Below are positions 1 through 64,000 of a stretch of DNA of 64,000 nucleotides, in pieces; within the stretch, counting starts at the first letter, position 1; the number at the start of each line of letters is the position of its first letter. Source of the stretch: Longimicrobiales bacterium. Lineage in GTDB: Bacteria > Gemmatimonadota > Gemmatimonadetes > Longimicrobiales > Gaopeijiaceae. The stretch spans positions 1,504,001-1,568,000 of the forward strand of contig CBDDCX010000008.1 of NCBI GenBank assembly GCA_965226375.1, read 5' to 3'. The position numbers and the translations under genes are program-made. The notes beneath the pieces were generated by a model. The model made no database searches and was not told the DNA's origin. It saw only the letters and a program-made list of their open reading frames with translations.

Positions 1-22
1 GCCAGGATAGAAGCCGTTTTGC

Positions 23-631
23 TCATGTGTCGACCGACTGGAAACCACCGAAGCGATACTCCCAGCCGCACTCCTCCATGAGGCTCAGGAGAAGGGGAAT
101 CGGGAGACCCACGACCGTATAGTAGTCGCCCCGAATTTCACTCACCAGCGCGGCTCCAAGTCCCTGAATTCCGTACGCTCCCGCCTTGTCGAGGGGCTCC
201 CCAGTCCGGACGTACCCGCGGGCGATCTCGGGCCGGAAATCGCGAAAGAGGACCTCGGTCGTGGCCACTCCGCTCCGGACCTGTCCGGAGGGAAGGACCA
301 GTGCAAGGCCGCTCGCCACCATGTGGCACCGTCCCTGGAGACGGAGGAGCATGGCTACGGCGTCCTCGGGGCCGGTGGGCTTGCCCAGGATTTCTCCGTC
401 CAACACGACCACGGTGTCGCCGCCTATAACGACCGCGTCGGGTCGCATACGAGCAGCGGCCAGTGCCTTGTTGCGCGACAGACGCTCCACGTGCGCCTCC
501 GGCGTCTCTCCGACCAGCACGTCCTCCGGAATATGGGTGGGCTCCACCGTGAAGGTCAGGCCCAGCATGGCCAGGTACTCCTTTCGCCGCGGAGAGGCCG
601 ACGCCAGGACCAGGGGCGGAAGATCGCTCAC
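23..631 (-). CDS. maf: Maf family nucleoside triphosphate pyrophosphatase
   Basis: [21 protein letters not shown] and [12 protein letters not shown] motifs; GTG start overlaps the dtd stop (GTGA). The ORF-track extension to 946 is not supported. Confidence 0.93.
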
Positions 632-1068
632 TTCTCGAGCACCAGGGTGACAGGTCCGTCGTTCACGAGGGACACCTCCATCATCGCGCCGAACTCCCCC
701 GTCGCCACACGCCCGGGAAGCCGGGCCTCGAGGAGCTGTACGAATCCCTCGTAGAGCGGAATGGCGACCTCCGGCGGCGCCGCATGGACAAAGCTGGGAC
801 GACGCCCCTTCTTCGTGTCGCCGTACAGCGTGAACTGGCTCACGACGAGCAAGGATCCTCCGACCTCCTCCAGGTCGCGGTTCATCTTGCCCTCCGCGTC
901 GCCGAACACCCGGAGGCCCACGACCTTGTCGGCCATCCACTCGCATTGCTCTGCAGCGTCACCCTCTGTGAACCCGACGAGAAGCAGGTGCCCGATGCCG
1001 ATCTCGCCGACAACCCTTCCGTCCACGACCACCCGGGCCTCACTCACCCGCTGCAGTACCACTCTCAT
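628..1068 (-). CDS. dtd: D-aminoacyl-tRNA deacylase
   Basis: MRVVLQRV start, SQFTLYG..KGRRPSF motif and NDGPVT end. Confidence 0.96.
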
Positions 1069-1123
1069 CGAGGCGCCCTTCCCGGCGTGCAGATGTCGCC
1101 GTCGCACACCGAATCCGGAAAAT

Positions 1124-2962
1124 TCACTCCACCGTGACGGACTTGGCCAGGTTTCGCGGCTGATCGACGTCACATCCGCGTTGGATGGCCGCGTGGTAGG
1201 CCAAGAGCTGAAGGGGGATCGTGGTGAGGATGGGTAGCAGCGCCGGGATGGTGTGTGGTACCTGGATGACGTGGTCCACTCGTTCCGCCAGCTCCGGAGC
1301 CGCATCACTCACCACCGCGATAATGCGGCCGTTGCGGGCGCTCACCTCTTCGATGTTGGACACCACCTTGCCGTACACCGCGTCCCTGGGAGCCAGGACT
1401 ACCACGGGCATGTTCTCGTCGATCAGCGCGATAGGCCCGTGCTTCATTTCCGCCGCCGGATACCCCTCGGCATGGATGTAGCTCACTTCCTTGAGCTTGA
1501 GCGCCCCTTCGAGCGCCACCGGAAACTGATACCCACGCCCCAGATAGAGGAAGTTCTGGGAGTGGGCGTCTTGCCCCGCCAACTGCCTGATCACCGGCTC
1601 CAGCTTCAGGGTCTCTGCCACCTGCTCGGGGAGTTGCCGGAGGGCGGCGACGATCTCACGGCCCTGCACGTTCGAGAGATTGCGACGGCGACCCAGATAC
1701 AACGTGAACAACAACAGCGCCACAATCTGGCTGGTGAAGGCCTTGGTAGAGGCGACCCCGACCTCGGGACCGGCGTGCAGGTAGATGCCGAAGTCGGTCT
1801 CACGCGCAATAGTGGAGCCGACCACGTTTACGATCCCCATGGTGGGAGCGCCTCTGCTCCTCGCCTCCCTGAGCGCGGCCAGGGTGTCGGCGGTCTCGCC
1901 CGACTGACTGATGGCCAGAACGAGAGTGCCGGGCTCGATCACCGGGCTCCGGTATCGGAATTCGGAAGCGTACTCCACCTCCACGGGAATTCCCGCAAGC
2001 TCCTCGAGCATGTACTCGCCTATGAGCGCAGCGTGCCAGCTCGTTCCGCAGGCGGTGATCACAATGCGCTTGACCTGCGAGAGTTCCTCGTCGGTGAGCG
2101 TGATGCCGCCGAGGCGGGCGTCTCCCTCCTCCTCGAGAAGGCGACCCCGCATGACGTCGCGTAGGCTGGTGGGCTGTTCGCAGATTTCCTTGAGCATGTA
2201 GTGGGGGTAACCGCCCTTTTCGGCGGCCTCCAGGTCCCACTCCACGTGATGGATGGAGCGCTTCACCTCACCGTGCTCCAGGTTGAGGAGCCGGTATCCG
2301 GCGGCGGTCAACACAGCGCCGTCGCCGTCGTTCAGGTAGATGACGTCCTTCGTGTGTTGGATCACCGCCGATGCGTCGGAGCCGGCGAGGTTCTCTCCGT
2401 TCTTGCCGACCCCGACCAAAAGCGGACTGCCGTTGCGGGCGACTACGATCTTGCCCGGATCCCTACTGCTGACCACGGCGATCCCATACGCGCCTTCGAC
2501 CTGGAGGAGGGCGGCCACGACGGCATCCTCCAGAGTCTCGTTCTCGCGAAACGCCTCATCGATGAGGTGCACCACGGCCTCTGTGTCGGTCTCGGTCTCA
2601 AACACGTATCCGAGTTCAACGAGCTTGCCACGCAGCAGGGCGGCGTTTTCGAAGATCCCGTTGTGGACCATGGCAATGTCGCCTGCACGGCTCCGATGGG
2701 GATGTGCGTTCGGTTGATTGGGAGCGCCGTGAGTGGCCCAGCGCGTATGCGCGATGCCACAGGTACCCTCAGGCATCTCGGTCTCGAGGAGTAGCTCCAG
2801 CTCTCTCAGCTTTCCCGCCTGCTTCACCGTCCGAAGGCATCCGTCCTGGCCCAGGACGGCCATCCCGGCCGAATCGTATCCGCGATACTCGAGTCGACGC
2901 AGACCCTCCAACAGGATCGGCCCGGCCTCCTTGGAGCCCACGTACCCGACGATTCCGCACAT
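1124..2962 (-). CDS. glmS: glutamine-fructose-6-phosphate transaminase (isomerizing)
   Basis: MCGIVG start, [21 protein letters not shown] domains, [11 protein letters not shown] end. Confidence 0.98.
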
Positions 2963-3227
2963 ATCTGGCTACCCTAGGAGGAACCTGAGACACCGCATCG
3001 GTGAGCGGAGCGCCGACCCGACCTCGGAATCCGGACACACTCACCACCAGCCCATCTGGAAGTTAGACTATCGAGATTTCCTCGAAGACCGTCAACGCCA
3101 GGCGGTGGCACTGCCTGCACCGGCTCGGGTACATTCCGGCCATCCACGGGTCCCTCCGCGCCAGCTCCACTGCGGCTCCGGACAGGACACCCGACGCAGC
3201 ATCACAGATACCCATCGTGAGGAGTGA

Positions 3228-4388
3228 ATGACGACGACATCCGGGGACGGAGCCCGATTCGGAACGCTCGCCATCCATGCCGGACAGGAGCCCGAGGCCG
3301 AGACCGGAGCCATCATGCCTCCGATCTTCCAGACCTCTACCTACGTGCAGCCCGACGTAGCCAAGCCCAAAAAGGGTTATGACTACGCCCGGGTCCAGAA
3401 CCCGACCCGGGAGGCCTTGGAGCGTAACGTGGCCGCGCTGGAAGGTGGAAAACACGGCGTCGCATTCGCGAGCGGCCTGTCCGCCATCGAGTCCGTAGTC
3501 AAGCGACTCTCGGCAGGCGATCACATCGTGAGTGAGGAGAACACGTACGGCGGGGTCACGCGCATGTTCACACGCGTACTCGACAAGCTCGGTCTGGAGT
3601 TTTCCTTCGTAGACACGCGTGACCCCGACCGGATCCGTGAGGCCATGCGGCCGAACACCCGGCTCGTGCACGTCGAGACGCCGACCAACCCCCTCATGCG
3701 TATCTGCGACCTGGCCGCTGCGGCCGACATCGCTCACCAGGCAGGCGCCATTCTCATGGTGGACAACACGTTTGCGTCGCCCTTCAACCAGCGCCCCCTC
3801 GAGCTGGGTGCGGACGTCACGGTGCACTCGTCCACCAAGTATCTGAACGGTCACTCGGACATCATCGGCGGGATCCTCGCGGTGAACGACGACGAGCTCG
3901 CGGAAGATATCCGCTTTGTGAGAAAGTCCACCGGTGCCGTCCCGGGACCCATGGATGCCTGGCTCTGCCTTCGGGGCACAAAGACACTCCACGTGCGAAT
4001 GGAGAGACACAACGCGAACGGCTTGGCGGTGGCACAGCACCTCGAGGAACACCCCGCTGTGAGGCGTGTCATCTATCCGGGACTCGACTCACACTCTCAG
4101 CACGATCTCGCTCGCAGCCAGATGTCGGGTTTCACGGGAATGGTGGCGCTCGACCTGGGCGACCCCGATCAGGCCCGGGCCCTGGCCACAGGCACTGACG
4201 TGTTCCAGCTTGCCGAGAGTCTCGGGGGTGTGGAGTCGCTGATCAGCATTCCGGCGCTGCAGACGCACGCCTCGGTGCCGAAGGATCTGCGAGAGGCCAT
4301 GGGAGTCACGGAAGGACTGGTACGGCTCTCTGTGGGCATCGAGGATCTGCAGGATCTGCTCGAAGACCTGGATCAGGCTCTGGCCTGA
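3228..4388 (+). CDS. cystathionine gamma-synthase/gamma-lyase family PLP enzyme
   Basis: PIFQTSTY, YARVQNPTR, ETPTNP, DNTFASP, HSSTKYLNGHSD, AESLGGVESL; GAGGAG RBS. Confidence 0.93.
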   Translation: MTTTSGDGARFGTLAIHAGQEPEAETGAIMPPIFQTSTYVQPDVAKPKKGYDYARVQNPTREALERNVAALEGGKHGVAFASGLSAIESVVKRLSAGDHIVSEENTYGGVTRMFTRVLDKLGLEFSFVDTRDPDRIREAMRPNTRLVHVETPTNPLMRICDLAAAADIAHQAGAILMVDNTFASPFNQRPLELGADVTVHSSTKYLNGHSDIIGGILAVNDDELAEDIRFVRKSTGAVPGPMDAWLCLRGTKTLHVRMERHNANGLAVAQHLEEHPAVRRVIYPGLDSHSQHDLARSQMSGFTGMVALDLGDPDQARALATGTDVFQLAESLGGVESLISIPALQTHASVPKDLREAMGVTEGLVRLSVGIEDLQDLLEDLDQALA

Positions 4389-4468
4389 AACTTCTCTCGG
4401 GGGAGCCGCGTACAGCCGATAAGAACGCGGCGGCCTTCGGCCCTAGCGGTAAGGACACAAGGAGATAG

Positions 4469-5494
4469 ATGGCCATGGCTGGTGATAACGACCAAGAGAA
4501 CGGCAACGGAGAGAACGGCGAAGACGAGCAGGACGCACGTGCACGTCGCATCCTGACCGACATCGCGCCGCGCTCCTGGGAGCACCCGGCGGATCGCGCA
4601 GCCCTGGCGGCCTTGCGTAAAATTCCGGTCTTCGACGACGTACTCCGCAAGCTCTTCGGGTTCTTCGGCGAGAAGCCGATTCGCCTGGCGTTCCTGGCGA
4701 ACTCGGTGCGGGTTTCCGAGCGCCAGTTCCCCAGGGTCCAGAGTCTGTACAAGGACGTTCTCCAGACCCTGGACGCACCTGAGGACTATCCTCTGTTCGT
4801 CTCCCAGACGCCCATCGTGAACGCCGGCGCCTACGGCATGGATGAGCCGTTCATCATCCTGAACTCCGGAACCGTCAAGCTCCTGGACGACGAACAGTTG
4901 TCGTACGTCATGGGCCACGAAGTGGGCCATATCATGAGCGACCACGTCCTGTACCGGACCATGACGGTGCTCCTGATTCAACTCGCCGGGATGGGCTTTC
5001 CCATCGTCGGCCTGGCTGCACGGGCGATTCTGGTTGCGCTCCTCGAGTGGTCCCGGAAGAGCGAGTTGTCGAGCGACCGGGCCGGTCTGCTCTCGGTGCA
5101 GAACCCCCAGGGGGTGATGCACACCATGCTCAAGATGGCAGGCGGCGGAGACGACGACGAGATGAACCTCGACGAGTTCATCATGCAGGCGGAGGAGTAC
5201 AGGGAGACGGGTGACGTGGCGGACCAGGTCTTCAAGGTGCTGAACCTGATGGGCCAAAGCCATCCCTTCTACGTGCTTCGTGTCGCGGAAATCCGTTCCT
5301 GGATCGAAGAGGGTGCATACGATCGAATCATCCGAGGCGAGTACCAGCACCGGGGTGATCCGGATCCGGCCTACAAGGATGATCTCAACGATGCGGCCTC
5401 GGCGTACGCGCAGGGCGCCAAAGATCTCTTCGGGCAGGTCACCGGCGCCGCAAAGCGCATGGCCGACGACATCATGGGAAGCGTCAAGCGGTAG
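4469..5494 (+). CDS. M48 family zinc metallopeptidase
   Basis: NAGAYG, HEVGH zinc motif, SRKSELSSDRAG, SHP. Confidence 0.88.
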   Translation: MAMAGDNDQENGNGENGEDEQDARARRILTDIAPRSWEHPADRAALAALRKIPVFDDVLRKLFGFFGEKPIRLAFLANSVRVSERQFPRVQSLYKDVLQTLDAPEDYPLFVSQTPIVNAGAYGMDEPFIILNSGTVKLLDDEQLSYVMGHEVGHIMSDHVLYRTMTVLLIQLAGMGFPIVGLAARAILVALLEWSRKSELSSDRAGLLSVQNPQGVMHTMLKMAGGGDDDEMNLDEFIMQAEEYRETGDVADQVFKVLNLMGQSHPFYVLRVAEIRSWIEEGAYDRIIRGEYQHRGDPDPAYKDDLNDAASAYAQGAKDLFGQVTGAAKRMADDIMGSVKR

Positions 5495-5533
5495 CGATAA
5501 GAGACTAGGCTGGTCCCTTCCGGGACCTGCGGA

Positions 5534-5571
5534 AACGGGCAACCGGGCAACCGGTTGCCCGTTCTTTTTTT
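5534..5571 (+). terminator. Rho-independent terminator
   Basis: Perfect 13-bp stem AACGGGCAACCGG, GCAA loop, CCGGTTGCCCGTT, then a T7 tract. Confidence 0.9.
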
Positions 5572-5580
5572 GGGGCTATT

Positions 5581-5879
5581 CTGGAGGCCTACTGAGGAAG
5601 TACAGTGGGTCGCGCGACCCGCGCCTTCGGCGCGGGTGCCCCGGGTCTTGCGAGGCTCAGACTAGGAACGACGACGAGTCGTAGCAGGGCTACGGCGAGG
5701 AGGAGAGACAACGTATGAGACCGCAACCCCCCTGTGCCCTCCGGGTTAGGGCGGCGAGGGCCCATCGCGGGTGTTGGCGCTCCTCCCCGATACTTAAGCA
5801 TCGCGTCGTCGCGCCGCCTACGCGCTGGACCCTCGGCGCTCCTAACGCGACCCGCTGTACTTCCTCAGCAGGCCTCTAG
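5581..5879. mobile_element. putative MITE (non-autonomous element, ~300 bp)
   Basis: 5581-5614 (CTGGAGGCCTACTGAGGAAGTACAGTGGGTCGCG) matches the reverse complement of 5846-5879 at 31/34; CTGG/CTAG ends may be a target-site duplication; no convincing ORF inside. Confidence 0.7.
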
Positions 5880-5882
5880 GCC

Positions 5883-7175
5883 ATGCGCATTCTCATCGTT
5901 GGTAACGGCGGCCGGGAGCACACCCTGGCCTGGAAGCTCGACCGGGACGCAAGAGACGCCACCATCTTCGTCACCCAGCCCAACGGGGGAATGGTAGGCT
6001 CCGTCGAAAGCCTTGAGATCGCTCCGGGAGACGTTGAAGCTCTGGCGGGCTGGGCTCATGCTCAGCAGATCGACATGGTGGTCATCGGACCGGAGGCACC
6101 GCTGGCCTCGGGTCTCGCGGATCGCCTGCACCGTAGCGGCGTGCCCGTGTTCGGCCCTACCAAAGCCGCGGCCCGCATCGAGTCGAGCAAGGTCTACGCC
6201 AAGGAACTCATGCAGCGTGCGGGCGTCTCTACGGCCGGCTTCGCGGCGTTCAGTGACCCGGCCGAGGCCGCCAGCTACCTGAAGGACGGCGGCGCTCCCG
6301 TGGTCGTCAAAGCTTCCGGCCTGGCTGCCGGAAAAGGGGCCGTGGTCTGCGAGACCGTCGATGAAGCCCTCGCGACGGTAGATCGAATGATGACGGACCG
6401 CGTGTTCGGCGAAGCGGGCCGCGAGGTGGTCATCGAGGAGTTCATGTATGGAGAGGAGCTTTCGGTCTTCGCGTTGGCGGACGGTCGGGACGCCATGCTC
6501 ATGCTCCCGTCGCAGGATCACAAACGCGTCGGCGAGGGGGAAACGGGCCCCAACACAGGCGGCATGGGGGCATACGCCCCGGTAGCTCTGGCGACCCCCG
6601 AACTCTTGTCCGACGTGCTGGACCGTGTCATCCGGCCGACCCTGGCCGCCCTGGCAGAAGACGACTCCGAATTTCGGGGACTGCTCTACGCCGGCCTGAT
6701 GCTCACGGATCAGGGGCCCAGGGTCGTGGAGTTCAACTGCCGTTTCGGGGACCCCGAGACACAGGTGGTGCTGCCCTTGCTCGAGTCGTCCCTCCTGGCT
6801 CCCATGCTGGAGATCGCACGCGGAGGACACCTGGGCGGTGCCACGCTGGAGTGGAGCAGCAGAGCGGCTTTGACGACCGTCGTGGCCTCCGAGGGATATC
6901 CCGGCCAATACGAAAACGGCCGGCGAATCGACATCCCGGACAGCCTGTCTTCGGACCCCGACGTGCTGCTCTTCCACGCGGGCACCAGAATGGGCCCGGA
7001 CGGCCTCGAGACCTCGGGCGGACGCGTGATCGCGGTGACCGGCCTCGGCTCGACCCTGAGCCAAGCGGCGGCCAAGAGTCGCGCGGCGGCCGCCACCATC
7101 GACTTCGACGGCAAGCTTTTCCGGAGCGATATCGGGTGGAGAGAGTTCGCCCGATCCGAGCGGGAACGTCCCTAA
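5883..7175 (+). CDS. purD: phosphoribosylamine-glycine ligase
   Basis: GNGGREH, GPEAPL, KASGLAAGKG, QDHKR..GPNTGGMGAY, EFNCRFGDPETQ. Confidence 0.97.
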   Translation: MRILIVGNGGREHTLAWKLDRDARDATIFVTQPNGGMVGSVESLEIAPGDVEALAGWAHAQQIDMVVIGPEAPLASGLADRLHRSGVPVFGPTKAAARIESSKVYAKELMQRAGVSTAGFAAFSDPAEAASYLKDGGAPVVVKASGLAAGKGAVVCETVDEALATVDRMMTDRVFGEAGREVVIEEFMYGEELSVFALADGRDAMLMLPSQDHKRVGEGETGPNTGGMGAYAPVALATPELLSDVLDRVIRPTLAALAEDDSEFRGLLYAGLMLTDQGPRVVEFNCRFGDPETQVVLPLLESSLLAPMLEIARGGHLGGATLEWSSRAALTTVVASEGYPGQYENGRRIDIPDSLSSDPDVLLFHAGTRMGPDGLETSGGRVIAVTGLGSTLSQAAAKSRAAAATIDFDGKLFRSDIGWREFARSERERP

Positions 7176-7204
7176 CCCTTCTTGCCCGCCGAGGACATCA
7201 ACCC

Positions 7205-8032
7205 ATGCCGGAACTCCCCGAGGTCGAGACCATCGTCCGTGGACTCCGGCCAGGGCTCACGGGCCGTTCGATCCATCGCATCCGAGTCTTACGACCCGAT
7301 GTCCTGCGACAGTCTCCCCGGAGCTTCTCAGCCCGATTGAGAGGACGGACCGTCCAATCCGTGTCGCGGCGCGGAAAGAACATCGTCATCTCCCTTTTTG
7401 AGGAGCGGGTTCTGGTGGTGAACCTCGGCATGACGGGCCGCCTGCTCCTGGCCGGCCCCGAGGCGCGGGCGACACATCCGGCCGTTCGCTTCACTCTCGA
7501 CCAGGGGCCGACCATGGTCTTCGACGACGTGCGCCGCTTCGGAGCGTTGGAGGCACTCACAATCGACGAATGGGATCTACGATCTCGAAAGCTCGGACCC
7601 GAGCCCCTTTCTACCGGTTACACGGCCAGGCGTCTCCACACCGACCTCGGCCGGTCCTCGTCGCCCATCCGATCCTGGTTGCTGGACCAGCGTCGCATAG
7701 CGGGTGTAGGAAACATCTACGCGAACGAGGCTCTGTACCTGGCCGGCATTCACCCACAACGCCCCGCCAAGTCGGTGAGCGAGGCAGAAGCTCGGGCGCT
7801 CCACCGAACCATACGGGAAGTCCTGCGCCAGGCGATTCGGAATCGCGGCACCACGTTGCGGGACTATCGGGACGCGCGGGGGGCCCCCGGTGAGAATGCC
7901 GTGACCCTGCAGGTATATGGCCGTGCCGGGGAGCCATGCCTCAACTGTTCTACGGGGATCCGTCGATTGGTCTTTGGAAATCGATCCGCCTTCTACTGCC
8001 CGACCTGTCAGCCGGTTACAAGCCGCGCATGA
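7205..8032 (+). CDS. mutM: formamidopyrimidine-DNA glycosylase
   Basis: MPELPEVE start, LLDQ..IAGVGNIYANE, C-terminal CxxC..CPTCQ zinc finger. Confidence 0.96.
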   Translation: MPELPEVETIVRGLRPGLTGRSIHRIRVLRPDVLRQSPRSFSARLRGRTVQSVSRRGKNIVISLFEERVLVVNLGMTGRLLLAGPEARATHPAVRFTLDQGPTMVFDDVRRFGALEALTIDEWDLRSRKLGPEPLSTGYTARRLHTDLGRSSSPIRSWLLDQRRIAGVGNIYANEALYLAGIHPQRPAKSVSEAEARALHRTIREVLRQAIRNRGTTLRDYRDARGAPGENAVTLQVYGRAGEPCLNCSTGIRRLVFGNRSAFYCPTCQPVTSRA

Positions 8033-9552
8033 CTCGCACCGCACGGCTCTGGAAGGGCGGGGTGCTCGCCACGATGCTGGCGGGGGGGATCGCGACGAGC
8101 GCAGGGCAGGCCCGCGCTCAGGTGTCGACGGGGGTCGACCTCCCGGTCGTGGAGCACGAGCTCGCCAACGGCATGAGGTGGCTGGTGCTGCCCCGCCACG
8201 GATCACCCACCGCCTCCCTGGTCGTGCAGTATGCCCTGGGCGGTGTGAACGAGGTCCCCGGCAACACCGGCATCGCCCATCTCCTCGAGCACCTGCTGTT
8301 CAAGGGAACCACCACTCTCGGCACCCTCGACATAGATGCGGAGCGGGGACTCTTCGCGAGGATGGATGCCATTGAGGACTCGGTTCGGACCATGGAGACC
8401 GAAGGAGCTCCGGCCACGGCGATTACGCCGTTGCTCGAGCGTATCCGTCTGTTGGAAGAGGATGCCGCGGCCTACGTGGTGTCGAACGAGATGGACCGCA
8501 TTCTCTCCAAGAACGGCGCTCGCGGACTCAATGCCAGCACCGACGCAGAGTCCACCACCTACTACGTGGAGCTTCCCTCGAACCGTCTGGAATTGTGGTT
8601 CCTGCTCGAATCGGACCGTATTCGGGATCCCGTCTTCCGTGAGTTCTACACGGAGCGGGACGTGGTGGCCGAAGAGCGACGCCTCCGGGTCGAGACTCAG
8701 CCGGGCGGACTCCTTTACGAGACCCACATAGGCGAGTCATTCACGGTGCACCCCTACGGCCAGCCCGTCGTGGGGTCCATGTCGGACATCCGGCAGCTCG
8801 ACCGCAAGAGGGTGCGGGAGTACTACGAGCGTTACTACGGGCCGTACAATGCCGTGGTGGCCATCGTCGGCGACGTGGATCCGCTCCAGATGATCGAGTG
8901 GGCCGTACGATACTTCAGCGACCTACGTGCAGGAGATCCGCCCCCTCCGGTCGTCTCCCGCGAGCCGGAACAGCGGCGGGAGCGTCGCGCCGAGGTCGTG
9001 TTCGACGCCGAACCGCAGGTGCGAATCGGTTGGCATGTGCCCGAGCAGGAGCATCCCGACACACCGGCGCTGTCGATGCTGTCCGCGTTGCTCACCGGAG
9101 GGCGGACGGCCCGGTTGCACCAGCGACTCGTCCTCGGCGAGCGACTCGCGACGCGGGTCGGTTCGGTCATGGGCCCGGGGGCTCGTTTCCCCCGTTTGTT
9201 CACGATCGACGCGAACACGCTGTTTCCTCATACCACCCATGAGATCGAGGCCGCCGTCTACGCCGAGCTGGATTCCCTGAGACGCACGCCGCCGTCCGAA
9301 CCGGAGCTGCAACGCATCCGCAACCAGCTCGAAGCAAGTCAGGTCAGAGCCCTGACGTCCCACCTCGGCCTCGCGTTTCAGCTGTCCGGATCCGCATCGA
9401 AGTTCGGGGATTGGAGAACCGGATTCCGTGACAGGGAACGCCTGGCCGAGGTACAACCCGAAGACGTCAGCCGGGTCGTGGCGGCCTACTTCACTCGCGA
9501 GAACCGCACGGTAGCATCTCTTGTTCGGGCCGACACGGGGTCGGAACGGTGA
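8029..9552 (+). CDS. M16 (pitrilysin/insulinase) peptidase, catalytic subunit, secreted
   Basis: Signal peptide, GIAHLLEHLLFKG inverted zinc motif, ERDVVAEERR, HPYG; ATGA overlap with mutM. Confidence 0.92.
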   Translation: MTRTARLWKGGVLATMLAGGIATSAGQARAQVSTGVDLPVVEHELANGMRWLVLPRHGSPTASLVVQYALGGVNEVPGNTGIAHLLEHLLFKGTTTLGTLDIDAERGLFARMDAIEDSVRTMETEGAPATAITPLLERIRLLEEDAAAYVVSNEMDRILSKNGARGLNASTDAESTTYYVELPSNRLELWFLLESDRIRDPVFREFYTERDVVAEERRLRVETQPGGLLYETHIGESFTVHPYGQPVVGSMSDIRQLDRKRVREYYERYYGPYNAVVAIVGDVDPLQMIEWAVRYFSDLRAGDPPPPVVSREPEQRRERRAEVVFDAEPQVRIGWHVPEQEHPDTPALSMLSALLTGGRTARLHQRLVLGERLATRVGSVMGPGARFPRLFTIDANTLFPHTTHEIEAAVYAELDSLRRTPPSEPELQRIRNQLEASQVRALTSHLGLAFQLSGSASKFGDWRTGFRDRERLAEVQPEDVSRVVAAYFTRENRTVASLVRADTGSER

Positions 9553-11042
9553 ACACGTCCGGATTCCGTGTGACGTCCGGGCTCGTGGCTTTCATCACGC
9601 TTGCCATAGAGCTTCCGGCCCAGGAGACGGTGCGGCGGCACATTGCTGATCTCGAGTTCGCCGAGTTGGAGTTCCTCCCGCCCGAGCCTCAGCGCTACAC
9701 GCTCGAGCCCGGAGTCGACGTCTTTCTGCTCGAGGACCACACCCTGCCGCTCGTAACCGTATACGCCCGCTTCAAGGGCGGACCGCGCCATTTTCGACGC
9801 GACGAGCTGGGAGCGTCCACGGCCGTACCCATACTTCTCCGATCGAGCGGCACCACCGATCTGTCGCCGGACTCCGTGGACAAGTTCTTGGAGTTCTATG
9901 CGACCCAGACGACGTTCGGAGGAGGAGGAGGCACCTCGTTCAGTAACGTGAACATGCTCGTGCGGCATTTGGACGACGTGCTCCCCATCTGGGGTCACCT
10001 GCTGAAGAGGCCGGCCTTCGACGAGGAATCCATCGAGGTGTGGCGCGGCCAGGAACTTGAAGACGTACGACGCAAAGGGGACACGCCCGGTCGCCTTGCG
10101 GTCTCGAAGTTCAATCGACTGCTCTTCGGGGACCACCCCATCGGTTGGGAGTTGGGAGCCGAAGATCTGGAGGCCGAAGACCTCACAGCCGAGACTCTCA
10201 GATCCGTACACGGCGGGATCTATTGCACCGACAACCTCACGTTGGGTGTCACCGGCGACGTCACGTGGGAAGAGATGCGTCCGAGGCTGGAGACCCTGCT
10301 CGCCGACTGGCCACCCTGCGACCGTCCGTTGACCGAGCCCCCCCTGCCCGACCAGGTGGTCGAGCCCGGCGTGTACCTGGTGCCGAGGGAGCTCGAGCAG
10401 AGCACGGTCGTGATCGGAAGGCCCAGCCGTATCCGGCTCGGCGACGAGCTGGAGTACTTCTCGTCGAGAATCGGCAACACCATCCTCGGTGGGTCGGGTC
10501 TGACGAGCCGTCTCGTGACCCGAGTGCGGACGGAGGATGGCCTCGCCTATTCGGCCGCTTCGGTATGGACCGCACCCAGACGATCGGCAGGTATCGTAGG
10601 CGCCATCACGCAAACAAAGAGCGAATCGACGGTGGCCGCCATCCGCTCGATCCTCGGCGTCTTCCGGGGGATGTCGACGGATCCACCCGACGACGCGGAG
10701 GTCAGTGACGCGATCGACCGTATCGTGAACGGATTCGTGTTCAACTTCGAGAACCCCGGGCAGATCGTCTCACGGCAGATGCTCTACAACACTCAGGATC
10801 TTCCTCTGGATTGGCTCACACGGTACCTGGAGGGAATCCAGGGCGTGACGTCAGAATCCGTCGAGGCCCTGTTCCGCAGCCATCTCTCGTCGCGCGACAT
10901 CGACGACATGGTCATCCTGGTGGTCGGCGATCCGGACGTGTTCGACCCCGGGCTGGAGGAGTGCGGGCCCATCAGGATCGTCGATCTCGAGGGGAGCGTC
11001 CTGGGTGGACGGGACGCCCCCGTCGAGGGCTTCAGCTGCTGA
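9549..11042 (+). CDS. M16 peptidase, non-catalytic partner subunit
   Basis: No HxxEH; ILGGSGLTSRL..VR..GLAYS motif; overlaps the upstream M16 gene. Confidence 0.88.
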   Translation: MNTSGFRVTSGLVAFITLAIELPAQETVRRHIADLEFAELEFLPPEPQRYTLEPGVDVFLLEDHTLPLVTVYARFKGGPRHFRRDELGASTAVPILLRSSGTTDLSPDSVDKFLEFYATQTTFGGGGGTSFSNVNMLVRHLDDVLPIWGHLLKRPAFDEESIEVWRGQELEDVRRKGDTPGRLAVSKFNRLLFGDHPIGWELGAEDLEAEDLTAETLRSVHGGIYCTDNLTLGVTGDVTWEEMRPRLETLLADWPPCDRPLTEPPLPDQVVEPGVYLVPRELEQSTVVIGRPSRIRLGDELEYFSSRIGNTILGGSGLTSRLVTRVRTEDGLAYSAASVWTAPRRSAGIVGAITQTKSESTVAAIRSILGVFRGMSTDPPDDAEVSDAIDRIVNGFVFNFENPGQIVSRQMLYNTQDLPLDWLTRYLEGIQGVTSESVEALFRSHLSSRDIDDMVILVVGDPDVFDPGLEECGPIRIVDLEGSVLGGRDAPVEGFSC

Positions 11043-11760
11043 CACCCACGTGGATCGCAGCGATTCCGCCCGTCACGAAACTCCACTCCACGTCCCGGAA
11101 GCCCGACTCACGCATCAAGACCGCAACCTCCTCCGGACCGGGAAATTCCTTCACGGACTCGGGGAGATACGTGTAGGCCCAGGGGTGGCCCGAGACGACA
11201 CGTCCCACCACCGGCAGCACCCTGTGAAAATAGAAGTGGTACAGCCGACGCAGTAGCGGATTCGGCGGGTCCGTGAACTCCAGGATCACGAGGCAGGCGC
11301 CCGGACGCAGGACCCGGGCCAGATCAGTGAACCCCGCCCGCAGGTCCGACAGGTTCCGCACGCCGAACCCGACCATGGCGCCGTCGAACGACGCATCCGG
11401 AAACGGTAGCCGGAGCGAGTCCCCGCACACTGGCGTCACGGAGTCGCCGAGCTTGTCGCGGCCCTCGATGAGCATGGGTAACGCGAAGTCGGTCGCTACG
11501 ACGGCGCCTGTGAAGGCCGGTTGGCGAGCCAGTTCGAGACTCAGGTCGAGAGTCCCCGCGCACGCGTCCAGGAAGCGACCCCCGGGCTCACGCTCCCAAC
11601 CCAGCAGCTCCACGGCCCGCCGCCTCCAACGTCGATCGATGTTGAGGCTCAGCACGTGGTTCAACAGGTCGTACCGCGGCGCGATCTCCGAAAAGAGCGT
11701 GCGGACCTGGGTTTCTCGGTCCGTCCCGCGAGACGGTGTGGCTTTGGGGCTTGTGGCCAT
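11032..11760 (-). CDS. menG: UbiE/MenG demethylmenaquinone methyltransferase
   Basis: FSEIAPRYDLLNHVLS, DACAGT, GFGVRN, YTYLPESV. Confidence 0.9.
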   Translation of the reverse strand: MATSPKATPSRGTDRETQVRTLFSEIAPRYDLLNHVLSLNIDRRWRRRAVELLGWEREPGGRFLDACAGTLDLSLELARQPAFTGAVVATDFALPMLIEGRDKLGDSVTPVCGDSLRLPFPDASFDGAMVGFGVRNLSDLRAGFTDLARVLRPGACLVILEFTDPPNPLLRRLYHFYFHRVLPVVGRVVSGHPWAYTYLPESVKEFPGPEEVAVLMRESGFRDVEWSFVTGGIAAIHVGVSS

Positions 11761-11870
11761 CTGCTCGGCGTTTTGGTTAGCTTTTCTGGACCCAGCTGAA
11801 CAGAAGAGGTCGGTCGGTGTGAGTGGTCAGCCGCGTACCCGGGAAAGATCCGAAGTTTCCCGACCGTAAC

Positions 11871-12527
11871 ATGGCTGCGGACTCTCCAGGGGGCATTCGC
11901 CGTCCCACCGGACCCACTCTTTCGGAGCCCCATTACTTGGACCTACCGGACCAGACCGATAAAGATCTGGCGGCCCTCGCGGCCGACGGACGTGAGGAGG
12001 CCTTCGGCGAGCTGCTCAAGCGATACGAGCGGCCGGTCTTCGCGCTGATCTATCGGATGGTGCGTGACCGATCCTTGGCCGAAGATCTGGCCCAAGAAGC
12101 CTTCATCCGTTCGTTCAACGCCATCTCCTCGTACGACCCGCGCTATAAGTTCAGCAGCTGGATCTTCAAGATCGCCAACAACCACACCATCGATCACTTG
12201 CGGAAGCGCAAGCTGGACACCGTGTCCATCCACGGATCTCCTCATGCTCGTACCGCACGCGAAGAGGAGCAGACCAGCCTGGTCGTGCAGTCCACCGACG
12301 AGGATCCGCACGAATATGTGGAACATCGCGAGCTTGGTCACCAGATCGAGCAGGCCATCGGTGAGCTCAGGCCGGAATATCGAACGGCCATCCTCTTGCG
12401 ACACGTAGAGGGGTACGCGTACGAGGAAATTTCCGAAATCATGGACCTACCCCTGGGCACCGTGAAGACGTACTTACACCGCGCCCGTGGTGAACTGAAG
12501 ACCCTTCTTGCCCACCTCGCCTCTTAG
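11871..12527 (+). CDS. ECF RNA polymerase sigma factor (SigW/SigE-like)
   Basis: AEDLAQEAFI, FSSWIFKIANN, YEEISEIMDLPLGTVKTYLHRAR; start codon uncertain. Confidence 0.93.
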   Translation: MAADSPGGIRRPTGPTLSEPHYLDLPDQTDKDLAALAADGREEAFGELLKRYERPVFALIYRMVRDRSLAEDLAQEAFIRSFNAISSYDPRYKFSSWIFKIANNHTIDHLRKRKLDTVSIHGSPHARTAREEEQTSLVVQSTDEDPHEYVEHRELGHQIEQAIGELRPEYRTAILLRHVEGYAYEEISEIMDLPLGTVKTYLHRARGELKTLLAHLAS

Positions 12528-12538
12528 GGGCTTTTTTA

Positions 12539-12565
12539 TGAAACTTTCGAGAAGATGTCCCCGTA
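12539..12565 (+). promoter_or_regulatory. putative ECF (SigW-type) promoter
   Basis: TGAAAC-N17-CGTA between the sigma and anti-sigma genes; resembles the B. subtilis SigW consensus. Confidence 0.6.
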
Positions 12566-12619
12566 GGGTCGAGTGGGAAAACAACGGGAGTCGATCACGT
12601 GAATAAGAAGGACGTAAAC

Positions 12620-13576
12620 ATGCACCTGACCGCTGAGCGGATTCAGGGGTTCCTCGACGGCGCTCTCCTTGAGGAGGAGAGGGTTCACGTCGAGGAGCAT
12701 GCTACGTTCTGTGCGAGCTGTCAGGCCGAGTTGGACACCTGGCAGCTTCTTTATTCCGAGTTGAGCGAGTTGCCCGAGTTGGTGCCCTCTGAAGGCTTCG
12801 CGAGCCGAGTAATGGCCGGGCTCGAGGTTACCGAAGCGGCGCCACATAGGGTGCCGGCATCAGAGACCTCCAAGGCGGGGGCTTTGGGATGGCTACGCCG
12901 CCGAGCGGCGAGGGTATCCCAACACGTCGGGCCCGAACGTCTACAAGACTACATTGAAGGCGTCCTTCCGCAGCCTTATATGGCCCGGATCGAGACGCAT
13001 CTCGAGGCATGTGGGGCATGCCGCAACGATGCAATCGCCTGGAGAGAGCTGGTCCGACGGATCGAGACATTACCCGAGCTGGTACCTTCCGCCGGATTCG
13101 CACAACGAGTCATGGCGCAGGTCCGGATCGGGCAGCTCGTCCGTCAGCCGGTCGCCGCTTCGAGCCGTGCCCGGAGCCGTGTGCTGGCCTGGGCCGGAAG
13201 CTTGATCCCAAGTACGCAGAAGGCCTGGGCCATCATCTCGGGCGTGGCGGTAACACCCGCCACGGTCGTAGCCCTACTGGCCTACACGGTCTTCTCCAAC
13301 CCGGTGGTCACGCCCGGATACCTGGCTTCCTTCCTCTGGTGGAAGGTCAGCGGTGCCGTCACCGCCGTCGCTGGTCTCGCGGCAGATGCGCTGTTCGAGA
13401 GTGCCCTCATGTTCTACGCCTATTCAGCCCTGGACGCCCTGGCAGGTGCGCCTGTGCTGGCCGCCATGGTCGCCGTGTCTCTCGCAGCCGCGACTGGTGT
13501 GTCTGGATGGGTCCTATACCGAAATCTACTCCCCACCCCGAAGGTGGATGGTCAGTATGCCACAGCCTCGATTTAG
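12620..13576 (+). CDS. zinc-binding anti-sigma factor with two zf-HC2 domains and C-terminal TM helices
   Basis: HATFCASC and HLEACGAC motifs in two homologous ~70-aa repeats; directly follows the ECF sigma gene. Confidence 0.85.
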   Translation: MHLTAERIQGFLDGALLEEERVHVEEHATFCASCQAELDTWQLLYSELSELPELVPSEGFASRVMAGLEVTEAAPHRVPASETSKAGALGWLRRRAARVSQHVGPERLQDYIEGVLPQPYMARIETHLEACGACRNDAIAWRELVRRIETLPELVPSAGFAQRVMAQVRIGQLVRQPVAASSRARSRVLAWAGSLIPSTQKAWAIISGVAVTPATVVALLAYTVFSNPVVTPGYLASFLWWKVSGAVTAVAGLAADALFESALMFYAYSALDALAGAPVLAAMVAVSLAAATGVSGWVLYRNLLPTPKVDGQYATASI

Positions 13577-15287
13577 CTTCAGCCGGCGTCTTCTGCCGGC
13601 CCTTCTCTTCGCGCTCCTTCCCGTCGCGCTGACCGGACAGGCACGGACCGGACAGGTACGAACCGGACCGGTACGTGAAGTCGTGTCGAACCAGCTTGCT
13701 ATCTCGCAAACCGAGGCCGGCTTGGTCCTCGAGTTTGCCGATGACGGTTTGTTGGAGATCGCCCTACGCGACGGTGTGGTGGTGGTAGACCGTGGGATCG
13801 TAGGCAACTTCGACCGAGGCGATCCCCTGGATACAGCCTGGCGTGAGCTCCTCGGCGAGATCGTCAACCTCTCGGACGGAGCGCTCGGAGAAGCTCTGCG
13901 CGATTGGGCGCCCCCTTCGTCTCTGTCGGGCAGTGATCTGACGACCGCCCAGCTTCTGGATGAGTCGCTCGAGGAGGCACTGGGTGCGCGTGTACAGACC
14001 GGTCCGGATGCCGAGCGCGATATAGACATCTCGGCCGGCCTGGGACTCAGCCTGCAAGCCCTTCTCAGCCGTGTGGACAATCTGGGCGAGCTGGGGCAGG
14101 CCCTCGAGGCGATCGACATGCTGCACTCTTCCATCCACATCGGAGAGGATGTGGTGGTCGCTGAAGACGAGACCATCGAAGGAAACATCATCGTCGTGGA
14201 CGGCGATCTGACCGTGAACGGCACCATCGAAGAAGACGTCGTTATCGTCGGGGGCTCCATCACGGTACGGGACGGCGGAGACGTGCACGGTGACATCCGG
14301 CTGGTGGATTCGCGCTACTTCGGAATCGACGAGTCTGCCCTTGAAGGGCGTGTCATCCGAGTCGACTCGGATGACTCCGACTTCGACCTGTCGGCCGACT
14401 TTGGGGACTTCGGGGATCTCGAAGATTTGGAAGATCTCAAGGACCGGATCCGGGACGAAATTCGTAGCGAGTTACGCCACGAACTCCGTGATGTGGGCCG
14501 AGGCTTTTCACCGTTTCTCGCCGTGGGGCGTGGCGTCGCGGAGGTGATGGGGGATCTCATCTCCTTCTTGATCCTCTCCCTGATCGCGCTTGGTGTGGTC
14601 TACTTTGCCAAGGACAACCTCGAGGTCGTGGCCGACACTGCCCGGTGGAATCCGATGCGGGCGGGCATGGTGGGGCTTGCGGGTGCATTCCTGGTCCTTC
14701 CGACCTGGCTGTTGGGTTGTGTTGCCCTCGTGGTCTCGGTGGTGGGTATCGTCGCGCTGCCCTTCTGGCTACTGCTCTTCCCGATCGCGGTGGCTCTGGG
14801 TGCCGGACTCGGCTTCCTGGCGGCAGCCAAGAACATCGGTGAGTGGGTCGCTGAAAGGGAGATCAGCGGCCTGGAGTGGATACAGCCCACCAACACGTTT
14901 TACGCGGTGGTCACCGGTGTGGGTACGGTTCTGGCCTTTTCGCTGGCCGCGAACGTGCTCGACATCGTGCCGTTCTTCGGCTTCTTCAGCGGCCTGATCG
15001 CTATGCTGGGATCCATGATCACCGTTGCGGCGCTATTGGTCGGTTTTGGGGCCGTTCTGCTCACGCGAGGCGGCCGCCAGGCCGAGTTCTACGGCGGCGG
15101 TGATCCCTTTGGAGACGAGCCGGCCTGGGAAGAGGACGGAATCTCTGAAGAGGTGATCGAGGCCGAAGAGGTCCGGGACGAGCCCAGGGACGGGGCCGAC
15201 AGTGAGGACATGGCGGAGGCTACGGCCGACGCAGCCGATGAGACTACCGATGAGGCGGGGGATACCGGGGATGCGGACGATGCATAG
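13557..15287 (+). CDS. membrane protein with polymer-forming cytoskeletal (bactofilin-like) beta-helix repeats
   Basis: Signal peptide; IEGNIIVVDGDLTVNGTIEEDVVIVGGSITV repeats; multiple C-terminal TM helices; acidic tail. Confidence 0.7.
   Translation: MPQPRFSFSRRLLPALLFALLPVALTGQARTGQVRTGPVREVVSNQLAISQTEAGLVLEFADDGLLEIALRDGVVVVDRGIVGNFDRGDPLDTAWRELLGEIVNLSDGALGEALRDWAPPSSLSGSDLTTAQLLDESLEEALGARVQTGPDAERDIDISAGLGLSLQALLSRVDNLGELGQALEAIDMLHSSIHIGEDVVVAEDETIEGNIIVVDGDLTVNGTIEEDVVIVGGSITVRDGGDVHGDIRLVDSRYFGIDESALEGRVIRVDSDDSDFDLSADFGDFGDLEDLEDLKDRIRDEIRSELRHELRDVGRGFSPFLAVGRGVAEVMGDLISFLILSLIALGVVYFAKDNLEVVADTARWNPMRAGMVGLAGAFLVLPTWLLGCVALVVSVVGIVALPFWLLLFPIAVALGAGLGFLAAAKNIGEWVAEREISGLEWIQPTNTFYAVVTGVGTVLAFSLAANVLDIVPFFGFFSGLIAMLGSMITVAALLVGFGAVLLTRGGRQAEFYGGGDPFGDEPAWEEDGISEEVIEAEEVRDEPRDGADSEDMAEATADAADETTDEAGDTGDADDA
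13632..13676 (+). repeat. three imperfect 15-bp tandem repeats in coding sequence
   Basis: ACCGGACAGGCACGG / ACCGGACAGGTACGA / ACCGGACCGGTACGT, encoding TGQAR-TGQVR-TGPVR. Confidence 0.8.
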
Positions 15288-16125
15288 AACGATCACGAGA
15301 CTGGCGCTGGCCCTGCTGCTGATCGGCGTCGGGGTAGCGCGTGGAGAGGCTCAGGATTGGCGGACCGTGACCATGTCTCGGCAGATCGAATCCGACGAGA
15401 GCGTGGACGTGGAGGTGCGCTACGGAGCCGGCCGATTCACGATCCGTGCGGCCGAGCCCGGGACACTCTACCGGATGCAAGTGCGGTACGACGAGGACCT
15501 CTTCGAGCCGATCGCCGAGCACAGGGGCTCAACCCTGCGGATCGGTACAGAGACCCTCGGACGCCGCATCCGTCTCAGTCGTGACAACACGGCCGGAGAG
15601 ATGGAGCTCGAGCTCGCTCAGGACGTCGCCATGGACCTGAGGATGGAGTTCGGAGCCGTAAAGGCGGACATCGACCTCGGCGGCCTGCGACTCACCAACC
15701 TGGAAATCGAGACCGGAGCCTCGCAGACCGATCTGGTCGTATCCGAGCCCAATTCGGAAATGATGGACGAGGCGAGCTTCGAGGTGGGCGTCGCCGAGTT
15801 CACCGCCCGTAAGCTGGGCAACTTGAACGCCAGCCGCATAGAGGTCGACGCCGGCCTCGGTGACATCGATCTCGACTTCTCCGGAGAGTGGCGGAGAGAC
15901 GCGAGAATTTCCGTGGACATGGGGCTCGGCGCCCTGACGCTGCGCTTCCCCAGGGGACTCGGGGTCAGGCTCGTCAAGGACACGTTCCTGACGTCCCTGG
16001 ACTCCGAGGGGCTCGTCAAGCGCGGTGATGCGTACTACTCGTTGGATTACGACGAGGCGGAGTACCAGGTCTCGGTAGAAGTGGACGCCGCCTTCGGGAG
16101 CATCCGTGTCGTCTGGGTGCGCTGA
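15280..16125 (+). CDS. secreted LiaF/DUF2154 (toast-rack)-like beta-repeat protein
   Basis: Signal peptide ending GEA-Q; repeated strand-G units (GAGRFTI, FGAVKADIDL, TGASQTDL, GLGDIDLDF, AFGSIRV). Confidence 0.65.
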   Translation: MHRTITRLALALLLIGVGVARGEAQDWRTVTMSRQIESDESVDVEVRYGAGRFTIRAAEPGTLYRMQVRYDEDLFEPIAEHRGSTLRIGTETLGRRIRLSRDNTAGEMELELAQDVAMDLRMEFGAVKADIDLGGLRLTNLEIETGASQTDLVVSEPNSEMMDEASFEVGVAEFTARKLGNLNASRIEVDAGLGDIDLDFSGEWRRDARISVDMGLGALTLRFPRGLGVRLVKDTFLTSLDSEGLVKRGDAYYSLDYDEAEYQVSVEVDAAFGSIRVVWVR

Positions 16126-16160
16126 CCGCATCCCGCGCACGCTGATTAGGAGATAGAGAG

Positions 16161-16397
16161 ATGATCGGTACACTGCTGACCTTTTTCGCCGTCGGACTCG
16201 TCACACTCGTCGTGGCCGGCATCGCGTTGTCGATCCTGGGTTCCGTGCTGTCCTTGGGATTCGGCCTGGCCGCCTTCCTGCTGTTCAAGGTGGCGCCGAT
16301 CCTACTGGTCGGGTGGGTGGTGCTGAAGGTCATCGACAAGCGCAGGGGTGGGAGTCTTTCCGCGGCGGACCAACGCTGGTTGGAAGGCGGCGAATAG
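16161..16397 (+). CDS. small membrane protein
   Basis: AGGAG RBS; hydrophobic helices; last gene of the ECF operon. Confidence 0.75.
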   Translation: MIGTLLTFFAVGLVTLVVAGIALSILGSVLSLGFGLAAFLLFKVAPILLVGWVVLKVIDKRRGGSLSAADQRWLEGGE

Positions 16398-16477
16398 CAG
16401 GGGGCGTCCCACCTAGTGCGCAACAAAAGGGGCCAGTGCGTCCACTCCGTCGAGGAGCGTCGGACTCCGGGCGGCAG

Positions 16478-16577
16478 CTACCGGCCGACCCGCTGCAACA
16501 GCTCCTCGAAGAAGTTCTCCACCACGATCACCTGGCCCGCCGTCTCCCGCGCACCTGCACTCGGAGCTATGCCAAGC
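16478..16577 (-). pseudogene. orphan C-terminal remnant resembling Ser/Thr kinase-TolB-repeat proteins
   Basis: Minus strand reads ..ETAGQVIVVENFFEELLQRVGR* directly after the mrp stop, with no plausible start. Confidence 0.55.
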
Positions 16578-17699
16578 CTACCCGACGGTCGTCAGCGCCT
16601 CCAGCACCACCTCAGAGATCCCCTTGAGCGCTTGCCCAGCAGCCGAGTCCGGAGCCGAAAGCACCGTGGGCGCGCCCGCGTCGCCGGCAGCCCGGACCGC
16701 CGGATCAAGCGGAACCCGTCCAAGGATCGGCAGATCCATGTCCTCGGCCAGCCGATCGCCGCCGCCGCTCCCGAAGACATCGATCTCCTCTCCGCAGTGG
16801 GGACATGAGAGCCCCACCATGTTCTCCACGATGCCCAGGATTCTCGTGTTCACACGCTCGAACATCTTGATGCCCCTTCGCACGTCACCGGTGGCGACCT
16901 CTTGTGGCGTGCTCACCATGACCACGCCGTCCAAGTCGATGGTCTGCACGAGCGAGAGCTGGGCGTCGCCGGTCCCGGGAGGCATGTCTACGACCATGAC
17001 GTCCAGCGGGCCCCAGCTCACCTGCTCGAGAAACTGCTTCAAGATCCCCGCGATGAGCGGACCGCGCATGATCGCCGGCTGCTCCTTGTCCAGCAGGAAC
17101 CCGAGGCTCATGAGCTTCACGCCGTGGGCTTCGAGAGGTTCGATCATCTCCTTACCCTTGTCACCCGTCACCGGCGGACGACGATCCACACCGAACATGA
17201 GGGGGATGTTGGGCCCATAGATATCGGCATCGAGGAGCCCCACCGACTGCCCGGACGCAGCGAGGGCCGCAGCCAGGTTGCTCGCTACCATCGATTTGCC
17301 GACACCGCCCTTGCCGGAGCTCACCGCCACCACGTGGGACACCTCGGTGAGAAGGCCCGGTTGGGGCGTCGGCGCGGGCACCGACCCCGGCTGGAGGCCT
17401 CCGCCCGGTTGGCGTCCGCCCGGTGTTCCTCCTCCCGGCGTGTGGCCCCCGGACTGCGGCAACTGAACGTTGATCTTCACGCTGGTGACACCGGGCAAGG
17501 CCTCGACCGCACCTCTCGCCTCTTTGACGAGATTTCCCGGATCGTCCGTCTGAAGGGCAAACGAGAAGCGCACGTCGCCCTCGTCTCCCACTACCATGGA
17601 TTGCACGTGCCCACTCTCTATGATGTCGCGGCCCGTGACCGGATTCCGTACGGCCGCCAAGGCCTGGAGAACGGTCTTCCGCACGTTGTCTTCGCCCAT
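16578..17699 (-). CDS. mrp: Mrp/NBP35 iron-sulfur cluster carrier ATPase
   Basis: DUF59-like N-terminus, SGKGGVGKS, DADIYGP, DMPPGTGD, CPHC. Confidence 0.95.
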   Translation of the reverse strand: MGEDNVRKTVLQALAAVRNPVTGRDIIESGHVQSMVVGDEGDVRFSFALQTDDPGNLVKEARGAVEALPGVTSVKINVQLPQSGGHTPGGGTPGGRQPGGGLQPGSVPAPTPQPGLLTEVSHVVAVSSGKGGVGKSMVASNLAAALAASGQSVGLLDADIYGPNIPLMFGVDRRPPVTGDKGKEMIEPLEAHGVKLMSLGFLLDKEQPAIMRGPLIAGILKQFLEQVSWGPLDVMVVDMPPGTGDAQLSLVQTIDLDGVVMVSTPQEVATGDVRRGIKMFERVNTRILGIVENMVGLSCPHCGEEIDVFGSGGGDRLAEDMDLPILGRVPLDPAVRAAGDAGAPTVLSAPDSAAGQALKGISEVVLEALTTVG

Positions 17700-17761
17700 T
17701 TCTACTCCCAAGCGGTACGCTGGGTGACGCCAGCCCATCGCTTCGAGCGACGGCGTGACCC

Positions 17762-17797
17762 AAAAAAAGGGGCGCCCCCGGAGTGTCCGGGACGCCT
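17762..17797 (-). terminator. putative Rho-independent terminator after nifU-like gene
   Basis: On minus strand AGGCGTCCCGGA-CAC-TCCGGGGGCGCC hairpin followed by T7. Confidence 0.6.
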
Positions 17798-17837
17798 AAA
17801 CGGATCGGGCACTGACAGGAGCCCGCCGTTTCTTGAT

Positions 17838-18074
17838 CTAGATTGCCTGCACCTCGGTCACGTCCGGAATGCTTCCCTTGAGCCGACGCTCGATCCCCTC
17901 TTTGAGCGTCATCATGGAGATGGGGCAGGCCTCGCAAGCTCCGAGAAGGCGCAGTTCCACTACACCATCTGTCGGGTCGAAGCCCAGGAATTCCAAATCT
18001 CCACCATCCGCCTGGAGTGCTGGGCGGATTGCCTCCAAGACTTCTTCGATTCTCGCTTCTACGGTCTTCAGCAT
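17838..18074 (-). CDS. NifU/NfuA-like iron-sulfur carrier
   Basis: IRPALQADGGD..LLGACEACPIS..LKEGIE. Confidence 0.93.
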   Translation of the reverse strand: MLKTVEARIEEVLEAIRPALQADGGDLEFLGFDPTDGVVELRLLGACEACPISMMTLKEGIERRLKGSIPDVTEVQAI

Positions 18075-18267
18075 CCGATCGCGTCCCGCGCCACACTTCT
18101 GGAACCGAGAAAAGCTACGAATATTTCATTGCATCAGTCAACATGACCGTTGTTATATTTCAACAAGGTTGCGTCAAACGGACCGAGAACGGAAATTCTA
18201 GAAACATATGTTTTCATCGTCTGCAGGTGTCGAAGGCTGACCGCAGGGATAAAAGCAACGAGGCTGC

Positions 18268-19665
18268 ATGCAAGAAGAGACGACGTCCCTTGGCCCCATC
18301 GAGTCCGAGCTGTCGGGTGCTTCACCCCACATCTCCGACTACTGGCATGTTATGACGCGTCGCCTGTGGCTCGTGCTCCTCATCTTTGGAGTCACGACCG
18401 CTTCTGCTATTTGGGCCGTATCCAAGCAGAGGACGATCTACGAGACGGGTGCCACCCTCCAGATCAATGATCCGCTCGAAGTAACGCGGCAACTGACGGT
18501 CCCGACGAGAGTGTCGGGTATGAACATCTTCGTAGATCCCATCGAATCCGAGATTCAGGTCCTTGCCTCGGTCCAGGTGGCCCGCAGCGTCGTGAACCGA
18601 CTGGGTATGAGGCTGGTTCCCGAGAATCCCAATCTGGTTCGCTCCGATCTCTTCGTCGACACCTGGATCGCTCCGGAGGCGGATGACGGCGTGTTGGATC
18701 TCGTCTACGACGAGCAAGGCACCGCAGCGCAGATCTTCGACGGGATCGGCAACCTCGTCCTCGAAGGGCCCGTGGGCATGGACCTCGACGGCGGCTGGCT
18801 GAGGTTGAAGCTGCAGCTGCCTCCCGAAGAGTCTCGCCGATACCGCTTGGTGATCCATCCTGTGACGGCTGTCCAGGGCGAAGTCCAGGGACGACTGGTG
18901 GCAGCGGCCCTTCAATCGACCAACATCATCCGGGTGAGCTATCGCAATGCGGATCCCATCTTGGCTCCGCAGATCCTGAACGGAGCCACGGTAGCGCTGC
19001 AGGGCTTCGGTGAGGATCGCGTCCGAGTGCAGGCAGAGCGCGACCTCCGGTTCATCGAGCAACGCCTCGACAGCGCCCTCTCGCAGCTCCAGGGGTCGTC
19101 CCGTGCGATCCGAAGCTTCAAAGAGAGCGCCCGCTTCACCAGCCTCTCGGTTCAGGAGCAACAGCTCCTCAATCGTTACGAGCGGACCGACGACCGGATG
19201 CAGGACTTGATCGCCCAGCAGGACGCTCTCCGTGAGGCTGTTCGGCCTAACGTTCTCCCGAACCTCGATCTTCTCCCCAGCGGGCCGTTCCCACCCAACC
19301 CGTCCGAGCTCCTCAACTCCAAGACCATGCAGCGTCTCCTGGAGGAGTTCGAAGGAAAGTACAGCCACCTGATCCTGGATACGCCACCCATCCTCGCCGT
19401 CACCGACTCGTCGATTCTGGGTGCCCACACGGACGGTGTGGTTCTCGTACTTCGTTCTGGAGAGACGGAGCAGCGAGCCGCCGAGCGGGCCGTGGATCAG
19501 TTACGGCGGGTCGGAGTGCGCGTGTTCGGTGCGGTACTGAACGAGGTGGCCTCCACCACCGTGGAGGAGAGCTACTACATGCAGTATTACTACTCGTACC
19601 ACCCCAGGCAGAACGGAGGCCTCAAGAAGTTCGCCAAGGGTCTTCAGAAGGCGAAAATCTGGTAG
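18268..19665 (+). pseudogene. Wzc-like polysaccharide co-polymerase/tyrosine kinase with large in-frame internal deletion
   Basis: Wzz-type N-terminus with one TM joined directly to NLDLLPSGPFPPNPSELL..LILDTPP and a Tyr cluster; second TM, Walker A and Walker A' are absent. Confidence 0.7.
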
Positions 19666-19984
19666 AGGCTCCCCGCTTCGACCTCCGACCTCCCTTTTCT
19701 CAGCCACAACTCTTCGGCTCGTAGTCCGCTCCCCGCCGTCCCGCGTTCGACCTGTTCGCGGGCGCTTGCGAAGGGTGCTCCCACGCCCGAGATTCCGCTA
19801 GAATTTCGCTGTACTTTCTAACAAGACTTCTCGAGTTTTCGAGGGGAAATTCGGGCTGGATCGCCCGGCCGTGCGACGGGTGAACGGCGAGCGTTCCCCG
19901 TCGTTTTTTGGGGCCGCCGAGTCGGCCCGTACAGTGGTCGAAGCTTGTTCCAAACCCAACTATCCGCCCAGAGAGCCTACGTCC

Positions 19985-21612
19985 ATGAACGGCAGATACA
20001 ACGTTCCCCGCCCCACTAACGATCCCGTCCGAAGCTACGCGCCCGGCACTCCCGAGCGCGATTCCATCAAGTCCAGACTGGTCGCCATCGCCGCCGAGCA
20101 AGTCGAGATTCCTCTCATCATCGGCGGGCAGGAGATCCGCACCGGCACCATGGCGGATGCGGTCATGCCTCACCGGCACTCGCACGTACTGGGGACCTGC
20201 CACCGAGCGGGGACGGACGAGATCAAGCAGGCGATCAAGGCGTCGACGGATGCTCAGCACGAATGGTCGTCCACTCCTTGGGAGGACCGCGCTTCGATCT
20301 TCCTGACGGCGGCCGAGCTTCTGGCCACCACGTGGCGTGACACACTGAACGCCGCCACGATGCTAGACCAGAGTAAGACGGTGCATCAGGCCGAAGTCGA
20401 CGCGGCGTGTGAGTTGGTGGACTTCTTGCGGTTCAACGTCCACTTCGCCCAGCAGATCTACGAGGGACAGCCCATCTCCAGCGAGGGTATGTGGAACCGC
20501 ACGGAGTATCGCTCGCTGGAGGGTTTCATCTACGCCGTATCGCCGTTCAACTTCACGGCCATCGGCGGCAACTTGTCGTCCGCCCCGGCCATCATGGGCA
20601 ACACCATCCTGTGGAAGCCGTCCAGCGCAGCACTCCTGAGCAGTTATTACGTAATGCGACTCTTCGAGGCGGCGGGACTCCCCCCCGGAGTCATCAACTT
20701 CGTGCCCGGCCCTCCGGCCGAGATCACGGAGCTCGTGCTGAGTAGCCCGCACTTTGCTGGAGCCCACTTCACCGGCTCGACTGCTGTGTTCCAGGGCCTC
20801 TGGAAGACGGTGGGCGAGCGCATCGCCGGCTATCGTTCCTATCCTCGGCTGGTCGGAGAGACCGGCGGCAAGGACTTCATCGTTACCCACCCGAGCGCTG
20901 ATGTGGATGCGCTCAAGACCGCCATCGTGCGAGGCTCCTTCGAGTACCAGGGACAAAAGTGCAGCGCGGCGTCGCGTGCCTACGTGCCGGAGAGCATCTG
21001 GAAGCAGCTGAAGGAACCGCTTGTCGAGGAAACCAACGCCCTCACCATGGGCGAACCCACGGACTTCCGGAACTTCATGGGAGCCGTGATTCACGAATCT
21101 GCTTTCGAGAAGATCACCGGGTATATCGATCGAGCGGCGGCCAGCTCCGACGCCGACATCATCGCCGGTGGGCAATACGACGGCTCGGAGGGCTACTTCA
21201 TCCGGCCGACCATAATCCTGTCCCACAAGCCGGACTACGAGTCCATGTGTGACGAGATCTTCGGACCCGTGATCACCATTTATGTGTACCCGGACGCCGA
21301 GTGGACCGAGATGCTGTCACTGGTGGAGTCCACCTCGCCCTATGCGCTCACGGGGGCGGTCTTCAGCCAGGATCGTGCCGCGCTCCGCCAAGCTCGCGAG
21401 ATTCTCCGGTTCACGGCAGGCAATTTCTACATCAACGACAAGCCCACCGGAGCGGTGGTAGGCCAACAGCCCTTCGGTGGAGCTCGGGCCAGCGGAACGA
21501 ACGACAAGGCCGGCTCGGTCCTCAACCTCTTGAGGTGGACCTCGGCCAGAGTATCAAAGAGACGTTCGTGCCGCCAACCGACTATCGCTATCCGTTTATG
21601 GACGCCGAATAG
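19985..21612 (+). CDS. pruA: 1-pyrroline-5-carboxylate (glutamate semialdehyde) dehydrogenase, frameshifted near the 3' end
   Basis: SPFNFTAI, FTGST, GETGGK, FEYQGQKCSA, QQPFGGARASGTNDK; conserved tail SIKETFVPPTDYRYPFM is in another frame from ~21550. Confidence 0.92.
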
Positions 21613-21661
21613 GGCTGTGCATGCCCCCTGGGGGCCATCCCTCAGGGGTCTCTCTTCGTTT

Positions 21662-22249
21662 CTAACCGCCCAGACCACCGAGGAGCGTGCTCAGGGCGTG
21701 GTACCCGCCACCGCCCGGAGCCGCGAACACAACCCGCCTCGTGACCAGATCCCCCAAAGCCTCACGGTGGTGCGCACCCGGTAACACGTCGGCTACATCG
21801 GCAGGCTCGATGCGGCCGTGGTCCTCCAGAACCGACCATGCGTGAGCCTCGTCCTCCGTCCGGGTCCCGAGCAGCTCGAATCGACCACCCACCTCCGCGA
21901 CGGCCGCCAAGGACTGCCTGTGGAGCACGGTCTCGATGGGGTCCCGATGGATCTGGCCGACACCCCTGAACACGAACAGGGCGTCGCCTGGCCTGTCCTC
22001 TTCCAGAAAGCGGCGGATGAGCTTGGCCACCACTTCGTCGGCGCACGAGAAGTCGATCACGCTGACCTCGGAAAAGTCGATCAGAGAAAGCGACGTCCGG
22101 CTGCTCTCTGCAACCTGAGCTTCGATGGCCAAACGTACAGCGCGGCCAGTGGGCCTCGTTACGAGGTGAGAATACAGCGACGCAAACGAGCGCTGTAACA
22201 GCACACCCACATCGATGGCGATGGGATCGACCTGGAACTCATGCCTCAT
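21662..22249 (-). CDS. hypothetical protein with STAS-like domain
   Basis: LVTRPTGRAVR..IDFSEVSVIDFSCADEVV; overlaps the upstream HATPase gene. Confidence 0.65.
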   Translation of the reverse strand: MRHEFQVDPIAIDVGVLLQRSFASLYSHLVTRPTGRAVRLAIEAQVAESSRTSLSLIDFSEVSVIDFSCADEVVAKLIRRFLEEDRPGDALFVFRGVGQIHRDPIETVLHRQSLAAVAEVGGRFELLGTRTEDEAHAWSVLEDHGRIEPADVADVLPGAHHREALGDLVTRRVVFAAPGGGGYHALSTLLGGLGG

Positions 22250-23132
22250 CGGCGATGCGCTCCGGAAGAATGATGTTGATCTGCGTTCCCGGGAACTCGG
22301 GCAAACCCTCTTCCAGGGGCGGGGAATCGAACCACTCGGGCACGTCGGCTATGCGCGCCGTGCCGCTGCGGATGGAGATGAGCCCGTCCCAGCGCCGGAC
22401 CTGCTTCCGGATCTGCTGAATTCCCTGCCCTCTGCCGGAATCGGGAAAGCGCGTCAGGCCATGGATGAACGCAGCCTCGAGTGCCGTGGCGTCACCCCAG
22501 CGATCGGCGAAGCGGGCGGAATGTTCGTCGGCCAGGGAGCCCCTGAAGCCTCGTCCAAGGTCGGATACGGAGATGATTACGACGTGACGCCCCAATCGCT
22601 TGGACCAGTTGTACGACTGTGCCGCCACCCAACCCGCTGCCTCGGCATGCTCGATCACATTCTGACACACCTCGCTGAGGATGACGCTGAATTGAACCAC
22701 GCTGGTCAACGGATAACCCAGAGTCTTCGACAAGATGGCGCCGGCCCGCTTCTGCACCCGATCCACTACTGCGTGAACGTCACTGTTGGTGGTGATGGGT
22801 GTGATCTCGAGTAACACGTCGGACTCCCCCGCCGCACGCCTGTGGGGGATCTTGCCGATGTCGAACACGCCCTCCGCCGCCTGGAAAAATCCCATGCGGT
22901 CCAGGTAACTCTTCACATCCCCGACCTCGGGCAGCTCCAGATGAGGCGGCTCTCCGCTCCGGTCGCGGGCAACGGAACCGGCAGCCAACAAGTTCACCAT
23001 CCCGTTGGGGCCGACCCATCGCAGGTGCCGCCCGTCGAAGAGGGTCTTCTGGCCCCCCGCCTCCACGACCTCGGCCAGTAGGGCGTCGTATGTGTGGAAG
23101 TCCAGAGAGCCTGGAAGTTCGATGACCCTCAT
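22239..23132 (-). CDS. STAS-like + HATPase_c (anti-sigma kinase-like) protein
   Basis: LSEVCQNVIEHA (N box), SDLGRG (G1), GRGQG (G2), PGT; no HisKA domain seen. Confidence 0.75.
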   Translation of the reverse strand: MRVIELPGSLDFHTYDALLAEVVEAGGQKTLFDGRHLRWVGPNGMVNLLAAGSVARDRSGEPPHLELPEVGDVKSYLDRMGFFQAAEGVFDIGKIPHRRAAGESDVLLEITPITTNSDVHAVVDRVQKRAGAILSKTLGYPLTSVVQFSVILSEVCQNVIEHAEAAGWVAAQSYNWSKRLGRHVVIISVSDLGRGFRGSLADEHSARFADRWGDATALEAAFIHGLTRFPDSGRGQGIQQIRKQVRRWDGLISIRSGTARIADVPEWFDSPPLEEGLPEFPGTQINIILPERIADEA

Positions 23133-24130
23133 GCGCCCCTCTGCCCGGAAAGCCGACCCCTCAAGTGCCGATTCAAGCCGCTGGCACCTCGATGTTCCAC
23201 GTTCTTGGATGCCATGCGGTTCGCGTAAGTCATAGCGCCTTGAAGTTCGCTTCCTCCAAGCAGCCGGGCAAAGAAAGTAGCTCCCCAAACGTCACCGCAG
23301 CCAGTGGAGTCACCCTGTAGCTCGCCTGTCTCGGAGAGGGTGCGACCGCTGTGTGCGTGTCCCGGTGCCGCTACCCGATGCCGCGTCTCGGGCCAACACG
23401 CCGGATCACTATCGAACCCGGCTCCCGCCACGTAACCCGCCCCCTTGGAACCCAAAGTGACGGTGATGAGCTTGAGCTCGGGGCCGACCACCTGGGCGGC
23501 GAGCTGCCAGGGATCGCCCATGGCTCGACCCAACAACTCGAACTCCAACTCGTTCATCTGGACGGCGTCGAAAGAGCGGAGCCAGGCTCCCCAGGAGGGA
23601 AGCTCCTGAGGAACCCGTATGCCGCTCCCCCCCACTGCCAGGAAAAGGGAGTGGAGATCGGCATAGGTCGGCCCGCGAAAGGAGCTTCTCAACGCTCGGG
23701 CTGTATCCAGCTCCATCTCGAAACCGGAGATGAAGTTGATGTAGAGAGCGTCGCAGGTGCCTACCAGCGGGCCCAGCTCGGCCCACAACCACGGGGGTAC
23801 TCCGCCCGTTAGCCGTTCGCTGCGACGCTCGTTCCCGGAGTAGATCAGCTCGACCCGGTTGCTGGGCTCCGGCACGACACGAACACCCGTCTCGACGTCC
23901 ATGCGCGGGAAGTCCCGAAGGAATCGCCAAGCCGCTTCCGAGAGGTCCGATCCAATCTTGATGATGGGCACGACCTCCCACTCCGACGGCAGTGCTGCCT
24001 CCAAGGCGGACAACGCATAGCCGATCCCTCCCCACTCCTCGACGGGTTCGCTACGGCCGTCCCTATGTCGAATCGTGTCCCACACGAGGGTCCCAACCAC
24101 CCCGAGACGCTTGGAAGCGACTTCAGACAC
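23129..24130 (-). CDS. PfkB family carbohydrate kinase
   Basis: VGTLVWD, GGIGY, NELE, VTLGSKG, DSTGCGDVWG. Confidence 0.85.
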   Translation of the reverse strand: MSEVASKRLGVVGTLVWDTIRHRDGRSEPVEEWGGIGYALSALEAALPSEWEVVPIIKIGSDLSEAAWRFLRDFPRMDVETGVRVVPEPSNRVELIYSGNERRSERLTGGVPPWLWAELGPLVGTCDALYINFISGFEMELDTARALRSSFRGPTYADLHSLFLAVGGSGIRVPQELPSWGAWLRSFDAVQMNELEFELLGRAMGDPWQLAAQVVGPELKLITVTLGSKGAGYVAGAGFDSDPACWPETRHRVAAPGHAHSGRTLSETGELQGDSTGCGDVWGATFFARLLGGSELQGAMTYANRMASKNVEHRGASGLNRHLRGRLSGQRGA

Positions 24131-25010
24131 TCGTATCCGCCTCCTCGAGCTCCGCAATTCCGAGCCGCGCTCGCACCTCACCGTTCACTCGAATTCGATC
24201 CCGGATGGCCCGGTTTGCGGCAACCACCTCGGGACTGCGATACGGCCTCGGATGCCACAGATGGAGGCAGGGGGCCCGATGGCGAATCTGCCGTCCCGGA
24301 ACTCCCAGGTTGACCAGGCGCTCCCCGAGCGCCCGATCCAGACCGCCATACCCCATATCCATGTCGAACCCGTTCACCGCCAATACGGAGCTCTTCCATG
24401 CAGAAGCGTTATGCCCGTTCCAGGTGGGACGGGTCGGCGTGATGCGGTCGAGGACATACCCCAGCCTCGACGACCGCGTCAAACGGAAGCGTCGACGTCC
24501 TCCTCTCCACCCCCTCGCCTTGAGCCAAGAGCGTCTGAACACACGCCCTGACGTCACGTCCTCGACCGTCATGGTCTCGGAGAGATCGCGCGGAAGCTTC
24601 AGGTATCCACCCGAGAGAAACGTGGAGGGTTGTGCCTTTCGGACATGCACCTCAACAAAGTCCTCGCGCGGGACACAATCACCGTCGGAGAAGATGAGGT
24701 AGTCGCCGGTCGCAGCCACGACGGCCCGATTCAGAATCTCGGTCTTTCGAAATCCGCGATCCTCATGCCACACCCGATGTATCGTGAGGCCGGCCTCGTC
24801 ACGGACCCTGTCGATGACACGGCCCGTCTCCGGCCCCGATCCATCGTCGGCCACGACCACCTCGAAGTCGGCAAAGGTCTGGCGCGCGTAGCCCCAAAGC
24901 GTGAACTCCAGAGCAGCCGGCTGGTCATACGTGGTGAGAATGACTGAAGGGCGGACGCCGGGTTCGGACCGCGAAGGCTCCAGCGTGCGAGCCTCGCCGT
25001 CGACGCTCAC
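24123..25010 (-). CDS. glycosyltransferase family 2
   Basis: SVILTTY, VVADDGS, FSDGD, NGFD..YGGLD. Confidence 0.9.
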
Positions 25011-26809
25011 GAGTCGCCGAGCTGGAGGACCGCCAGGAAGGCCTCCTGCGGAATCTCCACCGAACCGACCTGTTTCATCCGCTTCTTTCCGGCCTTCTGC
25101 TTCTCCAGCAGCTTCCTTTTCCGCGTAATGTCACCACCATAACACTTTGCGGTCACGTTCTTGCGGAGGGCCTTCACGTTCGAGCGTGCCACGATCTGCG
25201 TGCCGATGGCGGCCTGCAACGCCACCTCGAACTGCTGACGCGGGATCAGCTTCTTGAGTCGCCGCACCAGATCACGGCCGTATTCAGCAGCCTTCTCTTC
25301 ATGAATGATCACTGAGAACGCGTCCACGGGGTCGTTGTTCACCAGAATGTCGAGCTTGACCAAGTCGTGGGGCCGAAACTCGAGAAACTCGTAGTCGAGA
25401 GCCGCATATCCGCGGGTCCCACCCTTGAGCTTGTCGTAGAAATCCAGGACGATCTCGGCCAAGGGCAACTCGAACTCGATTTCAACTCTCTCGGTATCGA
25501 GGTACTGCATCCCCTTGAAGACGCCGCGTCGGTCGTGGCATAGCTTCTGCACGTTGCCGATGTACTCCGAAGGGCAAACGATGCTGGCAAGCACGATCGG
25601 CTCAGAGACGGTGTTGATGCGGCCGCGCTCCGGAAGGGCCGTGGGATTCTCGATGGTCAACTCGGTACCGTCGGTCAGGCTCACGCGGTATTCCACATTG
25701 GGCACGGTGGTGATGAGATCCACTCCGAACTCACGATCCAGACGCTCCTGGATGATCTCCATATGGAGGAGCCCCAGGAACCCGCAGCGGAAGCCGAAAC
25801 CCAGCGCCACGGACGTCTCGGCGACGTAGTGCAGGCTCGCGTCGTTGAGTTTGAGGCGATCGAGAGCGTCGCGGAGGTTCTCATAGTCGTCCGCGTCGGT
25901 CGGGTAGAGCCCTGCGAAAACCATGGACTGGACGTCCTTGTATCCCTCCAGGAGTTCGTCCGCCCGGTTGTCCGCGTCCAGGACCGTATCTCCGACACGC
26001 GTGTGCCCTACGTCCTTGATGGCCGCGATGACGTATCCAACCTCGCCCGGCATCAGCTCGGTTCGAGGGACGCGCCCTAGACGCATGAAGCCGACTTCCG
26101 TGACTTCATAACTCTGGTCGACGGCTCCGAAGGTGATGGACATCCCCGCCTTCACGACGCCGTCGGCAATCCTCACGTTCGGGACGGCACCCTGATATTG
26201 GTCGTACGAGGAATCGAAGATCAAAGCCCTGAGGGGTGCAGCGGCATCCCCCGCGGGAGCCGGCACCTGATGTACTACTTCTTCCAGTACCGGCTTGATG
26301 CCGAGGCCCTCCTTGGCGCTGACCAGGAGTATTCTCTCGGGCTCGATGCCCAGCAGGTCGGCAAGCTCCTCTTGCCGGCGTTCGGGCTCAGCCCCGGGCA
26401 GGTCGATCTTGTTGATGACCGGGATGACCTCGAGATCGGCCTCCATGGCCAAGAAGAGGTTTGAGAGCGTCTGGGCCTGGATCCCCTGCGTCGCGTCGAC
26501 CACGAGGATCGCACCTTCACAAGCCGCGAGTGACCTCGAGACCTCATACGAAAAGTCGACATGGCCAGGCGTGTCGATGAGGTTCAGGACGTACGCGTCG
26601 CCGTCGTCCGCGCTGTAGTCCATACGAACCGCGTGCAGCTTGATGGTAATGCCCCGCTCGCGTTCCAACTCGTTGGAATCGAGAACTTGCTCCCGCATGT
26701 CACGCTCGTCGAGCGTGTTCGTCTCCTCGAGCAACCGATCGGCCAGTGTCGACTTGCCGTGATCGATATGCGCGATGATGCAGAAGTTACGGATGTGGTC
26801 GAGATCCAC
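25007..26809 (-). CDS. lepA: elongation factor 4
   Basis: [50 protein letters not shown]. Confidence 0.98.
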
Positions 26810-26932
26810 TGCGGAAGCAATTCCACCTAGAGGGTCGGGAACTTGAACGCATGAAGATAATCGGCGTGAATCGACCAAAGAAGGCGGGGTGGATCCACCC
26901 CGTCAAAGCTCCGTAGTGCGCGGTGGGATCCC

Positions 26933-28060
26933 CTACCCTCCGGGTCGACGTCGCTCGGCCGGCGGGCGCCTCTTCAGGACCGGCCGCTTCGCCTCCGGTG
27001 GCGCGGCCGGCCGGGCCTTCCGAGTGCCCCGTGGAACCTCCGACCGGGCGGCCGTACCGGGCCGGATCACGGGCGGACGCCCGGGCGGACTCACGCGCGC
27101 CCGACCTTCACCGGACGACGGGTCTCGAAGACTGGTCGGCCGGCGAATCTCAGCCGCCCCCACCCCACCACGCGGGATCGCCTTGCCACGAGCCGGGTTG
27201 GCCGCCCCTGCGGCGTCGGCAGCACCGGCGGTCGGAACACTCCGAACCAACGGCGTTGCCGGCTCACCCCACGCCCGCTCCTTGAAGCCGAAACGCGGAC
27301 CGCTCGGGACGCTCCTACCCACCAAGACCACCTGATCTCCCCCGTAACGTCTCGACGGGTAGAAATACGGATCGCCGTAGACCACGACCCTGAAGTTCGT
27401 GCAGGTATAGCGATACGGGTCCCAGATATCGAGCGGCTTGAAGCCGTGGCAGTCGTAACACAGAAACCGTGGATATTCGTGCACACCTCCTACGCTGTAG
27501 GACACGAAATCGAGGCTGTAGGCGGCAGACTCCCAGTCGGGAACGAGGCGTGCCACGTAGTCGTCCATGGCCATATAGGGGTCTTCGTAGATCCTGTTTC
27601 CCACGACCGACAGATCCCACCCACCATCGTAGTAGGAGTAGCGAAAATCCGAAAAATCGAACGGCGTGGAGGACGTGACGATGAAAAAGGAACCCATGCC
27701 CGAGCGGTCCCCCACATTCCAGTAGGACGACCGGGGCAAGAGCAGTCGGTACTCCCGGTTCGCCCGCGCGTAGTGGTTCTCTTCGGGCGACTGTGGGTAC
27801 ATCAGCCGTACGACCCCGTCCGTGTCAACCTGGAGGATGGCCACATAAGCGGTCACGGTCGAGCGATAGTAGACACGGACCCGGTCACCCCTCTGCAGAA
27901 CCGGATCGACGCCCCGGTCGAACCAGATCTGGGCGGCGGGCACGGGCGGATGATGCCGGTACGTGGCAACCCGATCCAGATCCCATGTCTCCGGGCCCAT
28001 GGCGAGGGCCGAGAGCGCGCTGACAACTCCTGTGATCCACATATGCTCCTCCCTAGGCAT
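26933..28060 (-). CDS. DUF4384-like domain protein with Pro/Arg-rich tail
   Basis: GDRVRVYYR..YVAILQVDTDG.VRLMYP pattern; Tyr-rich centre; start may be 28042. Confidence 0.65.
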   Translation of the reverse strand: MPREEHMWITGVVSALSALAMGPETWDLDRVATYRHHPPVPAAQIWFDRGVDPVLQRGDRVRVYYRSTVTAYVAILQVDTDGVVRLMYPQSPEENHYARANREYRLLLPRSSYWNVGDRSGMGSFFIVTSSTPFDFSDFRYSYYDGGWDLSVVGNRIYEDPYMAMDDYVARLVPDWESAAYSLDFVSYSVGGVHEYPRFLCYDCHGFKPLDIWDPYRYTCTNFRVVVYGDPYFYPSRRYGGDQVVLVGRSVPSGPRFGFKERAWGEPATPLVRSVPTAGAADAAGAANPARGKAIPRGGVGAAEIRRPTSLRDPSSGEGRARVSPPGRPPVIRPGTAARSEVPRGTRKARPAAPPEAKRPVLKRRPPAERRRPGG

Positions 28061-28249
28061 CGATCCCCCACCCTCGGAGTCGGCAGGACTCGTGCCAGCG
28101 CTAAAACCTTGTAGTTAGTGGCGAATCGACCCACCTGGGGCCCCGGAGCGTCCGAAAAAGTGGACGACGATCGACAAAGCACTGGGACACACATCCCAAC
28201 CGTCGGGACTACCCATTGCCTTTCTCCGGCGACCCGTTAGTGTGCCGCC

Positions 28250-29185
28250 ATGCCTGACTTCACGTCCAACGCGCCGAGTCGCCTCCGCTCACGGCCCGAC
28301 TTGATGGATCCACAGACGCTCTCACAGCTGGGGGGCGTGGAACTCATCGCCCGCCAGGTGGTCGAGGGGTTCATCATGGGTCTGCACCGCTCACCACACC
28401 GCGGATTCTCGGCCGAGTTCGCGGAGTTGAGGGCCTATCAACCCGGCGACGATCTACGCCACATCGACTGGCGCATGTTCGGGCGCTCCGATCGCTACTA
28501 CGTAAAACAGTTCGAGGAGGAGACGAATCTGCGAGCCTATATTCTCGTGGACGTGAGCACGTCCATGGGGTGGAGCTCAGAGCCGGATACCCTTCCGACC
28601 AAGCTCTGGTACGCCAAGCACCTGGCCGCCTCCCTCGCGCTGATCCTCTTGCGCCAGGGAGATGCCGTGGGACTGGCGGCGTTCCACGACGAGGTCGTCG
28701 CTCGCGTCCAGCCGCGTGGAGGCCAGCGTTACTGGCATGAGATCCTCCGACGGCTGGCGCCTCTGGAGGCGCAGGGGCTCACGTCGGCCCACTCGGCCCT
28801 ACGGGATATCGCGGTCCGCCTTCGGCGAGCCGGCCTGGTGGTGCTCCTCTCGGACATGCTCGTCGACCCCGAGACGACCCGCACCGCTCTCCGATTCCTG
28901 AGGCATCAGGGACACGAGGTGCTCGTCTTTCATCTGATCGACCCCGGGGAGCGTGAATTACCCGCCGCGGGTGACGCTCGCTTCTACGATCCGGAGACCG
29001 CAGAGGAGCTGAACGTGAACGTGGCCGACGTGCGCTCTGCCTATCGGGACGCCGTAAAGGACGCTCTGGCCGAGTGGGATCGGGGACTTCGACCACACGG
29101 CATCGACTATGTGGTCGTGGGGACCGAAACACCCCTGTCCCGAGCCCTTCGCGTCTATCTGCGAAAGCGGGAGCATCTGGGCTGA
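28250..29185 (+). CDS. DUF58 domain (vWA-like) protein
   Basis: GLHRSPHRGFSAEFAELRAYQPGDDLRHIDW, DVSTSM, LLSD. Confidence 0.92.
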   Translation: MPDFTSNAPSRLRSRPDLMDPQTLSQLGGVELIARQVVEGFIMGLHRSPHRGFSAEFAELRAYQPGDDLRHIDWRMFGRSDRYYVKQFEEETNLRAYILVDVSTSMGWSSEPDTLPTKLWYAKHLAASLALILLRQGDAVGLAAFHDEVVARVQPRGGQRYWHEILRRLAPLEAQGLTSAHSALRDIAVRLRRAGLVVLLSDMLVDPETTRTALRFLRHQGHEVLVFHLIDPGERELPAAGDARFYDPETAEELNVNVADVRSAYRDAVKDALAEWDRGLRPHGIDYVVVGTETPLSRALRVYLRKREHLG

Positions 29186-31134
29186 TGGGTCTTCTCTCAC
29201 CGGTCTTTCTCCTGGCCGGACTCGCGGTGGCGGTGCCGCTGATTCTGCATTTTTTCCACCGCCATGACGCCCGCCGCATGGCCTTTCCTGCGCTTCGCTA
29301 CCTCCTGCGTACCGAAAAGGAGCATGCTCGAACGATTCGGCTGCGCCAGCTCCTGCTCCTCCTGCTTCGGATGGCCGCCATTCTGTTATTGGTCGCGGCC
29401 GGTGCCAGACCTTTTCTCCGTGGTGGCGGTGGGGTGCATGACCCGACCGCCGTGGTCATCGTGCTCGACAACTCGATGAGTTCGGGCCTGATCCGAGGGG
29501 GTGATCGGGTTCTCGACCTTCTCAAGTCCGTGGCCCTGAAGAGCATCGACGGCGCGAGCGACGAGGACCAAGTCTGGCTCGTTCGGGCGGGTCAGCCTTG
29601 GGATGTGGCCATCACCGGCTCGCGCACCCGACTGCGGGAGGCGATCGTCGCCACCGAGGTCACCGGCGCGAAGGGAGACCTCCTGGCGGCTCTCGGAAGG
29701 GCCGGCGGGCTGGTGTCCGGGTCGGAACTGTCGGCGAGGGAGATCCACCTCATCTCCGACATGCAAGCCTCGGCCTTTTCAGGTACCCCTCCCACGTCGG
29801 TGGTCCGAAGCATCCCCGTAATCGTCTTCAACGAGCGTGCCCCGATCCCCCCGAACGCCCACCTCGACAGCGTGGTCATCGGAGGCGGCCTGCCACCGCT
29901 GGCCAACCAGCGCACTCGCCTTTCCGTGCGCGTGTCGGGTCTGGACGATGACGAGGGCGTAGCCGTACGGCTCGTCATCGGGAACCGAATTCGTGGAGCC
30001 GCCACCGCCCGATCCGGTGGATCGACCGTGCTGCCGCTTGGGCCCTTCGCCATCGGTCGAGTGACCGGGTACGTAGAGAGCGATCCGGACGACCTGCGTG
30101 GAGACGACCGTCGGTACTTCACGTTTCAGGTCCGGACACCACCCACGGTAGCCACCACGGGCGCTTCGTCGTTCTTCCTCGACGAGGCGTTCCCGGTCCT
30201 CACGGACGCCGGGCGAATTCGGGTAACCCAGCCGCGTGACGCGGAGGTCCTCGTCAGCGTGGCCGGCGCTGCGGTGACCGACGTGACTGATGCGAGGCGT
30301 GCCACCGTGATCTTGCCACCGGGCGATGTCACCCTCCTCCCGGGCCTCAACAGAACTCTCGCCGCGGCCGGGATTCCGTGGCGATACGACCTTACCGACG
30401 GGCGTGGTGAGGCGGGCGTGACACAATGGACGGGTCCGGTTGACCTGAGCGAAGTCCGAGTATGGTCACACTACCTGCTCACTCCGAACGACGCCGGGCT
30501 CGAGGCGGGCGTCCTCGCACGCCTTTCGTCCGGGGAGCCCTGGCTGGTCCAAGGCACAAACCCGAGAGGCCCCTACCTCCTGTTGGCCTCGGACCTCGAA
30601 CCGGAGTCGACGAATCTGGCTGTGACCGCAGCCATGGTCCCGCTCCTCGAGTGGATCGTGGCGCGCTGGGGAAGCGCCGACGGTGAATCGGAGGGGCTGG
30701 TCGCGGGCGACGCCATACAGACACCGCAAGGAATAACCGCGATCAGGGATCCCGAGGGAGCCATCCACCCGGTGGACGCTACCCAGCCTTTCCGAGCAAC
30801 CCAATGGACCGGGTTGTACGAAGTTCTGCAGGACGACTCCGTCGTGAGCCTCGTGGCCGTGAACGCGCCGCCGTCCGAGTCGGTGCTGACCCCCGTGGAC
30901 TCCGACGAGCTGGAAGCCCTCGTTCCCGGACCCATGACCATGGTATCCGACAGTGCTCGATGGACGCGCTCCCTGTTCTCGACGGGTCAGGGACCCGAGG
31001 TGTGGCGATGGCTGCTCGTCGCCACCGTTCTGGTCCTCCTGGCCGAAAGCCTCGTGGCGGCCTCCGGGCCTGGCGCGACGGGCGCAAGAACGGCTCCTGC
31101 CACTCACGCGCCTCAGGATCCGACACCCGCCTGA
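29185..31134 (+). CDS. BatA-domain/vWA membrane protein
   Basis: N-terminal PLILH..FPALRYL..LLRMAAILLL..ARP, DNSMS MIDAS-like motif, C-terminal TM. Confidence 0.88.
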   Translation: MGLLSPVFLLAGLAVAVPLILHFFHRHDARRMAFPALRYLLRTEKEHARTIRLRQLLLLLLRMAAILLLVAAGARPFLRGGGGVHDPTAVVIVLDNSMSSGLIRGGDRVLDLLKSVALKSIDGASDEDQVWLVRAGQPWDVAITGSRTRLREAIVATEVTGAKGDLLAALGRAGGLVSGSELSAREIHLISDMQASAFSGTPPTSVVRSIPVIVFNERAPIPPNAHLDSVVIGGGLPPLANQRTRLSVRVSGLDDDEGVAVRLVIGNRIRGAATARSGGSTVLPLGPFAIGRVTGYVESDPDDLRGDDRRYFTFQVRTPPTVATTGASSFFLDEAFPVLTDAGRIRVTQPRDAEVLVSVAGAAVTDVTDARRATVILPPGDVTLLPGLNRTLAAAGIPWRYDLTDGRGEAGVTQWTGPVDLSEVRVWSHYLLTPNDAGLEAGVLARLSSGEPWLVQGTNPRGPYLLLASDLEPESTNLAVTAAMVPLLEWIVARWGSADGESEGLVAGDAIQTPQGITAIRDPEGAIHPVDATQPFRATQWTGLYEVLQDDSVVSLVAVNAPPSESVLTPVDSDELEALVPGPMTMVSDSARWTRSLFSTGQGPEVWRWLLVATVLVLLAESLVAASGPGATGARTAPATHAPQDPTPA

Positions 31135-31136
31135 CC

Positions 31137-34100
31137 GTGTCCGGTAGTCTCCATCCCATCGTTCAGGCGATCAGCACTTGCCACGCCTTCGAGCAGTTGT
31201 GCGATCAGCTCCCGGGCCGAGGGCAACACCGCCTGCTCGGGGGTGCCATTGGCTCGGCGTCGACGGCCGTGGTGGCAGCCCTCCACGAACGCTTCGCGAC
31301 CAGGGTGCTCGTGGTCGTGGCGCCGTCGCCGCAGGCGGCCACCGACGCCGAGGCCGACCTGGAAGTCCTGCTCGGCCGAGAGGAGTCCTTCCTCTTTCCT
31401 CAGAGGGAGGCCCTACCCTACGAATCGAACGAGCCGCATCTCGAGATCGGCGGACTCCGGGTTGAGGCCGTGGAGGCCCTCCTGGGGGGCAGGGCCCGTC
31501 TCATGGTGACGACCCTGCGGGCCCTGCAGGAACGTGCGCCGATCCCGGCCGGTCTGGCGGAGCTCCGCATCACGCTGCGGACGGGCCAGGAACCGGGCTT
31601 CCAACGACTGGTGCAAGACCTGGATGAGAGGGGCTTCGAACGGGTACCCCTCGTGGAAGAGGTCGGGCAGTACGCCGTGCGTGGCGGGCTCCTCGACATC
31701 TTCTCGTTCGGGACGCTCGAGCCGTTCCGCGTCGAGTTCTGGGGAGATGAGGTCGTGTCCCTGCGCTTCTTCGACATTCTGGACCAACGTTCGAAGGAGT
31801 CGACGGACGAGGTCCACATCCTGCCGGTGGACTTCCATAGGCAGCGGGGCGACGAAAGTGTGGTCTCACGGTCACTCCTCGAGCTGCTTCCAGCAGACGC
31901 GCTCCTCCTCCGGTTCGGCGACGAGGACTGGTCGGCCGAACTGGCCCGTACCTGGCGCCACGTGTGTCGACTCCACGACGAGCTCGAGGCCGAGGGAAAC
32001 GACCCTGAGGGACCGGAGACCCTCTTCGTGTCCTCCAGTGAGGCCGAGGACCGACTCTCGAGCCTCGCCCGGGTGGACGTATCGCCCGATGCGAGCGACT
32101 TCCTCGAGCTCGCGTGTGTAGCGCCGCCGGTCGTCGACCGGGACATGTCCCGCTTGGGAGCGGCTCTCAGGGCGGCCTCCGGCATGGGGCACAAGAGCCT
32201 CGTCCTCTGCGACAACCGTGGTCAGTGCGACCGGCTAGAAGAGATTCTCGGTGGCCCCGAAAAGATCCCTCCGGGGGCCAACGTCGTGGTCGGATCCCTC
32301 GCCGCGGGATTCGTGCTCGAATGCGCCGATCCTCCGCTCCAGGTTCTGACGGATCATGAAATTTTCAGACGCTCCCGGAGGGTGCGTAGAACTCGGCGCT
32401 TCCGAGGTGCGGTGGCACTGGAAAGCCTCTCGCAGCTGTCCCCCGGGGACCACGTGGTGCACATGGACCACGGCGTAGGCGTATTCAGGGGCCTCGAACG
32501 GGTCGAGATCGCGGGCAAGGAGCTCGAATCCATGGCCATCGAGTACGCTGGTGGGGAGATCCTCCGCGTGCCCGTGTACCGTCTGGATCAAGTGGAACGG
32601 TGGGTTGGAGAGTCGGAAACGGCCAAGGCCCCCGCCCTGCACAGAATCGGGGGCAAGCGCTGGAAAACCCTGAAGTGCAAGACCACCCAAGCCATCGAAA
32701 AAATGACCGTGGAGCTACTGCAACTGTACGCCAGCCGTTCCACGATCCCGGGTTTCGCTTACTCACCCGATACCCTATGGCAAAAGGAGATGGAGTCCTC
32801 GTTCCTCTACGAGGACACGCCGGACCAGCGTCTGGCCACAGAGGACGTAAAGCGCGACATGGAGTCGTCGGGGCCGATGGACCGACTGATCTGTGGAGAC
32901 GTCGGGTACGGCAAGACCGAAATCGCCATACGGGCGGCTTTCAAGGCAATCCAGGACGGCAAACAGGTAGCCCTCCTGGCCCCCACCACCGTCCTCGTGG
33001 AACAACACCGTCACACCTTTGAAGAGCGACTGGCCGACTACCCGGTCAAGATCGGCGCCCTGAGCCGCTTCCGGACCCCCAAAGAGCAGAAGTTGCTCCT
33101 CCAAGGGGTGAAGACCGGCGAGATCGACATCGTACTCGGCACCCATCGGCTTCTCTCCAAGGACGTGGAGATGCCTCGCCTCGGGCTCCTCATCGTGGAC
33201 GAGGAGCAGCGCTTCGGGGTTCGGCACAAAGAGCGACTCAAGCAACTCCGCACCTCGGTGGACGTGTTGACACTCACGGCGACCCCGATCCCCCGCACCC
33301 TGTACCTGTCCCTCACCGGTATCCGTGATCTCTCGCTCATCCGAACACCGCCGCGGGACCGCATGCCGATTATCACCCACTTGGTCCCCTGGTCCGATCA
33401 AATCATCGCCGAAGCCCTCCAACGAGAACTCGACCGGGGAGGGCAAGCGTTCTTTCTCCACAATCTGGTGTCGACCATTCAGGGTGCCGCCGACCGCATG
33501 CGGAGCCTGGCCCCGGAAGCCAGGGTCGAGGTGGCCCACGGGCAGATGAAGGCACGAGAACTGGACCGGGTCATGCGGGACTTCGTGGACGGACAGGTCG
33601 ACATCCTGGTGTGTTCATCCATCATCGAGAACGGTCTGGACGTGCCCAACGCCAACACGCTGATCGTCAACCGGGCGGACCACTTCGGACTGTCCCAGCT
33701 CTACCAGATCCGAGGTCGCGTAGGACGCTCCGACCGCCGGGCCTACTGCTACCTGATCGTGCCGGACAGCCTCAACGACGAGGCCGAGCGCCGTCTCAGG
33801 GTGCTGGAGCACTACACAGAGTTGGGGAGTGGTTATTCGGTAGCGCTTCGCGACATGGAGCTCAGAGGCGCGGGAAACCTACTCGGCGGAGATCAAACCG
33901 GATTTACCCACGCCATCGGCATCGACGCCTACATGCGCCTCTTGGAGCAGACCGTGAAACGGCTCAAGGAAGGCGATGTCGAGCAGGAGTATCCTCATCC
34001 TGAAATCACGATGGCCGGCTCGGCGTATCTACCCGACGAATACATCCCGGACTCGGGACAGAAACTGCACCTATACCGCCGCCTCTCCAAGCTCACACAT

Positions 34101-34448
34101 ATTGCGGAAGTGGAGGCCTTACGCGAGGAGCTCGAAGACCGGTTCGGCACCCTTCCGAAAGAGGTCGAGCGCCTTCTCGATGGAGCCGGACTGCGAATTC
34201 TCGGGCGCAAGCTCGGGGTCGAGCGTATTCTGCTACGAAAGGGTGAAGCGAGGGTGAACTTCAGATCCACCGCCACGCCCCGGCTGGCCGTTTTGGAAGG
34301 CCCGCTTCGCGACCATCAGGTCGACGTCGAGGTGCGCAGGTTGACGCCTCTTTCGTTGGCCCTTCATCAGGTCGGGCCCGATACGCTAGTTTCGACGTTG
34401 ATCCTCGCGCTTTCGACTTTATTGAATACTCGAAGTGAAACCGTTTAA
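31137..34448 (+). CDS. mfd: transcription-repair coupling factor
   Basis: GDHVVHMDHGVG, CGDVGYGKTE, DEEQRFG, TATPIPRTL, QIRGRVGRS. Confidence 0.97.
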   Translation: MSGSLHPIVQAISTCHAFEQLCDQLPGRGQHRLLGGAIGSASTAVVAALHERFATRVLVVVAPSPQAATDAEADLEVLLGREESFLFPQREALPYESNEPHLEIGGLRVEAVEALLGGRARLMVTTLRALQERAPIPAGLAELRITLRTGQEPGFQRLVQDLDERGFERVPLVEEVGQYAVRGGLLDIFSFGTLEPFRVEFWGDEVVSLRFFDILDQRSKESTDEVHILPVDFHRQRGDESVVSRSLLELLPADALLLRFGDEDWSAELARTWRHVCRLHDELEAEGNDPEGPETLFVSSSEAEDRLSSLARVDVSPDASDFLELACVAPPVVDRDMSRLGAALRAASGMGHKSLVLCDNRGQCDRLEEILGGPEKIPPGANVVVGSLAAGFVLECADPPLQVLTDHEIFRRSRRVRRTRRFRGAVALESLSQLSPGDHVVHMDHGVGVFRGLERVEIAGKELESMAIEYAGGEILRVPVYRLDQVERWVGESETAKAPALHRIGGKRWKTLKCKTTQAIEKMTVELLQLYASRSTIPGFAYSPDTLWQKEMESSFLYEDTPDQRLATEDVKRDMESSGPMDRLICGDVGYGKTEIAIRAAFKAIQDGKQVALLAPTTVLVEQHRHTFEERLADYPVKIGALSRFRTPKEQKLLLQGVKTGEIDIVLGTHRLLSKDVEMPRLGLLIVDEEQRFGVRHKERLKQLRTSVDVLTLTATPIPRTLYLSLTGIRDLSLIRTPPRDRMPIITHLVPWSDQIIAEALQRELDRGGQAFFLHNLVSTIQGAADRMRSLAPEARVEVAHGQMKARELDRVMRDFVDGQVDILVCSSIIENGLDVPNANTLIVNRADHFGLSQLYQIRGRVGRSDRRAYCYLIVPDSLNDEAERRLRVLEHYTELGSGYSVALRDMELRGAGNLLGGDQTGFTHAIGIDAYMRLLEQTVKRLKEGDVEQEYPHPEITMAGSAYLPDEYIPDSGQKLHLYRRLSKLTHIAEVEALREELEDRFGTLPKEVERLLDGAGLRILGRKLGVERILLRKGEARVNFRSTATPRLAVLEGPLRDHQVDVEVRRLTPLSLALHQVGPDTLVSTLILALSTLLNTRSETV

Positions 34449-34482
34449 CCAGATATGCCATAGTATGTTAAGGATGACAGCG

Positions 34483-35946
34483 ATGTACACAGCCCAGCCT
34501 CTTCCCCGGATAGCACGTGCCGTCCGCGCCGCAACCCTCGGATTGGTGACGATCCTCGGAGCGTGTGATGCGGGATCCGATCGGACCGTGGCCAGGGTCG
34601 GAGACCACGAGCTCTCTGTCGACCAACTCGTCGAGCTCCTGGCCCGTCAAAACGCGGTACCCAATCAGCCGGATGTCGTAGAGGCTCTCGCGAACTTCTG
34701 GGTCGACTACGCTCTGCTTGCTGAGTCCGCGCAGGAGGACCCTCTGTTCACGAACCTCGATCTGAGCCCACTCCTGGATCCTCAGTTCCAGCAGGAGATC
34801 ATCGAACTGTACCTCGCCTCGGCCGTAGACCCGGATACGGCGCTCTCCGACGATGCGCTCCGAGCGTTGTGGGACGCGGATCCGCCCGCGGATTCCGTGC
34901 GGGCCCGGCACATTCTGCTCACCTTTCCGGCCCAGGCCACGGAGACTCAGGTCGACAGCGTCATGAGACTGGCCGTCGAGTTGAAGAACCGGGCGCAACG
35001 GGGGGAGTCCTTCGAGGCGCTCGCCCGTCGATATTCCGAAGATACGGGGAGCGGGTCGCTCGGCGGCGATCTGGGCTACTTCGGGCCCGGCGCCATGGTG
35101 CCGAGCTTCGAGGAGGCGGCCTATGCCCTCGAAGTGGGAGGTGTGAGCGACCCCGTGGGAAGCCAGTTCGGAGTGCACATGATTCAACTGGTCGACCGCA
35201 AGCCGACGACCTTCGACAACGGTGCGGCCGCCTTCAGGACTTTCGTGGTCGCGCAACGGGTCCGCCAAGCCGACTCGACGTTCCTCGCCGACCTGGACGA
35301 AGAGGCCGGCATCGAAGTGACGCCGGCGGCCGTTGCCGTACTGAGGGAACTCGCCGCCCGACCGCAAGAGCGGTTGAGCGGACGCGCCGCCAGTCGGACG
35401 GTGGTCGATTACCAAGGCGGCAAGTATTCGGCGGGAGAGCTTCGCGAGTTCTTACAATCCAGACCCGTCGAGTTCGCCACTCAGGTCCAGGGCGCCTCAG
35501 AAGAGGACGTGCGCGTGCTCCTGCAGCGGCTGGGTCAGGCTCGCGTGCTAATCGCGAAGGCCGAAGATGCGGGCATCACGCTGTCGGAGGAGCGTAAGGA
35601 CACGCTGCGTACTGCTACGATAGCCCAGGTGACCCAGGCGGCCGACGCCCTCGGTATCCGCCAAATAACGGCGTTGGAAAACGAGACGGCGGACGAAGCA
35701 CTCGATCGTACGCTACTACAGATTCTGCGGGAGCTGGTGGCAGGCACTCGCAACGCCATCCCACTCAGTGTGATCACCGTTACTCTCCGACGAGACGAGC
35801 ACTGGACGGTTTCGGATCGCTCCATCGCGGCCACCGTGGCTCGGATCGACGAACTCCTCGGGGTGACGGAGGGAACACAGCCGCCGGCCGCGCCCATCGC
35901 GCAACCCGCACCGGATGAGCCGGTCCAGGATACGACCGAAAACTGA
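34483..35946 (+). CDS. PpiC-type peptidyl-prolyl isomerase, probable lipoprotein
   Basis: LGAC lipobox; ARHIL..FEALARRYSED..GGDLGYF..MVPSFEEAA. Confidence 0.85.
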   Translation: MYTAQPLPRIARAVRAATLGLVTILGACDAGSDRTVARVGDHELSVDQLVELLARQNAVPNQPDVVEALANFWVDYALLAESAQEDPLFTNLDLSPLLDPQFQQEIIELYLASAVDPDTALSDDALRALWDADPPADSVRARHILLTFPAQATETQVDSVMRLAVELKNRAQRGESFEALARRYSEDTGSGSLGGDLGYFGPGAMVPSFEEAAYALEVGGVSDPVGSQFGVHMIQLVDRKPTTFDNGAAAFRTFVVAQRVRQADSTFLADLDEEAGIEVTPAAVAVLRELAARPQERLSGRAASRTVVDYQGGKYSAGELREFLQSRPVEFATQVQGASEEDVRVLLQRLGQARVLIAKAEDAGITLSEERKDTLRTATIAQVTQAADALGIRQITALENETADEALDRTLLQILRELVAGTRNAIPLSVITVTLRRDEHWTVSDRSIAATVARIDELLGVTEGTQPPAAPIAQPAPDEPVQDTTEN

Positions 35947-36001
35947 CGAGAACTCGTATGCGCCGATCGGAACATGACTTTTCGAAGAGGTTAGAGAACG
36001 G

Positions 36002-37375
36002 ATGAGAAACCGTTCAGTGAAATCAGCATCCGCAATGCGAGCCGGGGGCCGGATCCTGATGACCCCCCTGTTCATCGCGGTACTCGTGGCAGCCAACACA
36101 GAGTCGGCCGCCGCGCAGAACCCTCCGGGCCTCACCGACGTGGTCGAACAGGTGGCCGCCGTCGTGGGTGACTCCGTGATCCTCATGACGGAGATCGATT
36201 CCTACCTTCTCCGACTGGAGGCGCAGGGTTGGACTCGCCCCGAGACCACGTCCGAGCTGATGTCCTTCAAAGCCGATGTGCTCGATCTCCTGATCAACGA
36301 GCAACTGGTGATTCAGGATGCCGGACGCGACAGCACGCTCGCCGTGGGTGAAGAAGAGCTGGAGGAACGGCTCCAGTTGGAGATCGACGGCCAGATCCGT
36401 CAGTTCGGCACGCTGTCGCGGCTACAGGAAGCGCTCGCAGAGCAAAGCATGACCATGTCGATCTTTCGTGACCAACGCAGGAGCGCCATCAAGCGCCAAC
36501 TCCTGCAAGAGCGCTACATGGCCAAGAGGGGTCGCAGCGCAAGGAACGTCGTCATCTCCGAGGAAGAGCTCCGGACCTTCTTCGCCGAGAACAAGGAGCA
36601 GCTGCCCCAGCTCCCGCCCACCATCGCCTTCATGAACCTGCAATTGGCTCCCTTACCGACGGAGGCCGCGAAGGCCGAAGCGCTCGCTGAGGCCGATAGC
36701 GTCTTGCGGATGTTACGCGACGGTGAACAAGACGACTTCGGCGAGCTGGCGAGGCAATTCTCGGACGGACCGTCGGCGAGTGACGGGGGGCAGCTAGGCT
36801 GGGTTCGGCGCGACGGCGCGTTCGTCGAAGAATTTGAAGAAGTCGCGTTCATGCTCGCACCGGGAATGGTGAGTGTTCCGACCGAGACCGACTTCGGGTA
36901 CCACTTGATCCTGGTGGAGCGAGTTCGAGGCGGTGAGCGACGAGTTCGGCACATTCTCTTCCAGCCGGAGATCACCGAAGCGGACATCGCGGCCAATCTG
37001 GAACGGGCCACCGAGTACAGGGATCGCTTGCGCGACGGGGAAGATATGGGGGAATTGGCCGAGCTGATCGAAGAATCAGTGGACACCCTGGACCTGACCG
37101 TCGCCGAGATCAATCAGATCTCGAACGTCTATGCCGAAGCCCTCCAGACGGCAGAACCGGGTGATATCCTGGGCCCTCTCCGTTTCGGAGCGGAAGGCGA
37201 CAATACCCTGGCGCTCATCAAGGTGACAACCGTCAAAGGGGGAGGAGACGTCCAGTTCGAGGATGTGCGGGATCAGATCGAGACGCGCATGCAGTCGGCG
37301 CGGCTCACCGAGGGCGTGGTCGAGGGCTTGAGAGATCGCGTATTCATCGAGATCCGACTCGCTGGAGCGCGCTGA
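36002..37375 (+). CDS. surA: SurA-like chaperone/PPIase
   Basis: VAAVVGDSVIL N-domain, FGELARQFSD..GGQLG, VRHIL; lies upstream of pdxA. Confidence 0.8.
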   Translation: MRNRSVKSASAMRAGGRILMTPLFIAVLVAANTESAAAQNPPGLTDVVEQVAAVVGDSVILMTEIDSYLLRLEAQGWTRPETTSELMSFKADVLDLLINEQLVIQDAGRDSTLAVGEEELEERLQLEIDGQIRQFGTLSRLQEALAEQSMTMSIFRDQRRSAIKRQLLQERYMAKRGRSARNVVISEEELRTFFAENKEQLPQLPPTIAFMNLQLAPLPTEAAKAEALAEADSVLRMLRDGEQDDFGELARQFSDGPSASDGGQLGWVRRDGAFVEEFEEVAFMLAPGMVSVPTETDFGYHLILVERVRGGERRVRHILFQPEITEADIAANLERATEYRDRLRDGEDMGELAELIEESVDTLDLTVAEINQISNVYAEALQTAEPGDILGPLRFGAEGDNTLALIKVTTVKGGGDVQFEDVRDQIETRMQSARLTEGVVEGLRDRVFIEIRLAGAR

Positions 37376-37391
37376 CGCGCTGTAGCAGCAG

Positions 37392-38336
37392 ATGTCGGCG
37401 AACCGTCTTGCGGTCACGTTGGGAGACCCGCGGGGCATAGGGCCGGAGGTAGTGCTGAAGGCCGTGGCCAACCTTCAGCCTCGAGAGGACGCCGCTCCGA
37501 TCGTCTTGGTCGGCCCGGACGGCTACGACCCCGGCGTCGGTCCATACGAGTCGGTCGGATCCTTCGACGGCACAGAGGCCTCGGCCGGCTCCGTGTCCGC
37601 CTTGGCCATCGAGCGGGCCGTGACCCTGGCGCTGGAAGGCTCAGTCTCAGGCATCGTAACGGGTCCTATCCATAAACCTGCCCTCCGCGCTGCCGGCCTT
37701 GTCGATCCGGGACACACCGAGATGCTAAAACGGCTCACGGGTGCCCCCGAAGTGGGCATGCTCATGGCCGCGGAGGAGACGGGGCTCGGCGGCCCCTTAC
37801 GGGTCCTCCTGGCCACGACCCACGTCGCGCTGAGACGTGTACCCGACCTCGTGAGCCTGCAGGTGCTCGTCAGCCAGACCACTCTGTTGAGTCGGGCGCT
37901 GGAGAACGATTGGGGCATCGCGACACCCCAGATCGCGCTGTGTGCGCTCAACCCCCACGCGTCGGACGAGGGGCTTTTCGGAGACGACGAGGCCGTCGTC
38001 TTCCTTCCCGCTGTGGAGGAACTTCGGAGGGCAGGCGTCCTCGCCCATGGCCCCATTCCGGCGGATACGGTGTTCAGCCGTGCGCTTAGGGGTGAATTCG
38101 ACGCGGTCGTGGCGCCCTACCACGACGTGGGCATGGCCCCGTTCAAGACCGTGACCTTCGGGCAGGGCGTCAACGTCACGTTGGGACTGCCCTTCGTTCG
38201 GACCTCGCCGGACCACGGTACGGCGTTCGACCTGGTGGGAACCGGGCGAGCGGACTCGTCTTCCATGGAAGAGGCCATCCGTATGGCCGAACTCATAACA
38301 CAAAACCGTTTTGACACGCTGCCCGCCCAGGCTTAG
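37392..38336 (+). CDS. pdxA: 4-hydroxythreonine-4-phosphate dehydrogenase
   Basis: TLGDPRGIGPEV, GHTE, LNPHA, YHD, RTSPDHGTAFD. Confidence 0.95.
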   Translation: MSANRLAVTLGDPRGIGPEVVLKAVANLQPREDAAPIVLVGPDGYDPGVGPYESVGSFDGTEASAGSVSALAIERAVTLALEGSVSGIVTGPIHKPALRAAGLVDPGHTEMLKRLTGAPEVGMLMAAEETGLGGPLRVLLATTHVALRRVPDLVSLQVLVSQTTLLSRALENDWGIATPQIALCALNPHASDEGLFGDDEAVVFLPAVEELRRAGVLAHGPIPADTVFSRALRGEFDAVVAPYHDVGMAPFKTVTFGQGVNVTLGLPFVRTSPDHGTAFDLVGTGRADSSSMEEAIRMAELITQNRFDTLPAQA

Positions 38337-38339
38337 CTT
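38311..38339 (+). promoter_or_regulatory. sigma70-type promoter for ftsEX-envC
   Basis: TTGACA-N17-TAGCTT, 33 bp upstream of the ftsE ATG. Confidence 0.7.
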
Positions 38340-38372
38340 TTTTACCCGGGCACTCGTTGCTCCCGGAAGTGG

Positions 38373-39104
38373 ATGGCAAATACCAACTTACGGGGTCGCG
38401 ACAACCGCGTGATAAAGTTCATTCACGTCACAAAAGAGTATGGTCGGGGTGAGCCCGCCCTCAAGGACATTTCCTTCCATCTACCCAAGGCCCAGTTCGC
38501 TTTCCTCAGGGGCCATTCAGGTTCGGGCAAATCCACGACGATGCGACTCGTCCACATGGTCGAGAAGCCGAGTCGGGGTGAGGTCCGGGTGAGCGGTTTT
38601 TCGTCAGAGCGTACCTCCGCGCGTGACGTCTGGAAGCTCCGCCGGCGCGTTGGATACGTCTTCCAGGACTTCCGCTTGCTGCCTGGCCGCACGGCGATGG
38701 AGAACGTGGCCTTCGCACTCGAGGTGACGGGCACGAGCAGAAAGCAGATCAAGCCTCGCGCACAGCGTCTGCTGTCCCAGGTGGGACTGGCCCCGAAGGC
38801 CGGTTCAGCGGTTCACGAGCTCTCGGGCGGGGAACAACAGCGGGTTGCCATCGCCCGTGCACTCGCACATGAGCCCCTCCTGCTGCTGGCCGACGAACCC
38901 TCGGGCAACCTCGACGATCGCGCCACGCGCGGCATCATGGAGCTGTTCTGGGAAATCAATGCCTTGGGGATGGCCGTCCTGATGGCCACCCACGATCTGG
39001 ACCTGATCCGCCGCTATCCGTCGGCTCGAGTTCTGGAGCTCGACCAAGGACGGTTGGTGTACGACTCCCACGAAACGCCTCAGGCGGAAGGGAGCGAGGA
39101 CTGA
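38373..39104 (+). CDS. ftsE: cell division ATP-binding protein
   Basis: GHSGSGKST, VFQDFRLL, LSGGEQQR, ADEPSGNLD; followed by ftsX. Confidence 0.93.
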   Translation: MANTNLRGRDNRVIKFIHVTKEYGRGEPALKDISFHLPKAQFAFLRGHSGSGKSTTMRLVHMVEKPSRGEVRVSGFSSERTSARDVWKLRRRVGYVFQDFRLLPGRTAMENVAFALEVTGTSRKQIKPRAQRLLSQVGLAPKAGSAVHELSGGEQQRVAIARALAHEPLLLLADEPSGNLDDRATRGIMELFWEINALGMAVLMATHDLDLIRRYPSARVLELDQGRLVYDSHETPQAEGSED

Positions 39105-39105
39105 C

Positions 39106-39963
39106 GTGTTCTACACCGTCCGAGAAACCATCTCCGCCTTTCGCCGGGCCCCACTCCTGACCGGTCTTTCGGCCGCAATGGTGGCCCTGGCCCTGTTCGT
39201 AGTCGGGCTGTTTTCCCTCGCGGCCCACAATCTGAAGCTCGCTTTCGACACCCTCGAGGAACGGGTGGAGATCGTCGCCTACCTCGGGGACGATGCGACC
39301 AATGACCAGATCGCTGAAATGGAGAGCGCCATGTCGGCGCTTCCCGAGGTGGTGGCCGTCGAGTTCGTAACCAAGAACGAGGCGCTCGAGAAAGCACGTC
39401 GGGAGCTTCCCGAATTCCGCGAGGTGATGACCGACCTGGAGGTAAACCCCCTCCCGGCCTCACTCGAGATCGAACTGCAACCTGGCAGTCGGACACCGGC
39501 AACGGTCGATAGGCTGGCCCGACAGGCCCGGCTCTATCCCTTCGTGGAGGACGTACAGTACGGACGGGAGTGGGTAGACAAGCTCTTCACGCTCCGGCGG
39601 ATGGGGGGCGTCACCGCCACCGTGCTGGGCGTTGCGTTCGCCGTGGTGGCCGCCCTCATCATCGGGACAGCCGTTCGGATCGCCATCTTCGCCAGGCGTG
39701 AAGAGATCAAAGTGATGCAGTTGGTCGGCGCACGGAACGGGTTCATTCGGCGCCCCTTCCTCGTCGAGGGCGGGATTACCGGAGCCCTGGGCGGGATCCT
39801 GGCGGTCGGACTCACGTACGCGACCTTCAGGGCGGTCTTCCACTATCTGTTCTCCATCGAATGGATCCCGATGGAGTGGGCCGGCGGCGTGGTCTTGGCA
39901 GGTGTGGTCTTCGGCGTCATCGCCAGCGGCTTCGCTGTACGCAAACACCTCAGGGAAGTCTGA
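39106..39963 (+). CDS. ftsX: cell division permease
   Basis: NPLPAS, ARREEIKVMQLVGA..FIRRPFLVEG, four TM helices. Confidence 0.93.
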   Translation: MFYTVRETISAFRRAPLLTGLSAAMVALALFVVGLFSLAAHNLKLAFDTLEERVEIVAYLGDDATNDQIAEMESAMSALPEVVAVEFVTKNEALEKARRELPEFREVMTDLEVNPLPASLEIELQPGSRTPATVDRLARQARLYPFVEDVQYGREWVDKLFTLRRMGGVTATVLGVAFAVVAALIIGTAVRIAIFARREEIKVMQLVGARNGFIRRPFLVEGGITGALGGILAVGLTYATFRAVFHYLFSIEWIPMEWAGGVVLAGVVFGVIASGFAVRKHLREV

Positions 39964-39965
39964 TC

Positions 39966-41177
39966 GTGTCCCATCGCCCGTCTCTGCTGATTCCAGCTCT
40001 CCTCTTCGGGGCAGTCCTCGTTGGGCCGTCGAGTCTCACGGGTCAGGCCGAGGGCATACGGAGGGAGATCCTCGAGAGCCAACGACGCCTCGAACAGGTG
40101 CGCGCGGAGCGGGTGCTGCTGCAGCGCGAAATGTCCAACCTGGAGGGTCGCGTCCGCGACGTATCGGGGGAACTCGCCAACATCGAGCGCCAGATCAGTG
40201 CCTCCCGGTCGGCTCTCGGCGAGATCGACTTCCAAGTCGACGCGGTGGCAGGCGAGATCGAAGGCTCAGCGCGCAACCTCGTGGTCACCAGGGAAAGGCT
40301 GAAGAACGGGGCCGCTGTGCTCAATCGCCGGCTACGGGATATCTATAAGCGAGGCCCCCTTCATTCGGTGAGCGTGATGCTGGGGGCCGCGTCGTTCTCC
40401 GACCTGCTCACCCGCTATCGGTATCTGAGGCTTATCGCTTCTTACGATCGCACGCTTGTGCGGCGGGTGGGGGAGCTCGAGGCCAATCTGGTGGTTCAGA
40501 ATGACGATCTCGAGAACCAGATGTCCGACCTCGGTCGTCTGCGGCAGGCCAAGCAAGGAGAGGTGGTGTCACTCAGAACGGTGGAAGACCGACACCGGAG
40601 AGCACTGGAAAGCTTCCGATCTGAGGAGCGGCGAGCGGGAAGCCGTCTGGAGGAGCTCGACAGTGACGAGACCCGCCTGACGGGATTGGTCACCGACCTC
40701 GAAGCCCGACGCCTCGAGGCGGAGCGTCGTTCGGCAAGTGGCGCCCCGACCCTGTCTTCCGAAGACGTAGGCTCCCTCGACTGGCCTGTGAACGGCGAGC
40801 TGATCTATCGCTTTGGTCGAGAGCGGAGACCGAACGGGATCGTCCTCAGATGGAACGGAATCGGCATTCGGGCTTCCATCGGGTCGCCCGTTCGGGCAGT
40901 TCGTGCGGGAACGGTGGTCCTGGCGGGACCGTTCGAGGGGTATGGCCCCACCGTGGTGCTCAGTCACGGCCAGGGCTTCTATACACTCTATCTCTACCTC
41001 GAAGAGATAGGGGTAATCCAGGGGCGGCAGGTGGTGGCGAGTCAGGTAGTCGGGACGGTGGGTGGGTCCGATACGCCCGAAGGCCCACACATCGAGTTCC
41101 AGGTAAGGGCACCCGTCGACGGCGGGTCACCGCAAGCCCGGGATCCACTCCAGTGGCTACGGCCCTTGGGCAGGTGA
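39966..41177 (+). CDS. envC: murein hydrolase activator EnvC (coiled coil + degenerate M23)
   Basis: Signal peptide, long coiled coil, WPVNG..WNGIGI..GYG..TLY (lacks the zinc histidines). Confidence 0.85.
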   Translation: MSHRPSLLIPALLFGAVLVGPSSLTGQAEGIRREILESQRRLEQVRAERVLLQREMSNLEGRVRDVSGELANIERQISASRSALGEIDFQVDAVAGEIEGSARNLVVTRERLKNGAAVLNRRLRDIYKRGPLHSVSVMLGAASFSDLLTRYRYLRLIASYDRTLVRRVGELEANLVVQNDDLENQMSDLGRLRQAKQGEVVSLRTVEDRHRRALESFRSEERRAGSRLEELDSDETRLTGLVTDLEARRLEAERRSASGAPTLSSEDVGSLDWPVNGELIYRFGRERRPNGIVLRWNGIGIRASIGSPVRAVRAGTVVLAGPFEGYGPTVVLSHGQGFYTLYLYLEEIGVIQGRQVVASQVVGTVGGSDTPEGPHIEFQVRAPVDGGSPQARDPLQWLRPLGR

Positions 41178-42322
41178 GCCTTCACCACTTCGTAGGGCAC
41201 GATACCGTCCGTTCCTCGCTCGCCCTCGCTTGGGAGCGTGGTTCCCTGCCAGTCACCATGTTGATCCACGGACCCAGGGGTGTCGGCAAGCAGCGACTCG
41301 CCCTGTGGCTTGGACAACTCCTGATGTGTACCGCACCGACCGCCGTCGGCCCATGCGCCGAGTGTAAGGCCTGCCGGATGGCGCTGTCCCTGGAGCATCC
41401 GGACCTCCACTGGTATTTCCCCCTGCCGAAGCCGCCGCGGGTGCGTCCCGACAAGCTCGCCGCGGCCATGGAAGAGGCGCGACATGAGGCCCTGGCAGAT
41501 CGCAGGCAGAACACGCTCAGACCAGCCGTGCAAGCAACTGAACCCACCGGCCTCTACCTGGCGGTGGCGCAGCACCTACGCTCGCAGGCCCGAAAGCGGC
41601 CGGCCATGGGCGCCCGGCAGGTCTTCGTCATCGGTGACGCGGAGACCCTGGTGCCCCAGGAATCCAGCCAGGCGGCGGCCAACGCCTTGCTGAAGCTGCT
41701 GGAGGAGCCTCCGGCAGATACCTCGTTGATCCTGACCTCGAGCGAGCCGGGCCGCCTCTTGGCCACGATCCGCTCCAGGACCATGCCGCTTCACCTGCCG
41801 GGACTCCCGGACCGAGACGTGGCAGCGTTCCTCGTGGCGGTGGCCGAGGTCGACCAGGAGAGCGCGGACAGGGCGGCACAACTGGGTCGAGGTTCCATAA
41901 GCCGCGCCCTGGGATTTCTTCCCGAAGGTGACGATCCCGGGCCATTGGAAAAGCTGCGACAGCAAGCCTTCCGTCTTCTGAAGGCGGCGTCGGCCCCGGA
42001 CGCCGGCTCCATTTACCGTCAATCTCTCGAATTCCAGTCTGTACGGGGCCGCGGCCTGATCGCGCTCCTGGACCTGTTCGAAGATGCTCTCCGGGACCTG
42101 TCCGCTACGGCGGCGGGAGTCCCTGATCGGGTCATCAGCCGCGACACGGCCGACTTTCTGGAACGGATTCAGACCGAGCGGGATATCCACCCTGTCGCGA
42201 TCGCCGCCGCATTCGCCAGGTTGGAGGAAGCCAAGGAGATGGCGGCGGGGAACGTAAACCCCCAGCTCGTCGTTGCGGGACTCTTGACCGGGATCCGAGA
42301 GGCACTGAATGGCAGCGTCTGA
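41174..42322 (+). CDS. holB: DNA polymerase III delta' subunit
   Basis: GPRGVGK, C..CAECKAC..HPD, AANALLKLLEEPP, TIRSR. Confidence 0.9.
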   Translation: MSLHHFVGHDTVRSSLALAWERGSLPVTMLIHGPRGVGKQRLALWLGQLLMCTAPTAVGPCAECKACRMALSLEHPDLHWYFPLPKPPRVRPDKLAAAMEEARHEALADRRQNTLRPAVQATEPTGLYLAVAQHLRSQARKRPAMGARQVFVIGDAETLVPQESSQAAANALLKLLEEPPADTSLILTSSEPGRLLATIRSRTMPLHLPGLPDRDVAAFLVAVAEVDQESADRAAQLGRGSISRALGFLPEGDDPGPLEKLRQQAFRLLKAASAPDAGSIYRQSLEFQSVRGRGLIALLDLFEDALRDLSATAAGVPDRVISRDTADFLERIQTERDIHPVAIAAAFARLEEAKEMAAGNVNPQLVVAGLLTGIREALNGSV

Positions 42323-42821
42323 TCAAGACGACAGATCGGGTACGGCAGGTCTGACACACCTGGACCCCGAAGGGCGCGCCCACATGGTCGACGTCACGCA
42401 GAAGAATGTCACCCAGCGAACCGCGGTGGCCGAGGGTCGCATTCGCATGTCCGCTGAGACCTTTAGCGCCATCGAGGCTGGGGACATGAAGAAGGGCGAC
42501 GTCGTCCAGGTAGCCCGGGTGGCTGCCATTGTGGCAGGAAAACGTACCGGCGAACTGATTCCTCTCTGTCATATGCTCCCCGGTGCATCGTTTAGCATAG
42601 ACGTGGAGATGGACCGGGACCTACCTGGAATCGTAATGCGAGCCGAGGTGACGGTCGCCGGGCAAACGGGCGTGGAAATGGAAGCCCTCACCTCCGTGAC
42701 CGTGGGTCTGCTGACGGTGTACGACATGGCCAAGTCCATCGATCGTGGCATGGTGATCGAGGGCGTCCGCCTCCTGCTCAAGGACGGTGGAAAGTCCGGC
42801 CGTTGGTCCGCCGACGACTGA
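42309..42821 (+). CDS. moaC: cyclic pyranopterin monophosphate synthase
   Basis: AHMVDV, LIPLCH, TGVEMEAL, YDMAKSID, GGKSG. Confidence 0.96.
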   Translation: MAASDQDDRSGTAGLTHLDPEGRAHMVDVTQKNVTQRTAVAEGRIRMSAETFSAIEAGDMKKGDVVQVARVAAIVAGKRTGELIPLCHMLPGASFSIDVEMDRDLPGIVMRAEVTVAGQTGVEMEALTSVTVGLLTVYDMAKSIDRGMVIEGVRLLLKDGGKSGRWSADD

Positions 42822-42861
42822 GCAACACACAACAACTCGATTCACTTCTGGAGACGTATCC

Positions 42862-44454
42862 GTGAGAAACTCAGTCCTGATTGCGTTCATCACAGTCGGT
42901 GTCGGCGCTTGCACAGGGGGTGGGGCCTCCACCTCCACCCCCGCCCCCGCAGCACGGCCGGCCCAGCCCGAAGCGGTCTCCTCCGTGGCGGATTACTCGG
43001 GAGCGATGACCCGCGCGGCCGCCACCATCAGGCCGAACCGGATCCAGGAGCACATAACGTACCTGGCGAGCGACGAACTGGGCGGACGCGACACCCCGAG
43101 TCCCGGCCTGGAAATGGCCGCCGAGTACCTGGCCGCCGAGTTGGAGAGCGCCGGCCTCGAGCCCGCCGGAGACGACGGGACGTTCCTTCAGCGCTTCCCC
43201 TACACTCGCACTGCCATGGTGGTCGGGCGTCGGCGGGTGGCCTACGACAGTCCGTCCGGAACGACGCAACTCGAGTTTGGGGGGGACTACTACGTGATCC
43301 CGGGGCAACAGGTCGCCGAAGGAGCCGAGGTGGTCTTCGGTGGGCCGGCCGGGCAGCCGCCCGACGGTCTCGTGCAGGTGGCCCGGGGCAAGGTGCTTCT
43401 CTTCACCACGGAGGGAAACCCGGTGGTGGGACCCGGCGAAGCTCTCCTTGCCGCGTTCCAGGTGGCAGCACAAGGTGGCGCCTCGGCCCTGGTCCTTCTC
43501 CTCGATGACACCAACGCTCCGGACAGCATTCTCGATCTCGCGAGCGGAATCCAAGGTGCGGGGTTGGCCACGCCGCTGCCGGTAGTCGGGCTGTCCGCCG
43601 CTCGGTCTCGCGAGCTGTTCTCGGCTGCCGGCCTGGATCTGCCGGCCTTGCGAGCGTCCCCTCCGGCGAGCGCCGTCACCCTGGAGGGAGTCACCATGAC
43701 GGTGGCCGCACCGTTCGAGATCTCCGAGCACACTCCCCCCAACGTGGTAGCCATGCTCAGAGGAAACGATCCGGTTCTCCAGGACGAGTACATCGTGTAT
43801 AGCGCACACTTCGACCACGTGGGCATCGGCATGCCGAACGAGGCGGGCGACTCCATCTACAATGGCGCCGACGACGACGCGTCGGGCACGTCCGTACTCC
43901 TGGAGGCGGCCGCCGCGTTCGCGGCCATGGACGTGCCACCGGCACGTTCCGTGATCTTCCTCGCCGTGAGCGGCGAAGAAAAGGGACTCCTCGGCTCCAA
44001 GTACTTCTCAGAAAACCCGACCGTGCCCATCGAGGGGATCATCATGAACATCAACCTCGACATGGTGGGCAGAAACCATCCCGACACCCTCATCGGCGTG
44101 GGTCGGCAATACACCAACCTCGGCCCCCTTACGGATCGCATCCTGGAGGAGCATCCGGAGCTCGGACTTACGGTCATCGAAGATCCCAAGCCCGAGGAGC
44201 AGGCGTTCTTCCGCAGCGATCACCTTCACTTCGTCAACAAGGACATTCCGGCGATCTTCTTCACCACCTGGGACCACGAGGACTACCACAAGCCCTCCGA
44301 TGAAGCCCACCTGATCGACTCGGAGAAGGCGGCGCGAATCGCGAAGCTGGTGTTCTACCTCGGCGCACGCATCGCCGGTGGAGACGAAGATCCGCAGTGG
44401 ACAGAGACCGGCCTGGCCGAGGTGCAACAGATCATCGCCGAAAACGGGAACTGA
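42862..44454 (+). CDS. M28 family peptidase, lipoprotein
   Basis: VGAC lipobox; LASDELGGR, SAHFDH, NGADDDASG, GEEKGL, DMVG, RSDH, DYH. Confidence 0.9.
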   Translation: MRNSVLIAFITVGVGACTGGGASTSTPAPAARPAQPEAVSSVADYSGAMTRAAATIRPNRIQEHITYLASDELGGRDTPSPGLEMAAEYLAAELESAGLEPAGDDGTFLQRFPYTRTAMVVGRRRVAYDSPSGTTQLEFGGDYYVIPGQQVAEGAEVVFGGPAGQPPDGLVQVARGKVLLFTTEGNPVVGPGEALLAAFQVAAQGGASALVLLLDDTNAPDSILDLASGIQGAGLATPLPVVGLSAARSRELFSAAGLDLPALRASPPASAVTLEGVTMTVAAPFEISEHTPPNVVAMLRGNDPVLQDEYIVYSAHFDHVGIGMPNEAGDSIYNGADDDASGTSVLLEAAAAFAAMDVPPARSVIFLAVSGEEKGLLGSKYFSENPTVPIEGIIMNINLDMVGRNHPDTLIGVGRQYTNLGPLTDRILEEHPELGLTVIEDPKPEEQAFFRSDHLHFVNKDIPAIFFTTWDHEDYHKPSDEAHLIDSEKAARIAKLVFYLGARIAGGDEDPQWTETGLAEVQQIIAENGN

Positions 44455-44469
44455 TCGGGTTAGTCCACA

Positions 44470-45726
44470 CTAGGATCCCCTACGGCCCCGCTCGCCGGTT
44501 CGGGGGGCCCGGGGGACGACCACCCACTGGCCGATCTGCAGCCGCCGCGGCTCGATGCCCGGGTTGGCTGCCTGCAACAGACCCAGGCTCACGCCGTACC
44601 GCACCGCGATGTGGCTGAACGTCTCACCACTCTGGACCCGGTGCTCCAGGAAGCTGACGCGTCGTTCCGGGGGGATCAGGGCGTAGTTTTCTTCGAACAC
44701 ACGGCCCTGGCCTTCGGGCACCCGCACGATCGTCTCCCGATCGGGTGGTGTGAATCCTCGCACGAGCTGCGGATTCAGCTCCTCGATGGCCTCCTGCCGG
44801 CTCTCAGCCGCTTGTGCGATCACGTCCACGGACGTCGCATCCGGGACCGTGACCTTCTCGAAGCGGAGCGGAGTCGTGGAAGGCGGCTCGAACCCGTACC
44901 GTTCGGGAGATCCCGCCAAGGTCGAGGCAGCGAGAAGCTTCGGGATAAAGTCGCGTGTCTCAGCCGGAAGCGCTTCGTAAAGCACCAGAAAGAGGCTGTC
45001 CCCCTGAGGCGCAAGCGGGGCCCGGCTCCTCAGAATACGCGAGACACGAGCCGGCCGTTACGCGAGACACGAGCCGGCCCGGCGTTGTATGCGGCGAGCG
45101 CAAGATACCAGGAGCCGAATCGCTCGTAGTGCTCCGCCAGGACGTCCAGAGCCTTGGGAGTGGATCGCACCGGGTCCCGGCGTTCGTCGAGTAGTGGACT
45201 CACCGTCAATCCGACATCGCAGGTGGCGTTGTATGCGGCGTCCGCAAGCTCAGGAGCCGAACGTAGTGCCACAGACCCACAGCGGACGCATCGCGCGCCG
45301 TCCCGCTCATGGGCTTCGGGCGGCCGGAGCATACCCGCTCTCGATGATGGGCCAGTAGCGAAGGGAGCGCGGGAGCCCCCTGGCCGCGATTTCCCGATCC
45401 ACGACCTCGCGGTACCGCTCCATGCGAGTCAGGTACAGCTGAAAGTCCCGGGCTCCCGGCCCGGTCCAGCGTTCGATCCAGCGTTCCGTGCGATCGGCCA
45501 ACGTCGGGTGACGCGCCCAGCGGGAACCGAGGATGGGATCTCGCACCACCTCTGGAGGTTCGGTGAGAACGGGGCCTCGCCCGGCGTCGAGAAATGCGGG
45601 CCGATCCGACTTCAGGGCGGGCCCCGGGACCGAGGGAGGGGGATCGGGCATACCGGCCGCGCAGCCCACCCCGAGCCACGAAGCCGTCGCGGCCACGACG
45701 GTCCGGAGTACCCGGCCCCTATTCAT
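44470..45726 (-). pseudogene. MltD-like lytic transglycosylase with LysM domains, disrupted
   Basis: Fragments in different frames: PIIESGY.., AVGLW, DERRDP, LALAAYNAG, LPAETRDFIPKLLA, LysM HRVQSGETFSHIA; in-frame stop at 45307-45309 and rearranged segments. Confidence 0.85.
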
Positions 45727-45894
45727 CTAGGCGAGCACTTGATCCACCGCACTCAAGAGGCGATCCACGGCCTCGTCCGTGGCGCTCGACCCCATGCCGA
45801 CGGTGGGGTGGGCCATGGCAGACAGAACCCGGTCCGAGACGGGAGAGGGGCCGGGACCCAGCAGGAGCCGAGCCGGTATGTCGTGTACTCGCAT
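45727..45894 (-). pseudogene. alanine-glyoxylate/serine-pyruvate (class V) aminotransferase remnant
   Basis: 55 aa: N-terminal LLLGPGPSPV..AMAHPTVG fused to C-terminal-like MGSSATDEAVDRLLSAVDQVLA. Confidence 0.75.
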
Positions 45895-45911
45895 AAAGTG
45901 GGTGTGCCGGC

Positions 45912-47390
45912 CTACATATGGTAGTTGGGGGCTTCCCGAGTGATCGTGACGTCGTGGGGATGAGACTCCCGAAGACCGCCGGGGGTCACGCGTACGAATC
46001 TGGCCTTCTCCCAAAGCTCGCGGAGGTTCGCGGCCCCGCAATAGCCCATACCGCTTTGGAGTCCGCCCACAAGTTGGAATACCGAGTCCGCCATGGGGCC
46101 CTTGTACGGCACACGAGCCTCGATCCCCTCGGGCACCAGCTTGTGCTTCTCCGTCCCGGGATCCTGGAAATAACGGTCCGCCGAGCCCTCTTGCATGGCG
46201 GACAGCGAGCCCATTCCCCGCACCGTCTTGAAGCGACGTCCCTCCATGAGAAAACTTTCGCCCGGAGACTCCTCGGTGCCCGCGAACATGGACCCCATCA
46301 TCACCGACTGGGCTCCCGCCGCCAGCGCCTTGACCAGGTCCCCGGAGTAACGGATGCCTCCGTCTGCTATCACGGGAATCTCACCCTGTACGCCCTCTAC
46401 CGCGTCCATGATGGCCGTCAACTGCGGTAGGCCCACCCCTGTCACGATCCGCGTCGTACAGATCGACCCCGGCCCCACGCCGACCTTGATGGCGTCGGCG
46501 CCTCTCTCGAGCAGGGCGGCGGCGCCTTCGGTGGTTCCGATATTTCCGGCCACGATCTGTGCATCGGGGAACTTCTCCCGGGTGCGCGCCACGGCCTGGA
46601 GCACACCCTCCGCATGGCCATGAGCGGTATCGATCACCAGGGCGTCGACCCCGGCCGCCACGAGCTCGGCGGCGCGATCCAGGTCCTTGTGCGACGCCCC
46701 GATCGCCGCGCCCACCCGAAGACGCCCGTGTTCGTCCTTGCAGGAATTCGGAAAGAGGCGGCGCTTGAAGATGTCCTTGACCGTAATCAAGCCCTGGAGA
46801 ATCCCTTCGTCATCGACCACAGGGAGCTTTTCGATACGGTGCTGGTGGAGGATCTTCTCCGCGTCCTCCAGGGTCGTGCCCACGGGCGCCACCACCAGAC
46901 CTTCTGCCGTCATGACGTCATGAATCGTGCGATCGAGATCGGTCTCGAACTGGAGATCGCGATTCGTGACGATCCCGATCAGGCGGCCACCTTCTTCGAT
47001 GATCGGCACTCCCGAGATCGAGAAGCGTGCCATGAGCCCGTGAGCGTCACGTAGCGTCTTGTCCGGAGGCAGCGTGATGGGATCTCTGATCATGCCGCTC
47101 TCGGACCGTTTGACCCGGTCGACTTCCTCGGCTTGCCGCTCGATGGAGAGATTCTTGTGAATGATCCCCAGCCCCCCCTGCCGAGCGATGGCAATGGCCA
47201 TACCCGACTCGGTCACCGTATCCATCGCGGCGGTAAGGAGAGGGATCTGGAGTTGGATATCCTTTGTCAGGGAAGAGGTGACCGAGGTGTCCTTCGGGTG
47301 CACGGTCGAATGCCCGGGCACGAGAAGCACGTCATCAAACGTCAGGGATTCCTTGACTATCACCGCCATGAGGTCATTCCGATCACCCAT
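45912..47390 (-). CDS. guaB: IMP dehydrogenase
   Basis: [13 protein letters not shown] pair, [24 protein letters not shown]. Confidence 0.98.
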
Positions 47391-47466
47391 AAACGAGACG
47401 CCCGCCCACCCGAAGTCTCCAGCAGAGACCCCCGGCGAACAGGCGCAGTATTGGCTACCATGGAAG

Positions 47467-47496
47467 ATCTTACCCGAAGGCGTCTCGGGGTGTCAA
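47467..47496 (-). promoter_or_regulatory. sigma70-type promoter of guaB
   Basis: Minus strand TTGACA-N18-TAAGAT. Confidence 0.6.
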
Positions 47497-47882
47497 CCCT
47501 CCTCTTTCGGAGCGTCGTCGGAGTGTTCGTCTCCGTCGTTTTCCGCTTCGTCCAAGCTCGGGTCCTCCGACCCGGAGGGCTCTCCGAGGGACGGCGTCAG
47601 TTCCTCGAGGAGTTGCTTACCGGCCGATGACACATTCGAGAGGACCCGATCGGCCGCGGATATGAGCTGAAACGCCTCCCTCAGCGTCGCGGGGCTCATA
47701 GCCTTCTTCCGGAGCTTGTCCTCCATGGACTCCGCAAACTTCTGAAGCCCCGAGGCTTCCTGGGCGATATCGGTGGCGTACTTACCTTCGAGGAACTCGA
47801 TGTAGTCGAGGATTTGGTACACCTGCTCCTCAGGCAGACTCTCGATCTTCCGCATCAGGCGTTGCCGGAGTACGTCGTGCAT
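47493..47882 (-). CDS. hypothetical protein (DUF2281-like N-terminus)
   Basis: IESLPEEQVYQILDYIEFL motif; typical codon usage. Confidence 0.65.
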   Translation of the reverse strand: MHDVLRQRLMRKIESLPEEQVYQILDYIEFLEGKYATDIAQEASGLQKFAESMEDKLRKKAMSPATLREAFQLISAADRVLSNVSSAGKQLLEELTPSLGEPSGSEDPSLDEAENDGDEHSDDAPKEEG

Positions 47883-48043
47883 GGTCGATCTTCCCGAATC
47901 GGTTACAGTTCCCGGTCCAGACGGGCCCAGAGCAAGTTAACACGGCCCCCGGGGGAGAGGCGACGGCTTCGCCTGGCGGATCGCAGCCCCTATCGTCCAC
48001 CGTCGCCCCGGAACTCCCTTGTCCCTACGGGGCTAAACGCCCA

Positions 48044-48865
48044 ATGGTTTTCCTCCCCAATCGCAGAGTCGACATCGCCGACGAAGCCGCTCGTCTCTAC
48101 GTGGCCTGGCTCGGCTCCATCGAGGAACGTCTCGAGGATCCCTCGTGCGATCGCTATGAACTGTGCCGCTCGGTTCTGACGGAGATCCACTATCCGGAGC
48201 TGGTTGGAGTGGATCTCCAGACACTCCCCCTATCGACACAGGTGTTACTGGCACAGATGGACGCGCGCAGCGTCACGCTGGAGCCCGAGTATTACGCCGA
48301 GACAGACCTCGAGCGGTACGACCTGGTCAAGCCCCTCATCTGGATGTGGGAGGGGTTCGACCGGAGCGCTCTGGGAGAGAACGTGCACCTGGGGGTCAAG
48401 TTCCGGAGGATGCTCGCGAAGCGCATCTTCCGGAGGTGTGGAGACAACTTCAAGGCCTTTCACCATGTGAAGCTGTCCTTCGGCTACAACATGGACGTGG
48501 GCGACAATGTCGTGGTCCACCGGCACGTGCTCCTCGACGACCGGGGTGGCATCCAACTCGGAAACGGCGCTTCCATCTCCGACTTTGCCAACATCTACAG
48601 TCACTCCCACGACCTGGTCGAGGGGCGGGACATCACCACTCCGGTGACCGTTATCGGCGCCGGAGTCCGGATCACCTACCACGCCACCGTCATGTCTGGA
48701 GTCCATATCGCAGACGGTACCATGCTAGGATCGTTCGGAATGGCCACCCGTGACACAGAACCCGAGAGTATCTACGCGGGCATCCCGGCAAAGAAGATCA
48801 AGGACAAACCGTCTCGGGAGCGTCCGCCGCCTACCCGAGATCCGTTGGCGGACGACGGCGACTAG
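48044..48865 (+). CDS. hexapeptide-repeat acyltransferase
   Basis: Left-handed beta-helix repeats, IYSHSH, YAGIPAK. Confidence 0.85.
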   Translation: MVFLPNRRVDIADEAARLYVAWLGSIEERLEDPSCDRYELCRSVLTEIHYPELVGVDLQTLPLSTQVLLAQMDARSVTLEPEYYAETDLERYDLVKPLIWMWEGFDRSALGENVHLGVKFRRMLAKRIFRRCGDNFKAFHHVKLSFGYNMDVGDNVVVHRHVLLDDRGGIQLGNGASISDFANIYSHSHDLVEGRDITTPVTVIGAGVRITYHATVMSGVHIADGTMLGSFGMATRDTEPESIYAGIPAKKIKDKPSRERPPPTRDPLADDGD

Positions 48866-48870
48866 CGCGG

Positions 48871-50829
48871 CTACCCCTCCTCGGCTTCGTACTGCGCCTG
48901 AAGGCGCGCCACGACCTCCGGGTCCGCCAGGGTGGTCGTGTCACCCAGCGCATGGCCTTCAGCCACATCCTTCAGCAAACGTCTCATGATCTTGCCGGAT
49001 CGCGTCTTTGGAAGGTCCGCAGTAAAGACGACGATCTCGGGGCGGGCAATAGCGCCGATCTTGCCGGCGACGTGGGCCTTCAGCTCCTTTACCAGATCGT
49101 CACTGCCGTCCCGGCCCTGTCCTAACGTCACGAAGGCGGCAATCGACTGACCCTTCACGTCGTGCGTCTTAGCCACGACGGCGGCCTCGACCACGGCCTC
49201 ATGATCGACTAACGCGCTCTCCACCTCCATGGTACCGATTCTGTGGCCGGCAACGTTGAGAACGTCATCCACGCGGCCCAGAATCCAGAGGTAGCCGTCA
49301 TCGTCGAACTTGGCACCGTCTCCGGGAAAGTAGATCCCGTCCCATTTGGACCAGTACGTCTCGCGGTAGCGTTCTTCGTCTCCGTAGATCGTACGCAACA
49401 TGGAGGGCCAGGGCCGCGTGATGGCAAGGAACCCCGCCGTCACCTCATTCCCGTTGTTGTCGAGAAGGGCGGCCGAAATGCCGGGAAAGGGCTCGGTCGC
49501 GCTGCCCGGGCGGGTCGTGGTCACCGCGGGTAGCGGAGTGATCATGATCGCCCCGGTCTCGGTCTGCCACCACGTGTCGACGATGGGACAACGCTCACCT
49601 CCGATCACCTCGTGATACCACATCCAAGCCTCGGGATTGATCGGCTCCCCGACAGATCCAAGGAGCCTCAGCTTGGACAGGTCGTGCTTCGCGGGCCACT
49701 CGTCACCCCACTTCATGAAGGCCCGAATCGCTGTGGGAGCGGTGTAGAAGACCGTGACCCCATACTTGTCACACAACTCCCAGAACCGGTCGTTCTCAGG
49801 CCAGTTGGGAGCGCCCTCATACATGAGGGCCGTGGTCCCGTTCGACAGCGGTCCGTAGACGATGTAGCTGTGCCCCGTAACCCAACCCACATCAGCGGTG
49901 CACCAGTAGACGTCATCTTCTCTGAGATCGAAGACACATTTTGTGGTGGCGTTGACCTGGGTCAGATACCCACCCGTCGTGTGCACGACTCCTTTGGGCT
50001 TACCGGTGGTCCCGGAGGTGTAGAGGATGTAGAGCAGATCCTCCGAGTCCATCACCTCGGGCGGACAGTCAGTGCCGGCGTCGGCCACGAGTTCGTGGTA
50101 CCAGTGATCCCGGCCTTCCACCATATGTGCATCGACCTCCTGGGTGAGTGCTCCGCCGCGAGCCACGACCACCACACTCTCGATGGTGGGACACGACTCC
50201 ACGGCCACGTCGGCGTTGACCTTGAGCGGCACGATTCCACCTCGACGATACCCACCGTCGGCAGTGATCAGCGCCTTGGCCTCGGCGTCGTTGATTCGGT
50301 CGGACAGGGACTCGGGACTGAAGCCGCCGAAGACCACCGAATGCGGCGCACCGATCCGGGCGCAGGCCAGCATGGCGATGGCCGCCTCAGGGATCATGGG
50401 CAAGTAGATGGCCACTCGATCCCCCTTCCCCACCCCCAGGCCCTTCAGGGCGTTGGCGAACCGGCACACCTCCGCGTGCAGCTCGCAGTAGGTGTAGGAG
50501 CGAGTGTCGCCGGGTTCTCCCTCCCAGATCAAGGCAGGCTTGTCGCGACGGGGACCGTCGAGGTGACGATCCAAACAGTTGTGGGAGACGTTGAGCTTGC
50601 CGCCCACAAACCACTTCGCGTGAGGTGGATTCCATTCGAGAACCGTGTGCCACTTCTCGAACCAATCGAGCTCCTCCGCCCAGGATTCCCAGAAGGCGAG
50701 ATAATCTTCGGAAGCCTGATCGTAGGGTCGTCGATCCACCACGACCGCGCCGTTCTTGAACTGCTCGGGTGGGGGGAAGAGACGTTCTTCGGTCAGTAGT
50801 ACATCGAGAGCTCCGCCTTCAGCACTCAT
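48871..50829 (-). CDS. acs: acetyl-CoA synthetase
   Basis: [37 protein letters not shown]. Confidence 0.97.
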
Positions 50830-51386
50830 TCATCCTCCAAGTGTGGGATAATGAAATCGTCGTGTACCAACGCTCGTTCAAACGCGGCGACGGTGGCGGA
50901 CGCTAGCGCCGAAACCGCATCCGCTCCGGCCCTCATCGCCTTGGCGGGAATCCGGAGCTTGAGACGGATCTCACTCTCGGCGCCGTCCGGATCGTCATCC
51001 GACCCATCCATACGCAATCGTACCGTAAAGGGCGTTCGATGTCCCTCGGGCATGCACTGTGCGCTCACCTTGGCAAGGGCGGAAAGGAAGTCCTTCATGG
51101 GCCCGAGACGGGAAAGCTCCGGACCTTCCACAACCAGGGCCAGATTGCCCCTGAGACCCTTCGTCGTCTCGTCCAGGAACACGTCGACGCTCACGATGTC
51201 CGGAAACCTCGCGTTGTGGAAAAAGAGGTAGGCGCTCCTGGAGCTCTGCCCATCCCATCGACCCTCGAACTGATGGCTGGTCGTCTTCTGTAGACCCGAC
51301 AGATTCCACCCGGCCCCGGATACCCCCTCCCGAACAGCATCGATGAGTGGCTCGAGGGTCAAAAGCGGTTCGCTCGTCGTCGTCAT
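50826..51386 (-). CDS. hypothetical protein
   Basis: ATGA-coupled to acs; globular-looking sequence. Confidence 0.75.
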
Positions 51387-51421
51387 GGATCACTAAAGGC
51401 GCTCTCGGGTATGGCCGCAAC

Positions 51422-51892
51422 ATGTCTACATCTTCCAGCTCGAGCGACCAGGTCCTCCGGCGGGCACTCGAGGCGCGTGGGCATCGGTTCACAGATCAGC
51501 GTGCGGCCGTCTATCGGCTCCTTGCTCACACCACCGTCCACCCCACGGCGGACGAAGTGTTTCTCGGTGTACGGGACGAGGTGCCCGGAATTTCTTTGGC
51601 CACGGTATACAAGAGTCTCGAGACCATCGTGTCTTGCGGTCTGGCCAACAAGCTGAGTCACGCCGACGGCTCGGCCCGTTATGATGGCAGGACCGATCCG
51701 CATCACCATGCCAGATGCATCACCTGCGGGTCCGTGTCCGATATTCCAGGTGAGCTCCATGATTCCGACCTCTCCTGCGTCAGTGCGGGGACCGACGGCT
51801 TCCAGGTGACCGGATATCAGCTCGAGCTCACCGGATATTGCCCTGAGTGTGCTCGAGAGTCGGATGGCGAGGCGATCGCCGCCGTCGGCTGA
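51422..51892 (+). CDS. Fur family regulator (PerR-like)
   Basis: HPTADEV, ISLATVYKSL, RYD..HHHARCITCG, CPEC. Confidence 0.92.
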   Translation: MSTSSSSSDQVLRRALEARGHRFTDQRAAVYRLLAHTTVHPTADEVFLGVRDEVPGISLATVYKSLETIVSCGLANKLSHADGSARYDGRTDPHHHARCITCGSVSDIPGELHDSDLSCVSAGTDGFQVTGYQLELTGYCPECARESDGEAIAAVG

Positions 51893-53435
51893 CACCACGC
51901 TGGACCGTCTCGCCCGGCTCCCAGCGATCAGGGGCGAGACCCTGCTGGACGATCTCTCCCTCGCTCCCTACCGCAGTGCATCCGGACCCGTAAGCATTGC
52001 ACCGATCGCTTGCGTCCGACCGCTCGACGAGGACGATCTCTCTTCGCTCTTGTCCTGGGCCGCGAATGAAGGGATGTCGCTGATCCCGCGGGGCGCGGGC
52101 ACCGGAATGCCCGGTGGCAACGTGGGTCCCGGAGTGACGCTCGATCTCAGCACGTCGTTTACCGGCGTCGGCCCCCCTCAGCAAGAAGATCGGACGATCA
52201 AGGTCGGTGCTGGCGCCGTGGCTGCCGACGTAGAGCGGGCTGCACGATCCGTGGGACTCTTTCTGCCACCCCTCCCGTCGAGCGCCGAGAGGTGCACGAT
52301 CGGCGGCATGGTGGCGAACAACGCGGCGGGAGCACGCACCTACAAATACGGAGCGATTCGTGATTGGGTGCGGGAGCTGGAGGTCGTGATGCACGATGGA
52401 TCACAGCTTCGCTTGGTCCGGGGAAAGCGAGGACCCGGTCTGTTCGAAGCCCTGCATCGATCCCTTCAGGAAGAGATGGGTTCCGGCCCCACTTCCTGGC
52501 CATCCGTGCGTAAGAACTCCAGCGGGTATGCCCTCGATCGCTTCATGCCACAAGGAAATCCCATCGAGCTCGTGGTGGGAAGCGAGGGGACATTGGCCGT
52601 GGTCACATCGGTCACGCTCGACCTGGAGCCGGTCCCGCAAGCCACCGCGCTCGCCCTGGTGGCGGTGCACAGCCTCGACGACACCCCATCGGTGCTCGCC
52701 GAGGCGGCCACTCTGGGCGCCTCGGCCTGCGAATTCTTCGGTCGCCGCTTCCTGGAGATCACGTCCATGTCATCGCACCCCGTGGTCGGGCCGACCGTTG
52801 CGGATGCCGCGGCGGCGTTTCTCGTCGAGGTCGACGGAACGGTCGATGAAGTCAGCCGCGGTTTGGAAGCGTTGCGACGACTCGGCCGGGAGCTAGGTTC
52901 ACCTGCCGTCACGGCGTTGGACCGCACCGACCAGGAGCTTTTGTGGGAGATCCGACACGCCGCCAGTCCCGTGATCGCCGGGTGCGCCGATCGTGGCCTT
53001 CGGTCGACGCAGATCATCGAGGACTCAGTCGTCCCTACCGAGAGCTTGGGCCGATACATCACACAGCTAGACGGGATTCTCAGCAGGTGGGAGACGGATG
53101 CCGTGCTCTTCGGCCACGCCGGTGACGCGAACGTCCACGTGAATCCTCTCTTGGACGTCACCGACGCGGCATGGCGTGAACGAGCACGGGGGATTCTGGA
53201 GGATACCACGGACCTCGTTGCAGACCTGGGCGGAACGCTCGCCGGAGAGCACGGGGACGGGCGCATTAGGGCGCCACTCCTCGAGCGGATCTGGGGGGAC
53301 ACTCTTACCGGCGCGTTTTTCCGCGTCAAGGATCATTTCGACCCTGGGGGCATCCTCAACCCGGGAGTGATCGTCCCCCTTCCCGGCCAGGACCCGCTGG
53401 AAGGACTGTGGCCCGAAGCAGGCGGGTGGGCGTGA
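51864..53435 (+). CDS. FAD-binding oxidoreductase (GlcD/D-lactate dehydrogenase family)
   Basis: PRGAGTGMPGG, CTIGGMVANNAAG, GSEGTLA, GHAGDANVH, GEHGDG, DPGGILNPG. Confidence 0.9.
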   Translation: MARRSPPSADTTLDRLARLPAIRGETLLDDLSLAPYRSASGPVSIAPIACVRPLDEDDLSSLLSWAANEGMSLIPRGAGTGMPGGNVGPGVTLDLSTSFTGVGPPQQEDRTIKVGAGAVAADVERAARSVGLFLPPLPSSAERCTIGGMVANNAAGARTYKYGAIRDWVRELEVVMHDGSQLRLVRGKRGPGLFEALHRSLQEEMGSGPTSWPSVRKNSSGYALDRFMPQGNPIELVVGSEGTLAVVTSVTLDLEPVPQATALALVAVHSLDDTPSVLAEAATLGASACEFFGRRFLEITSMSSHPVVGPTVADAAAAFLVEVDGTVDEVSRGLEALRRLGRELGSPAVTALDRTDQELLWEIRHAASPVIAGCADRGLRSTQIIEDSVVPTESLGRYITQLDGILSRWETDAVLFGHAGDANVHVNPLLDVTDAAWRERARGILEDTTDLVADLGGTLAGEHGDGRIRAPLLERIWGDTLTGAFFRVKDHFDPGGILNPGVIVPLPGQDPLEGLWPEAGGWA

Positions 53436-55048
53436 CGAGTCCACGCCTTCTACTGCTAGGGCTGGGTGCGCTACTGGCCAGTTCCCTGGCCTGGAGGCCC
53501 GGGGCTTCCGTGGATGCCGTCCCACCGACGTCGGCACTTGTGGAAAGCCAGGCGGAGACCAGCACACAACCCCCCTCTCCGCCGAGCCCCGAGATCGAAG
53601 CCCTCCGCCGCGACCTTTCCGGGTTTCTGGACGGCACGCGGCTGCGCTCGGCAACGGCAGCTCGGCAAAGGGGCGTCCTCGTCGTGTCGCTCGACCGGGG
53701 CGATACGCTGTTCGCCAGGAACGAGAATCTTCTCCTGACCCCGGCCTCGAACATGAAGGTCGTGACCACGGCAGCCGCACTCCACTTTCTGGGCCCATCC
53801 TTCACCTATCCGACGTTCTTGCTAGGCGATGGCGTGGTCGAGGACGGCCACTTGCAGGGTGATCTGATCCTCTATGGAACCGGCGACCCGGGGATCTCAG
53901 ATCGATGCTTCCGTACCCGTACCCGTGTGTTCGAGGAGCTGGCGGAACAGCTGACCGCGGCCGGAATAACGCACATCGATGGCAACATTGTGGGGGACGC
54001 GACCTATTTTTCGGGGCCGGACCTCGGGCCGGAATGGAATCCGCGCGATCTGAACGAGCGGTTCGCGGCACCGGCCTCCGCCCTCTCGTTCAACGAAAAC
54101 ATCGTCACGTTGCGCATCATCCCCTCACCACGGCTCGGTGGCGTGCCCACGGTCGAGACCATCCCCACCGGTTTCCCGCTGGAGATGAACAACACGGCCG
54201 AGACCGTCGCCGGCAGGCCACGACCGAGGCTGTGGCTCGACCGACCCACGCCCACATCGCTCATACGCATCGAAGGCGAGATGACGCGGGGCGGTCCGGC
54301 CATCTGGAGGCGACTCACGGTGCCCGATCCAGCCCTGTTCGCCGCCCGCGCCCTGCTGGAGGTACTGGAATCGAGCGGTTTCGTCGTGAACGGTGAGGCA
54401 CGTGCGGTCCACAGAGCCGCCCGCTCACGCATTACCGACCGGGAAGCGTGGGTCCCGAGCCTTCCGGAAGACGAGGAGCCGCGGATTTTGGCCCGCCATA
54501 CGTCCCCGGAGATGATCCAGTATCTGAACGTGGTCAACCACGAGAGTCACAACCTGTTCGCCGAGACCATCTACAAGACCATGGGCAGAGTCGTCATGGG
54601 CCAGGGATCGTTCGAAGGGGGGGCCCGAGCAGTCCGCCGCTTCACGGCCGGCGAGGTCGGGCTGGACGATAACGATATCATCGCGGTGGACGGATCCGGC
54701 CTCTCCGAAAGCAACCGTGTAACGGCGGGTGGACTGGTGGCGATCCTACGCTACGTGGCCAGATCTCCCCAATGGGATGCATACCTCTCCACCCTCCCCG
54801 AAGCTGGTCGATCCCTACGCCGCATGTACCGGACCCGAGCGGCCAGGAATCTACGTGCCAAGACGGGCACGATCGACGGGGTTTCGGCCCTGACGGGCGT
54901 GGTCTCGGCGCGGGACGGTGAAAGGCTGCTCTTCAGCATCCTCTCGAACGAACTCACGTCCACGGGCGCCGCCAAGCGAGTGGAGGATCGAATCGGATCG
55001 AGGTTGTCGGACTTTCAACGGGCTGTACCCGGGGTACCCCCGCCCTAG
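53432..55048 (+). CDS. dacB: D-Ala-D-Ala carboxypeptidase/endopeptidase (S13)
   Basis: PASNMK (SxxK), SHN, DGSGLS..N, KTGT. Confidence 0.93.
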   Translation: MTSPRLLLLGLGALLASSLAWRPGASVDAVPPTSALVESQAETSTQPPSPPSPEIEALRRDLSGFLDGTRLRSATAARQRGVLVVSLDRGDTLFARNENLLLTPASNMKVVTTAAALHFLGPSFTYPTFLLGDGVVEDGHLQGDLILYGTGDPGISDRCFRTRTRVFEELAEQLTAAGITHIDGNIVGDATYFSGPDLGPEWNPRDLNERFAAPASALSFNENIVTLRIIPSPRLGGVPTVETIPTGFPLEMNNTAETVAGRPRPRLWLDRPTPTSLIRIEGEMTRGGPAIWRRLTVPDPALFAARALLEVLESSGFVVNGEARAVHRAARSRITDREAWVPSLPEDEEPRILARHTSPEMIQYLNVVNHESHNLFAETIYKTMGRVVMGQGSFEGGARAVRRFTAGEVGLDDNDIIAVDGSGLSESNRVTAGGLVAILRYVARSPQWDAYLSTLPEAGRSLRRMYRTRAARNLRAKTGTIDGVSALTGVVSARDGERLLFSILSNELTSTGAAKRVEDRIGSRLSDFQRAVPGVPPP

Positions 55049-55055
55049 TGTTCGC

Positions 55056-55295
55056 CTAAGAAGCCCGACCTAGAGCTGAGCGCAATCGTCTGCGCAACTC
55101 GACGTCAGACATGGCGGCGAGCGCCCGTTCCGCCGTGCCCGAGCTGTTCCAGCGTACGTCCACGAGGCTCACACCATCGTCGGCGGCGCCCTCCACATGG
55201 AGGTGCAGGTAGTAGCGACCCTTGTAGTCCGTACCCGACTCCGATCGCACGGTCGCCACCCAAGCGCTTCCGTTTTCGTCCAGGAATTCAGTCAT
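55056..55295 (-). CDS. small hypothetical protein (79 aa)
   Basis: MTEFLDENGSAWVATVRSESGTDYKGRYYL..; follows the AraC gene on the same strand. Confidence 0.6.
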   Translation of the reverse strand: MTEFLDENGSAWVATVRSESGTDYKGRYYLHLHVEGAADDGVSLVDVRWNSSGTAERALAAMSDVELRRRLRSALGRAS

Positions 55296-55342
55296 GAGAT
55301 TGGATTGAAGGTGATCGTTTCGGACCACATCAGGCGCAGCGA

Positions 55343-56146
55343 TCAGGCGACCGAGATGCGCGACGTGGTCGAAGTCTCGAACCCACAATCTCGCAGAAAG
55401 TGTCTGAGCACGAAGGACAGCACCCCCCGCTCGGCCACCGTCGTGGGCGTTGCGCCGGTAAAACCCTTCAGGGCCCGTCGGAAGGCCGCACCGGACGAAT
55501 ATTCCAACTGGCGACTGACACTCTGCCCGGTCCGCCCGGGATCCCCCAGCCAATGCCCCGCATGGAGGAGTCGAGACCACACGAGGAGGCGTCCGATAGC
55601 CGGCAGACCGGTCCTCTTCAAGCAAACGCTAAGGAAGGGTCGCGACAGGCCCATGAGTTCGGAGAAGCCCTCGGCCGACCAGCACTTGTGAACCTGGTCC
55701 AGGACGAGCCGTAGTGCCTTCGACTCGCGTGGCGTGAGGTCGGGGCTGACCTCCCGCAGAACGCGCGAGGTCACACCTCGTTCTTGAGCCTTGTCGACAC
55801 TTCGGCGCAGGCGCCACGCCTGATCCTCACTGTTCAGGACTACGAGGCTTCGGAAGCCCAGGCGCCCCACCTCGAACAGTGTTCGTGGATCCTCCTTGTC
55901 GCCGGCCAAGAGCACGAATCCCACGCTCGGGAACTGACGGCGCACCCTCAGAAGCCGCTCCAGTCCACCGGGCCCCCATCCGAGCGATGTCAAATCGACC
56001 ATACACACACTCACAGGTCGCTCTCGAAGTGACAGTGCCAGCCAACCAAGCGTTCTGGCCTCGGCAACGTCATGCACGGTCGAGAGTGCCTCTCGGAGGC
56101 CGGATTGCACCTCGGGATTCCGGGTAAAAGTGCTTACAAGTGCCAT
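55343..56146 (-). CDS. AraC-family regulator with N-terminal receiver-like domain
   Basis: C-terminal double HTH (FSELMGLSRPFL..VSRQLEYSSGAAFRRALKGFTGATP); N-terminus VCMVDL..GLERLLRVRRQFPSVGFVLLA. Confidence 0.82.
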   Translation of the reverse strand: MALVSTFTRNPEVQSGLREALSTVHDVAEARTLGWLALSLRERPVSVCMVDLTSLGWGPGGLERLLRVRRQFPSVGFVLLAGDKEDPRTLFEVGRLGFRSLVVLNSEDQAWRLRRSVDKAQERGVTSRVLREVSPDLTPRESKALRLVLDQVHKCWSAEGFSELMGLSRPFLSVCLKRTGLPAIGRLLVWSRLLHAGHWLGDPGRTGQSVSRQLEYSSGAAFRRALKGFTGATPTTVAERGVLSFVLRHFLRDCGFETSTTSRISVA

Positions 56147-56278
56147 GACCTTCGGAAAAGGTATACCCCTAGTCGGAAATGATTGCGGCACCCAAAGATG
56201 CCGCATCCACCTTATTAACGAGCTATACCGTCCAGTCCCCCCTCACCAGAGCCCATCTTCGGGAAGGAACCCGGTCTA

Positions 56279-56413
56279 ATGACGAAGCTTCGCCTCTTTT
56301 TCGCCGTCGCAGCCCTCTCGTTCGCGTTGAGCGCGTGCTCATCGCCCGCGGGCCTGGACTGCGCTGCCGGAGACAGCATGTGCCAGACACTCGCTCCGGG
56401 TGGCAACGGTTAA
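56279..56413 (+). CDS. small secreted lipopeptide (44 aa; not in the ORF track)
   Basis: MTKLRLFFAVAALSFALSAC-SSPAGLDCAAGDSMCQTLAPGGNG*; GGGAAGGA RBS; basic n-region, hydrophobic h-region, LSAC lipobox. Confidence 0.8.
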   Translation: MTKLRLFFAVAALSFALSACSSPAGLDCAAGDSMCQTLAPGGNG

Positions 56414-58224
56414 GGGCCCTGCGCTTCCGTTGAAACCAGCTGGTCCCGCATAGAACTCAACTCACTACGTACCCCCTCGATATCTTCGAGGGTCGTGGTA
56501 TCAAAGCTCGCACCGGCATCCTCGGCCACGGGTTCTCCCGCCCTGAGGGCTTCGAGTGCAGCCTCTGCCTGGAAGAAGATCTGGTGGTTGCCGTGCTCTT
56601 CGGAGTGCGTCTTCGCTTCGGTCATCCAACGTCCGGCGAGTTCGATATCTCCGAAGAGGCCGAAGGCTTGGCCTCGATTCAGAAGCAGTTCGGAGACCAT
56701 GAAGGACGGCCCGTTTCGCCATCCAGTCTCGTCCACGGCTTCGAGTCGATCCTCGAACTGTTTGCGACGGCCCAGCCGAGCCTCGATGTAGGCCAGGGCT
56801 TGTAGCGCATAGACCTTATAGCGGAAATCCTCCGTACGATGGGCCACCACCGTGTACGCGTCTTCCGCCGAGCCGAGCTCCCCCACCTCGACGAACACCC
56901 AAGCCAGGTCCGTCAGGGCGTGGAGCTGGTGCCGCTCGGTCGGATGGAGGCGAACGGCCTCCCACCCGTGGTGGATAGCCTTTCCGTATCGACCGGACAA
57001 CTGCTCGTCGGTCATGAGGTCGTGGTGGCCGAGTCCCTGGACATAGCCGTCACCGTCAGATTCTCCCCACTCGAGGCTCTGACGATGTAGCTCGAGGGCC
57101 TTAGGCAGATTTCCCTTCTCACGGGCGGTGTTCCCGAGCCCGTTCAGGGCCAGTGCGGACAGCCTGCCGTCGCCGAGGGCCTCACCAAGGTCCTGGGCCA
57201 CCCCATACCATTGCTCGCTATCCTCCCAGGCGCCGAACCGGCGATGCGCTCTACCGAGGAAACGGGCGGCGGGGCCGGCGATGGCCGCCGATCCACAGGT
57301 CATGGCGACCTGGTAGGCGAGGCGGAAGATCTCCCGGGCTCCATGCAGGTGTCCGAGCATGTCCACCCGGTCGCCCAACTCGAGGAGCGATCGGCCCAAC
57401 TCCACCCCGTCACCCGAGCCGAGGGCCTCCAGAACCGCGCTCCAGCTCTCGCGCTCGGGATCACCCGCGTCCACGGCGTCCAGCTCGCACTTCACGCCTT
57501 CGACCTGCTGTCGAAGCGCTTCGGGATCCATGGTGAGCTCTTCATCCAGCGCGGAGCGCACAGCCCGGGCCACCAGGAAGCGGGTGGCAATGCGGCGATT
57601 CGTCTCGGCATCGTTCTCCCGTCCCTCCAGGTCTTTGAGGACCGCCCATCCGGAGAAGGTCTCGCCTGCCGCTGGATCGGAACTCTTGCTGAAGCGCTTG
57701 GGACCCGTGGCCTTACGGTCCAGATCTTGATGGAGAACCACGGCCGCCGCCTCACCTGCGACGAACATCAACTCGTCGGTGACATCCACGGCCAATCGCT
57801 GTCGAGGGGTCAGCGAGTCCACGATGAGGAACCAAGCCCTGGTCCCGTCACTGCCCATAGCGACGCAGCAGGAACTGCGAACACCAGAGATCGGGATTTC
57901 TCCGGCCCGCTCGATATCCGGCTTGTCGAGCAGACCCGGTACGCCCTTACCCCACGCCACCCTGCACGCCTCTACCGCGAAGTTACGTCGTGGGGGCTTG
58001 CCCACGAGATCGAGCAGGCAGTGCACGTGAACCAGACCGGGCCCGTACTCATCGACCCATACGACGGCGGCCCGATCGGCCTCCAGCAACTCTTGCGCAC
58101 ATGCGAGATGCCCCAAAAGGCAGGAGCGTACAGGGTCTCCGCGGTAGAGCGCCGCGATCTCCTCTGACCGCTTTGCCCGCCCACTACGGTAATCTGAGAG
58201 TCGTGGAACGTTCGAAGTAGACAT
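56410..58224 (-). CDS. GAF-like + tetratricopeptide-repeat protein
   Basis: TPR-like units (ARFLGRAHRRFGAWEDSEQWY, ALNGLGNTAREKGNLPKALELHRQSL, ALTDLAWVFVEVGELGSAEDAY); N-terminal ADRAAVVW..VRSSCCVAM..WFLIVD resembles GAF. Confidence 0.8.
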   Translation of the reverse strand: MSTSNVPRLSDYRSGRAKRSEEIAALYRGDPVRSCLLGHLACAQELLEADRAAVVWVDEYGPGLVHVHCLLDLVGKPPRRNFAVEACRVAWGKGVPGLLDKPDIERAGEIPISGVRSSCCVAMGSDGTRAWFLIVDSLTPRQRLAVDVTDELMFVAGEAAAVVLHQDLDRKATGPKRFSKSSDPAAGETFSGWAVLKDLEGRENDAETNRRIATRFLVARAVRSALDEELTMDPEALRQQVEGVKCELDAVDAGDPERESWSAVLEALGSGDGVELGRSLLELGDRVDMLGHLHGAREIFRLAYQVAMTCGSAAIAGPAARFLGRAHRRFGAWEDSEQWYGVAQDLGEALGDGRLSALALNGLGNTAREKGNLPKALELHRQSLEWGESDGDGYVQGLGHHDLMTDEQLSGRYGKAIHHGWEAVRLHPTERHQLHALTDLAWVFVEVGELGSAEDAYTVVAHRTEDFRYKVYALQALAYIEARLGRRKQFEDRLEAVDETGWRNGPSFMVSELLLNRGQAFGLFGDIELAGRWMTEAKTHSEEHGNHQIFFQAEAALEALRAGEPVAEDAGASFDTTTLEDIEGVRSELSSMRDQLVSTEAQGP

Positions 58225-58323
58225 CTACACCGGAATAAATAGCTTGTGGGGGGATCACTCCAAGCTAGGCGCCCCGAGTTGGAAAGACAACGGTGACGTT
58301 GACCCACCCCTCACGCCCTTTGA

Positions 58324-59310
58324 ATGACCCCTGATCAAGCCGAGGATCGGCCAGGAAGCCAAGCAGCGCCCGCTTCCCGGGTACTCGAGCCCACGTTTCG
58401 GGTCGACATCGGCCTGGTGACACTCTGTGTCATCTGGGGGGTGAACTTCTCGGTCATCAAGGTGGCCCTGGTCGAGATAGAACCTCTCGCCTTCAACGCT
58501 CTCCGCTTCCTCCTCGCCTCCGCGACCCTGTTCGTCTTGTTGAGATGGAGGGGGCCTGTCCCCATTCCACGCCGAGAACATTGGGTGCGGGTGGTCCTTC
58601 TTGGTCTCCTCGGCAACGTGGTATATCAGTTCCTGTTCATCTTCGGCCTCGACGGCACCCTTGCCGGTAACGCCGGCCTCGTCCTGGCGACGACGCCCGT
58701 GTGGACCCTGGTCCTATCCACCGTGCTGGGACAGGAACAGCACACGGTGGCTGTGTGGCTCGGTGTGCTGGCAACCCTGGGGGGCATGGTCTTCGTGGTC
58801 GCTGGCGGGGCCGGTGCCGCGGGCTACTCCGGCGGTATCCCGAGGGGCGATCTACTCCTGATCGCCGCAGCCGTCACTTGGTCCGTCTACACGGTCGGAG
58901 CGCAGGATTTGACGCGCCGCTACGGTGCCCTGGCCGTGACCTCGTGGACACTGTGGGTCGGCACCATAGTCCTCGTGGCGGCCGGCGCCTCGGCAGTAGG
59001 GCGTATGGATGTTCGCGCCGTCTCGCCCATGGCATGGACTGGAGTGGTCTACGCGGGCGTCCTGGCCATTGCGGTCGCGTATTTGCTGTGGAATTACGGC
59101 TTGGAGCACATCGGCAGCGCACGGACCTCCGTATTCTCGAACCTGGTGCCTATCGTGGCACTCATCACCGCCGCCATCTGGCTCGACGAAAGACCCTCCG
59201 CTCTGCAGATGGTGGGTGCAGCAATCATCATCGGAGGGGTGTGGATGGCTCGGGTGGCAAGGGCCAGAGAGGGAGAGTCCGCCGGAGAGGCGGCAACCGA
59301 AGGCCTCTAG
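58324..59310 (+). CDS. DMT/EamA family transporter
   Basis: IWGVNFSVIK, RFLLA, about 10 TM helices in two repeats. Confidence 0.92.
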   Translation: MTPDQAEDRPGSQAAPASRVLEPTFRVDIGLVTLCVIWGVNFSVIKVALVEIEPLAFNALRFLLASATLFVLLRWRGPVPIPRREHWVRVVLLGLLGNVVYQFLFIFGLDGTLAGNAGLVLATTPVWTLVLSTVLGQEQHTVAVWLGVLATLGGMVFVVAGGAGAAGYSGGIPRGDLLLIAAAVTWSVYTVGAQDLTRRYGALAVTSWTLWVGTIVLVAAGASAVGRMDVRAVSPMAWTGVVYAGVLAIAVAYLLWNYGLEHIGSARTSVFSNLVPIVALITAAIWLDERPSALQMVGAAIIIGGVWMARVARAREGESAGEAATEGL

Positions 59311-59314
59311 CCTT

Positions 59315-60112
59315 CTAGCCCGGCGAGCCCGACTCGAGCCTGGGATGATGCCGAACCTCGGGGAACTCGTACACGATAATCCCCTGGTTGGTCACGTCGG
59401 AACGGACTCTGAGCCCGTCGTCCATGCCCTCCAGCACGCTCTCGGCCGCAGCCAGGGACAGGTTGAGCGAGGCGGCCACTTCGGTCACGGTGAGGGTCCC
59501 CCCCTTTTCGGTGGCCAGAAGCAGCACGCGACGCTGTAGCCGCGTCATCAGGGCTCTCCGGCGATCCTGACGCGCTTTGAGCCCCCACCAGATGGTGCCG
59601 GTCCCGGCGGCCCCCAGTACGCTGCCCACAGCCACGGCCTCTAGTGCGAACGAGATAATACCGACCGAGATCATCAGCGCTGCGCCTAGGACCATACCCA
59701 CGCCAATCGTCCTCCGGACAATTCCCCTTCGGGGAAGCCCCTCGTCGGCCCCGAAGCGAGGGCGGGCACCAACCGGGCCGCCCCAGGCAGGCGCACGGGC
59801 CGCACCGGGTCCCAACACCGCCGCATTCTCCCAGCCCAAGCCGCACTGCGGGCAAATGCGGTGTTTTCGGCGAGCCAGCCAGTAGGCCAGTCCCCCCAAT
59901 CCGTACGTAAAAAGGGACACGCCGATGAGCAGACCCATGTGTCCGGGCCGCCTGAAATACTCGATGCCGTTTCCGACGTAGGCACAGCGCGGGCAGTTCC
60001 GCACGCCCATTCCGACCGGACGAACTATGGACCGAGATGAGACCGCCACCCCACAAGTGGGACAGGCGGTCTCATGCTCTCTCAGATGCTCACCACAGGT
60101 AGAACAGCGCAT
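59315..60112 (-). CDS. zinc-ribbon membrane protein
   Basis: CSTC/CPTC and CPRC/CPQC pairs, TM segments, small C-terminal HTH-like domain. Confidence 0.7.
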   Translation of the reverse strand: MRCSTCGEHLREHETACPTCGVAVSSRSIVRPVGMGVRNCPRCAYVGNGIEYFRRPGHMGLLIGVSLFTYGLGGLAYWLARRKHRICPQCGLGWENAAVLGPGAARAPAWGGPVGARPRFGADEGLPRRGIVRRTIGVGMVLGAALMISVGIISFALEAVAVGSVLGAAGTGTIWWGLKARQDRRRALMTRLQRRVLLLATEKGGTLTVTEVAASLNLSLAAAESVLEGMDDGLRVRSDVTNQGIIVYEFPEVRHHPRLESGSPG

Positions 60113-60208
60113 TCAGCCTCGACGCAGGAGTCTTCCTCCAAGGTAGACACTCGATACTACGTGTTCGTTCCGGCAAAGATTCAGCCCTTTCACCGTCCCG
60201 CTCGGGTC

Positions 60209-62398
60209 CTAGAACAACCGCACCAACTTGAGACGCAGCCCCGCCTGAGGGGCAGCCACTCCACCCTCCCCGCCCGCCAAGCTCAAGGCCAATCCGCCCA
60301 CTCCGCTTCCCAGCAAGAAGTGTGCACCCGAAGACGACCAGAGCCGTCCATCGACGTGGAAATCCCCTACCGTGATGACGGTGGGGGCTAGCGAGTAGGA
60401 CCCGAGGCCCTCCGTAATGGTCTCGACCAAATCGACGCCGGGGTACTCGAGCATCGGGCGGACCGGGAGCAGGCTGTTGCCCGAGAGCTGGTCTTCCACA
60501 GCGACCGCAGCATTCCAGTCCGAGAACAGATCTTCCCAGGACGAGCCCGTCACCGCTTCAACGTTGTCGATTCCTGTACGCGTGGTCCGGGTCAGCGACC
60601 CCAGCAGAGCGTCGCTTCCCGCCTGATCCCTCAGGTAACGTAGGTACATCCACCCGGCACCCCGTTCTCCGAGCGTCCCCTGGCCGGTAACCACGATCAA
60701 GCTCACGTCAGCTGGATCCGAGAGAAACTGATTCGCTCTTCGCCAATTACCCTTCTGGTAGTCCTCCGCCTCGGAGCTTCCGCGTCGACGCAGTTCTTCC
60801 CCGACAAGGTCCTCACCCATCTGGGCCAGTCCCTCGGAGAGCCACAACGCATCGGCACGCTCACCGCCGAGGTTGATGATCCGTTCGTTGTGGTGGATCA
60901 TGTGTTGGAGCTCATGTGCGAGAACGGCCGGTACGGTGCTTTGGATGAGGCTCAGGCTCTGTACGTTCCCATACTGCCCCGTGGGATCGGGGACCATGAC
61001 GTAGAAGACCTCAGCCGCGTTGCTGTTTTCGGCCTCCGTGAACAGGTCGAGGCCGAAGAAGAACCCACCGACGAACTCACCTGAGCCCGGTGTTGACAGC
61101 CGGTTGACGCTGGGGGTGAAGAGAATGATCACTTTGTCGTTGTCGTCTACGTCGGACGTAGCTCCGAAGACACTCGTGTCCACCGTGTAGATCGGGTCGT
61201 CGAAGAGCGTGCCAAAACGCTCAATATCTTCCTGTGGAAGGCTGGCTAGCACCTCGACATCGACATACAGCATGGCTCGCTCCGAGGTCATCCGGAGCTC
61301 GGCCGTGACCTGATCGAACTCGCCGTCGCCGCGCACGACCTGAAAATCTCTGCGATCCCCAAGGTCGGGCGCTCGCTCTGAAGGCGAGAGAGCGGGTTCC
61401 TCTCCCGCCGATCGCTTTTTCCTGAGGAGCTGCTTTTCGAGACCTCTGAGGAACACTTTCCAATTTTCGCGTGCGGAGCCGGTTCCAGCGGAAGGGTTCG
61501 TGTCCACACGCGACGGCATGACCATGCGGGCCGGCGGAGCCACACCGCGCGACGCCACGCCCTGGGGCGTCTGCCTCAGACCCGTCAGCCGATAGTCGAA
61601 GCGCGCCGCGCCGATCGTGCTTACCGACTGGGCCACGGCCAGCCAGTTCCCCGCCGCGAGACGGACACACGAAGGGGCCTCTTCGACGACCACGGTCGTG
61701 TCGCCGCCGAAGTCGAAGTCCAGCACCTCGCCGGAGGCCTGAACGGCCAATGGGAGGACACCGCTCACCTCGCCTCCCAGCCGCACCGACACATCCACTT
61801 CTCTGCTGGGCAGACACGCCGGGACCTCCACGGACATCTGCGTCGGCTCAGCCACGAGCACGGATCCACGAATCCCGGAGAACAGAACAACGTTGTGAGA
61901 CGCAATCGCGCTGAAGTTGTCTCCCTCGAGAGTGATGACCTGCCCGGCATCCGCAGCGGGCGTGGAGAGCGAGGTGAGCTGCGGAGGTAACACGGCCCAC
62001 GCCTCGAATTCGACCAGCCGCTCCGGTTGGTCTCGAAGGCGTGCCTCTACACGGTAGACTCCCAGCGCCGCACCCAGACGCAACTGCACGGTTGCGAGCC
62101 CGGTGGAGTCGCTGTGTGTGGTGGCCGGCTCCAAGACGGCCCCGGAGCCCTCGACGACCGTCCAGTCGACCACCACGTCCTCCGCTGGTCGCCCATCACC
62201 GAGTTGTTGAACGGCCACGATGAGGGGATCGATGAGCAGCTGGTCGGTCGGTCCGAATTGGCCGCTCCCCGACACGGCCACCAGCTCGACCTCCGCCGTG
62301 GGCGGTTGAGTCGGGCCGTCCTTGGAACAGGCCACGATGCTCAGGGAGGTGACAAGGGTGACTCCGGCGAGGAGTCTGTGTAGAAGTGTGTCCATCAC
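60209..62398 (-). CDS. lipoprotein with Ig-like/IPT-TIG domains and zincin (M30-like) metallopeptidase domain
   Basis: IVAC lipobox; ITLEGDNFS IPT pattern; LAHELQHMI..WLSEGLA. Confidence 0.8.
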   Translation of the reverse strand: MMDTLLHRLLAGVTLVTSLSIVACSKDGPTQPPTAEVELVAVSGSGQFGPTDQLLIDPLIVAVQQLGDGRPAEDVVVDWTVVEGSGAVLEPATTHSDSTGLATVQLRLGAALGVYRVEARLRDQPERLVEFEAWAVLPPQLTSLSTPAADAGQVITLEGDNFSAIASHNVVLFSGIRGSVLVAEPTQMSVEVPACLPSREVDVSVRLGGEVSGVLPLAVQASGEVLDFDFGGDTTVVVEEAPSCVRLAAGNWLAVAQSVSTIGAARFDYRLTGLRQTPQGVASRGVAPPARMVMPSRVDTNPSAGTGSARENWKVFLRGLEKQLLRKKRSAGEEPALSPSERAPDLGDRRDFQVVRGDGEFDQVTAELRMTSERAMLYVDVEVLASLPQEDIERFGTLFDDPIYTVDTSVFGATSDVDDNDKVIILFTPSVNRLSTPGSGEFVGGFFFGLDLFTEAENSNAAEVFYVMVPDPTGQYGNVQSLSLIQSTVPAVLAHELQHMIHHNERIINLGGERADALWLSEGLAQMGEDLVGEELRRRGSSEAEDYQKGNWRRANQFLSDPADVSLIVVTGQGTLGERGAGWMYLRYLRDQAGSDALLGSLTRTTRTGIDNVEAVTGSSWEDLFSDWNAAVAVEDQLSGNSLLPVRPMLEYPGVDLVETITEGLGSYSLAPTVITVGDFHVDGRLWSSSGAHFLLGSGVGGLALSLAGGEGGVAAPQAGLRLKLVRLF

Positions 62399-63390
62399 CG
62401 AGGAATGGTCGAGAACGCCAGAAGCTCCAGAATCGGACTCCCGGTCAGGGTCGCGGCTCCGGTTCTGACACGTCCGACTACCCGGATACGTTCCAGCGGA
62501 CTCAAGCCCTCGGCCTCCGGGAGCCGCTCAGGCGGGATGGCCACATAGACGAACGCACCAGCTCCCCGGCCGGTTTTGGTCAGGAGAAACGGCTCTCCTT
62601 CATAGAAGTCCGTGCGGATCTTCTCCGCACGCTCCAGGGAGATGAATTGCACATCCCATTGCAGGACCCGGCCCCGGTACTCGAGGGGTGCAGCAACAAC
62701 GTCTTCGAAGCTGACGTCCGTAAGGACCGTGGTCTCTCCCTCGGCCACGGTGCCCTGCGGAAGCCACAACCATCCGTCCATCCTGACCCTGGCCCAGTTT
62801 CCCTCTCTTGCCAGGATCCTGAGGTTCGCCCCGGGTACGGCCGAGGCCAAGGTGTCTCCGTCCGGAGTGCTGAGGATGGCAGCATTGACCTCTCCACTGA
62901 TGGTCCACTCATCGGCGAGAACAACGTCCGTCCCCCCGCGGACCCCTCCCGGCGGCTCGTCGAGTGCCACGGACGGACTCCAGATCCAAGCCCTACGCCG
63001 CACTCTGACCCAGCCAGACACCCGCTCCACTTCCTGTAGCAAGGTCCCTTCTTCCAAACGGCCCAGGACGTCGCCGGATGGAGTGGCGCGAAGGTTCTCA
63101 CCCTCCGCGGCCGACACCACCAGATCGAAGTCGCCGCGGCCGCCTACCTGAAGCGACTGGGTCCAGACCCAACCGGCCAACTCGAACTCGAGCCAATCGT
63201 CTCCGGTGGCCAGGATATCAAGCGTCGTTCCGGGGGCGAGCTGACCCAGCAAGGTCCCGTTGGCCTGGGCCCGAAAGTTCTCGTCGGCCGTCACGGTTCC
63301 GCTCTGTCCAGAGAGACCCTGGGCCAAAATCGTCAGACCGACGCCGAAGAAGACGGTAGTGGCCCGCAATCGCTTGAAATCCGCGCTCAT
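62395..63390 (-). CDS. secreted protein with three SH3b-like repeats
   Basis: Signal peptide; three repeats of the type ENxR..G..LG.L..GT.L.......W......GW.W. Confidence 0.7.
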   Translation of the reverse strand: MSADFKRLRATTVFFGVGLTILAQGLSGQSGTVTADENFRAQANGTLLGQLAPGTTLDILATGDDWLEFELAGWVWTQSLQVGGRGDFDLVVSAAEGENLRATPSGDVLGRLEEGTLLQEVERVSGWVRVRRRAWIWSPSVALDEPPGGVRGGTDVVLADEWTISGEVNAAILSTPDGDTLASAVPGANLRILAREGNWARVRMDGWLWLPQGTVAEGETTVLTDVSFEDVVAAPLEYRGRVLQWDVQFISLERAEKIRTDFYEGEPFLLTKTGRGAGAFVYVAIPPERLPEAEGLSPLERIRVVGRVRTGAATLTGSPILELLAFSTIPR

Positions 63391-63532
63391 TTTCCTGAAA
63401 CGATCCTCGACAGATGGTGTTGAAAGGGTGATCTTCCGGCCCTCTGGAAGGGGCCTGACGCCACTTGCACGAATGTGTTCCGGCCGGTGGCGGTCGTCAA
63501 ATACCACTAAACGAAACGTCGAACCAGCTTTT

Positions 63533-64000
63533 ATGCCACACCCGAGAACGATCTGCCTGCTGCTGTGGGGAGCGATTCTACTCCAGTCCAGCCCCGCTGC
63601 CGCCCAGGATATTCCGTCGTCCTACCGTTTTGTCGAGAATAGTCATGAAGCAGGCCTGTTCGCGGGCGTCGCGAGCGTGAATCCGGGCCAGCTCGGACTC
63701 GGGCCCAAGTCGGCTGACGTGTACGGCGGACGATACTCGTTCATGTTCGGCAGTGCTCTCGTGTTCGAGGCTGATGCGACGTTCTTCAAGGGCACACGCG
63801 ATGTCATCGACATCCGCCGGGAAGAGGAGGATCGGGTTCTCGGCGAATCCACCGTCGACATACTGGCCATGGAAGCTCGTCTCAGAATAAACCTGACGGG
63901 CCAGCGGACCTGGCACGGCCTGCAGCCGTTTCTCGGCTTCGGAGGGGGGATGGCCTTGAGCAGCAATCTGGACCGGACCTTGGAGGATGCGGCCGACATG
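63533..64000 (+). CDS. putative outer-membrane beta-barrel protein (5' part; runs off the window)
   Basis: Open frame MPHPRTICLLLWGAILLQSSPAAA-QDIPSSYRFVE..RINLTGQRTWHGLQPFLGFGGG; signal peptide and alternating beta strands. Confidence 0.65.
   Translation, partial: MPHPRTICLLLWGAILLQSSPAAAQDIPSSYRFVENSHEAGLFAGVASVNPGQLGLGPKSADVYGGRYSFMFGSALVFEADATFFKGTRDVIDIRREEEDRVLGESTVDILAMEARLRINLTGQRTWHGLQPFLGFGGGMALSSNLDRTLEDAADM

Follow-up and report, generated by a model that had tools for sequence, protein, structure and literature searches.

A three-gene module composed of an AraC-family regulator, a lipobox propeptide and a GAF-TPR protein is present in the window, i.e., the whole stretch of 64,000 nucleotides of a Longimicrobiales genome analysed here, and on balance it appears to represent a circuit for peptide signalling of the Rap/Phr-like kind, in a phylum of diderm bacteria. 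All the open reading frames listed by the first-pass annotation were recovered at their positions: the AraC-family regulator of 267 aa (55343..56146, minus strand), the propeptide of 44 aa (56279..56413, plus strand), the receptor candidate of 604 aa (56410..58224, minus strand) and a 79-aa gene (55056..55295, minus strand). The AraC and propeptide genes diverge from a 132-bp spacer and the propeptide gene converges on the TPR gene, whose ORF overlaps the propeptide stop by 4 nt; the block lies, as annotated, between dacB (Peptidase_S13) and an EamA/DMT gene. The proposed RRNPP-like circuit is supported in part: a Rap/Phr-like mode of action is well backed by synteny and tail-groove covariation, and the 79-aa gene falls outside the module. 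This gene is genuine, is conserved in that 33 of 36 genomes of the same family have it, and follows AraC in 49 of 59 class-1 loci, but it was rejected as a dedicated module member and is considered a neighbour at the insertion site, since it is kept in genomes devoid of the other three genes and the empty arrangement dacB-orf79-DMT stands without the cassette in 9/30 loci. In metatranscriptomes, two runs of one study gave short contigs over the 5' part of AraC, and one run also over part of the TPR gene; the peptide gene is covered by none of these contigs.

The scan of the flanks of TPR homologs, suggested as a check on the circuit, revealed a convergent peptide gene at 67/67 evaluable full-length TPR genes (64 recognised by the filter and 3 by eye), at 44/45 further metagenome loci and at 27/29 loci of another family, f5. 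Applied to the whole genome (4.23 Mb), a strict filter retains 31 small lipobox ORFs, equal to 0.0037 per kb per strand, and chance placement of the peptide gene is excluded by this background in comparison with the 67/67 TPR-linked cases. The expected synteny in relatives was also found, the peptide gene accompanying TPR and AraC genes across several Gemmatimonadota families, with a named carrier in the Gemmatirosa kalamazoonensis plasmid NZ_CP007129.1 (1 of 72,556 plasmid records matched). The AraC, peptide and TPR genes occur or are missing together, as a block, and no small peptide gene accompanies the AraC paralogs without TPR (0/15). Family f2 has 7–12 TPR paralogs per genome and several peptide genes. 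Counting against the circuit, the filter recognises a peptide gene next to only 22/50 short-TPR homologs. The searches outside Gemmatimonadota used a single exact AraC motif and are biased to close relatives; viral contigs searched with the AraC query gave no relative.

The propeptide consists of a Sec/SPII-type signal, whose n-region, h-region and lipobox were called by pattern, the lipobox Cys20 (codon 56336–56338), a short tether with a Cys28-Cys35 pair and a C-terminal heptapeptide. Cys20 is invariant in 43/43 aligned propeptides, and the homologs (n = 64) range from 29 to 87 aa. Tandem repetition of the tail is seen in 49 of these 64 precursors, with a period of 7 in 44 of them and up to 8 copies; adjacent copies differ with pS 0.464 and pN 0.017 (pN/pS 0.036), and in a neutral simulation only 1.4% of units passed the repeat filter. 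Purifying selection thus acts on a tail unit of 7 residues, which is often present in tandem copies. In the window the predicted mature heptapeptide, LAPGGNG (56390..56410, plus strand) is present in single copy, whereas same-genus relatives have six copies with His-Asn at positions 1–2; the letters of the window recur identically in a contig from another study (run X12). The heptapeptides are diverse, 36 being distinct among 51 pairs. In family f5 many tails terminate at or close to a Cys pair with no free linear heptapeptide, which counts against the circuit.

RiPP precursors can carry repeated cores, and the repeats of the propeptide, together with a weak NCBIfam match to HaaT, a TPR protein of cyclophane RiPPs (24 bits, cut-off 1125), and one gene of the asparagine synthase family near locus L152, could be read as those of a RiPP precursor with the TPR and AraC proteins devoted to maturation or regulation. 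This explanation is highly improbable: no radical SAM, YcaO or similar modifying enzyme was found when 51 ORFs neighbouring 14 loci were scanned, a search of nearby genes only, the Sec/SPII signal would send the precursor out unmodified, and the covariation described below falls on the TPR groove.

The candidate receptor is made up of a GAF-like domain (residues ~31–172), a flexible linker, a helical domain with a TPR superhelix (~193–561) and a C-terminal helix. Pfam TPR_12 is above cut-off and the AF2 model has a pLDDT of 91.3 and a pTM of 0.89. The assignment of the N-terminal domain to GAF is sustained by ESM Atlas (0.98 to GAF clusters) and by the AF2 topology, but Pfam GAF gave no match at E ≤ 0.1; homologs without this domain measure ~410–470 aa. 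In the groove, Arg321 (62/64), Arg/Lys325 (62/64) and Arg328 (64/64) form a near-invariant cluster at the place where the peptide's C-terminal end would bind, and Asn365 is found in 35/64 sequences.

The peptide tail positions co-vary with residues of this groove, a check that the first reading of the locus had suggested: 9 of the top 21 columns belong to 24 groove columns defined beforehand out of 414 in total, and the groove excess is 1.60, compared with at most 0.78 among 1000 AraC column sets drawn at random, and with 0.30–0.57 for the remaining parts of the same propeptide. The order of the covarying positions puts the peptide N-terminus close to the last TPRs, and its C-terminus at the first TPR, close to the conserved Arg cluster. 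The rules were read by eye in 16 new pairs with <75% identity to the training set: Tyr1 occurs with His479 in 5/5 cases and His1 without His479 in 8/9, while His/Tyr1 is associated with Asp475 in 14/14 and other residues lack Asp475 in 2/2; the rules for Pro5 (4/6) and for Gly4 with Asn365 (5/9) are weaker. These two rules count against the circuit, as do the phylogenetically independent pairs (FastTree, groove columns left out), which number only 1–4 per peptide-groove rule; none goes the wrong way, none is significant, and the rules were chosen from the same data. In the window, one altered heptapeptide copy coexists with corresponding groove changes. Binding of the heptapeptide to the TPR groove is, on these sequence patterns, very probable.

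The same observations bear on a reading of the genes as unrelated neighbours, whose repeats would be due to slippage in a low-complexity lipoprotein tail. Related genomes have gene order and sequence in common, and the independent contrasts are few; nonetheless this reading is hardly credible in view of the block-wise presence and absence, the recurrence of the trio elsewhere on chromosomes and in further families, the low pN/pS, and a covariation that is groove-specific against same-genealogy controls.

The AraC regulator had been described as containing a pseudo-receiver, and both terms of this description stand. In the AF2 model (pLDDT 91) the N-domain (~1–125) is a (beta-alpha)5 fold that matches receivers with Z 16.8–16.9 and an rmsd of 1.8 Å over 116–117 residues. 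Asp51 is kept in 45/48 homologs, while the positions of the catalytic Lys and Thr/Ser, assigned via the AF2 strands, are not: most homologs have a single acidic residue after strand 1 and Ala/Val ending strand 4, and no conserved Lys follows strand 5 among the 48. The full canonical active site of response-regulator receivers is not present in these sequences. The C-terminal double HTH is recognised by Pfam HTH_18 in 24/24 aligned homologs and places the protein in AraC/XylS, the window protein itself scoring 29.5, below the cut-off of 33.6; AdpA is matched with E 3.8e-12. Covariation between AraC and TPR consists of scattered pairs with no patch or pattern, which counts against the circuit.

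The divergent control region contains three conserved elements. Box 1 (56148..56168), identified by column conservation and genome scan, lies immediately upstream of the codon at which AraC starts; 68/68 intergenic regions anchor there, with many columns at 97–100%, and it is likely the first AraC half-site and/or an araC promoter element. Box 2 (56177..56183), identified by ungapped column conservation, repeats a portion of box 1 imperfectly, in direct orientation and with a 21-bp period, and the 21-bp direct repeats are clearer in several short-TPR loci, e.g., L109, L115 and L117; it is likely the second half-site. A minus-10-like element (56208..56213, plus strand; A 63/68, T 67/68) keeps a constant spacing to box 2, has no conserved minus-35 upstream in the 68 intergenic regions and is likely the activator-dependent promoter of the propeptide gene; a generic sigma-70 scan gave no match at this element, and a terminator scan was likewise uninformative. 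Searched over the whole genome, the operator matrix scored only the cassette site above background (36.9 vs 9.8), and no regulon is evident since the operator model has no second site in the genome, a point against the circuit. The region presumably resembles the AraC/araBAD type, in which the regulator is divergent from its target and tandem half-sites with a 21-bp period end at the minus-35; the sensing domain here is a pseudo-receiver instead of a sugar-binding cupin, and the half-sites here are predicted.

In the proposed circuit the propeptide would be lipidated by Lgt/LspA, and the heptapeptide, freed by some protease once the precursor is exported, would cross the outer membrane and would re-enter cells through Opp- or POT-type transporters. 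Genes for LspA, two family-5 peptide-binding proteins and a PTR2 transporter occur in the genome, and Omp85 genes denote an outer membrane; the cassette itself, to its disadvantage as a circuit, showed no protease or transporter gene of its own. The TPR protein probably controls AraC directly through the non-phosphorylatable receiver domain, as the receptor is devoid of a DNA-binding domain, and AraC may in turn activate the propeptide promoter in a positive feedback. The signal quite probably acts between cells, with lineage-specific pherotypes.

The lipid anchor and the outer membrane both hinder peptide release and count against this circuit. They are instead congenial to a private envelope sensor, in which periplasmic cleavage of the anchored precursor would be followed by re-import into the producing cell, as a report on export, protease activity or the state of the envelope: in a diderm envelope, the Sec/SPII signal with its invariant Cys would hold the precursor on the producer, the operator is restricted to the cassette, and the class-1 site is flanked by dacB and the DMT exporter. 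We regard this as unlikely; it gives little reason for the heptapeptide diversity, the copy-number amplification up to 8 or the multiple f2 TPR paralogs and peptide genes, and the flanking genes persist where the cassette is absent. Diverse tails would also suit a contact- or vesicle-borne identity tag, a lipopeptide that stays lipidated, passes from cell to cell together with membrane material and undergoes processing only on arrival in the receiver, and the lipobox is in fact kept in essentially all precursors, unlike RRNPPA propeptides, 92.3% of which are SPI in the data reported in PMC9765709. Such a tag is quite improbable, as a scan of 13 neighbourhoods showed no transfer machinery linked with the cassette and tandem identical copies suit the release of many free peptides.

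RRNPP(A) membership was judged by the five criteria of PMC10075063. The propeptide of 44 aa falls within 10–100 aa; its Sec secretion, called by pattern, is of the Sec/SPII kind and counts only at the 'relaxed' level of that study; the receptor has TPRs by Pfam TPR_12 and the AF2 superhelix; the two genes are adjacent, in convergent orientation, at 67/67 loci. The receptor exceeds the range of ~250–500 aa owing to its GAF-like domain, and the GAF-less homologs would pass. The likeness to Rap/Phr is one of architecture and inferred function, not a claim of RRNPP descent. As far as PMC11343458 and PMC9765709 describe them, the Rap/Phr systems of Bacillus, in the RRNPPA family, comprise a TPR receptor without a DNA-binding domain beside a small exported propeptide, with a C-terminal mature peptide, tandem copies, orphan receptors and receiver-type targets; the module has in common with these descriptions the no-HTH TPR receptor, the adjoining exported propeptide, the C-terminal peptide, the tandem copies, the orphan receptors and the receiver-type regulator. 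It differs in the diderm phylum, the lipobox precursor, the extra GAF-like domain, the orientation of the peptide gene, which converges on the receptor gene and diverges from that of a dedicated AraC, and the number of copies (up to 8, with 1–4 reported for Rap/Phr). RapH superposes on model residues 210–547 with Z 16.9 and rmsd 5.3 Å over 308 residues at 12% identity, and a phage Rap with Z 16.4.

NprR is the closest bacterial signalling match by sequence profile (E 7e-4 to 1e-3), ranking below OGT, LGN and kinesin light chains, and its structure gives a Foldseek TM of 0.59 on target length. In NprR an Arg recognises the peptide's C-terminal carboxylate (PMC3763537). A heptapeptide ligand (here predicted) and an Arg at the expected carboxylate site are shared, while NprR carries its own HTH, a function residing here in the separate AraC protein, and the groove Asn365 is not invariant here. 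The best fold match is the eukaryotic LGN/GPSM2 (Z 19.6, rmsd 5.3 Å over 291 residues), above Rap; superhelices of this type, best also by profile, bind extended peptides in the groove, but they are eukaryotic scaffolds with intracellular partners and the match reflects the generic TPR fold, which counts against the circuit.

Literature listings gave no publication that describes a comparable system for Gemmatimonadota; pairs of this kind could be listed in the supplements to PMC10075063 and PMC9765709. A broader picture, of a phylum-wide pheromone system diversified in pherotypes, with cytoplasmic TPR receptors, lipoprotein precursors and a dedicated pseudo-receiver AraC, of an origin independent of Firmicutes RRNPP, with a sequence-readable peptide-groove code and a recent pherotype switch in the window species, is conceivable, though somewhat less likely than not. 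In the RRNPPA literature, as far as it is drawn on here, signalling by peptides that are re-imported and sensed by cytoplasmic TPR receptors is a Gram-positive trait; if the circuit is true, a widespread diderm version in an abundant, barely studied phylum would change this picture and would raise the question of how a lipoprotein-borne peptide exits and re-enters a diderm cell. Testing with synthetic peptides would be cheap, since nature offers more than 100 receptor-peptide pairs in which a specificity code is visible, as well as null alleles and a named carrier that is in culture; the pairs may also provide orthogonal signalling parts.

The reading frames described in the first-pass annotation, namely an AraC regulator (55343-56146, minus strand), a 44-aa lipobox propeptide (56279-56413, plus strand), a 604-aa TPR protein (56410-58224, minus strand) and a 79-aa product (orf79, 55056-55295, minus strand), and the 132-bp spacer agree with the re-checked positions. 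The AraC N-domain is folded like a receiver (Z 16.9, rmsd 1.8 Å), with Asp51 retained in 45/48 homologs; since the Thr/Ser and Lys positions are absent, the name pseudo-receiver is fair. The AF2 model of the TPR protein (pLDDT 91.3) consists of a GAF-like domain, a linker of low model confidence (174-188) and helices arranged as a TPR superhelix; its description as a GAF-TPR protein stands for the superhelix and, by ESM Atlas (0.98), for a GAF-like domain, but the Pfam scan of the protein did not match GAF. Neither HTH nor signal peptide was seen on inspection. Generic TPR proteins rank first among its fold matches (LGN, Z 19.6), with Z 16.9 for RapH and 16.4 for a phage Rap-peptide complex. 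Stand-alone homologs of the GAF-like N-domain occur at another conserved site (L138:2039-2866, L139:2929-3489, L140:2559-3428), near what we take to be genes for an anthranilate-synthase-like protein and a PspA-like coiled-coil protein.

The AraC, peptide and TPR genes recur together in relatives, both in other loci and in family f5. Among 68 unique full-length TPR genes, 67 have sufficient flank for counting; a convergent lipobox ORF was found by filter in 64/67 and by eye in the other three (one frameshifted, one N-gapped, one missed by the filter), against a genome background of 0.0037 small lipobox ORFs per kb per strand. The peptide gene is present in 44/45 separately fetched metagenome loci, several of which overlap training genomes, and in f5 (genome G358 left out) 27/29 TPR loci have a convergent peptide gene and 29/29 an AraC match. 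The adjacency expected of TPR homologs is borne out in these sets, and that these genes are neighbours by chance is scarcely credible. All three genes are also present on plasmid NZ_CP007129.1 of Gemmatirosa kalamazoonensis, a named, cultured carrier. Against uniformity count the GAF-less TPR homologs, with an adjacent peptide gene in only 22/50, the AraC-TPR operon of family f3 and the up to 12 TPR matches per genome of family f2; orphan receptors are likewise described as common among Rap proteins (PMC9765709). In f2 (L143-L159) several TPR paralogs occur per genome and one locus has two AraC genes.

A nearby TPR or small peptide gene was found in 0/15 of a paralogous AraC class. In other families of the class, nearly every genome (125/125 and 66/71) has a paralogous pseudo-receiver AraC without TPR or peptide (L122-L137, L254-L269). 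The 79-aa gene, previously counted in the cassette, falls outside it: among 30 loci around this gene, AraC adjoins in 13, dacB-orf79-DMT stands without the trio in 9, and 8 are uninformative; the trio is gained or lost as a block, and orf79 remains. The 79-aa family is single-copy, with 522 homologs, two highly conserved short motifs and no match in a Pfam search; in most loci its gene and dacB are convergent. At L162:2896-3999 (G001) the AraC gene is interrupted right at its beginning by a DDE_3 transposase gene whose Pfam set is IS630-like; this insertion of ~1.1 kb splits the gene from its own control region and is likely a natural regulator-null. At L105:716-2432 (G118) a 5'-truncated AraC gene abuts the DMT gene and the TPR and peptide genes are gone, as read from the sequence a decaying cassette.

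The propeptide tail is a selected unit. A C-terminal tandem repeat is found in 49/64 precursors (period 7 in 44; 2-8 copies), and comparison of neighbouring copies gives 393 synonymous and 44 non-synonymous differences (pS 0.464, pN 0.017); the repeat filter is biased toward similar copies, yet neutrally mutated units at that divergence pass in only 1.4%. PMC11343458 describes tandem pheromone copies in Phr precursors, 1-4 per precursor. Same-genus genomes have six tail copies with a His-Asn start, the window a single copy, LAPGGNG, and a contig from a different study (run X12) shows the same letters. At L011:3250-3449 (G026) a stop straight after the tether is followed by four non-identical repeat units in frame, either a naturally occurring signal-null or an error in the assembly, and in two genomes the whole propeptide gene is duplicated in tandem (L141:494-839, L070:1632-1936). 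In family f2 many of the TPR paralogs come with longer lipoproteins that share a Gly-Ser-Gly type tail end, and some precursors have internal copies; in f5 (L270-L298) two cysteines flank many of the tails, which suggests disulfide-cyclised signals, and others have aromatic-rich ends or 6-7 residue repeats. That the product is a RiPP is very improbable: apart from one asparagine-synthase-family gene near locus L152, modifying enzymes were not found among 51 neighbour ORFs of 14 loci.

Positions 2, 5, 6, 9, 12 and 13 of the TPR pattern in A helices were taken as groove positions and fixed before mutual information was computed. The A helices make up the concave face of TPRs (PMC3601957). With 51 of 64 rows used (13 dropped for unclear register, 21 labels hand-set), groove columns are 9 of the top 21, versus 24 of 414 columns overall, and control shifts onto the outer helix place 0-2 columns among the top. 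The proposed co-variation of peptide C-termini with pocket residues was found: the groove excess (48 rows) is 1.60, against a maximum of 0.78 over 1000 random AraC column sets and 0.30-0.57 for the propeptide's own signal and tether segments. The best pairs run in order (peptide position:TPR residue 1:516/479, 3:472, 4:365, 5:361), and position 6 breaks this order. The first inner helix carries Arg321, 325 and 328, which hardly vary among homologs, as expected for a putative carboxylate anchor like NprR Arg126 (PMC3763537).

Compared with the three nearest His-peptide relatives, the window TPR protein is changed at 44 positions, among them groove residues 408, 435, 475, 483, 516 and 519. For each peptide-groove rule there are 1-4 independent pairs; every one of them agrees with its rule or is tied, and no rule reaches significance. 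Sixteen of 30 new pairs share <75% identity with the training set (near-duplicates occur twice among them); counts on these 16, read by eye without a scripted test, are 5/5 for Tyr1 with His479 and 8/9 for His1 without it, 14/14 for Asp475 with His/Tyr1 and 2/2 for its absence with another residue 1, 3/3 for Leu/Ile3 with non-aromatic and 13/13 for Pro3 with aromatic 472, 4/6 and 9/10 for the Pro5 rule, and 6/7 and 5/9 for the Asp4 rule. Locus L307 is like the window, with aliphatic position 1, Asp475 lost and Asn at 516. Common descent accounts for some of this agreement.

All 68 class-1 (window-type) spacers align ungapped on box 1 (56148-56168), on box 2 with its 21-bp period (56177-56183) and on a minus-10-like A..T element (56208-56213); a conserved minus-35 was not found in them. 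The layout is like that of AraC-activated divergent promoters and suggests that the peptide gene may be autoinduced. An operator matrix scan of the genome gave no site other than that of the cassette. Box 2 and the minus-10-like element have a GC-rich inverted repeat between them (56185-56204), and similar repeats occur in many homologous spacers.

Genes for Omp85 proteins and LspA are present in the source genome, which fits a diderm cell with capacity for lipoprotein maturation. In the proposed mechanism the propeptide would be lipidated and then released by proteolysis; the released peptide would exit the cell and be taken up again, for which the encoded family-5 binding proteins and PTR2 are candidates. 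Two alternatives bear on this route: a private envelope sensor is unlikely, and a contact- or vesicle-borne tag distinctly more so. In the peptide circuit, the peptide would bind the TPR protein, which may control AraC via the pseudo-receiver, as Rap proteins act on response regulators, with feedback on the peptide gene. Gene linkage and domain logic point to the TPR-AraC step, to which the AraC-TPR covariation analysis lent no support.

A literature search found no description of such a system for Gemmatimonadota. The earlier RRNPP-like label holds for four of the five features taken from PMC10075063 and fails for receptor length. The lipobox precursor differs from most RRNPPA propeptides, SPII being a minority (211 of 2,734) among those reported in PMC9765709. 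Because receptor length fails and descent from RRNPPA is inconclusive, the system is filed not as a member of that family but as one that would work like Rap/Phr.
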